Part shown: positions 1 to 64,000 of the stretch, piece after piece
How the letters are laid out: every line of letters begins with the position of its first letter
Numbering within the stretch: the stretch's first letter is position 1
NCBI GenBank assembly: GCA_030390025.1
Contig: CM059432.1
Span: 80,788,001-80,852,000, forward strand
Origin: Squalus acanthias
Taxonomy: Eukaryota
Direction: 5' to 3'
DNA length: 64,000 nucleotides
Notes under the pieces: model-generated
What the model was told of the DNA's origin: nothing
What the model saw: the letters and a program-made list of their open reading frames with translations, nothing else
Databases searched by the model: none
Program-made: the position numbers and the translations under genes

Positions 1-1877
1 CACAAGTCAATATGAACAACACAACAGGAGCAGTGATAAATTAAGTGCAGCTGTATTACCGCCTCCATTTTAAGCCAATTTTCTTCATGTGTCACAGTAT
101 TCAAGAGAAGCTTTTGTTGGCGGTAGCTGATGTATAGTTATGTTATTAATCTGACTGCACTATTTTATAATACCCCCAGAATTTACTAATCAGATTCGCT
201 ATCTGTGGATTTTAAAGACAATACTATTTACTGCATTGGTGAACTGATTTAAAAGGCTATCAGTGGAACATTGGCAGCATTTTGCCCAGAGTCATTGATT
301 TTAAGATATTTTTCTTCAAGTTAAAACTTTTTGTTAATGTCCAGGTAATTTTAACCGTAAAGACTGGAAGAGAATAAAGAACTAGATCAAGAAAAATATA
401 ATATTGTAGAAAATTATTGTCATTAAAACACTGAAGAAGTAAAAAAAAATCCAACATTTCTCATTCTTTGAGTCTGAGCATCGAAGTGTTGGCTATTTTT
501 AGTAATGTTGTAGCTGTTTGTCACTGGAGCGTTCACTATATCACTATGTTTATATCAAATGGCAGCAGACAGATCAAGCCTGTCATTGTGTTTGGAATGG
601 TTAACTAGTGAGATCTTCATGTAGTAGTCTGGTAACAAACAGCTCACTGTCACAAACATCCTAAAATCGCTGTCCAGACCGGACTTACTATTGCATTTGC
701 TATCTTTTTATTATTTGTAAGCAAGAAAATAGACAAACCTATTGCTTTAATGGTATAGAAGTATATGGTGGTATACAATACTTTTTTCCATGTACTTCTT
801 GTTTTGGGCTCATTTGCCCTACTATAGATTATCGCAACTAAGAATTCATGTACGAATATTTATATGTTAATAATCAACCTGTGTTACATGGGATGACCTG
901 GATATTATAGGATTGATTTTAGGAATGCTACTGGCAGATGGGGAGCTTTGCACGGTGGCTATACCTAATGGGAAATTGCTGCCTGTGATTTTTGATACGC
1001 ACAGCTAGCAGGCCAGGATCCCTGCTGGTAGTGCTCATTCATAAAATTGGCACTTTATAAATAAAACCCACATGTATGGTCAGCAGTTATGAATTAAATG
1101 AGCCATACCTTTGTAATAATGTCTGTATAGATTAATAACAATTATTTTTATCCCAAGTTTGTTTTTAAAAATATAAAATCCCCCATCTGACAGCGCTGTT
1201 TCAGATCATAACATTTTTCTCATTGCTTTGAAAGCTTAAATTTGGCATTTGGTATGAATTATAGTATTGATATCAGATTTTCATAGATGCCAGAATCTTT
1301 GTCAGACTTGAGTTGTTGAGTGAAAGGAACACCTCTGAAACTTAAGAAATCCTCTTATGATACTGGTAGACATACTTTTGCCAGTTAAGTACTATTTACA
1401 CCTGGTACAATTACAGTAAAGTGATTAACATAGCAGTGGATAATTGCTTTAAAACCTGGATTGCTCCCATCAACAGCACCACTGCCTCATCTAATATAAA
1501 CGTAAAGCTCCAAAAAGTGTTAATTCAACTTCAGGCAGCAGCAATTAGTATTAATAAAATCAATCCTGTGCAGCAGATGAGAAGCTAATCAGTCAGATAA
1601 GAAAGAACTGAAACAGGCCTCAGAGCATACTTTCCAGCAAGAAAGCAAAGAAAGAAGTAATTAAGTAGAGTGAGAAACACACCGGCTGAAAGATGCTGAA
1701 TTGCTTTGTATCATCACTCACTAAAATTGGAAAGTATCCCTGCCATTCTCTCCCCTATAGCTAGTTGGCAAGTAGCATTAGTCAATGCCAGCATCTATAA
1801 ACTTTGAATTATGGTTAGCTTCTGGCACCAGTGCTGACAAACTATCAGTAGATAATAAAACTCAAACAAAGAATAAT

Positions 1878-4621
1878 GGCCGGTAAATTCAATAATGGCC
1901 GGTAAATTCAATAAGGCCCAAAAACGGGCGGGGGCCCTGCGAGGCGAGATTTGCTCGTGCCCATTTAGAAAGCGCAGGCAGCACGTTAATTTGGTGCTGC
2001 CTGCTAATTTAAATGATTTTAGTGCACAGCCCAGCGACTATCACGCTGCTTCAGCCTGTGCACCCAGCAGGAGGCCCAAGGTCGCGTCGCTGGAGCGACG
2101 CTGCATTTTCTTAAAGCGAGGCTGTCAGTTTTGAAAGCAACCTCTAACCCTTAAAGCTGAACTGCCTTCTGCACATAGAAAATGGTAAAAGTGCTTCAGC
2201 ACAAACACAAATGGCTCAACAGACCAGGGAAAGGACACCCAGGGTCTCGTACACAGCACTTGAGCTTTGTGCAAGGGGGTCAACACTGTAAGAAAGGTTC
2301 TCTATCCACAGGGGGACCAGGCGACCCTCCAGAAAGAAGGATGTAGGACCAGATCGCCGAGGCCGTCACTGCCAGCACTGTCGCCCCCAGGACCTGGCTC
2401 CAGTGCCCAAAGAAGCCTCATGACCTCTGACCAGTGGTCAAGGTCAGTGAATGCATCTTCAAAAGCCTTCTCCTACCAACTGCACCACCAGCCTCACACA
2501 CTGCTCAATGCACGACTCCCCCCGCCCCCCCCAATCACTCACCTACCAACAATCTCTACCAAACACGAGGCACACCTCATATTCCTAGCTTCACCTCACC
2601 CCCTTGGAGGAAACAGTGCTGGCCATTCTTGGCAGGGGCATGGCTGTAACCTTGGCCAGCGGCGGGACTGAACGAATGCAAGATGCCAGTATCCTCATAC
2701 ATTATCCTCCTTCTCACAATCTCTTCTGATGTACAAGCTGCACATAGTATAAGCATGCACCTCTTGCTTTCCCACCCTCCCCTCACCACAACCCTACCCG
2801 TAGGCCTTCCTCATTTCAGACACCCAAGAAATCCAGCCTGCCCAGCCAGTGGTTGACCAAGAGGAGAATGAAGAAGTAGAAGAAGAAACAACTCCATCAC
2901 TCGATTTCACACTCCCAGCCACCAGCTCCTCGAGTTCGTCCTGCAAGGCCATCTGCAGTGTCCCCCACTGAAAGTCAGCAGCCTTCCACCAGCCATGCTG
3001 CAGCTACTGGGTAAACACTGCGTAACATCAGTAGGATAGGCAGAGGCACACGCAAGACAGTCACTAAGGGAATGCACAAGGGTGACCAGTTCATTTTTTG
3101 ATGTAATCTTGGATGCAAATATGGATAAAGTTGGATTGGAAAGTTTGGTTAGTGGTGGCTTTTATTTCAGCATTGTGGCCAAGAGGACACTGTGATGGTC
3201 AGTAACAGAGGGAAGATAAGGTGTGGGAATAATGTTGAAAGGGGAATTGGGGTTGTGTTCACTGGCACCGCAGGCAGATGATTAGATCCCGATATCCCGG
3301 CCAGAAAGGGGCTGTCTGGGTTACCTCCTTCCTTCCACTTCCTCCTCTTCTGCTTTTTCCTCTTCTGCTTCTTCCTTTTCTGCTTCTTCCTCTTGGGGAG
3401 AAAGCGGGAATATGGTATTGAGATAGAGGATCAGCCATGATCATATTGAATGGCGGCGCAGGCTCGAAGGGCCGAATGGCCTACTCCAGCTCCTATTTTT
3501 CTATGTTTCTATGTTTCTTCCCTCTGCGAGCAGCTTGTCCCCTTTGCTGCCTCTGCTCCATCTCCATATCATGCTGCAGCCCAAGGGGGACTGCAATAAG
3601 AGCCCCCAGAACTGGAAGCAAGTGGTGTTCTCAGAGGCCTTGATTTAACATCCAAAGCCTTGCAAGCGTCCAGTAGTCCTACCTGCACACTTGAACAATT
3701 TTTATATGTATTGCACCAAGCCACTACTCCAATAAAATGTAAAAAAAAAGCTGAAATCGAAACTTACCTGAAAGATGTGTGTGTCCCTTTAAGAAGCGCC
3801 GACAGCATCTCTTTAGTACTGCTGCATGCATGTTCTTCCATGCGTGGTTAGGAGGGGGTGGTATGCAGAGCAGCGATATCCAAAATCGCATTCATGCATC
3901 AATTAAGGCGTTGCATGCCAATTGTGAAGATGCATTCACTGACCTTGACCACTGGTATGAGGTCATGAAACTTATTTTGGCATAGAAGCCAGGTCCTGGG
4001 GGGTGACACTGCTGGCAGTGACGGCCTCGGTGATCTGGTCCCACATCGTTCTTTCTGGAGGGCCTCCTGGCCTCTTTGGGTAGAGGACTTCTCTTGCCGT
4101 GTTGACCCCTTGCACAAAGCTCAAGTGCAGCGTGCGAGACCCTGGGTCCCCTTTCCATGGCTTGTTGAGCCATTTGTGTTAGTGCTGAAGCACTTTTATC
4201 ATTTTTTCATGTTGAGAAGGCAGTTCAGCTTTAAGAGCTGAAGACTGCCATTTTGTAATTTTTTTTTTCAGAAGGTAGTTGAGCTCTTAGGGCTAAAGAG
4301 TGGCTATTTTTAAATGATTTTTATTTTTTTCATTTTAGAATGTAGCTCCCCTTTTAGTGCTCGAGACTGCTTTCTAAAATGACAGGCTAGCTTTAAGACA
4401 ACACTGCCTTGCTTCAGGGACGCTACAGTCACGATACATTGGGCCTCCTGCTGAGCGTTCCGCCCAAAACAGCACATTGCACGGTAGGTTCTGCACTCCG
4501 ATCATTTAAATCAGCTGGCCGCACCGAAATAACAGTGCGGCCTGCGCTCTTTTTACAGGCGAGAGTTAACCTCGCCCATGGTGGTGCCGCCCATTTTCCC
4601 GCGCTGTCGGATGTCTAGGCC
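1878..4621. mobile_element. Composite non-autonomous Harbinger derivative with degenerate Myb-gene remnants in both orientations
   Basis: Termini GGCCGGTAAATT...GATGTCTAGGCC. 2150-3920 parallels 22930-24560, and 3925-4621 parallels 56700-57407. A short CR1 3'-tail fragment lies at ~3420-3515. Confidence 0.7.
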
Positions 4622-7600
4622 AAAATGTGACAACAGGAAGTAAGGTTTGTAGACCCGAAGTGAACACACATGTAATGCACACAAGTTACAGTTTTAATGC
4701 TATTGCATTATCACCTTCCATGCATTCCACTGGCAAACCAATGGCTGCAGAACATGAGATCATGTTTGCCACTTTATCTGTTATTGATGTACCTTTATGG
4801 TAATCTTTTTTTTTTATGTGTATTTTTACATTACTTGAAATGCAGATGAAAGCACTTCTAAGGCACATTTACTATTAGCAAGCATTTTCTGCTTAATAGA
4901 TGCACGGTGAATTTACTAGAACATTGTATTGATGTGAATGATCTTGTAACATACACCAGTCAGTAACTTTTAGATGGATCCCTTTCAGCAGGTAAGGAAA
5001 CTCATTTATCTGATGGGGAATTATGTCCACATTCATCCCCTTCAGAAAAGTGATCGGTAGTGTTTACTGGCATTACATTTCTTTCCTTATCTGATACTTC
5101 AGTAAGTACTTTGAATAATTAATATTTGCTTAGCCTGTTGTGCGGTCATGATTTTCCAATTAAACGCTAGAATTGCATTTTAGCCAAATGACTTAAATAC
5201 AAAACAAGTTGTAAAAAGAAACTTATGAAGTATGTATGTAAATATTTTTCCAATATCTTGAATTAAATCAAAAAACCTCTTTCACGTGCCCACTGATGAC
5301 ACCCAGCAGGCAGTGCGGGCAAAGGAGCCATCATACTGCCTTTGAAATTGACTGCAAGTTTGGGATCTCCGCACATGCTGGCGTGTGCGCTAAATCCCGA
5401 ACTTGTGATCTGTCAAGTTTCGACTCCGCATCGGCTTTGCTGCACGTTTCACCTACCCATTGAAATCAATGTGTTGGCGAAAAGTTGGGCTAATTGCCCA
5501 ACTACTGCGAATTAATTACGCTGGAAATTTTTACGGTTGCTGCAAAGAGGAGCAGGAATCTGTTTGCACAGCGTAAGGGGAGGGGGTGAGAAAATTGTAT
5601 CGGTATTAATTATCTTGAAATTAAATTAACAATATGCCTTCTTGGTTTACCTCGCCTCTTTTGTCAAAACCCACTAGAATAAGCATTAAGACGCAATGAC
5701 TCTGAATGACCTTACCCTCGGCAAGTTCGCTTACCATTCCTTTCGTCTTTTATCGATTTTTAAACGGATATGTTTTCCTTTATACTAATGCTGTGCGTTA
5801 TTTGAAATATTCATCGGGATATAAAATTATGAATCCAACATGGTATAAATCTATCGCTGTTCATATAGCTTTATTTTAACAATCCTTTTATAGTTTCCAG
5901 TTTTAACGGAATAGGAAAATTCAACGTTTTTGGTATTTGATTACCTGGCTTGCAAGCGCAGAGATGAACTTGTTTCACTTGTGTTTTGTGTAAGTTAAAT
6001 ATTTAAATACCAATAGCATCCTCTTTATAGTGTGTCTTTACAAGTGAATGCTACACAAAAAACTGGGAACATCAACAACCACAAATCTCCTCTGTTTCTT
6101 GATTGGCTAAGAGTCGGGAAGTGAAAGGAGCACCGCCCCACGTGATGCCAGGTACGCTTACGCACAACGGTGCGCTCATGGGATCCGTGGGCTACTATGC
6201 TGCACACAACTCCGGAGCGAAACAACACAAGTTCTCGAAGGGGCGTTCGCGCCAGTTAAGTGCGGAGTTCCAACTGATAGCGGCGTACCCCTTAGCTGCA
6301 CCGCCGACCACAAATTCAGGGCCATGGTCTCAGTTGTGATCACATCTGCCTCTCTTGTCTTGCCTTATCCTTTAAGTTGTGCAGTGTGATTCAAAGCACT
6401 GAAGGAATTCCCAGCCTGAGAACATTGTTTGCTGCAAATGAAATTGCAGGGGGCAAGCATGACTGTTGCAGGAAAAGAAATAATTTTTTTTTAATTGCTA
6501 TGCAAAAAATGTGCCAAATAAAGCAACAGGAGTTAATGTACAAAGGAAAATGCAGCATAAACTAGTTTTCACTGAACAAAATTAAACTTTGCAACCAAAA
6601 ACAGAAACTGCTATACAGCTTTAAGAAGCCTACTTTTATAGGATAGAACAGCCAAACAATCATGGTTCATTTTATGTGGGCGACCTGTGCTACAGAGGAA
6701 AAGCTGGCGAGAATAATGTGGAAACCACATGGGACCAATCAACAACAATTTTACAAGTATTATGAGGCTTGCGCTGAACTCCAGTGCAGATTTCCAAAAG
6801 CTGCCCATTTTCTTTGCTGTGAAATACAATGTGCAGGCACACTGTACACAGGCCCACACTCGCTGCTCAAGATGCCCAACGCTGCTAGCAGAGCCTCATA
6901 AAATCGGGGCTATTAAGTAATCTTCGTCATTGTATATTACCCTGTCCATTCAGTTCTGGCACCTCCACTGCCACCGTGGGTGATATCAACTATCGCAGTA
7001 CAATCAGGATTGAATTTCGAAAACAGTTATTTAAACAACATTGTACTTGTGACAGTTATTTAAGTATATTTTTCAATTATATGGTAAAATTTATGGCTAT
7101 GTTGCTACAGAATAAATGCCTGAATTTTTATTGGACAGATAATGTAAAAATGATTTTCATAGTTCCCCCCCTGCTAAAATTGAGACTTAGCAAAAGAAAG
7201 TTCTTAATTAGTAAAGCATCTTTTTTATTCATGCCATGTCAAAGTATGTCAAAGAAATCTATTGAGAATTGGAGCAATGTGGTGGCAAATTTTTGGAGTT
7301 TAAAGTGGGTGCCTTATCATTAGGGTACCTTTTCAAAATCAAACCTTCACAAAGATTATGATTTTTTGCTTTCATAAACCTTTATTAATGAATATATATT
7401 TAAATCTTTTTAACATGGAGCAACAGGATTAAAAAGAAAAGACAAATAATATAATCACAATAAAACAACACTCCCACTGGGAGATCTGGTTATTTACATA
7501 CATCTTTAAAACACTTCACATTTAATGGAAATACCCCAGCCAAATGTATAATTATAGTGGCAAATTCCTTACTGAAAAGATACTGGGGGAGCAGTGAGAA

Positions 7601-8092
7601 AAACATGAATAATGAGCGCTGTTGGAGGATCTAACTTGAAGAATTTGAGCTGACTGTACAACGAAAATGAATTGATGTTCACAATTGATATGACACGATC
7701 ACTGAAGCATCCTGGATTAATAACCATATCTGGATCTCCCTCACACCAGGAGGCTCAGTAACTATTCCCAGCCAACAACATCATTTTTTTCCAGCTCTGC
7801 TCTGCTCTGCTCATTTCTCTCAATTTGTAAGTATTGAATTGTTTAGACACTGAGGGTTGATAACATAACTGGGGATACTGACTGAAAGGAGTCACTGCCA
7901 TTATTGCAAAAGAAACAGTCACAAGCCTAGGAAAGACTTTATTGGAGCTCCTGTACTATCCACTCAATCGACTATAATTCATGCGCGAGGCCACAAAGTG
8001 AGTATTGACCGGCCATTCATTTGTGGATGATATCACAGGTGAACTGATCCTCAACTTCATATTTTCTAACGGGGTCAGTGGACAGTAATCCT

Positions 8093-8936
8093 TCTTCTTC
8101 TTAGGCAATCCCTCGGAACCGAAGATGACTTGCTTCCACATTAAAAATGGGTTCTCAGGTGACTGATGAGTCCAATGCGGGACCTACAGTCTCTGTCACA
8201 GGTGGGGCAGACGGTGGTTGAAGGGGCAGGTGGGTGGGGTGCTTGGGTTGACGTGCGCTCCTTGCGCTGCCTGCGCTTGGCTTCCGCTTGCTCCCGGCGA
8301 AGAGACTCGAGGTGTTCGGCGCCTTCCCGGATGCTTCTCCTCCACTTTGTGCGGTCTTGGGCCAGGGATTCCCAGGTGTCGGTGGGGATGTTACACTTTT
8401 TCAAGGAGGCTTTGAGGGTGTCCTTGAAGCGTTTCCTCTGCCCACCTGGGGCTCTCTTGTCGTGCCGGAGCTCCGAGTAGAGCGCTTGTTTTGGGAGTCT
8501 CGTATCACAGAATCACAGAATCCCCACAGTGCAGATAGAGGCCATTTCGGCCCATCGAGCCTGCACCGACACATATCCCACCCTATCCCCGTAACCCCAT
8601 GTATTTAATCCCCCCTAACACTAAGGGTCAATTTATCATAGCCAAATCAACCTAACCTGCACATCTTTGGACTGTGGGAGGAAACCGGAGCACCCGGAGG
8701 AAACCCACGCAGACACGGGGAGAATGTGCAAACTCCACACAGACAGTCACCCGAGGCCAGATTCGAACCCAGGTCCCTGGCGCTGTGAGGCAACAGTGCT
8801 AACCACTATGCCACCATATCGGGCATGTGGACAATGTGACCCGTCCATCGGAGCTGATCGAGCGTGGTCAAAGCTTCGATGCTGGGGATGTTGGCCTGAG
8901 CAAGAACACTGACGTTGGTGCGCCTATCCTGCCAAT
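8093..8936 (-). mobile_element. RTE-clade LINE 3' fragment, interrupted by a SINE
   Basis: ORF 8141-8404 ends in CPTCDRDCRSRIGLISHLRTH (the CCHH-type RTE C-terminus) and there is an (AAG)n-like tail. The same family appears at 58530-58768. Confidence 0.8.
8505..8815 (-). mobile_element. tRNA-derived SINE with CR1-like tail
   Basis: On the minus strand it starts GGTGGCATAGTGGTTAGCACTG (A-box-like), has GGTTCGAATC (B-box) and ends in an (ATTCTGTG)n tail. Confidence 0.7.
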
Positions 8937-9897
8937 GACAAAAGTGAGAAGTCGCACAACACCAGGTTATAGTCCAACAGTTTTATTTGAAATCACAAGC
9001 TTTCAGAGCTGCTGCCCCTTCGTCAGGTGAAGTAAAGGAATACGAATCGACAAAGCATATATAGATAGAGAACAATGCATGTGTAGCGTACAATGTCAGA
9101 CGACTACATTTAATCCTCATGACTGCCTTTCGTCACACCTCGGCAGAGAAACAATCAGGTCAGCCAGGAAGGCACCACATCAAAGACATAGCAAGACACA
9201 ACTGAGACAATGAGGTGGGGTTGCAGGGGGTCTAATGTGTCAAATGCTGCAGTCTGTATGGAAAACGATAAACTTTAAAATTTTTACTTTTTTTTACTGG
9301 AAATCACATCTGTGAACAAGCCAACGACGACTCGAGTCTGGATGACTCTACGGCATGTATCGTGACATGAACCCTAGATCCCGGTTGAAGCCGTCCTCAT
9401 GAGTGCGGAACTTGGCTATCAGTTTCTGCTCGATGATTTTGCGTTGTCGTGTGTCTCGAAGGCCACCTTGGAGAACGCTTACCCGCAGATCCGAGGCTGA
9501 ATGTCCTTGACTGCTGAAGTGTTCCCCGACTGGGAGGGAACCCTCCTGCCTGGCGATTGTTGCGCGGTGTCCGTTCATACGTTGTCTCAGTGTCTGCATG
9601 GTCTCGCCGATGTACCATGCTCTGGGGCATCCTTTCCTGCAACGTATCAGGTAGACAACGTTGGCCGAGTCACATGAGTATGTACCATGTACCTGGTGGG
9701 TAGTGTCCTCACGTGTGATGATGGTATCTGTGTTGATGATCTGGCATGTCTTGCAGAGGTTGCTGTGGCAGGGTTGTGTGGTGTCGTGGTCGCTGTTATC
9801 CTGAAAGCTGGGTAATTTGCTGCGAACGATGGTACTTCTGAGGTTAGGTGGCTGTTTGAAGGCGAGTAGTGGAGGCGTGGGGATGGCCTTAGCGAGG
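8937..9897 (-). mobile_element. Penelope-like element, GIY-YIG endonuclease end plus 3' terminal region
   Basis: ORF contains NVVYLIRCRKGCPRAWYIGET...RMNGHR...VGEHF...EQKLIAKF...GFN. Confidence 0.88.
8993..9030 (-). ncRNA. Minimal type I hammerhead ribozyme motif in Penelope terminus
   Basis: The minus strand reads TCAC-CTGACGA-A-GGGGC agca GCTCT-GAAAGCT-T-GTGA. This gives an intact CUGANGA/GAAA core, stem I TCAC/GTGA, stem II and a palindromic AGCT stem III. Confidence 0.7.
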
Positions 9898-11935
9898 AAT
9901 CCTGTATGCACTGTAAAAACTTGATTCCCTTTTCTCCTTTTGCTACTTCTTCCTACTAGTTTGTTTGGGGGTAGTTGAAATGTAGGGTAAGGAGGCAGTT
10001 TGTAGTAGATTAAAGATATAAGAAAAATAGAAAGAAGGAACTTGCATTTATATAACACCTTATCACATCTCTCAGAATGTCTTGAAGCAACTCATGTGCA
10101 AAGAATTGCTTTTCAAGTGCTGTCAGTGTAGTTATGTAGTTAAAGAGTCCCATTGTAATTAAAAATACAATGTGATTCTTTTATAGTGAAATCTTGTGTC
10201 AAAACATAATTTTACCATATCAGAAAATTCACCGATTCTGGAGTTTGCTAGTTGAGTGTAACTAAAAAACATTTTGATGAAATGGAAAAAATAGCAAGTT
10301 CAAGTCGTAATAGTGCCATCAAGCAACACTGACTCACCAATAACATGCTTGCTGACACTGATTTTGGGATCTGCCAGACACGTGGCTCCAGACCTTATCA
10401 CAGCCTTGATCCAAGAGCTGAATGCCAGGGGAGAGGCGAGGGTAGCTGCCCTCGACTTCAAGGGCATCACCCTGCTCTTTAATATCACACTGCGTAAACA
10501 TTAAACCTACATTATCTCCAGTTACTAGTATACACGTCCTGATGCAAATCCTTTAGGATTTTTACTGAAGGCTGTCTTCAATTCGTGTGCTGGAAGGTAG
10601 TCATTTACTGAGTACATGTGCTGAGACTAATTTCTAGGGTAAATATATCAGGACGGGTAATTCAGTAATTCGATATAGTCCTAATTCAATGTTAAAGAAG
10701 CCTGATATAAAAGAGCAGCTTGACCTGAATCTCCAATCTTCCAGTTGAGAACTGCACTGAGGAAAAGATACAGGATGTCTTATTCTGATGTATGATGAGA
10801 TAAAATAACTCCTGGCTTTTTATACTGTGTTTCACAAAACTGAAAATTAAAAATCTGTAGCTATAGTATAATGGCAGTTTAAGAAAATTAACCAGTCAGA
10901 GATCAAGTGCTTTTAGAGATAGATACTGGTTCCTGTAGAATTGTGAGGCAAAGTCACTTCTCTTTTTGGGCTAGGTAATGGAAGATTATCATTCATTATA
11001 AATATGAGCCGATAATAGTTTCACTATATTAGGAATGGATTCATTTTTTGCACAATAAATTAATTGGATTTACTTGCACCAAAAGAAGTTTCACTTCATC
11101 CCAGTTGACTATAAACAGTTTCCATTTTACGAGGTGATGCTTTATAAACAGCCATAGTTGTAATCCTTTGGTATTATAGAGGTCAGATCTATAAAAGTAA
11201 AAAGCCATGAATAATTAAATTGTTTATGGTAAGTAAGATTGAGTGAAATATTTGTAGCATAAATTTGAATGGTATTCAGTTAACACGTCCTTTTTCTATT
11301 AGTATGCAATAAGTGTGAATTATTGAGGTATAATTAATCAGTTAATATGGTTATAAATTTGAGACCAATGTTTGACATGTCAGCAATTAAATTATCTATT
11401 CCAGTAAGGTATGTACAATTGTAAGTGTTCTGTGGAACGGATGAGGTAAATTAATTAGAACACATGTGGTACAGTTGGTCGAGGTAGTTCACACTGTAGA
11501 AAAATACAAACCTGACAAGGGGATACATTTTATGATTACATGCTTCCAACACAGAACTTTGCATGACAGGAAGGTATGTCGGAAATTTGGTTGCGGGGGT
11601 CTTTGTGCCTGATTTGCGGCCCACATGATTTTCTGTCCATTAAAATCAAAAATCGTACAGCCATCAAATAAGGCACGTTGATCTTCATACCTGAATTCCC
11701 GATATGCACTCCAGTTACACAAAGTCCTGCACTTTTAGATCATAAAATTTATCTCAAAGTGTTCTGATTTTCTTCCTATTAACACAAAGTAGAAGCATTA
11801 ACTGCAGGCAAGGTAGATAACTTTGTAATTGTCTTGATTACCTATTGTAGCCAGTTTAGTTCAATTCTAAAGTTTGTTTAAATGATGAGACAATAACAGA
11901 GGAGGTTAAATCTCATGGTGCAGTGTCAGCACAAA

Positions 11936-12687
11936 ATGCAGAAATTCGGGTCTCCATGGGTGAGTACGCGCTGTGTACTCACCCGTAGGGCCACCGGACA
12001 TGCCGGTTTCTTGCATGCATGGGAAACCAGAACTTCCGGTCTCGTGAAAGAAGGGGTTCGAGGGTCAACCGCGTGCGCCGGAGAGGCAGCGCGCACGCAG
12101 CGAACTTCGGGTTTTTTTTCAGGTTTCTCCGTGAGGGTAAGTATGGAGCAGCTGCGCAGGAAAAAAGAGGCGCAAGGCCTGCTTTTAACAAGGTAAGTGG
12201 TGAATTAAGTACAATTTAAACATATTTTCAACAGGTTTATCTTTTTTACATACTTTAAAGAAAGGTAAGTTTATTTTTAGCACCGTTAAAAAGTGTAATT
12301 AATTTTTTCAAAAATTTAAATTTTTGTTTAAAGTATTTAATTTATGTAATTTATAGTTATTTTTAAAATGTGATGTTTTTTTTAAATTTATTTGAAGTTT
12401 AAGTGAGGTTTTGGGGCCGATCTCTATTCATAGATTTGACAGGTCTTCCTGTCAAAATCTATGAATGGAGATTCCCTGCTCCGATTGGCTCTCCATGGCC
12501 CACGTGATCCCAGGGGACGCTTCGAACTAACTGCGCCCCTGGGATATGCAAGCACTGCGCGCCGGCAGCTGCAGGAGGCCCAGGAGCCGAAGTCCACGCG
12601 GGCCCGAAGCACAACGGCAGGCGCGGTAGGTAAGTACGCGTGCGATCCTTGCACCCGCGGGAAGCCGGAGAGCCGAATTTCTGGCCC
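11936..12687. mobile_element. Harbinger-type MITE with AT-rich core
   Basis: Inverted ends CAGAAATTCGG...CCGAATTTCTG with extended imperfect inverted GC-rich arms. Confidence 0.65.
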
Positions 12688-12731
12688 ATTAAATTTCAGA
12701 GGATTAACACCTCTTTAAAAAAAACTCCAAA

Positions 12732-15000
12732 GGGGGCAAAATTCATTACCACCCAGGAATGGCGCTAACTTCTGAAAAGTTTGAGATTTAACGCCAGGTG
12801 CGAATGAATCTCGCTGCACGCAAAATTCAGTGTCACCGCTCAAGGAAAGGATGGGAGCGCTAAATCAAGCGCTAATGACCTAGCTCAGTGGTGTTAGACT
12901 CAAAGCGCTAAGCAATTTCAGGTGCAGTCTAATCGCTAGTCATCATTGCCACAGGCTCTTTCCAGTTCTAGGGGAGGTTCAATCATGCTGCAGAACCTCA
13001 TTCTCAGCATTGCTGGTTCTGCATCTGTCTCTAAAAGCAGCAGAAGGCCAAGGAGAAGGAACCGGACCACTGAAGGAGGTGTCATTATGGCAGATCAACC
13101 ACCCAGGGAGAGAGCTGGCAGATTCTGCGACCAAGCATTGGAGGCATTGGTCTTCGCTGTGGGGAGACGGGGGGCGGTGCTGTACCCGGCAAGTGGCAGG
13201 AGGCCCTCGCCGCAAGTCTTTCGTGCCATGTGCAGGGAGGTAGCCCAGCAGGTGTCGGGTAGCACTGTGTTCCCCAGGACCTACACACAGTGCAGGAAGA
13301 AATTTAACGACCTCACTCTGGTGGTCAGGGTGAGTCAATGCTTCAACAAATGCTACATACCACTGTGTGAACCTCAGTCTGCACACACTGCCCAAAGCAC
13401 CACACCCCAGCACTCACCCACCAACAATCTCCACCTACCAACACTCACACCCAGATCTCACACCTTGCACACAATGACAGCTATTCAACTATGGCAGGCA
13501 CATCTCCCAAACATATTGCTCCACACTCACTCACACACTTTCCTCTCTCTTGCAGGCCAAGGTCGCTCACAACTGGAGGGAGCAGGAGCCCACAGGTGGG
13601 GGACAAGCTGACACCCAACCACTGTCTGAGCTGGAGACTCGAGTGCTGCACATTATTGGGCACCAGGTGGTGGGCGCCGTGGCCACCGGCGACGTTGACC
13701 CCCATGGGGACAACAACGGTATGTTCATCCCTACTCCTTCTTCTCACATCCCACTTCCCCCTCACCCCACAAGCGTTTCGCACTTTCCAGCTAATCATGC
13801 TGTATGCATGCCTTTCTCCCTTCCTGACCCCTCCCCTCACCTTAACCCAAATCTTGTGCATTTATGCTTTCAGATAATGAGCAAGCACCTGAGCAGCCTG
13901 TCCCTGAGGGCACTGTAGAGAGCGAGGCAGGAGAAGAGGAGGAGGAAGAACACACCGCGTCACTGCATGTCTCACCCGCAGGCACCAGCTCAGATACTGG
14001 CTTTCGAGGCTAGCATAGTAGCGGGATCTGCACAGGGTGATGCACCGGGGACGAGTGGGCTGCAGCAAGGCCAGGGGGGAAAGGGTAGCTCGGGAGTCAG
14101 CTCCCCGGAGGGCGAGTTCGTGTGCGAGTTCTGCTGCACAGGACTCAGATGAGAACCTTGATGGGGAGGCCTTTAGAAGAAGGGTGATGGGCATGCACAC
14201 GGAGATGATAGGTGCAATGGCAAGGATGCTGGAGAGCCTCTCGGCAATGGTAAGGAGCGTGGAGGAGTCCGCCTCCAACATTGCACAAAGCTCTACGCAC
14301 ACCGTGGAGCCCATCATTTCCAGTTTGGAAAGGATGGTAGACTCCCAGAGAGACCGTGGCGACCCAGACCAGATGCTGCGTGTGATGGGCGATGTCGCAG
14401 CTTCCATTGCAGCACAGGCGGAAGCCACGCAACATCTTAGTGCTGTAATGCAGTCTATGCTTGGTGTCATCGATTCTCAGATTGCTCTCATGCAGTTTCA
14501 ACTTGATGGCCACGCAAGCTCTAACTGCTGCCATCATGGCTGGGTCGACAACCGTCCACCGGGGCTTTTACGGTGTCACAGCAGGCCAGCAATCTGTGCT
14601 GCAACAGATTGCTAGGGATGCTGAGGTGCTGCCCTGGGGAGTGTCAGTGGAGCAGGAAGCTGCTGTCCTCTCTCAGGATGACAGCACTCCTGCTCCCACC
14701 ATTGGCACTCCGCCGTTGCTCTTCTCGCTGCCTGTCATCCAGCCAGCCCAGACTGCTGCCGCCCATGCTGAGGTGGTGCAGTCTACAGCCGGGCCTTCCA
14801 GGCCCAGGGCTGGTCGAGGGTGTCCTGCAAGTCCATCTGAAGTCTCCCGCACGGACACTCAGCAGCCTTCCACCCGCCGTGCTGCAGCCACTGGGCCAAC
14901 ACGTCATAAGAGCACTAGAGTAGGCAAAGGCACAGTAACGAGGGGCGCTAAGGGATTGCACAAGGGTCAATAACTAATATTGTTGTTGTAAATATGTGTT
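12732..15000 (+). mobile_element. Truncated Harbinger element retaining one end and the Myb/SANT gene
   Basis: Starts with GGGGGCAAAATT and has GCGCTAA subterminal motifs. No second TIR or transposase was found. Confidence 0.75.
13087..14973 (+). pseudogene. Harbinger Myb/SANT-like gene copy, 3 exons (13087-13329, 13556-13718, 13874-14973), exon 3 frameshifted
   Basis: MADQPPRERAGRFCDQALEALV...RTYTQCRKKFNDL. Exon 2 is 163 nt, the same length as in the 62-kb copy. Exon 3 homology passes through three frames. Confidence 0.8.
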
Positions 15001-15883
15001 AAACATTTGGACAAAATTATTTAGAATGCTATTTTAATTGCATCATTAAACTGACCAAAATAATGGTGTTTGTACACGGTTTGAGATTTTTGATAATTTT
15101 TTTCTTCACAGAAAGCATTTGTGAATGTGTTACGTTCAAGTGCTATATTCTAGAACAAAGTGAATTCACACAGTTTTTTAAAAGTAGTCACATGCTGCAA
15201 GCATTGAAGATATGTATTGAAACCAGTCAAAACAGCACGTGGAATGTTGCAGCTCATCATCTATTTCAATCTGATACAATGTGGGTTAGTTATGATCCCA
15301 AGCCCATTAAGTCAAGGCGACTCCTATACATTTTAAGAATGGCAGGTGATGTTTTCTTTAAGCCCATGCCTCCAAGGGAGAGGAAAGACTGTCAGTTTTA
15401 TGGCTGTGTTTATTTGCAACACCAGCGGGTTAGACTATATTTCTGATTGGTCCCCTTGGAGGACAAGACACACCCAACAGTTTGTCTGGAATGTGTAATT
15501 TGATCCTGCCTGCTGTATAGCAGTCTACAATGTGTAATTTGATCCAACCTTGTCACTACCCTACAGAAAGTGGAAGTGTAGTTAGCTTTGTGAAGATCCT
15601 GATATCTAGTGCTCTGCAATTGTAATTATAGATGTCCTTGGCTGGTAAAATAAAATACTTTATATTCTAATTAGTGGGTTAGTTACTTCTTTGGAGTTTT
15701 GTTTTTTTTTCCTTCTGGAAGTGATAAAAATTCTTAAATTCAGAATGAAGGGACCGTGTATATGGGGTGCATGTGTGGGATGTGTGGGGTGCGTGTGTGT
15801 GTGGGGCCCATGTGTGTGGAGTCGTGTGTGTAGGTTTTGTGTGTGGGATGTGGGTTCCATATGTGGGGTGGGTGTGTATATCC

Positions 15884-15968
15884 AACCTTCTGACACACCA
15901 GCGAGTTCACACTGGGGAGAGACCATTCACCTGCTCCATGTGTGAGAAGGGATTTACTAATTCATCTG
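15884..15968 (+). other. Orphan C2H2 zinc-finger coding fragment
   Basis: Translates as [29 protein letters not shown], with a canonical TGERPF linker and two half-fingers only. Confidence 0.7.
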
Positions 15969-16109
15969 GTTGGAAAAACGTGATCCATGTTTAACAGAGG
16001 GGGGAGAACGTGATCCGTCATCCCATCTGGATCACATTCTCACTCTCACCCTGCTCCCTTTAGACCTGGATCATGTTCTTCCCCCATCTTCAGTGTTCTC
16101 TTCATGCTT

Positions 16110-16965
16110 TAAACCCCCCCCCCTTCCCATCCGCGAGTTCCAGACCTCCCCCCCCCCCACCGAGTTCCTGACCTCCCCCCGAGATCCTCTCTCCCCCTCT
16201 CCTCTCTGCCCCGCCCCCGAGTTCCTGACCTTCTCCCCACCCCTCACTCCGAGCTCCTGACCTTCTCCCTCTCCTCTCTTCCCCCGAGCTCCTCTCTCCA
16301 CCCCCTCCCCCAAGCTCGTCTCTCCCCCCCCTCCGATCTCCTCTCTCCCTCCCCCCGATCTCCTCTCTCCCTCCCCACGATTTCCTCTCTCTCTCCCCCC
16401 GATCTCCTCTCTCTCTCCCCCCGATCTCCTCTCTCTCCCCCCGATCTCCTCTCTCTCCCCCCGATCTCCTCTCTCTCCCCCCGATCTCCTCTCTCTCCCC
16501 CCGATCTCCTCTCTCTCTCCCCCAAGCTCGTCTCTCCCCCGCCCTCCGATCTCCTCTCTCCCTCCCCCGATCTCTTCTCCCCCCCCGATCTCCTCTCTCC
16601 CTCCCCCGATCTCCTCTCTCCCTCCCCCGATCTCCTCTCTCCCTCCCCCGATCTCCTCTCTCCCTCCCCCGATCTCCTCTCTCCCTCTCCCGATCTCCTC
16701 TCTCCCTCCCCCGATCTCCTCTCTCCCTCCCCCGATCTCCTCTCTCCCCCCCCGAGCATTCTCTCTCCCCCCCCGAGCTCCTCCCTCCCCACCCCGATCT
16801 CCTCCCTCCCCACCCCGATCTCCTCTCTCCCCCCCGAGCTCCTCCCTCCCCACCCCGATCTCCTCTCTCCCTCCCCCGATCTCCTCTCCCCCCCAGCTCC
16901 TCTCTCCCCCCCCGCTCTGAGCTCCTCTCTCCCCGCTGTCCCATCTCCTGATCCGAGCTCCTCTC
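16110..16965. repeat. C/T-rich minisatellite (~19-21-bp units, e.g. ctcccccgatctcctctctcc)
   Basis: Directly visible tandem array. It is the source of the long G/E/R low-complexity ORFs. Confidence 0.92.
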
Positions 16966-17432
16966 CACCACCAAGTCCAAAGAATTTAAATTTCCTCATT
17001 ACAAAGAGAGGATGGAGCCAGGTACCATTAACTCTCACGCTATAAACCAGAACTAAATTCAAATGATAAACACAAGCAAAACAAATATTATTATCATTCT
17101 GAAAACTCTGGCAGTAATTCAGCTACACCCAGTACAAATTGTTCTTAGTGAAAGTGACATAATCTTACTTGTGGTGCCCCGATCTGAAAACTGTTTGGAT
17201 CGATTTTACCCCATTTTTCTTTGACAAGAATTGCCTGTCTAATTAAATTTAGTAAATGATTTTTTTCTTTAACTATACACACAAATTATATTCCTAAGTA
17301 AATGAGATAAGACAAAACTGTTTAATACTTGAAATAGCTATTTTCTGCCTAAGGAAGTCTAGCCAGCCAGAGATTAGATGAGATGGAACTATGTAAAAGA
17401 GAAGTTTTTTATCTGTAGAGAGATCAGCCCTG

Positions 17433-19538
17433 GGGCTAGAAATTGGGTACCTTAGTACCTCCGGGGGAAGCAAATGACTTTTCGCCCAGGCGCAGCGCCA
17501 CGAACGACTCCCGGTAAATTCAGCGGGAGTTTAGCGGCAGTGGTAACTGGTAGCGCCCCGCGCCGCTGCGCAGGCGATGACAACATCATCACCGTGCGCA
17601 GCGCCTCGTTTTCGCCCCGCCTGCAAAATTGGCCCACGCCCCCTGAATCTGCGCCGGGCGATGACAGCGACCGATTTAGGGGATGGGAACGGAGCGGCAG
17701 GAGGCTTGCGGGGCACTAAGTAAAGGGGAGGTGGCGGGCGGGGAAAAATAAAATCGGCTGACTTACTTGTTGCGGCTCGTTGCGTCTTTGAACGCGGAGT
17801 CCGTGCCGCGACCTGGCAGTCCGGCACTCCTCTTGAGTGCTGGGCTGCTGGCATGGCACCCCGCTCCCCAGTGGTCCAGGTAGGACCCTGTAAGAACATA
17901 AGAACATAAGAAATAGGAGCAGGAGTAGGCCAATCGGCCCCTCGAGCCTGCTCCGCCATTCAATAAGATCATGGCTGATCTGATCCTAACCGCCAATCTA
18001 CTATCACAGAACCATCTCCTGAATCTAACAGAATTGGACACACGAAATAGGAGCAGGATCAGGCTACACGGCCCCTGGGCCTGCTCCACTACCTACAGGG
18101 CCATGACCGATCCGAACCTAGACTCATGTCCAAATTCCTGCCCGCTCCCCGTAACCCTTAATTCCCTTTACTTCTAGGAAACTGTCTATTTCTGTTTTAA
18201 ATTTATGTAATGATGTAGCTTCTACAGCTTTTTGGGGCAGCATATTCCATGGACCTACCACCCTCTGAGTGAAGTAGTTCCTCCTCATCTCAGTTTTGAA
18301 AGAGCAGCCCCTTATTCTAAGACTATGCCCCCTAGTTCTAGTTTCACCCATCATCGGGAACATCCTCCCCGCATCCACCCGATCCAACCCCTTCACAATC
18401 TTATATGTTTCAATAAGATCGCCTCTTATTCTTCTGAACTCCAATGAGCAGAGTCCCAATCTACCCAACGTCTCCTCATATGTCCATCCCCTCATCCCCA
18501 GGATTAACCGAGTGAACCTTTTTTGCACTGCCTCGAGAGCAAGGATGTCTTTCCTTAAGTAGGGACACCAAAACTGTATGTAGTATTCCAGGTGCGGTCT
18601 CACCAATACCTTGTACAACTGAAGCAATACCTCCCTATTTTTATATTCTATCCCCCTAGCAATGAAAGCCAACATTCCATTTGCCTTCTTAATCACTTGC
18701 TGCACCTGCATACTAACCTTTTGAGTTTCGTGCACCAGGACCCCCAGATCCCTTTGCACTTCAGTACTCTCCAGTTTCTTGCCATTAAGATAATAAATTG
18801 CTCTAGGATTTTTCCTGCCAAAGTGCATCACCTCACACTTTCCAGTGTTGTATTCCATCTGCCAAATCTCTGCCCACTTACTTAGCCTGTCTATGTCCCC
18901 TTGCAGGTTTTTTATGTCCTCCTCACTCACTACTTTCCCTCCCATCTTAGTATCATCTGCAAATTTTGATATGTTACACTTGGTCCCTTCCTCCAAATCG
19001 TTAATATAGATTGTAAAGAGTTGGGGACCCAGCACTGACCCCTGTGGAACACCACTAGTTACTGATTGCCAGTCTGAGAATGAACCATTTATCCCAACTC
19101 TTTGCTTTCTGTTAGATAGCCAATCCTCTATCCATGCCAGAATATTACCCCCAATCCCGTGATTTTTTACCTTAAGCAAGCAATAATCTTTTGTGTGGCA
19201 CCTTGTCAAATGCCTTTTGGAAATCTAAATACACTACGTCCACTGGTTCCCCTTTATCCACTCTATATGTTACTTCCTCAAAGTTGTGGGCTTGGGCCCT
19301 CCCCTTTAATGAGGGGAAGAGCCCTTCCACGCGGCAGCGCTACGTGGCCCAGTGCGTAGCACTGCAGAACGCACCATCCCGATATTCGGGGTTAGCGCTC
19401 TAAGAAAGAAGTGGAGCACTTGAATTCGCGCGCCACCTCCCTCTTGGGGCGCTAAAACTGAATTTCGCGGTCGCCAGCGCTAATTAGCGCCCAGGCGATG
19501 TTAGCGCCCCAAAATGGTCGATACTGAATTTTTCCCCC
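17433..19538. mobile_element. Harbinger-type MITE split by a CR1 insertion
   Basis: Ends GGGCTAGAAATT...AATTTTTCCCCC. The interior is similar to the MITEs at 35079 and 50105. Confidence 0.75.
17891..19281 (-). mobile_element. CR1 LINE, 5'-truncated (RT C-terminal half and 3' UTR)
   Basis: ORF with GVPQGSVLGP...YINDL...KFADDTK...RDLGV...VRPHLEY and a (TTCTTATG)n tail. Confidence 0.92.
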
Positions 19539-21545
19539 CAGAGCTTTAAAGAATTAACTGGAGACCACTTGCCATGATAAGATCTGTATTTAAGAATAAT
19601 GTGGGTTACAGTTTCTCTTGATTGTCTGATTGTGTTTATTCCGTGGAGAAATAGAACTCAAGGTTTTACATCATCAACTCCAAATGGCCCCATCAGCTCC
19701 AACAGCAAAGTAGCAAATGATACATCAACATATATCATAATGGATCAACATATTGAACCACATTGTTTTAAAATGGGGTAAGAAAGGGGAAGGTACACAC
19801 CAAGTCTAGGGCAAAGAATCAAAATTCTCTCATTACAAAGAGAGGATGAAAACATGTAGCATAAACTGAACCTGAACTAATTTCAAACGATAAACACAAG
19901 CAAAATAAATATTAATAGCATTATGAAAAACCTGGAAGTAATTCAGCTCCACTCAGTCCAAATTGCTGTGCTTTCAGTGAAGGTGATGCAATCTTAGTGT
20001 GGTGCCCCTACCTAAGACTGGATCGATTTTATCTCCTTTCTCTTTGACAAGAATTGCCAATATAATTAAATTATCTGGGAGAGATACATGCTTCCTCGAC
20101 TGTTGCTTACATTGAGCCTGTACAGAGATAAACCTTCAATTACAAAATAATTAGAATTGTATTCGTCCCAAAGAGTAAAAAAAAATTGTTATCAAGCAGA
20201 TGTAATTAGCAGTCAAAATACAGAATTAGGTTTCATACCATAAAGATCTGAGTGTTTTTTTTGGACTGTGACTGATGAAATGTGATCAAATAATTTGGAT
20301 GAGATACTGTACAATAAAGGAAATATGATCTTGTAAGAGTAGTAAGTGAAACAGTGTGACTGATGCAATGAAATGGAACTGATAAGGTATGAAAAACATG
20401 CCCTCTATAAGAGGTAAAACAAGAAATTTGAAAGCTTGCTGCCAAAACTGGTTTGCTTCAAGCATGTAGTGCCAATAAGATTTATTTTCATCTCCAAAAA
20501 TTTAATTTGTATTTGACTAGAAACTGCTACAAATTATATTGATACAGCATTTTTAATGTAATAAAATGTCCCAATGCACTAGAGGTGAAAACAGATGTTG
20601 AGCATTTCTGGGTGAAGAAATAGGGATGTAACTGAATGCAAGGTCAAAGAGGCAGGTTTCAGGCTGCTTTCGAAGTTATGGAGAGGTAGTAATGTGGATG
20701 AGTTTAGGGAAAGTATTTCAGACTGTGGGGCTAAGGTGGCTAAAGGCTGAACAGCAGTCAGGTCTTAGCTACTGATCTTAATTTCTAAGAATATAGTCAT
20801 TGGAGCCTTTTGATCTCGAGAAAAGATGATTTTGTTGTGGAAGTTATTTTAGACAATGTTCGAAAGAATGCGAGCGTAATGACATCCATTCATTTAAAAT
20901 TAATTTGAGATCATTGAACATTTAAAGACTGTTAGAGAGGTTGTGTGCCAGTTTTGGCCTTAGCTGTACAAAGTATTCTCAATTTTTTGCCTGTTATTGT
21001 ATTATGAAATGCTTTTTATCTACCTCCTTAATCCCGGCATTTATTTGACAGTATTTTGTCTTTTAGTTTATGGGGGTGAATTTCCTCGGGGCTTCTCCTA
21101 CTCCGCTGCCATAACTTAAGTGAAAGTTCAGCAGAAACCCCATTTAACATTTTTATTCAGCATTCCTGTTGGTTTCCCATGAGCATGGCCGTTAAAGATG
21201 CTTGCTTCATGTGGCTGCACTCCTGGGATGGAGTTCATACCAAAGTTCACCAGCTACGTCATTGCTGAGTTTCTTCATTTCAGAGCTTGTCCATAAAATG
21301 TGATTACATTTGGAAACATAATGGCCAGGATTTTGTGGTTAGCGGTAAACGAACGGCGCTAGCCGTTTATTACACTTACACTTGCCCACCGACTTTCTGT
21401 GGGCTTTTGCACTGGAACTTGTGGTTATTGGAAATCCAAAACACCGCAGCGCCCTCTACAGGGGATCTGGGACCTATGTGAACAGGGTAAGCAATTGTGT
21501 ATCTCCTTAACCAATCAAATTGAAGAATCCTTACTGAAACATGCA

Positions 21546-24500
21546 GGCCTAGAAATTGGATAACGCGGAAACAAAAGGACGCTGGTGCCGCGCTGCAAGA
21601 TATGCCCGTGCTCGTTCAAGGTCCGCCAGCAGCACATCAACTTTGTGGTGCCTGTTGATTATAATGAACGCGCTGCTGACAGGCTGTGCGCTCAGCAGGA
21701 GGCTGAAGTTCGCGTTGCTCGAGCAAGGCTGACTTTACTTAAATAACAACAGAAAACGCTGGAAAAACTCAGCAGGCCAGGCAACATCCGTGGAGAGAGA
21801 AACAGAGTTAACGTTTCAGGTCGAAAACCCTTTGTCAGAACTGAGAAAAAAGCAGGAAATGAAACAGATAAAAAAGCAAGTGGGAGGCTGGGGGGAGGAA
21901 TAAAAGAACAAAAGGGGAGGTCTGTGATAAGTAGAGACATTAAGAGATGCTCAAGGCGAGACGAGATGCTAATAGGACAGGTTAAGAAACAAAAGATGGC
22001 TCAGAAGTGTGAAGTGTGAAATGCTGGCAGAATGAAAGACAGCTGCAGTGGGGGAGAGAGAGAAAAAAAAAGGATAAAGGCACAAACCAAAAGGGTGGAT
22101 AAAATGTATATATATGGTAGGGGCCGAGGTTATGATCTGAAATGGTTGAACTCGATATTGAGTCTGGAAGGCTGTAAAATGCCTAATCGGAAGATGAGGT
22201 GCTGTTCCTCGAGCTTACGCTGAACTTCCGTGGAACAATGCAAGAGGCCGAGGACGGTGAGGTGGTCATCCAATCTGCATTTGGTCTCCCCAGTGTAGAG
22301 GAGACCACATCGTGAGCAGCGAATACAGTATACTAGATTGCAAGAAGTACAAGTAAATCGTTGTTTCACCTGGAAGGGGTGTTTGGGGCCCTGGAGAGTG
22401 GGAAGGGGGGATGTATAAGAGCAGGTGTTGCATCTCCTGCGCTTGCACGGGAAGGTGCCGGGCGAGGGGGAAGGGGTGCTGGGGGTGATAGAGGAGTGGA
22501 CTAGGGCGTCTCGGAGGGAGCAGTCCCTGCGGAATGCTGAAAGGAGAGGTGAGAGGAAGATACGTTTGGTGGTGGGATCACGTTGGAGGTGGCGGAAATG
22601 GCGGAGGATGATCCGTTGAATGTGGAGGCTGGTGGGGTGAAAGGTGAGGACAAGGGGAACTCTATTGTGGTTCCGGGAGGGAGGGGCCGGGGTGAGGGAG
22701 ATAGAACGGACACGGTCGAGGGCCGTGTCGACCACGGTAGAGGGCAATCCTCGGTTCAGGAAAAAGGAAGACATGTCGGAAGCACTGGTATGGAAGGTGG
22801 CATCATCGGAGCAGATGCGGCGGAGACGGAGAAACTGGGAGAAGGGAATAGAGTCCTTACAGGAGGCTTTACTTAAAACTAGCCTGTGCCTCTTTAAAGC
22901 AGTCTGCACCTCTTAAAGGCAGTCTGCACCTCTTAAAGGTGAGCTGCCTTCTGCAGATGAAAAATGGTTATAAGTACTAACCAAAATGGCTCAATAGTCA
23001 TGGGAAAGGGCACCCAGGTTCTCATACGCAGCACTCCAGCTTTGTGCAGGGGGTCAACACCGGAAGAGAGGTCCTCTACCCACAGGGGCCCAGGAGGCCC
23101 TCCAGAAAGAAGGATATGGAACCAGATCGCCGAGGCCATCACTGCCAGCAGTGTCGCCCCCGCAGGACCTAGCTCCAGTGTCCAAAGAATTTTCATGACC
23201 TCAGACGAGTGGTCAAGGTCAGTGAATGCATCTTCAAAAAACATCTCCTACCAACTGCACCACTAGCCTCACACACTGCTCAATGCATGACACCCCCCAC
23301 CTCCATCCATTACCTATCAACAATCGCTACCAAACACAAGGCACACCTCACATTTCTAGCTTCACCTCACTCCCTTGGAGGAGACGGTGATGGCCATCCT
23401 TGGCAGGGGCATGGCTGAGCCCTTGGCCAGCGGCGGGGCTGAAAGAATCCAAGATGCTGGTATCCTAATACATTATCCTCCTTCTCACATCCCACTTCCC
23501 CCTCATCCCACAATCTCTTCTGATTTACAAGCTGCACATGGTGTAAGCATGCACCTCATGCTTTACCCCACCTCCCCTCACCACAACCCTATCCATGTGC
23601 CTTCCTCACTTCAGACACCCAAGAAATCCAGCCTGCCCAGCGAATGGTTGACCAAGAAGAGGGAGAGGAGAGTGAAGAAGAAGAAACACTGTCACTCGAT
23701 TTCTCACTCCCAGCCACCAGCTCCTCGAGGTTGTCCTGCAAGGCCATCTGCAGTGTCCCCCACTGAAAGTCAGCAATCTTTCACCAGCCATGCTGCAGCC
23801 ACTGGGGTAGCACTGCATAAGAGCACTAGGATATGCAAAGGCACACGCAAGACACTCACTAAGGGAATGCACACAAAGGTGATTAGTTGATTTTTTGATG
23901 TAATATTGGATGCATATATGGATAAAATTGGATTGGCTTTTATTTCAGCATTTTGGCCAAGAGGACACTGTGATGGTCAGTAACAGAGGGAAGGTAAGGT
24001 GTGGGACTAATGTTGAAAGGGGAATTGGGGTTGTGTTCACTGGTACCGCAGGCGGATGATTCGATCCCGGGCAGAAATGGGCTGTCTAGGTTGCTTCCTT
24101 CCTTCCGCTTCGGCTTTTTCCTCTTCTGCTTCTTCTTCATCCTCCTCCTCTTCCTCCTCCACCTCCCGCTGTGAGCAGCTTGTCCCCTTTGCTGCCTCTG
24201 CTCCATCTCCATGTCATGCTGCAGCCCAAGGGGGACTGCAACTAGAGCCCCTAGGACTGGGTTGCAGAGGCCTTCCTTTAAGAACCAAAGCCTTGCAAAT
24301 GTTCAGCAGCACTCCCTGCACTCCCTTCACACTTTAACAACTTTTTAAATGCATTACACCAAGCCACTACTCCAATAAAATGTAAAGAAACCAGCAAAAA
24401 TCTAAACTTACCTGAAAGTTGTGTGTGTCCCTTTAAGCGCTGATAGGAGGTCCATCATACTGCTGCATGCACGTTCTGCCGTGCGTGCTTTGGAGAGGGT

Positions 24501-24741
24501 GTTAAAAGAAGCGACGACATCCAAAACACGAGATCGTACATCAATTCAGCATTGCACGCCGATTGACGTTACAATCTGGCTCATCTCCATGTCTGGAGCG
24601 TTCACAGGCAACGGCAGCGCTAATGACTTGCCTAAAATGGCGGCCGCCGGGTTCCACGCCGGAAGTGGGTGGAAGCGAGCCGGCAGCCATTTTTGCTTCA
24701 AAACCGGCCTTAACAGTGCAAACGGGCCCAATTTCACAGCC
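21546..24741 (+). mobile_element. Non-autonomous Harbinger derivative (deleted Myb gene plus transposase tail), nested
   Basis: Ends GGCCTAGAAATT...AATTTCACAGCC with flanks gca/aca. The interior is collinear with 1950-3920. Confidence 0.72.
21744..22866 (-). mobile_element. Penelope-like element fragment with 11-bp TSD
   Basis: ORF has SIPFSQFLRLRRICS...RVPLVLTFHP...CNLVYCIRCSRCGLLYTGETK. The TSD CTTTACTTAAA lies at 21733-21743 and 22867-22877. Confidence 0.88.
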
Positions 24742-25648
24742 ACAGAGCCTGAACCAGAAAGTGTAAATTAGAATAGTTAATTCAATGCCAAATCATGTAC
24801 AGAAAGCAAAATAGAGAGAGGAAAAGAAAGATGGGATTAAGAGAGAGAGATAAAAGAGACAGAAAGGAAAAGTTAAAAAAAATTGTGTTTATATTTTTTT
24901 AAATCACCAACAATAATTAAAATCTTAACGTAAAAGTTAACTTGTAAAAGTTGATTTTCAGTGCCAGAGAGCTTGTTTGACAGTAATTAAGACTTATCAC
25001 GTCGTTAAAAATTCACTAACACTTGAATGGACAAGCCCTAGCTTTTTCTGGCATGTTTAGTGGGTAAGCACCACAACTTCACGCCCTTCATGTATTTGAC
25101 TGCCAAGTCTCTGGACGAGATACTGTTATAGTACAGTTTCTGGAGGAGCACGGCATCTCTGACAACAACTTCCTGATTTCCACGTTGAACTGCCCATGTA
25201 CGGACACTGGAAGTTGTTGTCCAATTTACTGTTTAATAACGGTGAGTGCTGCTGGCCTCACTGTTATGTCTACCGCAAAATCTGGGCCATTGACTTCAGT
25301 TATCCCACCCTCTGGCAGGTATGCGGCTGCTGAGTGCAGTGGACATTCAGGTCAGTAGTCTAGAAATCCTACTAAGCAGTTGACAACCTTTCAGTTGAAG
25401 GTGGACATATATTGCATAATTACCGTAATTTCAGCAAGGGAGCCAAAACAAATAAAATGAAGATTTTAAAAGTGAGGAAACTTCAAAATTACATTTTGTT
25501 TGATATATTTTTAAAACTTCAATATAGTCTTTATGAAGAATGAGATTTTGTTGACAGCACATACGTAATATACTAACTCCAATTGTCTGAAAAATATATC
25601 TAACCCCAAAGGAATGGCCTTTGATTTAGTATCTTCCTTCTCTTCCAG

Positions 25649-25751
25649 ATGTACATTGAGTGTCACTCTGGAACAGGCAATCATTCTTGCAAGAAGTCAT
25701 GGGCTACCTCCGCGCTACATCATGCAGGCTACCGATATGATGAGGAAACAG
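25649..25751 (+). CDS. PREX2: PREX2 internal coding exon (C-terminal IP4P-like region)
   Basis: A polypyrimidine tract ending tcttccAG precedes the exon and a CAG|GT donor follows it. The 103 nt translate as (R)[34 protein letters not shown], which matches the PREX2 C-terminus as I recall it. Phase is compatible with the next exon. Confidence 0.93.
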
Positions 25752-26739
25752 GTATACTAATAGAAAGTGACATGTTTTTTGAGATATACCATTTTTAATA
25801 AAAATATGTATATAATATTGGTTGATCCCTCATACCATGGGACAAAACGTATTAGTTTATGATATTAGACTTGAAGAATCTGAATTGCTCCTCATTGACT
25901 TCATTCCACTTTAAGCAGCAGACTTATCAACTGAACTATTGGTGGAGCTTGATTCAGTTCTTTTGACCAAAGGAGCCATTTATCATAAGGTTCAACGCTG
26001 CCAAGCTGCATATGTAAAAAATAGTTTTGAAGCTTTCACATGGTTCTATATAGCTGGTTAAAACAATATACATTTTGTATACATGAGATTAGTGCAGATT
26101 GTCACGCAGTAATGTTGTGGTGGACTATTTATATATTATTATGATATTGCCCAGTAATGCTAAGTTGAAACATTCACTATTGCCCTGGGATGTGCTGCCT
26201 ATTCCACTGATGCGTGTGAAGTGTCAAGTGATCCTGGCCAAGCACATAGCATAGCTCCAGCTGAGGTAAACTAACATCTTACTGATCCAATTGTTGTGAA
26301 AGCAAGGGGTTGCATTGGTGGACAAGAACAGGGTTCCATTCGCTGCCTACATGTGCACGGTGCACAGGATAACCAAGTTCAAAGCACTAGAGTTAAAAGT
26401 ACAGCTGAAGAAAAGAAATCTGAATGCCAGTGGCAACACACAAGTGCTGCTCTATCAGGTGAGAGTGAGAGGTGAAAAGAGAAAGAGGATCATAGAGTGG
26501 AGGATGATGGAGGTGTTTCGCAGACGCAGGTGTTTCACTGTGACCATCGCTCGCTCTTGAAGAGTCTTCAATCGAGTTCTGTCTCCGATCTGGCTGAAGA
26601 CTGATTTCTTATTCTAGGCCTAGTACTTTTATATTCATTAAACAGACCACAATGTTCCAAATTCGCATATGATCCGAGATCAAAAAGTTCAAAATCTGCA
26701 CATGGTCCCAAGTCACGACGTCCAAAATCTGCACACAAT

Positions 26740-27461
26740 GGGCTGGAAATTGCGGTCGGCGGCTTCCCGCGGGCGAATGCCTCTGTACCGCAAGTAAAGT
26801 CCGTACCTACCTGGTGCCTCCGGAGCTTCGAAGACTCGCGCTCATGGGCCTGCAGGCGTATGCCTGCGTAAAGGCCCACGTATCCCAGGGGAGCATGTGC
26901 TTCGCAAGCGGCCCTGGGATCGCATGTGCCGGCCCAACCAATCATAAAGGGGGATTCCCATTATGCTTATGGGGATTCCATTTACGTACGGAATCCCCAT
27001 AAGCATAACAGAAATCCCCTAAAAAACACACTATCGCAGCATTGAAATAAAAATAAATCTCACATGTTCAAAATTAATTAAAATACAATTTAATTAAACA
27101 TTTAAAACAAAAATTTAATTTTTTAAAAAATAAATGTAAATATTTTTCATGGGGCCAAAAATAACCTAAACTAATTTTAAAGGTTTTTGTATGGTTAAAT
27201 CATTTAAAACATTTTATTTTAATATTTATTGAAGCCCATACGCTGGTAAAGAAGACCTTGCACCTGCTTTTACCAGGTGTAAAGGGTTTCGTGGGCAGTA
27301 GTTGGGCAAATAGCTCAACTCTGTGCCAGCAAATGTCCATTTCCTGCGGATGGGTATGATCTGTCAAGCTGAAACTTGACAGATCGCAAGTTCCGGGTTT
27401 TCGTGCATGTGCATCGCATGTGAAAATCCGCAACTTGCAGGGCATTTACGACCGCTGGGCC
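26740..27461. mobile_element. Harbinger-type MITE
   Basis: Ends GGGCTGGAAATTGCGGTCG...CGACCGCTGGGCC with TSD AAT and an AT-rich core. Confidence 0.7.
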
Positions 27462-30400
27462 AATGTTTCAAGTAATCTGTTTAGCGGGGTCACATTGTTC
27501 TCAGTTTTTTTTTGGTCCTACTCAAGAGATTAATTACAATCAGGTCACAATGTCTTTTCTCAGGTATGTAGTTGATCACGTGATTCTAAGTAATGCTTAT
27601 TTATCCATTTGTTTGTCAATTATTTTACTGCTGAGGTCAGTTGTTGACATGCTTATGATCTCTTGTACCTGCACAATTGCAGATTCAATTGTAGATTGTG
27701 GCCAATTGATACCAATACGACTTATGTTAGCATATACAGAAATAAGATGTGGGTCACTGTACCAAGGGCAATCAAAAGGCCATTGTTTGCATAGATTAAT
27801 CATAACTCTGCCCTCCCGATATCCATGACTCCCTGACCTGTTCAACACTTTTGCTCCCACATGGGATATTACTCATTCAGGGGCATTAAGACCCTCCACG
27901 TGGAGACAATGGTCAGCGGTATATGTTAACAATTTATAGTTAATTAACTGAGAGAGTGTGGGGCCATCACAAGGCCCTGGCTGGCACTGCAGATGTCCTC
28001 AGTGTTAGCCTGAAAGGAGTTGGGCATTTAAAAACTGAATGCTACAGTGATCTTGATGACCACTGGTAATGTTATACAGATGGAAATCTAACTGAAGGAA
28101 ATGGCACAGTTCCATCACTACCCTCCTGCCAAGCCTCAGACTCTTAATGTTGTGCTTTCATCCCTCAGTAATTGTGGCTGAAATGGTAGATCCAGTGGAT
28201 AGCAGACTGGCAGGACCAGACTGTAAACCTTGCATGCCACCTGACATCTTCGGTGGCCTTTCTTGCTCTCTCTGGTCCTCCTCAGCCAAATACATTGCTG
28301 GGGGAGCAGTGAATACAATAACCATTATGATGAGAGCTCGCTATCTTAGAAATCTACAATGCAACAAATTATCTGTCACTATCAACAAGCAGTTTTCTGC
28401 CTCTGCTACAAGACCCGATTGTTGCAGGTTTAAGATTGCACCACATTTGTGATGTATTAGCCTTGCAATATGGTGTATTTTTCCCTCAAGTACCTATTAT
28501 GCCAGCAATGCTGAGTTAAACTAACCCAATGCCCATCATAAGCGCAGTTGTGTACACATAACCATAACAGCAATTTCCTGTGATGCAGTAAGTGGTCAGG
28601 AAAGTTGTGCTCATGGTCCACACTGCTGATATTATTGCTTGTTAACCTCTAAGTAACACAGGTGTTCCAGCTAAAACCAAGAATAATTTACAGGGGAGTT
28701 CTCCTGAAAGCTAATAGAATCAGAGAATCGTAGAATGCTACAGTACAGAAGGAGGACATTCGGCACATCACGCCTGTGCTGGCTCTTTGGTAGAGCTATC
28801 CAATTAAGCCCACTCCCCTGCTCTTTCGCCATAGCCCAAAATTTGTTCCCTTCAAGTAGTTATCCAATTCCCTTTTGAATGTTACTATTGAATCTGCTTC
28901 CACCACCCTTTCAGGCAATGCATTCCAGATCACAACAACTCGCTATGTAAAAAAATGTTTCCTCGTGTCGCCTCTGGTACTTTTGCCAATCACCTTAAAT
29001 CTGTGTCCTCTAGTTACCGACAGTCTTGCCACTGGAAACAGTTTCACTTTATTTACCCTATCAAAACCATTCATGATTTTGAACACTTCTATCTAATCTC
29101 CTCTTAACCTTCTCTGCTCTAAGGAGAACAACCCCAGCTTCTCTAGTCTCTCCACATAACTGAAGTCCCTCATACCTTGTACCATTCTATTAAATCTCTT
29201 CTGCATCCTCTCCAAGGCTTTGACATCCTTCCTAAAGTGTGGTGTCCAGAAGGAACACAATACTCCAGCTGATGCCTAACCAGGTTTTATAAATGTTTAG
29301 CATAACTTCCTTGCTTTTGTACTCTATTCCTCTATTACTAAAGCCAAGGATTCCATATGCTGTTTAACAGCCTTCTCAACTTGTCCTGCCACCTTCAAAG
29401 ACTTGTGTACGTACACCCCCAGGTCTCTCTGTTCCTGCACCCCCTTTAGAATTGGCCCATTTAGTTCATATTACCTCTCCACATTCTTCCTACCAAAATG
29501 TATTACTTCATACTTCCCTGCATTAAATTTCATCCGCCATGTGTCTGCCCATTTCACCAGTCTGTCTATGTCCTCCTGAAGTCTGTTATTATCCGTCTCA
29601 TTGTTTACTACATTTCTGAGTTTCATGTCATCTGCAAACTTTGAAACTATGCCCCCTATACCCAAGTCTAGGTCATTAATACATATCAAAAAGAGCAGTG
29701 GTCCTAATATTGACCCCTGGGGGATACCACTGTATACTTCCCTCCAGTCTGAAAAACAACCATTCACCACTACTCTCTACTTTCAGTCCCTTAGCCAATT
29801 TTGTATCCACACAGCCACTGTCCCTTTAATTTTGCTAACACGTCTATTATGTGGTACTTTGTCAAACGCCTTTAGAAAGTCCATATACACAACATCAACT
29901 GCACTACCCTCATCAACCCTCCCCGTTACTTCATCAAAGAACTCAACAAAGTTCGTCAAACACAATTTGCCTTTTAAAAAATCCATGCTGACTTTCATTT
30001 ATTAATCCATACTTTTCTAAATGCCAATTAATTTTGTCACGAATTATTATCTCTAACCGTTTCCCACCACCAACGTTAGGCTGACTGGCCTGTAGTTGCC
30101 GGGTTTACCCCTCTCCCCTTTTTTAAGCAGGGATGTAACATTTGCAATCCTCCAGTCCTCTGGCACTACCCGCATATCCAAGGAGGAATGGAAGATTGTG
30201 GCCAGAGTCTCTGCAATTTCTATCCTTACATCCCTCAGTAACCTAGGATGCATCCCATCCGGACCAGCTGACCTTTCTACTTTGAGGACTGCCAACCTTT
30301 TAAGTACCTCCTCATTATCTATTTTTATCCTATTCAAAATCGCTACTGCCTCCTTATTTACTGCTATATTGGCAGCATCCTCTTCTCTAGTGAAGGCAGA

Positions 30401-30858
30401 GTACTAGCAAAGTACTCATTTAGTACCTCATCCATGCTCTCTGCCTCCATAAGAAGATTTCCTTTTTGGTCACTAATCGGCCCACCCTTCCTTTGACTAC
30501 CCTTTTACTATTTATATGTTTATAAAAGACTTTTCGGTTCCCTTTTATGTTAGCCGCTAATCTATTCTCATACACTCTTTGCCCCTCTTATTCCCTTTTT
30601 TTAGATGGTCTCTGTACTTTCTATATTCAGCTTGGTTCTATACTGTATATGAACCTTACAATTGTCATAAGCCTCCTTTTTCTGTCTCATTTTAACCTTT
30701 ATATCTTTCGTCATCCAGGGAGCTCTAGCTTTGGATGCCCTTCCTTTCCTCCTCATAGGAATGTGTCTACTCTGTACCCGAACCATCTCCTCTTTCCCGT
30801 TGTTCAACTACTGTTCTGCCCACCAATTTTTGATTCCAATCAACCTGGGCCAGATCCC

Positions 30859-30969
30859 TAATAACAACAGAAAATGCTGGAAACACTCAGCAGCTGACCT
30901 GCTGAGTGTTTCCAGCATTTTCTGTTGTTATTTCAGATTTCCAGCATCTGCAGTATTTTGCTATTGTAT
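30859..30969. mobile_element. 111-bp hairpin mini-insert derived from a Penelope terminus
   Basis: Perfect 34-bp inverted repeat (30860-30893 / 30899-30932) flanked by a 13-bp direct repeat TGGGCCAGATCCC. Confidence 0.8.
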
Positions 30970-31829
30970 TGGGCCAGATCCCTTTTCAACTCACTGCAGT
31001 TCAGTACTTTTACACTTGATTGTACCTTGTCCTTTTCCATAACTATTCCAAACCTTATATTATGATTATAGTTCCCTAAATGCTCTCCCACTGAAACATG
31101 CTCCACTTACCCTATTTCATTCCCCAGAACTAGATCCAGCACTGCTTTTTTTCTTGTTGGGCTGGAAACACACTGAGAAAGAAAGTTCTCTTGTACATAT
31201 TTCAGGAATTCCTCCCCCTCCTTGTCCTTTACACTGTTACTATCCCAGTCTATATTACATTAATTGAAGTTCCCCATTATCACTACTCTGTTGTTCTTCC
31301 ATCTTTCTGTAATTTGCCTGTAAATTTGCTCCTCAATCTCCTTCCCACTATTTGGTGGCCTATAGTATACACCCAGTAGCATAATAGCTCCTCTATTGTT
31401 CCTTAATTCGAACCAAATAGACTCCGTCTTTGGTCTCTCAACTACATTATCTCTCTCCAGTGCTATAATAGTTTCTTTGATCAATACTGCCACACCCCCA
31501 CCCCCCCCCCCCCACTCCTTTATTTCCTTCCCTAGCTTTCCTGAATACCGTGTAGTCAGAAATATTAAACTCCCAATCCTCCACTTCTTTGAGCCAGGTC
31601 TCTGTTATTGCCACTATATCATAGTCCCATGTGGTGACTTGTGCCTGCAGCTCACCAACTTTATTTACCACACTCCGTGCATTTACATACCTGCAATACA
31701 AACCCATTTTTGACTGCTGCGCATTTGCCCCCTGTCTGATCCTTCCTATTACTGAACTATTCTTTACTCTAGTGCTAGTTTCCTCTCCCAGTCCTCTGTG
31801 CACTTTGTTTCTCCTCTCTAATGTCTCTG

Positions 31830-32158
31830 TCTTCCAGATGAGACGTTAAACCGAGGTCCCGTCTGCTCTCTCAGGTGGACGTAAAAGATCCCATGGCACT
31901 ATTTCAAAGAAGAGCAGGGGAGTTATCTCCGGTGTCCTGGCCAATATTTATCCCTCAATCAACATAACAAAAACAGATTATCTGGTCATTATCACATTGC
32001 TATTTGTGGGAGCTTGCTGTGCACAAATTGGCTGCCGCATTTCCTACATTACAACAGTGACTACACTTCAAAAAGTACTTCATTGGCTGTAAAGCGCTTT
32101 AGGATGTCCTGAGGTCATGAAAGGTGCTATATAAATGCAAGACTTTCTTCTTTCTTTC
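31830..32158 (+). mobile_element. 5'-truncated Deu-type SINE inserted in CR1
   Basis: Collinear with the 3' part of the SINE at 42942-43400 and ends ...GCTATATAAATGCAAG(TCTT)n. Confidence 0.7.
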
Positions 32159-33569
32159 ATCCTGGTGCCCATCCCCCTGCCAAATTAGTTTAAACCCTCC
32201 CCCACAGTAATAGCTAACCTTCCCACGAGGACATTGGTCCTAGCTCTGTTGAGGTGCAGCCCGTCCACCAGGTCCCTCCTGCCCCAGAACTGGTCCCAAT
32301 GCCCCAGGAATCTGAAGCCCTCCCTCCGGCACCATTTCTCCAGCCACGCATTAACCTGTTTTATACTACAATTCCTATACTCACGAGCGCGTGGTGCTGG
32401 GAGTAATCCAGAGATTACTATCTTTGAGGTCCTGCTTTTTAAATTCCTCCCTAGATCCTGAAACTCTGACTGCAGGGCCTCAACTCTTTTCCTTCCTATG
32501 TCATTGGTTCCAACATGGACCATGACTTCTGACTGTTCCACTCCCCCTGCACTTTCAAAATGTTCGGCACCCTTTCGGTGATGTCCTTTACCCTGGCACC
32601 AGGGAGGCAACCCACCATGTGGGACTCACGTCGGCGGTTGCAGAATTGCCTGTGTATCCCGACTATTGAATCCCCTATGATCACTGCATTTCTACACTTT
32701 GCTGTGCCCCCCTTTGCAGTCATTTGCCCCACAGTGCCTTGGATGTACTCTAGACTGCGCTCCCCCAAGGTATCGTCACCCTCACTGGTATTCAGCGCAG
32801 AAAACTGGTTTCAGAGAACCACACTCCCGGAGGATTCCTGCGCTGCCTGCCTCTTCCTAACCTGCCAGATGGCCAGCCACTTACTATTCTTCTGAACTCT
32901 CTGTAGCTGCGAGGTGACCACCTCCTGGAATGTGCGCTCCAGGAAATTCTTAGTCTCCCGTATGCCCTGCAGTGACTTCAGCTGCTCCTCAAGCTCAGAA
33001 ACCCTGAGATCGAGTTCGAGCAATTGGAGGCACTCCCTGCACACGTAGTTATCCATGACTCCAGGACACATGAAGCGTCCTGGAGTTCCCACATGGCACA
33101 GGAATTGCAGGCAACGGGTCTCAGCTGTCCTATCATTTTGCTTGAAAAAAAATCCCTTTTGATCTAATTAATTACTCTGATTATTTATATATTTACTGTT
33201 GCCCCTTGGCTTAAATTACTTAGCACCTCCTTCCCCCTCAGCACTGAATTCCCACTCTTGCCAAATTCTTGTTGCCAGTCTGTTTACAAGCCACTGTGTT
33301 TAGCAGGTACTCCCAGCTTTGTGCACACAATAATGAAACAGTTTATTATGCTGTGAACTGACAATAGACTCAACATGGAAATAGACAGCAGAACTAAGTC
33401 ATGTTTAGTTAATACAAATATTGAGGAGCTTTTTGTAATTAATGGACTCTCTGGTGTTAGGGAAACCATTTGAGTAGGCAACTGGTAAAACATTTGTAGA
33501 TTTAAACCAAGCATTCAATTTGAAACAAAGAATAAGAGCTATGGGAAAGGCTGTAACGCCAAAGACAAA

Positions 33570-34928
33570 CGCTGGAATTTTGCGCAGCTGATCCGATATT
33601 GCCCGATTTACACCCTCACCAAAATTAAAAATGTTGGCAAAAGTAGGAGAGACAGAAATAGTTAGGACCTGGGTGCAGTGCCGCAAACATTTCAATGATC
33701 TCAGTAGATCACGTAACGTTAGTACAAAGCTACATTGCACCTCATCCTGCTGTGCCGCTCTTCACATCCCCATCACTCTGCCTTCCCTACCCTACTCCTG
33801 CACATCCTTACTCACACCAACTTACCTTGCACCTCCACCCATCCCTCTCTATCTACATTATCACATCCCCATCTCACTAGCCACCCCTCACACCTACCCT
33901 CATCCTAGTCCAATCATACCAACTAACAACACACAAGGGTAGGCACTTGGGTGTTTTAGCCAATGTTCATGTAAAATTTCTGTTAATGTGGTATCAAACA
34001 TTGAAACCTTTATTTTCAACACTTTGTGTTCTTGGACAGATTTGTGTGCACCTTTGGAAGAGGCTTAGTGAGTTGCAGTGAATGGTGAGACTTAACGGTA
34101 ACCCCGCAATGGCGATGAGTGTGAAAGGAATAGCTTGGGCATTGTAGGGATGCTTTATGGTGTTGGTGTGGGGTGGTGCCAACCTGGCGCGTCACGTGGA
34201 AGCCAGGGTGTAAAGCACCAAGTGAAGTAAATCTGGCCTTGGTGAGGCCATCGCTGGCCTGCAGGGCTGCAATGTGCTGGGGTGCTGATGCCCTGTGTCC
34301 TGTGCAGCAGCAGGTGATTGCGGAGAAGGTTGGTGGTGTTGTTGTTGGTGCTGCTTGTGTTGGGGCTGATCGTGGTGGGATTCTGAGGACCAAGGTGAGA
34401 GAGTATAAAAGACACCCATGCTGATGGAATAGATGGCAGGTGAAGTCGAGATGACAGAAGTGATCTGTGAATGGTGAGAGAGGTAATGAGGTCAGACTGG
34501 ATGGAAACTTGTGTAAAGACTTGCAGCATGGTGAATCTGTTGTGGAAATGCAGTGAGGAAGAGCTTGTGGCTGAGGGAAGATATCCCTGTAAGGTGGGAG
34601 CTTTTACTGTACATTTGAATCTGTCAACTCAACAGCTGATTCAATGGCCACTGAAATCCCACCTCAGCTTGACAGACCACGACCAGCGTGGACCCCGTGG
34701 GCGAGCTGTCAAATGCAGAAGGTGAGCTCAAATTCATTCTTAAGTGGCTCTAAACAAGCCACTAATACCGCTGCGTGTTGGGTGTGCTCAGCGCTGACAG
34801 GCCCGACATTGGGGAAAGGCGCATGGTGACGCGTTTACAGCGGGGTCCCGACCCGCTGGGGGAGAAAACCACTTTCTCACCCGACCCACCACCGATCGCG
34901 CCCGCTGACTCCCCGCAAAATTCAGCCC
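33570..34928. mobile_element. Degenerate Harbinger-related element with Myb exon remnant
   Basis: Encodes RTWVQCRKHFNDLSRS at ~33665-33712 and ends AAAATTCAGCCC. Confidence 0.55.
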
Positions 34929-35078
34929 TCTCCTCTGTTACGAGATTGTGTTTGGATTCTTGGCTCTTTCACAGTTTTGCTGACAAGCAGTGTTACAGGT
35001 TGTGCAAAGGTGGGATCATTCTCTCTATCAATTTATCAACAACTTCCCATGACTTTTTACAAAATCTATAAACATTAG

Positions 35079-35806
35079 GGGGGAAAAATTCAGTGGCGCC
35101 TCCTTTGGGGTGCTAATGTCGCCTGGTCGCTAATTTTAGCGCCCCGAAAAAGTTAGCGCCCCTGCGCCGTAAATTCAGTGGCAATGCCCCAAGCAGGAGG
35201 CAGGGCGCTACTGGAAGTGCTCCCCCTCCTTCTCGGGGCGCTACCAGTGAATTTCGCGGCGCTACGCGCATCGGCACATAGCACCACGTAATTGCAGGCC
35301 TCTCACCCCTGATTAAAGGGGAGGGGCCTAGCGCTGCACGCACCGGGGCCCTGCTGGACCACCGGGGAGCAGGGTGCTGGGAAAACAGCCCGGCACTCAA
35401 AAGGAGTGCCGGCTGAGCGATCGTGGCCGGCACCCCAAAGAAAAAAGGGGAAGGGGGCAGGTGCAGGCAGTCAGCCAAAAAAAAATGGCTGCCCGACACC
35501 TGCTCTTTAAGTAGCGCCGCGGCGGCTGCAAAAACGCTAGCCTGACCCTGTCGGACATATAGTCCGGCGATAGGTCAGGGGGCACAACCCAAGTTTGTGG
35601 CCGGGGCGTGAGCAGGATGCTGCGCACAGCGATGACGTCATCGCCAGTGGCACAGCACCGCGGGGCGCTACCGGCTGCTGCTAACCTCCCGCTGAATTTC
35701 GCGGGAGGAGTTAGCGGCGCCGCACCTGGACGTTAGGGACTTTGCACCCCATTAGCGCCCCCTGGGGGTGCTAACAGGAGGCGCAAAGCAACCCAATTTT
35801 TCCCCC
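35079..35806. mobile_element. Harbinger-type MITE
   Basis: Perfect TIRs GGGGGAAAAATT/AATTTTTCCCCC, TSD TAG and many TTAGCGC/GCGCTA motifs. Confidence 0.88.
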
Positions 35807-35925
35807 TAGGAAGCCAAATACCAGTAAGATGGATGTTTATTTTTACATCAAACAGTGGCTGTAGTAAAGTTGTTAAGATCTCTTCATTGTACTCTGATCT
35901 GTCTCATTGTGCACACACAATACAA

Positions 35926-36245
35926 AGGGGCCCCAGCCTGCGATCTCTTCAGACCACCCCCCCATCATGCTCCTCCCAGCCCATGAGCTCTGCCTCCCCC
36001 CCACGCCCATGCTTCTCCCGGCCTGCGATCTCTGCCTCCCACCATGCTCCTCCCAGCCTGCAATCTCTGCGCCTCCCCCCCCCCCCCCCACCCCCAGGCC
36101 TCCAATTGCTTCCGACCACCCCCCTGCTCCTCTGGCTGCCCCTCGGCCCCTGATCCTCCTGCAATTCTCCCCCCACTCCTCTGGCCACCCCCGACCTCTG
36201 ATTCTCTTGCGATCCCTCCCCCCCTGCTCCTCTGGCTGCCCCCCC
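35926..36245. repeat. C-rich low-complexity tandem array
   Basis: Repeated cctgcgatctctgcctccc and cccctgctcctctggctgccc units. Confidence 0.7.
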
Positions 36246-37171
36246 ATATATTTTATTACAATGCAGACATGAAAATGTAATGATTCTGCACAGACAGAGG
36301 AATAGGCCAGTATATTCAATTTAGTCAAAGATTATTTATGACTTAATGATCTATTTACAACTATTACAAAGAACACTTTGTACAGGTATTAATTTATCTT
36401 TAGATGCTTTAATTACATTTCCCCGAGTCCTTTGTAAAATGTATTTTGGCATTGCCCTGCAATACATTACATTTAATTAAGAAACGCTTTTCATTACTTA
36501 AAACATTAACCAATAGCAAAATATAGAGTGATGCTAGGTACGGGCTACAGAACCGTAAGTTGCTAGAGGACAAGATGAAGCCAACTTGTATAATGAATAT
36601 ATTTAAAAATTCATTTTGTTACTCAAATTAACTTTCAATGTCTAGAAAATGAAAAATTTGGAAACTTTTTGATTAAGAAGTAATAGAAGTCATGAATATT
36701 TAAATTACTGCTCTAATGATTACACATGGAATATATTTCCTTAAATAGCATATTTAATTTGCAAACTTGTGAAAAATCAAGTTAAAACAAAAATATCTCA
36801 CTGTGACAGTCGTGTAATGTATAAAATAGATGAGCCGTTGCTATTGAATTCTATGTAAATGTAAATCAGTAACTTTCCAATAAACCTTGTGTTTGAACAA
36901 AAGAACTGAATCAAAATCTCATTTGAAGAATCATATTGAAAAATATTATGAAAGCTGTTTCAGTATATCCATAAAGTTTTTTTATAAAATGCAAATATTA
37001 AACATTTTAAAAATCAACCTGCTTGTAAACTTGTCGGAGCTGGCAGTCATTTTTCCTACTAATACTTGGCAAGTTAAATCCTTACAGTTCGTTGTTATGC
37101 TGGGCAAGTTGAAATTATTCCTTTTTGCAAAATCGTATTGGCCTAGAAATTCTGTGATCATTGAAAACATT

Positions 37172-39035
37172 GGGGAAAAAATTCAGTTGGTTAGCGCCTC
37201 CGGGGGCGCTAATGACTTTTGCCCGTGCAGAACGATTTTAGAGCCACCCGCAAAATTCAACTGGCGGTTTGCGGTGGTGCTAAACACTACCGCCACGATC
37301 TCCTGCGCCCGGAGATCGTGACGCCATCCAAGCGCGTAGTGCCCCGGACTGGAAATTGATTCTCGCCCACTGCCTCAGCGCCTGCCGCTAGGAACGACAG
37401 TAGAAGAGGACGGCTTGCAGTCAGCTGGGAGCTGGGGGAGCGCTATATAAAGACGAGTACTTCCTGTTTTTTTCTGTCGGCATTCAATTTTGCCTTCGCA
37501 CGTTGACCGAAGCAGAGAGGCGTTTGGAGAGATTTGACGGTTTCCTACTTGAAGGAGTTTTGCTCGTCAGGAAAACTTATCAGGTTGCATTTCTTTTACC
37601 ATTGGTACTGCAACATTTACAAGAGTTAATGTGGGCTGCACTGGCACGGGGCCTCGCCCTCCAGCTTCACAGTCGGAGGCAGCGGAGGCGGAGAGAGAGA
37701 GTAGCAAACATGGTCAGAGGGAGGAGGGCCAACAGGGCTCTCCACAGGAGACCTTACCCTCCCAGGGTATTCCGGGAGCAGTTCTCATACATTCATCTCT
37801 CAGAGGAGCAGTGCCTTAGAAGGCTCCGCTTCAGCAAGGAGATGGTCACAGAGCTCTGCCACCTCCTGCAGCCAGAGCTCCAGCCTCAGCTCAGGACCAG
37901 GACGTCTCTGTCGGTGGCAGTGAAGGTCACAGTCGCTCTCAATTTCTACGCCAGCGGCTCCTTCCAGGCTTCAACAGGGGATATTGCCAACATCTCCCAG
38001 TTTGCTGTCCATTGCTGCATCTGGGAGGTCACAGATGCTCTGTACAGAAGGAGAAGGAAGTACATCTCATTCCCCATGACACGAGACAAACAGCATGAAC
38101 CGCGCATGTGGCCTCGCAAGGATAGCGGGCTTCCCTATGGTTCAGGGCGCCATTGACTGCATCCCCGTGGCATTGCGGGCACTTCATCAAAATGCAGAGG
38201 TGTTCCGCAACCGCAAAGGCTACCACTCTCTGAACGTGCAGTTGGTGTGCGACCACAGACAGCACATCATCGTCGTCAATGCCCGCAATCCTGGCAGCAG
38301 CCATGATTCATTCATTCTACGCCACTGCTCCACCCACCGCATCAACCTGGTGGCTGGCTCCTCGGGGACAAGGGTTATCCACTCGCCACCTGGCTGATGA
38401 CACTGCTCCGCAACCCCAACAATCCTGCTGAGCTCTCATACAATGCGAGCCATAACGCCACCAGGAACCTGATTGAACACACCATCGGCATGCTAAAGCA
38501 ACGGTTCTGCTCTCTTGACCACTCTGGAGGAGCCCTGCAGTATTCCCCTGATGGAGTATCTGTTTTCATTGTTGTGTGCTGCATGCTGCACAACCTCGCC
38601 ATTCTGAGGGCCCAGCATTGCCACCAGGGATTGGTGGACCACCTCAGGAGGAGGAAGAGGAGGAGGAGGAGAAGGATAAGAGGAGGAGGAGCAGCACCAA
38701 CGTAGGAGGGAGCCGCTCAATGTTGCTTCTGCAGGGGCCGTTCGTGAATGCCTCATTACACAGCGCTTACAATAAATGAGATAGCACATGGCATTTGGGA
38801 TCAACAACCACATCATTACAGCCAGCTCGCAGGCCCTATGACCGGCCAAAGTTCCAATGAAAAACATGACCAAATTCGTAACGTTGAAATAAGCATTTAT
38901 TATTCTGCACAACTCTGTCTTATTAAACACAACCAATAACAAACACAGCAATTTATGAACAAACAGAACTGGGCGCTAAAGTTTGTGTCCAGCCGATGTT
39001 AGCGCCCAAAATGGTCGATACCGAATTTTTCCCCC
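37172..39035 (+). mobile_element. Harbinger deletion derivative carrying only the transposase
   Basis: TIRs GGGGAAAAAATT...AATTTTTCCCCC with TSD ATT. It holds a transposase homologous to 59422-60573 and no Myb gene. Confidence 0.88.
37629..38774 (+). pseudogene. Frameshifted Harbinger transposase
   Basis: Fragments in three ORFs: YPPRVFREQFSY...KVTVALNFYASGSFQ; GAIDC...NRKGYHSLNVQLVCD...[25 protein letters not shown]...CCMLHN. Confidence 0.88.
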
Positions 39036-39334
39036 ATTGACTGTTAACTTGTTCAACATGAGGGGGAAATAACTCAAGAGAGTCATATCAGTTGTACCAA
39101 GCCGAACACATAATTTAGGTTTGTACTTCAGCATAGTACTAAGTGCATGATGTACTGTTGGAGGTGTCACCTTTCAGATAAGATGTAAAACCAAAGTTCC
39201 ATTTGCCCGGTCCAGTGGTCTTGATGGACAATAAAGATCCAATGACAATATTTAATGACAAACAAGAAGCTCTCCTTGTATCCTGGCCAACATTCCTCCC
39301 TCACCCAACTGCACCAGAAATAATTAATTTTTTT

Positions 39335-40600
39335 ATTCATTCATGCTGATGTGCGTGTCGCTGGAAAGGGCAGCATTTATTGCCCATCCCTAATCTCCCT
39401 TGAGAAAGTGGTGGTGAGCTGTCTTCTTGAACCGTTGCAGTCAGTGTGGTGAAGGTACTCCCACAGTGGCTCTTTGGGAGGGAGTTCCAGGATTTTGACT
39501 CAGCGACGATGAAGGATCGGCGATATATTTCCAAGTCAGGAGGTGTGTGACTTGGAGGGGAACTTGGAGGTGGTGGTGTTCCCATGCGCCTGCAGCCCTT
39601 GTCCTTCTAGGTGGTAGAGGTCGTGGGTTTGGGAGGTGCTGTCAAAGAAGCCTTGCTGAGATGCTGCAGTGCATCTTGTAGATGGTGCACACTGCAGCCA
39701 CGGTGCGCTGGTGGTGGAGGGAGTGAATGTTTAAGGTGGTGGATGGGGTGCCAATCAAGCGGCTGCTTTATTCTGGATGGTGTTGAGTCTCTTGAGTGTT
39801 GGAGCTGCACTCATCCAGGCAAGTGGAGAGTATTCCATCACACTCTTGACTTGTGCCTTGTAAATGGTGGAAAGGCTTTGGAGAGTCAGGAGGTGAGACA
39901 CTTGCCACAGAATACCCAGCCTCTGACCTGCTCTTGTAGCCACAGTATTTATGTGGCTGGTCCAGTTAAGTTTCTGATCAATGGTGATCCCCAGGAAGTT
40001 GATGGTGGGGAAATCGGTGATGGTAATATCGTTGAATGCCAAGGGGCGGTGGTTAGACTCTCTCTTGTTGGAGATAGTCACTGCCTGGCACTTGTGTGGC
40101 ACGAATGTTACTTTTCACTTATCAGGCCAAGCCTGAATGTCGTCCAGGTCTTGCTACATGCGGGCACAGACTTCTTCATTATCTGACGAGTTGTGAATGG
40201 AACTGAACACTGTGCAATCATCAGTGAGCATCCCCACTTCTGACCTTATGATGGAGGGAAGGTCATTGATGAAGCCACTGTAGATGGTTGGGCCGAGGAT
40301 ACTGCCCTGAGGAGCTCCTGCAGCGATGTCCTGGGGCTGAGATGATTGGCCTCCAACAACCACAACCATCTTCCTTTGTGATCGGTATGACTCCAGCCAG
40401 TGGAGAGTTTCCCCCTGATTCCCATTGACTTTAATTTTACTAGGGCTCCTTGATACCACATTCGGTCAAATGCTGCCTTAATGTCAAGGGCAGTCACTCT
40501 CACCTCTGGATTTCAGCTTTTTTGTCCATGTTTGGACCAAGGCTGTAATGAGGTCTGGAGCCGAGTGGTCCTGGCGGATCCCAAACTGAGCATCGATGAG
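39335..40600 (-). mobile_element. CR1/L2-superfamily LINE 3' fragment (second family) splitting an old SINE
   Basis: Fragments VTALDIKAAFDRMWYQG, GAPQGSILGP...FINDLP and FLGITIDQKLNWTSHI. A related + strand fragment lies at ~10370-10465. Confidence 0.8.
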
Positions 40601-40925
40601 CATTAAATTAACTGATCATTCATCTCATTGTTTTTTTTTGTGGTCTTGTGACGTGTAAAGTGGCTGTCATATTTTCCTACATGGCAATTGTCACTGCATT
40701 TCAAAGTAATGAATTGTATGTTAAGGGCTTTGACATGTTTATGACATTTACGATAAAGTGGTATATAAATGTAATTTTTTCTTACTTTTAGTACACTATC
40801 ATTTGTCAGTGTATCCTCTTCGAAATAAAATTAGCATGTCCTTGATGGAATCCGTTAATCTGCTGCAATCCATGAAACTCTGCACTGCAGATCCTATACA
40901 TTATGAATGGGTAAAGTTAATTTGA

Positions 40926-41090
<165 letters not shown>

Positions 41091-41774
41091 TAACTTCTCT
41101 GCATATTGAAACAATGGAATGTCATATTACTCTATGACAACACCAGCCACTGAACTAGAAAGATATATTTAATGTCTGATTATGGTGCATGCAATTCATC
41201 ATGTATTTATTTACACAAATGTGGATATGGTGGAATAGTGATTATCGTACTAGGGTAGAGTGATTGTGGTACTGCACTAGCAACCCAGAGCTGATGACTT
41301 CAAATACCATAGTAAGTTGTTTGAGATCGAATTTGTTCACTGGCACCAGGAAAAATGGCCATGAAAGTTTCTGGATTATCATTAAAACCCAGCTGGTTCA
41401 CTAATGTCCTTGAGGGAAGGGAATTTACCACCTCTCTGTGGTCTGGCCAACACATGCCTTCAATCCAACACTATGTGGTTGACTCTGAATGCCCTGAAGT
41501 GGCATAGCAAGCCATTTAGTTGCAAAACAATTACAATAAAGCAAATAGAAGGCCCACCAGCATCTTTTCAGGGCACAAGGAATGAGTAATAAATGCCACC
41601 TTGCCAGCATCCGCCACATCCTGAAAACAAATAAAATAAACAAGCATTATTGTCCAAAATGATTTTTTATAGCCTTTCAGATGTTTGACTTGACTAGAAA
41701 CACAACACTATGTTTAAAAATCTCCAAAACAAGGTAGGGTTTCTCTTTATTCGATATAAAATACACAGGGGTAG

Positions 41775-42020
41775 AATCATAGAATTATACAGCACAGAAG
41801 GAGGCTATTCGGCCCATCGTGCCTGTGCTGGCTCTTTGGTAGAGCTATCCAACCAGTCTCACTCTCCTGCTCTTTCCCCATAACCCTGCAAATTTTTTCA
41901 CTCAAGTATTTATCCAATTCCCTTTTGAAAGTTACGATTGAATCTGCTTCCACCACCTTTTCAGGCAATGAATTCCAGATCACAACAATTCTCTGTGTAA
42001 AAAATGTTTCCTCATGTCGC
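41775..42020 (-). mobile_element. CR1 3' end fragment
   Basis: FFTQRIVVIWNSLPEKVVEADS...FKRELDKYL; similar to 28714-28970. Confidence 0.8.
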
Positions 42021-42941
42021 CTCATTTGAATACTATAATTACAGACCCACCTCTTCAGAGCAGGTTACTCAGAAACCTCGAAACCCACCACTGTTAAAAC
42101 GGAAGCAGGCTCGTTCGCTGTGGGTTGGGGTTGGGTTTCTCAAATTTGACGATTTAAACTCGCACCTGACCCTCTCCTGCACATAGGTTTGGACACCTGC
42201 TTTATATTCCGTAAGCTTAATCTGCACTGGCATCTTGCTGTCACTGAAAAAAGATAATAAATACCTATCTCTTCTCAGTGCAGTCACAAAAAACTGTCCA
42301 GGCTGAAGTTAGCATCCGCCAGGGCCCTCAGGTATGGATATGAATCAACAATTGGAAGGATGCACCTAGTATCTTCCAATCAATACCTTGGAAGAAACCT
42401 CTTGAGCCATGCAGAACAGCAGTACTGCTCTGGGAACAGTTACCACCATATCCCACTGACTAGTCTAATCTTCAAGATCGTAAATAAAATGCACTTGATC
42501 CCCAAATGAAGACATCAAACAGGATGGTTGATGGTGAACAACCTTGACACCATCCTTTTTCGAGAGATAGGTTCAGCAAGTCTATCATTTACCCTCACAT
42601 GGATCTTGGAACTGAAATATACATCCGGAATAAAATCCAAGATTTGGCCATGTACTCCCATAGCTTACTGCTTCTTCATCAGGGCTGCAGGAAGCACTTG
42701 CGTGAAAGCCTTACGAAAGTTAATGAAAGTATTGTAAGTGGGTTTCGCCTGAGCCTGAGCCTTACAGCCTTCCACAGTCTCATATAAAGCCACAACCTGT
42801 CCTATTTATTCCTCACAAGAATCTTCATCATTTTATTTTCTCTAAAGAATTTTTGTGCAATTTTCACACACAATTACATTTTATCCCTAATTATTCTATT
42901 TAGGTCATGTTCGTTTTTCATGCTGTTGCTAATGCTTAGGT

Positions 42942-43402
42942 TTCAGCCGTGGCTCAGTGGGAGCACACTTGCCTCTGAGTCAGATGGTCATGGGTTCAAG
43001 CCCCACTCCAGAGATTTGAGTACATAATCCAAGCTGACACTCCCAGTGTAGTACTGAGGGAGTGCTACACTATTGGAGGTGCCATCTTTTGTATGAGATG
43101 TATCAGTCTACCCTCTCAGGTAGATGTAAAGATCTCATTGCACTATTCAAAGAAGAGCAGGGGAGCTCTCCCAGTGTCCTGGCCAATTATTATCCCTCAA
43201 CCAACATCAGTAAAAATAAACAGAATATCTGATCATGTATCTCACTGCAGTTTGTGGGACCTTGTTGTGTGCAATTTGGCTGCCACATTTCCCTACATTA
43301 CAACCGTGCCTACAATTCAAAAGTATTTAATTGGCTGTAAAGTGCTTTGGGGGCGTCCTGAGGTTGTGACAGGCGCTATAGAAATGCAAGTCCTTTCTTT
43401 TC
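42942..43402 (+). mobile_element. Full-length tRNA-headed Deu-type SINE (SacSINE1-like)
   Basis: A-box GTGGCTCAGTGG, B-box GGTTCAAGCC, and a LINE-type tail AGGCGCTATAGAAATGCAAG-TC-rich. The family name is from recall. Confidence 0.7.
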
Positions 43403-44409
43403 CTTTATACAACAAGTACATCTTTATTTTGCTAGGTGTGCATCTACTGGCAGCTTATTTTTTATAAATTGCCACAACCTTTTCCCCATCATGAAGAAAA
43501 AATGTACTCTTGGTTTAACATAAAGAATTAAATGAATGTTGTAGGTCTCTAAACTAATTTCGTTAGTCATTGCACTTACATTCCCTTTCATTTTTGTATA
43601 ATTAATTTGTTTTTATTCTGACAAACAATTTCATTCTGATCACATTATTTGATGTATGCACTTTGTCTTACTTTATCAGCTGTCCATCATCTTTTTGCAT
43701 ATATTTTTCTCTGTTGATTTGTACTTGTCTGCTCAATCAGGTTTCTCAGTAACTATATTTTCCAACAATATTAACAGTTTTAACAATTCAGATCTAGTTA
43801 AATTCACGTGCAAGGTGTCCTGATATTACCCAACTTGTAGCAGTACCCCGATCCATGCAAATTGTTACCATGTTCCAATTTTGTTCTATGCATATTCAGC
43901 CAGTTCACAATTGTTTATCCATTTTGATGATTGCCTTTAATTGGCTTCCTGAGTACATTGTAATTGAAGACATGATTTATTTTAAAGAAATGGCTGATAT
44001 ATTCCACAGCACAATGCCCAGTTACTTCACAAAATGACAATAAAATAGCTGCTTCAGGCATATCTAACAGCAGAAAAACAATGTGCCAGCGCAATCGACT
44101 TGGCAATTCCCACTGAAAGTTCCTTACTTTCTTCCTTTGTGTATCTTTCCCTCTCTACTATCTCCCTGTCTCTTTTCTACCTTCCCTGTCTCCTTTCTTC
44201 CTTCTTTGTTTCCTCCCATTCTTCACTCTCTCCATCCCTTTACTTGTCTCCACACCACTAGCTTAGAAAACAATCAATCAGTCAGCCTGCTTCTAGATCT
44301 CCACATAATAGACAACAATAGTGCTGGGCCCTTTACGTGACAGGGGTGCCTATAATGGCACTCTTGCGATTGGGAGCAATCCTACAATATAAGGTAGGTA
44401 TTAATGGAT

Positions 44410-44503
44410 TAAAAACAAAAAGTGCTGGAAACACTCAGCAGGTCAGGCAGCATCTGTGGAGAGAGAAACAGAGTTAACTTTCAGGTCGATGACCTTTCGT
44501 CAG
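44410..44503 (-). mobile_element. Penelope terminal fragment with degenerate hammerhead motif
   Basis: Similar to 21750-21842. The minus strand reads CTGACGA-A-AGGT catcg ACCT-GAAAGTTAACT. Confidence 0.65.
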
Positions 44504-46163
44504 CATTTGAAAAAAATACATGCACCATTCTGAAACAAGATTTTTGTTTTCTTTCTTTACCCAATGGCAGTATTAAGGCCTTTTATTGTCTACAAAGAAT
44601 TTCTATGAATCTGGCATCAGTTATAATCGAATTGAATAATAAGATGGCCACTCTCAGCCAAGTCGATATCCTTTGAGAGAGTAATATTACTAACACTGTA
44701 CATATAGGGGACAATTATGTGGCCCAAGCACTGTGTCATCAGTAACAATACTGTGCAGGTGCTGCATGCACCTGTGCAGGATAAAGCGATGTCAGCATCA
44801 TTTATTGGTGCTCCTACAGCGTCTCTCACAACATGCTGAAAGTGCCATGGCTGCATTATCAGTCCTCAGCATGCAAGTGAAGGGCTGCTGACTGCCTGTT
44901 GTACACCATAATTGTTTCTGGAGGGGAAAGTGCAATGCACAGGGGAGCAAAGGCCATGGAGGTGGCATTGATGCCGGGCAGAGGGGACATGGTTACCATT
45001 TTTTTTGTTTATGAAGACCTCTCCATCAGAATCTGTTCCAAGTGGGCATTGTGTGGTTGGAGCACTGTTCAGGTGTTCCAGTTGCATTATGGAGTGGGTA
45101 CCTAATTTAAATAGAACTGTGGCTTCATGAGCCCAGTGCACAGCATGTGAGATGCACGGAGCACCTTGAGTGTATGATGAGCTTCAGGTCTCTGTGTCTG
45201 ATGCACTTTAGTGTATTGAGCGCCCACCATCTTATTATTGGCTCTGTGGAACACTGAGGCTTGTTCAATATGGGATAATTTTACAGAATCACTCTCTTGG
45301 CACGGAGTACTCCCCATGATATTCTGCCAGTTAATTTTAATGGAGGGAAAATCGTGAGGACAATGTTTGAATTCCCAATAGGTGCTCACAGTGGGAAAGG
45401 TTCTAGAACAGATCACAATTTTGTAAAACTACCAATTTAGTGAAAATGTTCTCAGTAATATTGAAAAAAAAGTCAGTTTCTCTGTTTTTAAAATTAAACA
45501 GAAGACCAGTACATTAAAAAAAAATATGCAGGTAGTAATTCATTTTTGTAAGACTACTGTAAAACAGTAACATGCCTTGCACAAATAATCAACACTTTAG
45601 ATGATCCTGCCATAAAACATTTCCTTTTTTAAAAAATAGTGGAATGGGGGATTTTCTTCTTTTATAGAAAGAGCGTCCTGATGGAGCATTGCAATATTAA
45701 TAACATCCAGCATTATAACGGATTGGAACTCCAAGCTGATTATCAGTATTAAAATTTCCCACTCAGTCTTTTACCCTCATTAATATTTAATTAACAGATT
45801 GATTGATAGTCACTTGCTGGTATCTCAATTTCTGGACAGGAATATTTTGTCCCAGCAGAGAACTTCAGTGATTCAGCCCAGAGCCATTTAAACATATGTC
45901 AGTCTATACTGTTTGTGACTTAATTTACTCGAACTCCAGCCACACATTGAGTGACGTGATGCTCTTTGTTATTTTGGCCCACATACTTAAACATTTTGAA
46001 TACTGCCTGCCTGACATGAAGTCATGGATGAGCCAAACTTTCCTCTATCGGGCAGACTGAAGCCATTGTTTTTGGCCCCCATCATAAATTCTGCTCCCTT
46101 CACACTGGCTTCATTCCCCTCCCTGACCAATAATCAGGTTAAATCAGGCTGTGCAAAACCTCA

Positions 46164-46802
46164 GGGCTGGATATTTACTGGGGCAGGTTACGAAGGGGGT
46201 GGGGGGGGGGGCGGAGTTTTGGACAGGAAACCTGGAAATCTGGGTTTCCCACCGTGCGACCTTTGGCCCTGACATGCTCCCCACCTGGAAGTCAGCCTGA
46301 TTGACAGGCTCGGGGCTTGGCTTCCATTTGGGTGGGCAATGGTCCGGAGGAGGCCGCAGGAACAGATGGGTCCGATCCCTGACCCCTTGGGGGGTGGGGG
46401 GTCCGATCCCCGACCTCGAGGTGGGGGGGGGGCGAGTGTATGGGGGGAGGTCTGATGGCGGGGGAGCTTGGGGCGCCTGGAGGGAGTATTCCTGCTTCTC
46501 CTGGCCCACAAGGAGTGCTGTGAAGGCACTTACCTTCTCCCCGAGGCTGTCCTCGCCTCGCTGCAGAAACCTGGCCAGCCACAGTAAAACCTGCAAAGCA
46601 GGTTAAATCTGAGGCTTCCAGCCTCATTAACATATTTAAAATGCCGACCTGCCTCCTGGGATTGGGTTGGCTGCCCTCCCCTTGTCCCACCTCAGTAAAA
46701 TCCGGAAATCAGCGGGTTGAAGCCGGCTTCCTGAGGCGATCGGAATTTTTGCCCATTTAATCCCCCACCTGCACCCAATCCCACCCATGTTAAAATTCCC
46801 CC
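46164..46802. mobile_element. Harbinger-type MITE
   Basis: Ends GGGCTGGATATT...AAAATTCCCCC with TSD TCA. Confidence 0.65.
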
Positions 46803-47136
46803 TCAGTGTCCTGTTTGACCTAGAACTGAGCTTCAAACACCAAGGCTGCCTACTATGCGAGAATATGATTAACTTTAAAGAGGACTGTAAGTGTCTTCAG
46901 GAGGATATGGACAGATTAGTAGATTGGACAGATAGATGTCAAATTAAATTTAATACAGAAAAATATGAGGTGATATATTTTGGAAAGAAGAATGATAACA
47001 GAACGTATACACTGAAAGATAACATTTTAAAGAGTAGAAGAGGGTTTAGATACACAATTTTATTTAAAGTGGGAGGACAAGTTGAACAAGTTACAAGAAA
47101 AATCATATAGGATCCTAGATTTTATATAAAGAGTTA

Positions 47137-47790
47137 GGGGGAGAAATTCACTATCGCCCCGTTTGGGGCGCTAATTTTTAAAAGTTTGAAAAGTTAGAGC
47201 CAGGCGCTAACGATTTCAAACTTTTGAAAAATTCGCCGTTTGCGCTCCAAGAAGGAAGTGGATGCTAAATCAAGAGCTCCACTTCCTTCTTGGAGCGCAA
47301 TCGGCAGCAGGTGGGGCGGAGACTTCAGCAGCGCTGCACACTGGGCCGTGCAGCGCTGCCACGTTGAAAGGCTCCTTCCCTCCCTTAAAGGGAAGGGCCA
47401 TCGCTGCAGGCTCTGCAATATAAAAATTACCTGCTTGGACCACCAAGGTAGCTGCTGTCTCGCACGATCAGCTGATCGATCGCGGGCAGGAACCCGCGAA
47501 AAAAACTGGAACAAGGTAAGGTTTTTTTTACTTACCTCGGCTGTAATCATTGGCCCCTGAAGCGGCCGGTTGCCTGATGCACGCCTCCTGCAGCTGTCGG
47601 TACCGGCGCTGCTGCAGGGGGCGGAAGTTAATTTCGGGTCTGGGGCAATGCGCGATGACATCACGATCTCCGGGCGAAACTCCCACCGAATATGGCGGGA
47701 GTCGATGTCAGCGCTGCGCCCGGTTGCAAAGCCGTTTGCGCCCCCCCAGGGATGCTAACGGGAGGTGCAAAGGCACCCAATGTTGCCCCA
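47137..47790. mobile_element. Harbinger-type MITE inserted in a CR1 RT fragment (46870-47850, +)
   Basis: Starts GGGGGAGAAATT, has a degenerate right end and GCGCTAA motifs. The flanking CR1 reads LQEDMDRLVDW...KFNTEKYEVIYFGKKN. Confidence 0.7.
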
Positions 47791-48890
47791 TTGAGTGCAA
47801 AGCCAAAGAGGTAATGCTAAACCTATTCAAATCATGGTTAGGCTGCAATTAGATTAGGGGCGATTTTTCTGTGTTCATTGCCCAAATAGCAGCTGAAAAA
47901 TGGTCACTATGTACTAATCCTTTTGCCCATTCTCTGCTCGAATAGCATCACAGCAAAATTTCCTTCAAGTTATTTTCAGGAGGTTGAAGCTGACTGCGCC
48001 TGAAGAGGGAACAGCAATGTAAATTGCATGTAAATGAATGCCAGAGTTCTGTGTGATCAAATCTTCTGCTCTATTCCTGACTGTAGTTTAAGGGCAAACT
48101 ACTCTCAGAAAACCCTGGCTACAGCTTTCAGAGCTGCTGTTTCAGTGCCATCTGTCTTAAAAGATGTTGATATTGACATTAAAGGTCTTTATTTTTGGCT
48201 TTTTGAATAAAATATGGTTTTGCTGCTTTTGCCTTGTTTACAAAATACTGTAATCCTTTACAGATTTTATGGAGGCCGTGTTTCGTACTGTGCCATTCCC
48301 TTTTGTGATATGGCTTATTTAGAGGTAGACAAGATGAAACAACCACAAGCCCCTTGACAGCAGCTGAAGTAATTCGCCAGGTCTCTGCTAAGCCACTAAC
48401 AACAAGGCACAAAGACCCTCCCTTCACTCTGATCATGCTACTGCTCCATGCCATGTGTAGTAAAACAAGGAGCCGCACAGTCAAACCTGCACCCTCCTGC
48501 TATTCCCACACCTTAATTCTTCATACCCACACTTGTTTCCCCATTGCTCTACCTACTGCTTTGTGTGCTGCCCTTTTTCCAGTTTCCTGCAAGGCAGACT
48601 GCAGATGCAGAAGTGGGATTAGGCTGGATAGCTCTTTTTTGACCGGTGCAGACACGATGGGCCGAATGGCCTCCTTCTGTGCCGTAAATTTCTATGATTC
48701 TATGAGATACCTTGGGGTGCTGCTATTATCCCAGCCAGGGAATAGCAGTATGAACTCATTCGCATGAAGACCACCGAACATGCAAATGACAATTTCTGTC
48801 ACACATAAGTTACATACTTATCACAGGTCATCAGAAGCTGGCACTGTAAAAATCCTGTCTCATTACGTTTAAAAAAAATAAAGATCTTCT

Positions 48891-49419
48891 GGGGGCGATT
48901 TTCAACTGCAGGCTGGCTGTTCCTCGCCTGAAAAACGGACAGCCAGCAATTAAAAATATGGTCTTGGGTGGCCAGCAATTAAAAATCATCTTGGACGCCC
49001 AAGGCCTGCGTGATGCAATTTTCTGGCGGGCTTGTAAATGGGCATGCAACCTGCCTGCCTGAAACAAGTATAAGGCTGATTAAATATGCAGATCAGGGTC
49101 CTATGCTGGTTGTAGGACCCCGCATGCAATATTCAGGTACAAATAACTCTGCTCCACTACCGGCCTGCTTGAGGCCCCAGGAATGATCGGCTTCCCCTCC
49201 AGACCGGCCAGCTCTGTAGGAGTCAGCTGATTTTCTGTCCACACCCCCAGAAACAGTGAGCTGAGGTAGGACCTCCACTTGGCACCCACAGCTCACAGAC
49301 ATTTAAATGAAACTCGGGCATCAAAATAGCTCGGGCCTCATGTCGGCACCTATGAACAGGTGGAGCAGTTGCTCTGCCAACGTTGTGCCCATTTTGGGTG
49401 CTACTTGAAAATCACCCCC
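48891..49419. mobile_element. Harbinger-type MITE
   Basis: Ends GGGGGCGATTTTCAA...TTGAAAATCACCCCC with TSD TCT. Confidence 0.75.
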
Positions 49420-50104
49420 TCTGTGTCTCTCATGCGGCTTTTACTGTTCCTTCCTCTTTCATGATGCTGCCGCCTTTAAGGTCTGAATTACTCCCAATCT
49501 TCCTGTTCTCATGGGCCCTGCTCCCTAGTGAGTGCCTCACACATCATCCGAACTCTGTCCTCTTCTTTATAATGAAGACCAGCAGGAAATCCTTGCATTC
49601 CATTATTTCCTCAGGCACAGCACACTTCCAGGAAAATCAGTTGTTTAGTTTTGGCAGGATGTCAAGGAGAAGGTGCAGAAATGATTCAGTAAAATGATAT
49701 CAGAGATGAGAGTATTTAGTTGTGAGGAGAGACTTGCAAAACTGGGTCTCTTTTCATGAGAACAAAGAAAGCTAAGAGATCTGGTAGAGGTGTTCAAAAT
49801 TACGAGGTAGATTAGGAAAAGCGATTTCTACTGGTCTTTGAGTTGGTAAGTAAAGAGCCTAGATCTAGAACATCATCAAAGAGAAATTAGTAGAATTTTT
49901 TTAACGCAGATTGTTGCTAGGACATGGAATGCCCTGCCAGAATTCATGGTGGAAGCAGATTCCATAATAGCTTTTAAAAGGAAAATGGATAAATATTTAA
50001 CAGAGAAAAATGTAAAAGGGCATAGGGGAATGGACTAAATTAATAACTCTTTCAGAGAGTCAGTACAGATACTATGGAACAAATAGCCTCCTCCTGTGCT
50101 GTAA

Positions 50105-50752
50105 AATTCAATGATTTCATCTCCGCTAATGGGGCGCAAATCCCCTTGCACCCCGGCGCGGCGCCGCTAACACCTCCCGTGAAATTCAGCAGGAGGTTAG
50201 TGGCGGTGGTAGCCGGTATAGCCCCGTGGCGCTGCACCTCCGGCGATGACATCATCGCCGTGCGCAGCGCCCCGCCCACAAACTTGGCTCGCGCCCCCTG
50301 ACCTACCACCGGACGCTGTGTCCGACAGGGTCACGGTGCTGTGTTTGTGGCCGGGGCGGCGCACATTAAAGGGCAAGTGCTGGGCAGCCTTTTTTTGGGC
50401 CGCCTGCCAGCACCTGCCCCCTCTCACCTCCTCCTGCGGGGTGCCGGCCGCAATTGGTCAGCCTGGCACTCCTCTTGAGTGCCGGGCTCTTTTGCCGGCA
50501 CCCCGCTCCCCGGTGGTCCAGCAGGGCCCCAGTGTGCACTGCGCTAGGCCCCTCTTGCTGCTGCACATAGTGCCACGATATTCAATGGGAGTGCCCCAAG
50601 AGGGAGGGGTAGCGCTTCCAGTAGCTCCCCGCCTCCTGCTTGGGGCACTGCCATTCAATTTCGGGATTGGGGGTGCTAACTTTTTTGGGTGCTAAAAGTA
50701 GCGCCCCGGCAAAGTTAGTGCCCCAAACGGGGCACGACCCAATTTTTCCTGC
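50105..50752. mobile_element. MITE of the 35079-35806 family, opposite orientation
   Basis: The interior is the reverse complement of 35079-35806. It is preceded by a CR1 3' fragment (~49700-50100). Confidence 0.75.
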
Positions 50753-51582
50753 TACAAATTTAATGCAGAATTTATGTAGATATCAGTGAAACCTCAAAAC
50801 CAAATTCATAATTACATTCCTTTAACAACGTAATTGCACCTAAGCACTATCTCTTGATTTACCATGCCTTCTCTCCTATTTTCAACTAGGTTTCTCGATT
50901 TAAAGAAAAGCTCCAATCACTTCTGATTATTTGTTCAAATAGATGTGATTCAACAATGGGTGATCTGAATCACATAGTTGCAGTAATAATTTAGGACATC
51001 AATAATCACTATCTCATTCCTTGCTACATTTTTTTTCAATGCATAACTAACATTTAAAAATCTATTACAGTTCTCAGTAGTTAATTTTAATTCAAGTGAA
51101 GGCTAGTGATGTGAAAATATATTAAAAGATTTTAAAAAGTGGATGACTGGGCTATCTCTTTATAGTATCTAGTCACCTGCTTTTTAATTCACTGTGTTGT
51201 AAGCAAGGTCAATGAACTCAATGAGAATAATAACAGTACAAAATCTGATATGATATCTTACAAAATAATAGAAAGTTTATTTATTTTCCATGATTTAATT
51301 TATTTTCATAGCCCAGGCAAGTTGTTTTTTCCACGATAACATTCACACTGAATTAATGTTCACTGATGTTGAGTAGCTCCATCTCCAGCAATGTAGTTTA
51401 GCAAAGCTTGTTATAAAATATAGTGAACTCCACTGTGCAATACTTATTGGTGGGAGGCCTTTCAGTGGTATGGTTATTGTTTACTTCATTCCAGTGTTCT
51501 ATAGTGAATGCTCAATAAACCTGATAATCATAGATGCATTTAGTCCATTCACTATGTAACATCTGTCATCTGTTTCTACTAG

Positions 51583-51625
51583 ATTGTACAAACTGTGTCA
51601 GCCACCCCCTGATGGAGACGCATGA
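51583..51625 (+). CDS. PREX2: PREX2 last coding exon (stop codon)
   Basis: Acceptor tgtttctactAG. The split codon AG+A gives R, then LYKLCQPPPDGDA and TGA, resembling P-Rex C-termini. Confidence 0.88.
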
Positions 51626-53014
51626 AGATTCCTGCCTCATATTTAACTCAGAGATACCTAGGCATAGACTCTTCAATAACAACTCAAAGAGCATTTTCGT
51701 TGCAGAAAATAGAATGATCCCAGCTTGCTTACAAGATAATGCTTGAATGTGCTGGTAAATGATGTTCTGCCTTTATGAACTACACCAAGATAAACCTTGG
51801 CCACTCATACAACTGGAATAACTGTTTTTCTTTGCCACACTGAACAGACTCAAACTAGGGTTGCTGTTTAGTGAATATATTTGTTAAGCTATAAATTGAG
51901 TTAAAATTACTTAGTGTAAATTTATAAAGCATAATTTTTTAATTAACTATCAGTTTAAGAAGCTATACTCAACTTGAACTGTTACAATCCTTTTATCTTT
52001 ACCTCATATTATTAAAGCATAATTTGTTGATACAATTTTGTATATTTGAACAGTTCACTATTTAAGATGATATCCTGCATTGTAGCTGGCTATTGTCAGG
52101 CATAGGAACATTTACAAATGCATAATACAGTCAGATATTGCCCTAAGCAGTTTACAGATGGCTGAGAGTGTGCGACAAGACTGTAATATAACCAAGGGCT
52201 TCAGATAATGTCTTATATAGCACAAACATAGTTTCATCTTGCCACATTAAAGCTGAGATTGTGTTATAACCTTCCACCCAGTCCCCATCATATGTTGTTT
52301 CATATAATATATAAAGTTTGATTTGTTTTTAATGCAATAAAAGATCACTGGCCTACTGTTTTCTTCCCTTATGTGTGGAATCTTCCATGGTAGTATTTGT
52401 ATCATGTGATAGGAATGAGGGGAGATGAAAGTAGTATCAGTACTTCAGCATCATATGACAAGAGGGGAACATGATACAATTATATTTTTGCAGGATATTC
52501 ACTGTCTTGCACATATTGTAAACATACAAAACTTGGACATGCTTTCACACACACACACCTATATATAATATATATATTATATAAATGAATATATAAAATC
52601 CAAATTTTCATTGTGCCTTTTCATTAGATAAGAGCTGCCGATTGAGAAAACATTTGCATTTGTATAATTAACAAAAATATTGGATAACATTTTCTCAGGA
52701 CTAAGATGTTTTTTTACTTATGACTAGTATAAATAATGTATAAACTTGGCATCAAGGTCTTATTATTTCTTGTATGTCTCTTAACCAATGGCCTTAAACT
52801 ATTTTACCCACCAATTTCAATGTAGAAATGCCTTGTTTTTTTCAGCAAAATGTAGGTTGTCTTCATGTGATGAAATAGATAATCAAATTGAAAGTACCCA
52901 GGCATAGCTCTGATTTAGAATGAATAGCTATGTTTCCAGACAGTTGGAAACTTGAGAAACTACTGCCACCTATAAACACACACACATGCGCACACACACG
53001 TGTACAGACACATA

Positions 53015-53705
53015 GGGCTGGATTTTGATACTGGGGCAGGTTGGGGTCGTGTCATCCGCTTTTCGTGTTATCCACCCGACTGCAAATGGATGTGGGAGAT
53101 TGATGCAATTTTCACCTAATTGGGCAATTGAGTTCCAGCATGTGGGAACCCATGACCCAATTAGTGTTTTCAGTCTGAAAGTCGCCTCTGATGATGTCAT
53201 CAGTGCTGCTGCATTGAAGGTCTTCAGAGACTGCCTGGCCTTTGCTGTGAGAGGACCTGGATGCAAAATGAGCAGCAGCTCTAAGTCTGCTCCTAGATAT
53301 TAGAGAGAGAGAGAGAGAGAGAGATTTTTGCACCAGCACTTCCAGATATGTCTCCTCCACCACCCCCAGATGCCTGCCAACCACTCACTGATAGTCAGTG
53401 GAAATGTGCTCCCGCCAGGTTTCACAATCGTGGTTCAGAACAGGCGTGCTTCACGTAGAACAAGGGTTAAAATCACAAAGACCTTTCAAAATGGCATTAT
53501 AGAGCCAATTTAGTGCTTGTTAAGGGCCTTAACAGCCTATCCCGTCTCTTAAAGGCGGGATGGAGTCGGGACCACCAGACACGATTTAATGAAAATTGCG
53601 TGGAGGCGGGATGGAGGCGGACTTGTGCCCGCCCGCCAGTTTTCGCAATTTTAACCCCCCACACGCCTCCAAACCCGCCTCCACGGCTCAATGAAAATCC
53701 AGCCC
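53015..53705. mobile_element. Harbinger-type MITE in putative PREX2 3' UTR
   Basis: TIRs GGGCTGGATTTT/AAAATCCAGCCC with TSD ATA. Confidence 0.8.
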
Positions 53706-54522
53706 ATATACTCAAACACTCTGATAATACATTCTTATGTCCAGTCCAAATCCATTGCTTATCAATTTCAAAACCATCAATTGTTACAGAACAGAAACAG
53801 GTTATTTGGCTCATCAAGTTTGCATTGGTGATATTTTTCTTCACAAGCCAACTAGTTCAATCCCACTCCTGTTCGCTCCCAATATCCTTTAATTTTCTTT
53901 TTCTTCAAACAAGTATCAAAGCACCATTTTACGTTCCATTGAGATATTCTTCATTGAGTAGAAAGTTGGTGTTCTCATAAATAAACTGTTCTTTTTCCTT
54001 CATTTATCAGTGAATAATTTTATTCCTCTGTGGTGTTTTGTAAACCATCACATATGTCACATGACAAGGCATATATACTTCAGCTTTGGCCCTTAAATAT
54101 CTTATTGTTATTGGTGGGATTTGTGGTTCCTATCCAACTGAGAGAAATGCTAATGCCATAAACAGAGTAGGTTGAATGTGTTTGTTTATTCTGAGGGTGA
54201 AACTCATTCTTCAAAATATTTTTATTCTAATTTCATTTCTGTTAGTCTTTTTGTATCATGTGCCATCCCTAACCAAGACAGTAGATAATCTGCTCTCAGC
54301 CTCTGACAGTGCTGCTTTATAGCCAGGTGCTAGGAGGTGTACAAGTGAGTCCTGGGAAAACACTCTCTCTGACTTTTTTCCCTTGTGGAGAAGTGAGTGA
54401 CCATTGCTTGGCACCTCCTCATGACAGCTTGTAAACCTAAGTTGCACCACTTTTTAGGGCCATTTGTTGGCTCTGAGATGTTTGTAGAACAATGCCTTAT
54501 CGTTGGTCTTTTTGAATTTATT

Positions 54523-54697
54523 GAGGCTAATTTTAACCTGACCTGCCTGGCAGGAAACAGATGGGATCAGATCGACTGCCCATTTTACACGCCACCCGAT
54601 TTTACCTTCCATTGAAACCAATGCGCGGGGTGTAAAATGGGCAACCGATGCGATCCTGTCAGTATCCCGCTGGGCGGGTTCGGTTAAAATTACCCCC
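54523..54697. mobile_element. Short palindromic MITE (175 bp)
   Basis: Ends GAGGCTAATTTTAACC...GGTTAAAATTACCCCC with TSD ATT and internal inverted arms. Confidence 0.75.
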
Positions 54698-56389
54698 ATT
54701 ATTTCACAGGATTACTTCGTGCTAGGTATTTACAATAGCCTTATTCCTGAATATTAGTTTGCCAAATCCACATAATTAAAAAAAATACCATTTGTAAGTT
54801 AAATTTAAAAGAAACTCAAGGTCTGGATTTTACATGAGCTTTCTATTAATTAATCAGTGCTCTGACTTTTTTACTACTTGTACAACCAATATTTTTTTCA
54901 TATTTTGAAGGATTTTAATTTTCTGCTAATTTGTAGAAATAGAAGTGGGAGATGGCATTAGGGTAGGAAAATTACGATAAAAACATGGTCAGATTGGGTC
55001 CTGAAACAGAATCTGCTTGACATGGGACTTTGCCTATTCCTAGATTCCAAATACTTATATTGTAATTAAGATGGAGAAAGATAAAAGAAGCAAATGATAA
55101 TATGTCACACATTTAGAAGAAAATTCAGTTTAACCAAGGATTGAATCTGGGACATTCCTGGTCTGTGTAGCTCAGAGACTCATCACACAGTGCATATACC
55201 ATGACCCAATATAGATTTAAGCTCTTTTAGATTTGCCAGAAAGATTAGTATTGCAGTAACTGATATTTTCCCTAAATTTTCTGCTGTGATTATTACAATG
55301 AAAAACAAAAATATAAATGTTGGCTGGGTAGAGGGGGAAACTAAATGAAGCATCACATTCTCTAGGGATTCATAATGAAATGTTTTATGGACTTCAACTG
55401 TTAGACAAATAACAATGCAAATAATTATTAACTGTAAGTAGCAGATTCTTTTATTTACATTTTTTACACATTAAATTATATATAAGAGTTTATTTACACT
55501 GTGTCAATTGAAGTAAAATGCAAACTGCTTAGTCCATGCTAAATAGGAAAGTGTTTAGTATGGGCTATAAAATATATAATCCAATTTCCTTCCATGTTTT
55601 AATGTTTCTTTTGTCTTTAGTAGAGTATAGTGATTTCAAAAGATGTGCACTGTGGTTGTGAGTAACTTGAACTGGCTAACTTTCATTGTGATGTGATGGT
55701 GCATTGTTTGGTTAAAGCCATGAAGATAACTTATTCTGGAAATTATGAATGGTTCTGAATCTTATGAGCTATACAGTTGAAATGAAGGCTTGGGATTCCA
55801 ATGTGTCTCAGCACTGTGGCACCAAACGTGGATGTACCACAACGCATTTTTGTTCTATGTACATAACATTAGTATTTTGATCCTTTAGCATGACTTACAT
55901 TTTAAATGTAATTTTTATCCTGAGAAAATTGTAAACTGTTGCCTGTACACCTTTAAAAAGAATATCTTTTCTGTAAATACAAATATAGTATACCATAACG
56001 CTGTCTGTGAAATCTATGTGTTAAATTATACTGACTATTTAATCTCACTTATATATTAAACATTTGTTGCAGGCACTGGAATATTGTATTTAAAGCAAAA
56101 CTATGTTACATTTGCTTTACATTTTTAATTACAGCTTTGATTTTTATATTACTGTAGAAAGGCAATCAGATTCAGCTGATGTGCAGGATACTACAATCAC
56201 ATGAACTTGCTAAATATAGAATTGGCTATGGTTTCAAAATGCCAGTTTGTAATACTAAAATATTATACTTTACAAAGTAGCTGAACATTATCAAAGCTTG
56301 CCACAGCATATAACTTTTGATAAAAAGTATGATTATTTTAAATAAGTAGTAAGTTAGTTTTCACTTCCAATTCCCACTATTTTGGAGAC

Positions 56390-57407
56390 TGCCAAAGCAA
56401 GAGCTACATGCTTATACCATGCACACCTAGTCAATCAGAAGATATTGTGGGATGTGAGAAGGAGGATAAAATATGAGAATACCAGCATCTTGTATCCTTT
56501 CAGCCCCGCCGCTGGCCAAGGGCTCAGTCATGCCCCTGCCAAGAATGGCCTACACCGTCTCCTCCAAGGGGTGAGGTGAGGCTAGGATTGTGAGGTGTGC
56601 TTCGTGTTTGGTACAGATTGTTGGTAGGTGAGTGGTGGGGGGCGCGGTCGTGCATTGAGCAGTGTGTGAGGCTAGTGGTGCAGTTGGTAGGAGACGGCTT
56701 TTGAAGATGCATTCACTGACCTAGACCACTGGTCTGAGGTCATGAAACTTCTTTGGGCGCTGGAGCCAGGTGGTGGGGGCGACACTGCTGGCAGCGATGG
56801 CCTCGGTGATCTGGTCCCACATCATTCTTTCTGGAGGGCCTCCTGGCCCCAGTGGGTAGAGGACCTCACTTGTAGTGTTGACTCCCTGCACAAAGATGGA
56901 ACGCTGCATGTGAGACCCGGGGTACCCCTTCCCTGGCTTGTTGAGCCATTTGTGTTAGTGCTGAAGCACTTTTACCATTTGCTTACATGCGGCAGGCAGT
57001 TCAACTTTAAGAGCTGAAGACTGCCATTTCGGAATTATTTTTAATGTTTATTTTATTTCAGAAGGCAGTTGAGCTCTAAGGGCTAAAGACTGCCGATTTT
57101 TAAATGATTTTAATTTTTTTCATTTTAGAATGCAGTACCCCTTTAAGGGATCGACACTGCATTCTAAAATGACAGGCTAGCTTTAAGACAACGCTGCTTG
57201 GCTCCAGAGACGCTACGGCCACGCTACATTGGGCCTCCTGCTGAGACTACCGCCTGAAACAGCGCTTACATGGTAAGTTTTGCACTGTGCTCATTTAAAT
57301 CAGCAGGCAGCACCAAAGTGCTGCCTGCGCTCTTTTTGTGGGCGGTCATTAACTTCGGCTCGTGGTTGCACCGGCCGTTTCCCGGCTTAATCAGATTTCT
57401 TGGCCAA
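56390..57407 (-). mobile_element. Truncated non-autonomous Harbinger derivative (Myb-side end)
   Basis: Reverse-complement match to 2150-2760 and direct match to 3925-4621. Remnant PTTWLQRPKKFHDL; ends GATTTCTTGGCC. Confidence 0.72.
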
Positions 57408-59421
57408 AATCTTTATCCTTGTTCTTCAAATTCCTCCTTGGTCTCACTCCACCTATAGGCTTAATTTTCTTCCTGCATCCTTTGGTCTTTCACCTATAGC
57501 CTCCCTTCCCCCTTCCTTTACCACACTATTAGTGGCAGAGCTTTCAGCCACCTAGATGCTGCTCTTTGAAACTCCTGTCCAAACACCTCTGGCTCTCTAC
57601 TTTTCCCCCTTCCTTTAAAAATCTTCTCAAACCCATTTTTTCACTCAAGCCTTCAGTTATTCCTCCAAAACTCACTCCCCTGGGCCAACATTTATTTCCT
57701 CTTGCTACTACTCTGTACAGGACCTTGGGATATTTTGCATGTTAAAGGCACTATAAAAACACAAGTTATATTGTCAGCATTTTCATAGGAAAATAACTGC
57801 ACCTCTAGGGAGGTCCGGGGGCTCACTTTCTATAAATTATAAAGAAGTAAACAATAAGATATGTATTTTTCTAAATTTCATGTGAAAGTTATCTTGGATA
57901 AAATCTTTTTTGAAGATCATCCTGGTATTTGTGGTTAACTATTCATTTCAAAAAGGCTTGAAATCAGAGCTCCACAGACCAGGTACTCCATGATTGCACA
58001 ACATATCACTTGAATTCATGATAGAACTCACGAGTTACAAGACTTTCGTAAATGCAGCCCATTGTTCGATTACAGTTTTGCCAGCCAATCTTTGATTCCA
58101 ATTTACCCAGGCCAGATCCGTTCTCAACCCACTGAAATTGACCCTCCTCCAATTAAGTATTTTAGCTCTAGATTGCTCCTTGTCCTTCTCCATAGCTAAT
58201 CTAAACCTTATGATACTATGATCACTGTTCCCTAGATGTTTCCCTACTGACACTTGCTCCACTTGACCCACCTCATTCCCCAGAACCAGATCCAGCAATG
58301 CCTCCTTCCTCGTTGCACCAGAAACGTACTGATCAAGAAAGTTCTCTTAAACATACTTCAGAAATTCTTCCCCCTCTCTGCCCTTTACACTATTACTATC
58401 CCAGTCTATATTAGGATAGTTGAAGTCTCCCATTATCACTACTCTATAGTTCTTGCACCACTCTGTAATTTCCCTGCAAATTTGCTCCTCTATATCCTTC
58501 CCACCAGTTGGTGTCCTATAGAATAGACCTCCTTCTCTTTTCTTCTTAGGCAGTCCCTCGGAACCGAGGATGACTTGCTTCCACATTAAAAATGAGTTCT
58601 CAGGTGACTGATGAGTCCAATGCGGGACCTACAGTCTCTGTCACAGGTGGGCAGACGGCGGTTGAAGGAGCAGGTGGGTGGGGTGTTTGGGTTGACGTGC
58701 GCTCCTTGCGCTGCCTGCGCTTGGCTTCCGCTTGTTCCCGGCGAAGAGACTCGAGGTGTTCGGCGCCTCTATATTGTTTCGTAACTCTAACCAAATAGTT
58801 TCTGTCCTTGACCCCCCCCAGGACATCCTCTCTCTCCAGCACTGTAATATTCTCCTTAATCAATACTGCCACCTCCTTTCTTTCCTTCCCTATCTTTCCT
58901 GAACACCTTGGGGGAAAAATTCACTTGGTTGCGCCTCCCGTTAGCGCCTTAAGAGGGCGCTAATGGGGCGTTAAGCCGCTAACGCCCGGGCGCAGCGCTG
59001 TTTGCGCCGCTCGAGAACTTAACTTGAGATTGTGCGGCGGCGCTAAAACTTACCGCTGCGACCACCTGCGCGTGCAGATTGTGACATCATTCCATGGTGC
59101 AACGCCCTTGGGGCGCCCCGGAGCGGAAATTGAGTGGCGCCCCCTGCCTTACCGCCTGGCGCTTCCAACGACCGGAAGACTGAACGTTATCAATCGGTGT
59201 GGGGCCGGGGGGGGACGCTATTTAAAGGGGGCCTCTTCCTGTCTTTTTCTGTGGTCGACATTTATGCACCACTCGTTCTGAGAGAGAGAGAGAGATTCGG
59301 AGAGAGAGAGAGAGAGACTTCTACATTGACTCGACGCTTTGTGAGGTAGTTTGGCCTAGTTCATCCTAACTTTGTTGCTACTTTAGTTGCTGTACCTCAT
59401 TACTTTTCTGGCAAAGAGAAT

Positions 59422-60573
59422 ATGGGGGCTGCAATGATTGGGGGCGTCGTCCTGCTCCAGCTGAATCGGAGGATAGTGAGACGCAGACAGAGAGTGGCAA
59501 TGATGGCCAGACGGAGGAGGGCCATCAGGCGCATGTACAGGAGAGCTTACCCTCCCAGGGTATATCGTGAACAGCTCTCCTACATCCATATGTCCGAGGA
59601 GCTGTGTTTGCGAAGGCTGCGATTCAGCAAGGAGGTGGTCACTGAGCTCTGCCACCTGCTGCAGCCAGATCTGCAGCCTCAGCTGAGGTCCAGGACGTCT
59701 CTGTCGGTGGCAGTGAAGGTCACAGTGGCTTTGAACTTCTACGCCACTGGCTCATTCCAAGCTGCTGTTGGGGACCTCGCCAATATCTCCCAGTTTGCGG
59801 TGCATCGCTGCATCCGGCAGGTCACCAATGCCCTCTTCAGAAGGAGACGAGACTTCATCTCTTTCCCTATGACCCCAGACAAGCAGCGTGACCGTGCTCT
59901 GGGCTTTGCGAGGGTAGCGGGCTTCCCCATGGTGCAGGGCGCCATTGACTGCACGCATGTGGCTTTGCGTGCTCCGCGAGAGAATGCAGAGGAATTCAGG
60001 AACAGGAAGGGGTTCCATTCCTTGAATGTGCAGTTGGTCTGTGACCACAGACAGGTGATACTCGCTGTCAATGCCCACTATCCGGGCAGCTGCCACGATG
60101 CTTTCATCCTGCACCAGACTACTGTGGCAGAAGTTTTCGAGGCACCGCATCAGTCAGTTGGTTGGCTTCTGGGGGACAAGGGGTACGCATTGAGCACCTG
60201 GCTGATGACACCGCTCCGTACGCCAAACACCCCTGCTGAGCTGCGGTACAATGAAGGCCATCAAGCAACCAGGAACATTATTGAGCACACAATCGGCGTG
60301 CTGAAACAACGGTTCCGCTGTCTGGACCATTCCGGAGGAGCCCTGCAGTACTCGCCTGAGCAAGTTTCGAACTTCGTAGTCGTGTGCTGCATGTTGCACA
60401 ACATGGCAATCCTCAGGACCCAGCCAATGCCACCAGGCCTTGTAGCACCACCAGAGGAGGAGGAGGAAGAGGACGAGGACGATGATCATCAGCAGCACCA
60501 AGGCAGGAGGGCGGCCCACAATGGTCAAACTGCAAGGGCCGTCCGTCAACGACTAATAGCAAGCCGCTTCTAG
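59422..60573 (+). CDS. Harbinger (HARBI1-like) DDE transposase, 383 aa, uninterrupted
   Basis: Motifs GAIDCTHV, NRKGFHSLNVQLVCD, PGSCHDAFIL, LLGDKGY and RNIIEHTIGVLKQRF, plus an N-terminal HTH-like segment and an acidic tail. Confidence 0.93.
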   Translation: MGAAMIGGVVLLQLNRRIVRRRQRVAMMARRRRAIRRMYRRAYPPRVYREQLSYIHMSEELCLRRLRFSKEVVTELCHLLQPDLQPQLRSRTSLSVAVKVTVALNFYATGSFQAAVGDLANISQFAVHRCIRQVTNALFRRRRDFISFPMTPDKQRDRALGFARVAGFPMVQGAIDCTHVALRAPRENAEEFRNRKGFHSLNVQLVCDHRQVILAVNAHYPGSCHDAFILHQTTVAEVFEAPHQSVGWLLGDKGYALSTWLMTPLRTPNTPAELRYNEGHQATRNIIEHTIGVLKQRFRCLDHSGGALQYSPEQVSNFVVVCCMLHNMAILRTQPMPPGLVAPPEEEEEEDEDDDHQQHQGRRAAHNGQTARAVRQRLIASRF

Positions 60574-60867
60574 GGCCCCTGCCATTGCTACAAACACTAA
60601 TCAACCCAGCACGCAACCCCTAAGCCGGCCAAGGCACCAATAATTCCAACCACCAGCCATGTATATTTTGAATACAGAAACTTATTTATTTTACAAACTC
60701 TGTGTGTGTCAATTCCTCATGACAAACTCATAGAAATAAACACAAAAAAACAGTCAATAACATAACTGGTTCTCACAACCTGGAGATAATGTCCAAAACA
60801 CTAAACAAAAGTTGGATCATGAACCTCGGCCTTTAATAAAAAAATGACCAGCATTTTGGCACACCTC

Positions 60868-62745
60868 CTACTTTTTGCCCTTCGAGGGTGATCTCCTTCC
60901 CTTGCGCACTTCCCCCCTTCTAACCCTACTGCTCCTCCGTAATGGGACCTCAGTGGCTGCAGCAAGGCTGGTGGAAGGCTGCTGCTCGTCAGACCCTGAC
61001 ACTGCAGATGCCCCTGAAGGACGGCCTCGACCACTTCTGGGCCTGGAGGGCCCGGCTGCAGACTGCACCAACTCTGCATGGGCGGCAGCAGTCTGTCCTA
61101 CAGGCGGTGGCAAGTGCAGTGGAGAAGTGACAGTGTTGGCAGCAGGAATGCTGTCATCGTGAGAGAGGACAGCAACTCCCTGCTCGCCCGACACACTGGC
61201 ACTCCCACGGGGCAGCACTTCAGCATCCGGAGCAATTTGCCGGAGAACAGATTGCTGGCCTGCTGCGGCGCGGTGACAGCCCCGGGGACATGTGCACGAA
61301 CCATCGAGGATGGCAGCAGTCAGTGCTCGCGTGGCCTCAATCTGAGTCTGCATGAGAGCAGTCTCAGATGGGTTCCTGGCAGCCAGTGACTGAATTGCAG
61401 CACTAAGCTTTAGTGTGGCATCCGCCTGTGCTACAGCGAAGTGCTCCACACTCCTTGCCAGTGATTCAATGCATTCGGGCACCCTTCCCACTGCACCCAT
61501 GAGCTCAGTGTGCATGCCCACCGCCTGGCTGTTCATTTCTGCAATCAGCCGCTCCTCCTCTGCGTCCATTGCAGTAGGAGTGTCTGGCATACTCTCCCTC
61601 TGGGGAGAAGGACCCCGTTCTTCCCTACCCCCCCCCATGGCGTTGCTGCAGCCCGCTGGGTCCTGGAGCTTCACCATCATCAGCCCCTTCCCCCCTGCTC
61701 CCCTCCGGGGAAGGCGTGTTCCCAGTGTGGGCATGGGCTTCCTCGGGAGAGGGTGGCACTGATGCTCCGGCTTCCTCTTCCTCCTCAGCTACAGCATCAC
61801 TCCCAGTGGCAGCTTCAGGGCCCGTCTCCTCAGCTGGTGAATCACCATCTGAAAGCAGGGAGGTACAAGAGTGGCTTTAGCGTGAGGACAGGGTGGCAGT
61901 AAGGGAGGAATAAGTGCAGCGAGTTAGCAAGTTGGATTGAAAGTGTCAAAGGCTGGTATTGTGAGGGACAAGTGGAAGGACAGAGGACAAAAAGGTGATG
62001 ACCTTACCATTGCTGTCCACAACGGGGTCGGCGTCTCCAGTGGCGACGGGACCGATCACCCGGCTTGCCACAATCCTGTGGACGCGCTCCTCCAGATCGC
62101 TGAGGGGTTGCAGCTGAAGCCGCCCTCCACCCGTCCGTTGCTGCTGTCTCCGATTATGAGCCAGCTTAGCCTGCAAGAAAAAGGACAGCATCTGAGTAAA
62201 TATACAGCCATGGTCTTGCCTGATGTGCCTCCCATAGGTGAATAGCCCTTACTGTATGCAGCCATGGTCTTGCCTGATGTGCCTCCCATAGGTGAATAGC
62301 CCTTACTGTATGCAGCCATGGTCTTGCCTGATGTGCCTCCCATAGGTGAATAGCCCTTACTGTATGCAAAGTGTGGAATGTGTGTGTGTGTTTGATGAAA
62401 GGGCCATAGGTGTTGGATGAGTGTTGTGCATTGGGGTTTTAAGACCCTCTGGCCATAGAGTGAGGTTGAGATGGAGGGATGGAGAGGTATTGAGAAAAAG
62501 CCACTCACCCTGACGACCCGAGTGAGGTCGTTGAACTTTTTGCGGCATTGAACATGGGTCCTGGGCACCATGCTCCTGGAGGAGACGCTCTGAGCCACCT
62601 CCCTCCACACTCTTCTGAACTCGCGTGGCAAAGGCCTCCTGCCACTCTCAGGGAACAGCATGCATCGTCTGCGCTCCACTGCGCCAACCAGAGCATCCAA
62701 GGCCCGCTCGGTGAAGCGATGAGCGCGTTCTCTCACCCTCTCCAT
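60868..62745 (-). CDS. Harbinger Myb/SANT-like DNA-binding partner gene, 3 exons (62745-62509, 62170-62008, 61848-60868); one +1 frameshift in a G9 run
   Basis: Exon 1 is MERVRERAHRFTERALDALV...W.EVA...RTHVQCRKKFNDL (Myb/SANT-like). Exon 2 is AKLAHNRRQQQRTGGG...LSDLEERV. Splice sites are canonical GT-AG and phases are consistent (0, 1). Confidence 0.82.
62205..62368. repeat. Perfect 54-bp tandem repeat x3 in intron 1 of the Myb-like gene
   Basis: The unit cagccatggtcttgcctgatgtgcctcccataggtgaatagcccttactgtatg starts at 62205, 62259 and 62313. Confidence 0.95.
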
Positions 62746-64000
62746 GCTTGGCAGCAAAATGGATTACAGGTCTCTCCAGGCTGAGATTCAAGGCTGCAAT
62801 GAGCAGGGTGTGGCTGGGGAGCAAGTGGCCCCCCCCGCTTTAAGAAGTGTCCGGCGCCATTGTGTCTGTGTTCCCTCGCTAACTGGCAGCAGCTGCGCTC
62901 GTGCGCTGAGTTAGCGCCTCACTCCTTGGCCTTTGCGCCTTAAGAGAGGTGTGCAGCGCCTAATTTAGCGCTCCACTCACCTCCCGGGTCGGTAAAAGTG
63001 AAGTTTCCTGTCAGTGCCGATAATTAGCGCCAGGCGCTAATATTTGCGTCCGGACGATATTTGCGCCCCAAATGGGGCGCGACCTAATTTCTACCCCCTT
63101 ATATCCAGGAATATTTAGTACCCAGTCATGCCCTTTTTTGAGCCATGTCTCCGTTATCACCATGACATCATATTCCCTTGTAGCTATTTGCGCCTACAGC
63201 TCACCAACCTTATTTACCACGCTTCGTGTGTTTACACACATGCACTGTAAACCTATCTCAGACCTTGTATTCTCTCTTAGTCTGACCCCACCTAATACCG
63301 TACTATTACTTTAGTGCTATCTGTCTCTCCCAATTCTTTGTGCACCTTGTTTCTCCTTTCTAGTGCTACATCCTGGTGCCCATCCCCCTGCCAAATTAGT
63401 TTAAACCCTCCCCAACAGTACTAGCAAACCCCCCACCCCGGCAAGGACATTGGTCCCAGCTCTGTTGAGGTGCACCCCGTCCGGCCTGTACAGGTCCCAC
63501 CTCCCCCAGAACTGGTCCCAATGTCCCAGGAATCTAAAACGCTCCCTCCTGCATCTTCTCTCCAGCCACGCATTCATTTGCTCTATCCTCCTATTTCTAT
63601 ACTCACCAGCTCGTGGCACTGGGAGTAATCCGGAGAATACTACCTTTGAGGTCCTGCTTTTTAATCTCTTTCCTAGCTCCCTAAAATCTGTCTGCAGGAC
63701 CTCATCCCTCTTTCTACCTACGTCGTTGATACCGATATGGAGCACGACCTTTGTCTGTTCACCCTCCCCCCATAGAATGTTCTGCAGCCGCTCAGTGACA
63801 CCCTTGACCCTGGCACCAGGGAGGCAACATACCATCCTGGAATCACGTCTGCGACCGCAGATGCACCGGACTGTTCCCCTAATTATTGAATCCCCTATCA
63901 CTATTGCTTTCCCGATCTTCCTCCTCCCCTCCTGTACAGCTGAGCCACCTGTGGTGCCGTGGACTTGGCTCTGGCTGTACTCCCCAGAGGAACCACCGCC

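Follow-up and report, generated by a model that had tools for sequence, protein, structure and literature searches.

The stretch of Squalus acanthias DNA considered here (the window, 64 kb) raises the question of what lies at 58910-63097 and whether it can still move. A sequence-only reading described it as a near-intact, young and possibly recently active two-gene Harbinger transposon with an extra last exon in its Myb-like gene. The locus is very probably a PIF/Harbinger copy flanked by CTT, inserted in a LINE, with an open transposase gene and a frameshifted last exon in the Myb gene, working by the mechanism proposed below.

In zebrafish Harbinger3_DR and in rice elements, the Myb domain is described as binding subterminal motifs, while the C-terminal part of the same protein binds the N-terminus of the transposase, and both proteins reach the nucleus (PMC9710019, PMC9392472, PMC7282668). 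Transposition of these elements is reported to require both proteins, which interact (PMC9710019, PMC7282668). Nuclease-binding C-terminal parts have been described for Ping Myb, HDP2, NAIF1, ALP2 and the zebrafish Harbinger Myb (PMC7282668). The transposition mechanism of the superfamily has been described as not thoroughly characterised (PMC9710019). A 2022 survey listed the elephant shark without Harbinger and called for checks in other cartilaginous fish, and Harbinger expression is known in fish (PMC9179366). A later listing of PIF-Harbinger includes the whale shark (PMC8455134).

Element boundaries and target site

The features of the locus are collected in Table 1. The element has CTT on either flank and splits the coding region of a LINE, which we take to be CR1 from its translated frame, recognised without a library match. 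Excising the element together with one CTT gives an uninterrupted CR1 reading frame again. The reconstructed empty site aligns without gaps to a second CR1 copy at ~31.4-31.7 kb, whereas retaining both CTT requires a 3-nt gap against that copy. The 3-bp target site duplication (TSD) typical of PIF/Harbinger is thus confirmed as CTT. A contig joint that skips 4191 nt (4188+3) at the element is found in 4/4 sequencing runs. Since these joints could come from paralogous LINE copies, they confirm the target duplication and not a polymorphism.

The terminal inverted repeats (TIRs) are 12 bp long and 10/12 identical, a match with a chance of 7.5e-5 among random 12-mers of the window, and the similarity fades further in (12/20, 14/30). 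They are shorter than those of the superfamily at large, which are usually given as 25-50 bp (PMC9179366). The insertion site agrees with the Harbinger3_DR 15-bp target consensus at 9/15 positions (PMC3016246 for the consensus) and with the motif A-N-N-Y/TSD/R-N-N-T. The TSDs of two further bounded elements in the window are TAG and ATT; one of these elements fits this motif on both sides and the other on the left side only.

The window contains 28 copies of TTAGCGC where 3.4 would be expected, and the seven in this element all lie within 190 bp of its ends. By analogy with the zebrafish and rice elements, TTAGCGC is the probable motif bound by the Myb partner.

Table 1. Coordinates of the element, its genes and its host within the window
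Feature	Position	Strand	Remarks
CR1-type LINE (presumed), host, coding region split by element	58800..63250	-	
Left TSD CTT	58907..58909	.	
Left TIR, 12 bp, imperfect	58910..58921	+	matches right end 10/12
Three TTAGCGC motifs, subterminal left	58941..59046	.	likely Myb-protein binding sites
DDE transposase gene, 383 aa, open	59422..60573	+	D176, D226, D252, R284, E288 all there
AT-rich spacer with poly(A)-like hexamers, both strands	60574..60867	.	candidate signals
Exon 3: acidic linker, predicted coiled coil, disordered basic tail	60868..61848	-	
Basic low-complexity tail	60871..61050	-	probable part in nuclear localisation or DNA contact
Predicted helical region, residues 17-109 of post-frameshift frame	61294..61572	-	indels in heptad steps among relatives
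Frameshift site of this copy	61628..61637	-	4 nt longer than main family contigs; premature stop after it
Intron 2, GT..AG, 159 nt	61849..62007	-	removed in two putative RNA runs
Exon 2, TGGG motif	62008..62170	-	
Intron 1, GT..AG, 338 nt	62171..62508	-	54-bp unit x 3.1 copies at 62201-62368
Exon 1, Myb/SANT-like (trihelix) domain, 79 aa	62509..62745	-	PF13873 E 3.1e-9
Four TTAGCGC motifs, subterminal right	62911..63040	.	
Right TIR	63086..63097	-	
Right TSD CTT	63098..63100	.	

Transposase gene

The uninterrupted 383-aa transposase described earlier is upheld. The frame is stop-free, matches PF13359 (E 2.8e-38) and carries the D, D and E of a DDE_Tnp_4 transposase of the PIF/Harbinger type (D176, D252, E288). 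It departs from the strong consensus of its relatives at only 1/119 conserved columns. Among the best 120 of 369 relatives, most are elasmobranch proteins called 'putative nuclease HARBI1', with identity of at most 66%, and in a quick tree the window transposase falls inside a 25-row clade with support 99. A PDB sequence search with the transposase matched no solved structure. In the spacer downstream, AATAAA is present at 60735 and 60835 on the plus strand and AATAAA/ATTAAA at 60685 and 60832 on the minus strand, so the hexamers proposed as poly(A) candidates on both strands are there.

Myb-partner gene and its frameshift

The second gene is separate, carries a Myb/SANT-like domain and is convergent with the transposase gene; its three exons, canonical splice sites and TGGG motif are as first read. 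Together with the TSD and the empty site, the PF13359 and PF13873 matches bear out the Harbinger identity and two-gene anatomy. Multi-exon Harbinger partners are known from C. inopinata (preprint 10.64898/2026.05.26.728016), and solo-gene Harbinger derivatives, comparable to the window's own, from sea kraits (PMC8437027).

Exon 3 had been taken for an open frame of ~325 aa. In this copy it is not, as the spliced Myb coding sequence (1381 nt) stops at codon 208. The break sits within a run of nine C. Dropping four bases leaves 458 codons open and dropping one base leaves 459. The 4 nt at 61628 are missing from the entire covering depth of runs X17, X19 and X10 and from ~17% of the covering depth of run X1. 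The absence of these 4 nt from the family contigs means that the family frame is open and that the break is confined to this copy, where it arose by mutation or possibly through an error of the assembly. The family contigs have an open exon-3 frame, and no listed contig spans the whole element. An autonomous copy has both reading frames intact, and by this measure the copy fails at codon 208 of its Myb frame. The description 'near-intact' therefore holds for the transposase gene and not for the Myb gene.

Splicing was followed through contig joints. The joint across intron 2 (62008/61848) is present in X17 (depth 264, short side 18 letters) and X19 (depth 627, short side 32 letters) and is absent from both DNA runs, X1 and X10; that X17-X20, X17 and X19 among them, are RNA runs is a guess. 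The other junction put forward for checking, 62509/62170 across intron 1, is not among the 15 joints listed of 82, and one X17 contig reads through the intron-1 donor unspliced. In neither copy does the intron-1 frame contain a stop (shuffle P 0.04 and 0.08). A read-through protein was left as a weak candidate, as the intron lengths of the two copies differ modulo 3 and the copies would thus have no peptide in common. An antisense ORF overlapping exon 3 was rejected because it has stops in both copies. The introns, too, align at ~70%.

Both genes could instead be domesticated host genes, a pair of the HARBI1/NAIF1 kind. Database relatives are labelled HARBI1-like and the family has putative transcripts, as would be expected of such a pair, but the TIRs, the TSD, the insertion in a LINE, the many diverged copies in reads and the frameshift make this extremely improbable. 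Domesticated HARBI1/NAIF1-type genes are single copy, fixed and free of TIR and TSD, and the empty-site reconstruction refutes them at this locus.

Divergence and age

In the deepest listed contigs, run X10 differs from this copy at 20/1978 letters (1.0%), X17 at 21/1483 (1.4%, three shallow diverged contigs omitted) and X19 at 45/1000 (4.5%). Run X1 additionally holds many pieces diverged by 5-15%. Among 40 differences listed, with a further 327 unlisted, nine set this copy apart from nearly all of the depth in each of the four runs, which gives a floor of 0.2%; five of the nine are coding, and three of these alter the amino acid. Half or more of the family's words are present in 18/24 listed runs, under six organism labels. 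With a shark mutation rate given as 7e-10 per base per generation (PMC10587355), even 0.2% divergence would take millions of generations to build up, unless methylation makes such repeats mutate faster, as it may. The family is low in divergence, yet low divergence under slow shark mutation falls short of demonstrating recent activity. Of the earlier 'young, possibly recently active', the low divergence is real, and current activity does not follow from it, given the six organism labels and the low mutation rate.

It could still be argued that the family is active now and that the frameshift is a homopolymer error of the assembly. The position of the break in a run of C, the open frame obtained by omitting a single base, the near-consensus transposase and the apparent splicing of family transcripts all fit this explanation. 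The contigs, however, differ from the copy by 4 nt and not by 1, the nearly fixed differences include nonsynonymous ones at three of the five coding sites, and the family's words are spread over runs of six organism labels. Present activity with an assembly error is accordingly judged quite unlikely, and a broken copy of a low-divergence family is preferred.

Exon 3 and its predicted coiled coil

Exon 3 was at first called extra. Myb-like partners of ~300-400 aa are described as typical (PMC9710019), and the rice Ping/Pong ORF1 protein, in Ping 465 aa against 458 aa in the shark, binds the nuclease through its C-terminal residues 292-465 (PMC7282668). Because Ping's Myb protein binds the transposase through this C-terminal part, exon 3 is not extra but probably the C-terminal part that such partners usually have.

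AlphaFold2 predicts helices at residues 17-109 of the post-frameshift frame of exon 3 (block pLDDT 64-96; pTM 0.32, 10 sequences) and disorder beyond ~residue 130, with tail pLDDT mostly <50. A HMMER search with exon 3 over 1.84 billion representatives gave 10 matches, nine of which are shark models; P0127, a bacterial repeat protein, was discarded as a chance match. The sawshark proteins P0121 and P0129 have the identical layout of Myb domain, TGGG, acidic segment, helix and tail. A profile search with exon 3 returned three proteins, all among those already found, and a word-indexed search against longer proteins gave no match. None of Pfam, PDB and Foldseek names the exon-3 helix. Foldseek with the exon-3 model found nothing at E <=0.001, the PDB sequence search gave one weak match to a lectin neck (E 0.007), and the ESM Atlas, searched with the helix, gave just unnamed clusters below 0.9 and generic helices. 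The two blocks said to be shared with a copy at 14 kb were both confirmed in a relic at 13-15 kb.

The best evidence on the helix comes from its length. In 8/8 elasmobranch proteins the anchor-to-anchor distance is 36, 43, 57 or 64 aa, in every case 1 mod 7; the HMMER matches P0126, P0127 and P0130 were omitted because the segment is missing or the protein unrelated. In the 13-15 kb relic the anchors are 172 nt apart, which is 57 codons plus one frameshifting base. Gaps in the exon-3 tail are of 2-5 aa and show no heptads. Four anchor lengths require at least three events, for which chance would be ~0.003 (an estimate, (1/7)^3). The region thus combines a long predicted helix with a heptad register kept through indels, as in a coiled coil. 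The heptad steps support reading the exon-3 helix as a coiled coil under protein-level selection, and oligomerisation is its likely role.

Other observations argue against strong protein constraint on the helix. Measured on one pair, against the 13-15 kb relic, a decayed partner, its dN/dS is 1.07 (CI 0.60-1.98, 77 codons). On the same single pair the tail gives 0.56 (0.39-0.83), exon 1 0.17 and exon 2 0.26. The window family lacks 45 residues upstream in the helical region, which is not a multiple of 7, and the helix is missing altogether from the relics at 2-4 kb and 23 kb. The oligomerisation domain suggested earlier for exon 3 is thus borne out in part, by the heptad-step lengths and the predicted helix, and weakened by the helix dN/dS. 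A dN/dS near 1 across families, proposed earlier as grounds for rejection, is seen on the single pair in the helix and not in the tail.

A different possibility is that most of exon 3 is a linker under relaxed constraint and that its similarity between families comes from constraint on DNA or RNA or from exchange, and not from protein function. Four-fold sites are identical at 58/81 positions in helix and tail against 17/43 in the 5' exons (p 0.0009; four related sequences), and tail identity is flat across codon positions (0.65-0.81), whereas exon 1 and the transposase dip at third positions. The helix dN/dS of about 1 points the same way. The four-fold contrast is not significant without CpG-prone sites (13/21 vs 4/8) and its four sequences are not independent, the RNA-structure signal in exon 3 is absent (z -0.8) as is any Rfam match, and the heptad-step indels and the open frame of the family contigs speak for a protein. 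The linker explanation is held to be unlikely; the pattern itself could reflect DNA/RNA-level constraint, inter-family exchange or CpG effects.

The helix might also be mainly an arm that binds the transposase, a hetero-interface and not a self-oligomerising coil. In the five Harbinger pairs named above the nuclease is described as bound by the C-terminal part of the partner, and the ALP2 binding fragment 171-261 contains a predicted coiled coil at 235-261 (PMC7282668). Length change by whole heptads, by contrast, better suits a long coil that keeps register than a fixed interface. The helix is also shorter in the window family and missing from two relic families, and exon 2 is under more constraint and could itself bind. 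A predicted complex of transposase and exon 3, run without alignments, scored 0.01 and favours neither view. The binding arm is a possible explanation, though a doubtful one.

Relation to known systems and proposed mechanism

Like the shark element, Harbinger3_DR has two genes (DDE transposase and Myb-like), a 3-bp TSD and a repeated subterminal motif (PMC9710019, PMC9392472, PMC7282668, PMC3016246). Its TSD is CWG and not CTT, and its subterminal motif probably differs; the likeness is one of description. The likeness to rice Ping/Pong is likewise descriptive, across to a plant lineage, and the Ping passages of PMC7282668 mention no coiled coil. Elasmobranch RefSeq/UniRef models ('putative nuclease HARBI1', 'MYPOP-like', 'uncharacterized protein'; P0001, P0002, P0121, P0129) share the Myb-partner layout, with exon-3 identity of 32-51% beside the transposase identity given above. 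They are annotated as host genes and not as transposon families, and against them the window family is missing 45 aa of the helix. The domesticated NAIF1/HARBI1, MSANTD1-4 and ALP2/ALP1 belong to the same two protein classes. In its features a NAIF1 cluster resembles P0129 (score 0.87), which is no more than a lead. MSANTD1, 3 and 4 have three exons like the shark Myb gene (PMC9392472), and a coiled coil is predicted at the C-terminus of ALP2 (PMC7282668), as it is in exon 3. Unlike the shark element, these are fixed single-copy genes without TIR or TSD.

By analogy with Harbinger3_DR and Ping, the exon-1 Myb domain would bind the repeated TTAGCGC near both ends, and the C-terminal part of the Myb protein would recruit the transposase and carry it into the nucleus, where the transposase would cut and paste the element. 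The exon-3 coiled coil may join several Myb subunits, which could then occupy the 3-4 motifs of either end and assist in pairing the two ends, and the basic tail may direct the protein to the nucleus. To move, this copy would have to be given Myb protein in trans.

A bolder proposal is that elasmobranch Myb partners carry a tunable coiled-coil stalk, gaining and losing heptads, that oligomerises the DNA-binding subunit across motifs and pairs the ends, in a shark family that is still active, perhaps with a cis-acting DNA or RNA element in the 3' half of exon 3. This combination is tentative and rather improbable.

The literature search turned up no paper that treats the structure of a shark Harbinger family or heptad variation among the Myb proteins of Harbinger elements; Kapitonov and Jurka 2004, Sinzelle 2008 and Repbase Reports, outside the search, may describe both. 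With all tested PIF/Harbinger features present, the shark element is best classed from its sequence as a probable new Harbinger family of a known kind and not as a new system. What appears new is the heptad-stepped exon-3 helix, a modest addition to the known model.

The shark copy is a well-resolved elasmobranch Harbinger with a defined gene structure and support from splicing. The heptad evidence singles out, within the Myb partner, a sub-domain that is concrete and testable, and it leaves the known model unchanged. If the bolder proposal were true, the active shark family would offer structural studies and tool development a two-component transposon from a vertebrate.

Related Harbinger elements in the window

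The two-gene Harbinger transposon, termed here the main element, pairs a DDE transposase with a convergent three-exon Myb-partner gene. Several related sequences accompany it in the window.

Table. Harbinger-related features in the window
Feature	Position	Size or identity	Character
Harbinger with transposase only	37172-39035	1864 bp	ATT duplication
Non-coding element	35079-35806	728 bp	Terminal repeat same as that of main element; TAG duplication
Decayed relic, Myb gene only	12730-14975		Three exons as in the Myb gene of main element
Older relic family	2150-3394; 22915-24152; 56394-57410		Myb exon 1 and intron remnants retained
Tripled repeat inside intron 1 of main element	62201-62368	54-bp unit, 98-100% identity	

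The transposase-only element is frameshifted and is 75% identical to the main element's transposase gene (59422-60573). Additional element ends, bearing clusters of the subterminal motif TTAGCGC, lie at 19538 and 47137. In X17 and X19, sequencing runs guessed to be RNA, read depth is far greater at element ends, as would be expected if many short derivatives exist.

The Myb-only relic carries several frameshifts and a longer exon-3 helix than the main element, and no transposase was found near it. The older relics retain the final 55 codons of exon 3 and lack the helix.

Conservation and possible read-through of the Myb-partner gene

Toward its 3' end (60871-61566, compared with 14139-14970 in the Myb-only relic), exon 3 has synonymous sites that are more conserved between families than those of exons 1 and 2. 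Between-family conservation of the introns also exceeds that of exon 1-2 synonymous sites.

Read-through of intron 1 keeps a stop-free frame at 62056-62763 (minus strand) that encodes 235 aa, comprising the Myb domain and an intron peptide. This frame is likewise stop-free in the Myb-only relic, and an unspliced X17 contig spans the intron-1 donor. Read-through might conceivably yield a Myb-only product. The 54-bp unit is single in the relic, whereas the main element's intron 1 holds three.

Relatives in other elasmobranchs

Two gene models matched by the exon-3 protein search join host and Harbinger sequence. In sawshark P0123, a RING/B-box/PML coiled-coil host protein is followed by Harbinger Myb exons 2-3; in Heptranchias P0128, an exon-3 piece precedes an Ig-domain host protein. 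These fusions could reflect either exon capture or an annotation artefact.

In the quick tree of transposase relatives (alignment A3), HARBI1-like proteins form five short-branch groups, each common to shark and ray orders, with 69-90% identity. Most have altered catalytic residues. The five groups are candidate elasmobranch-specific domesticated transposases.
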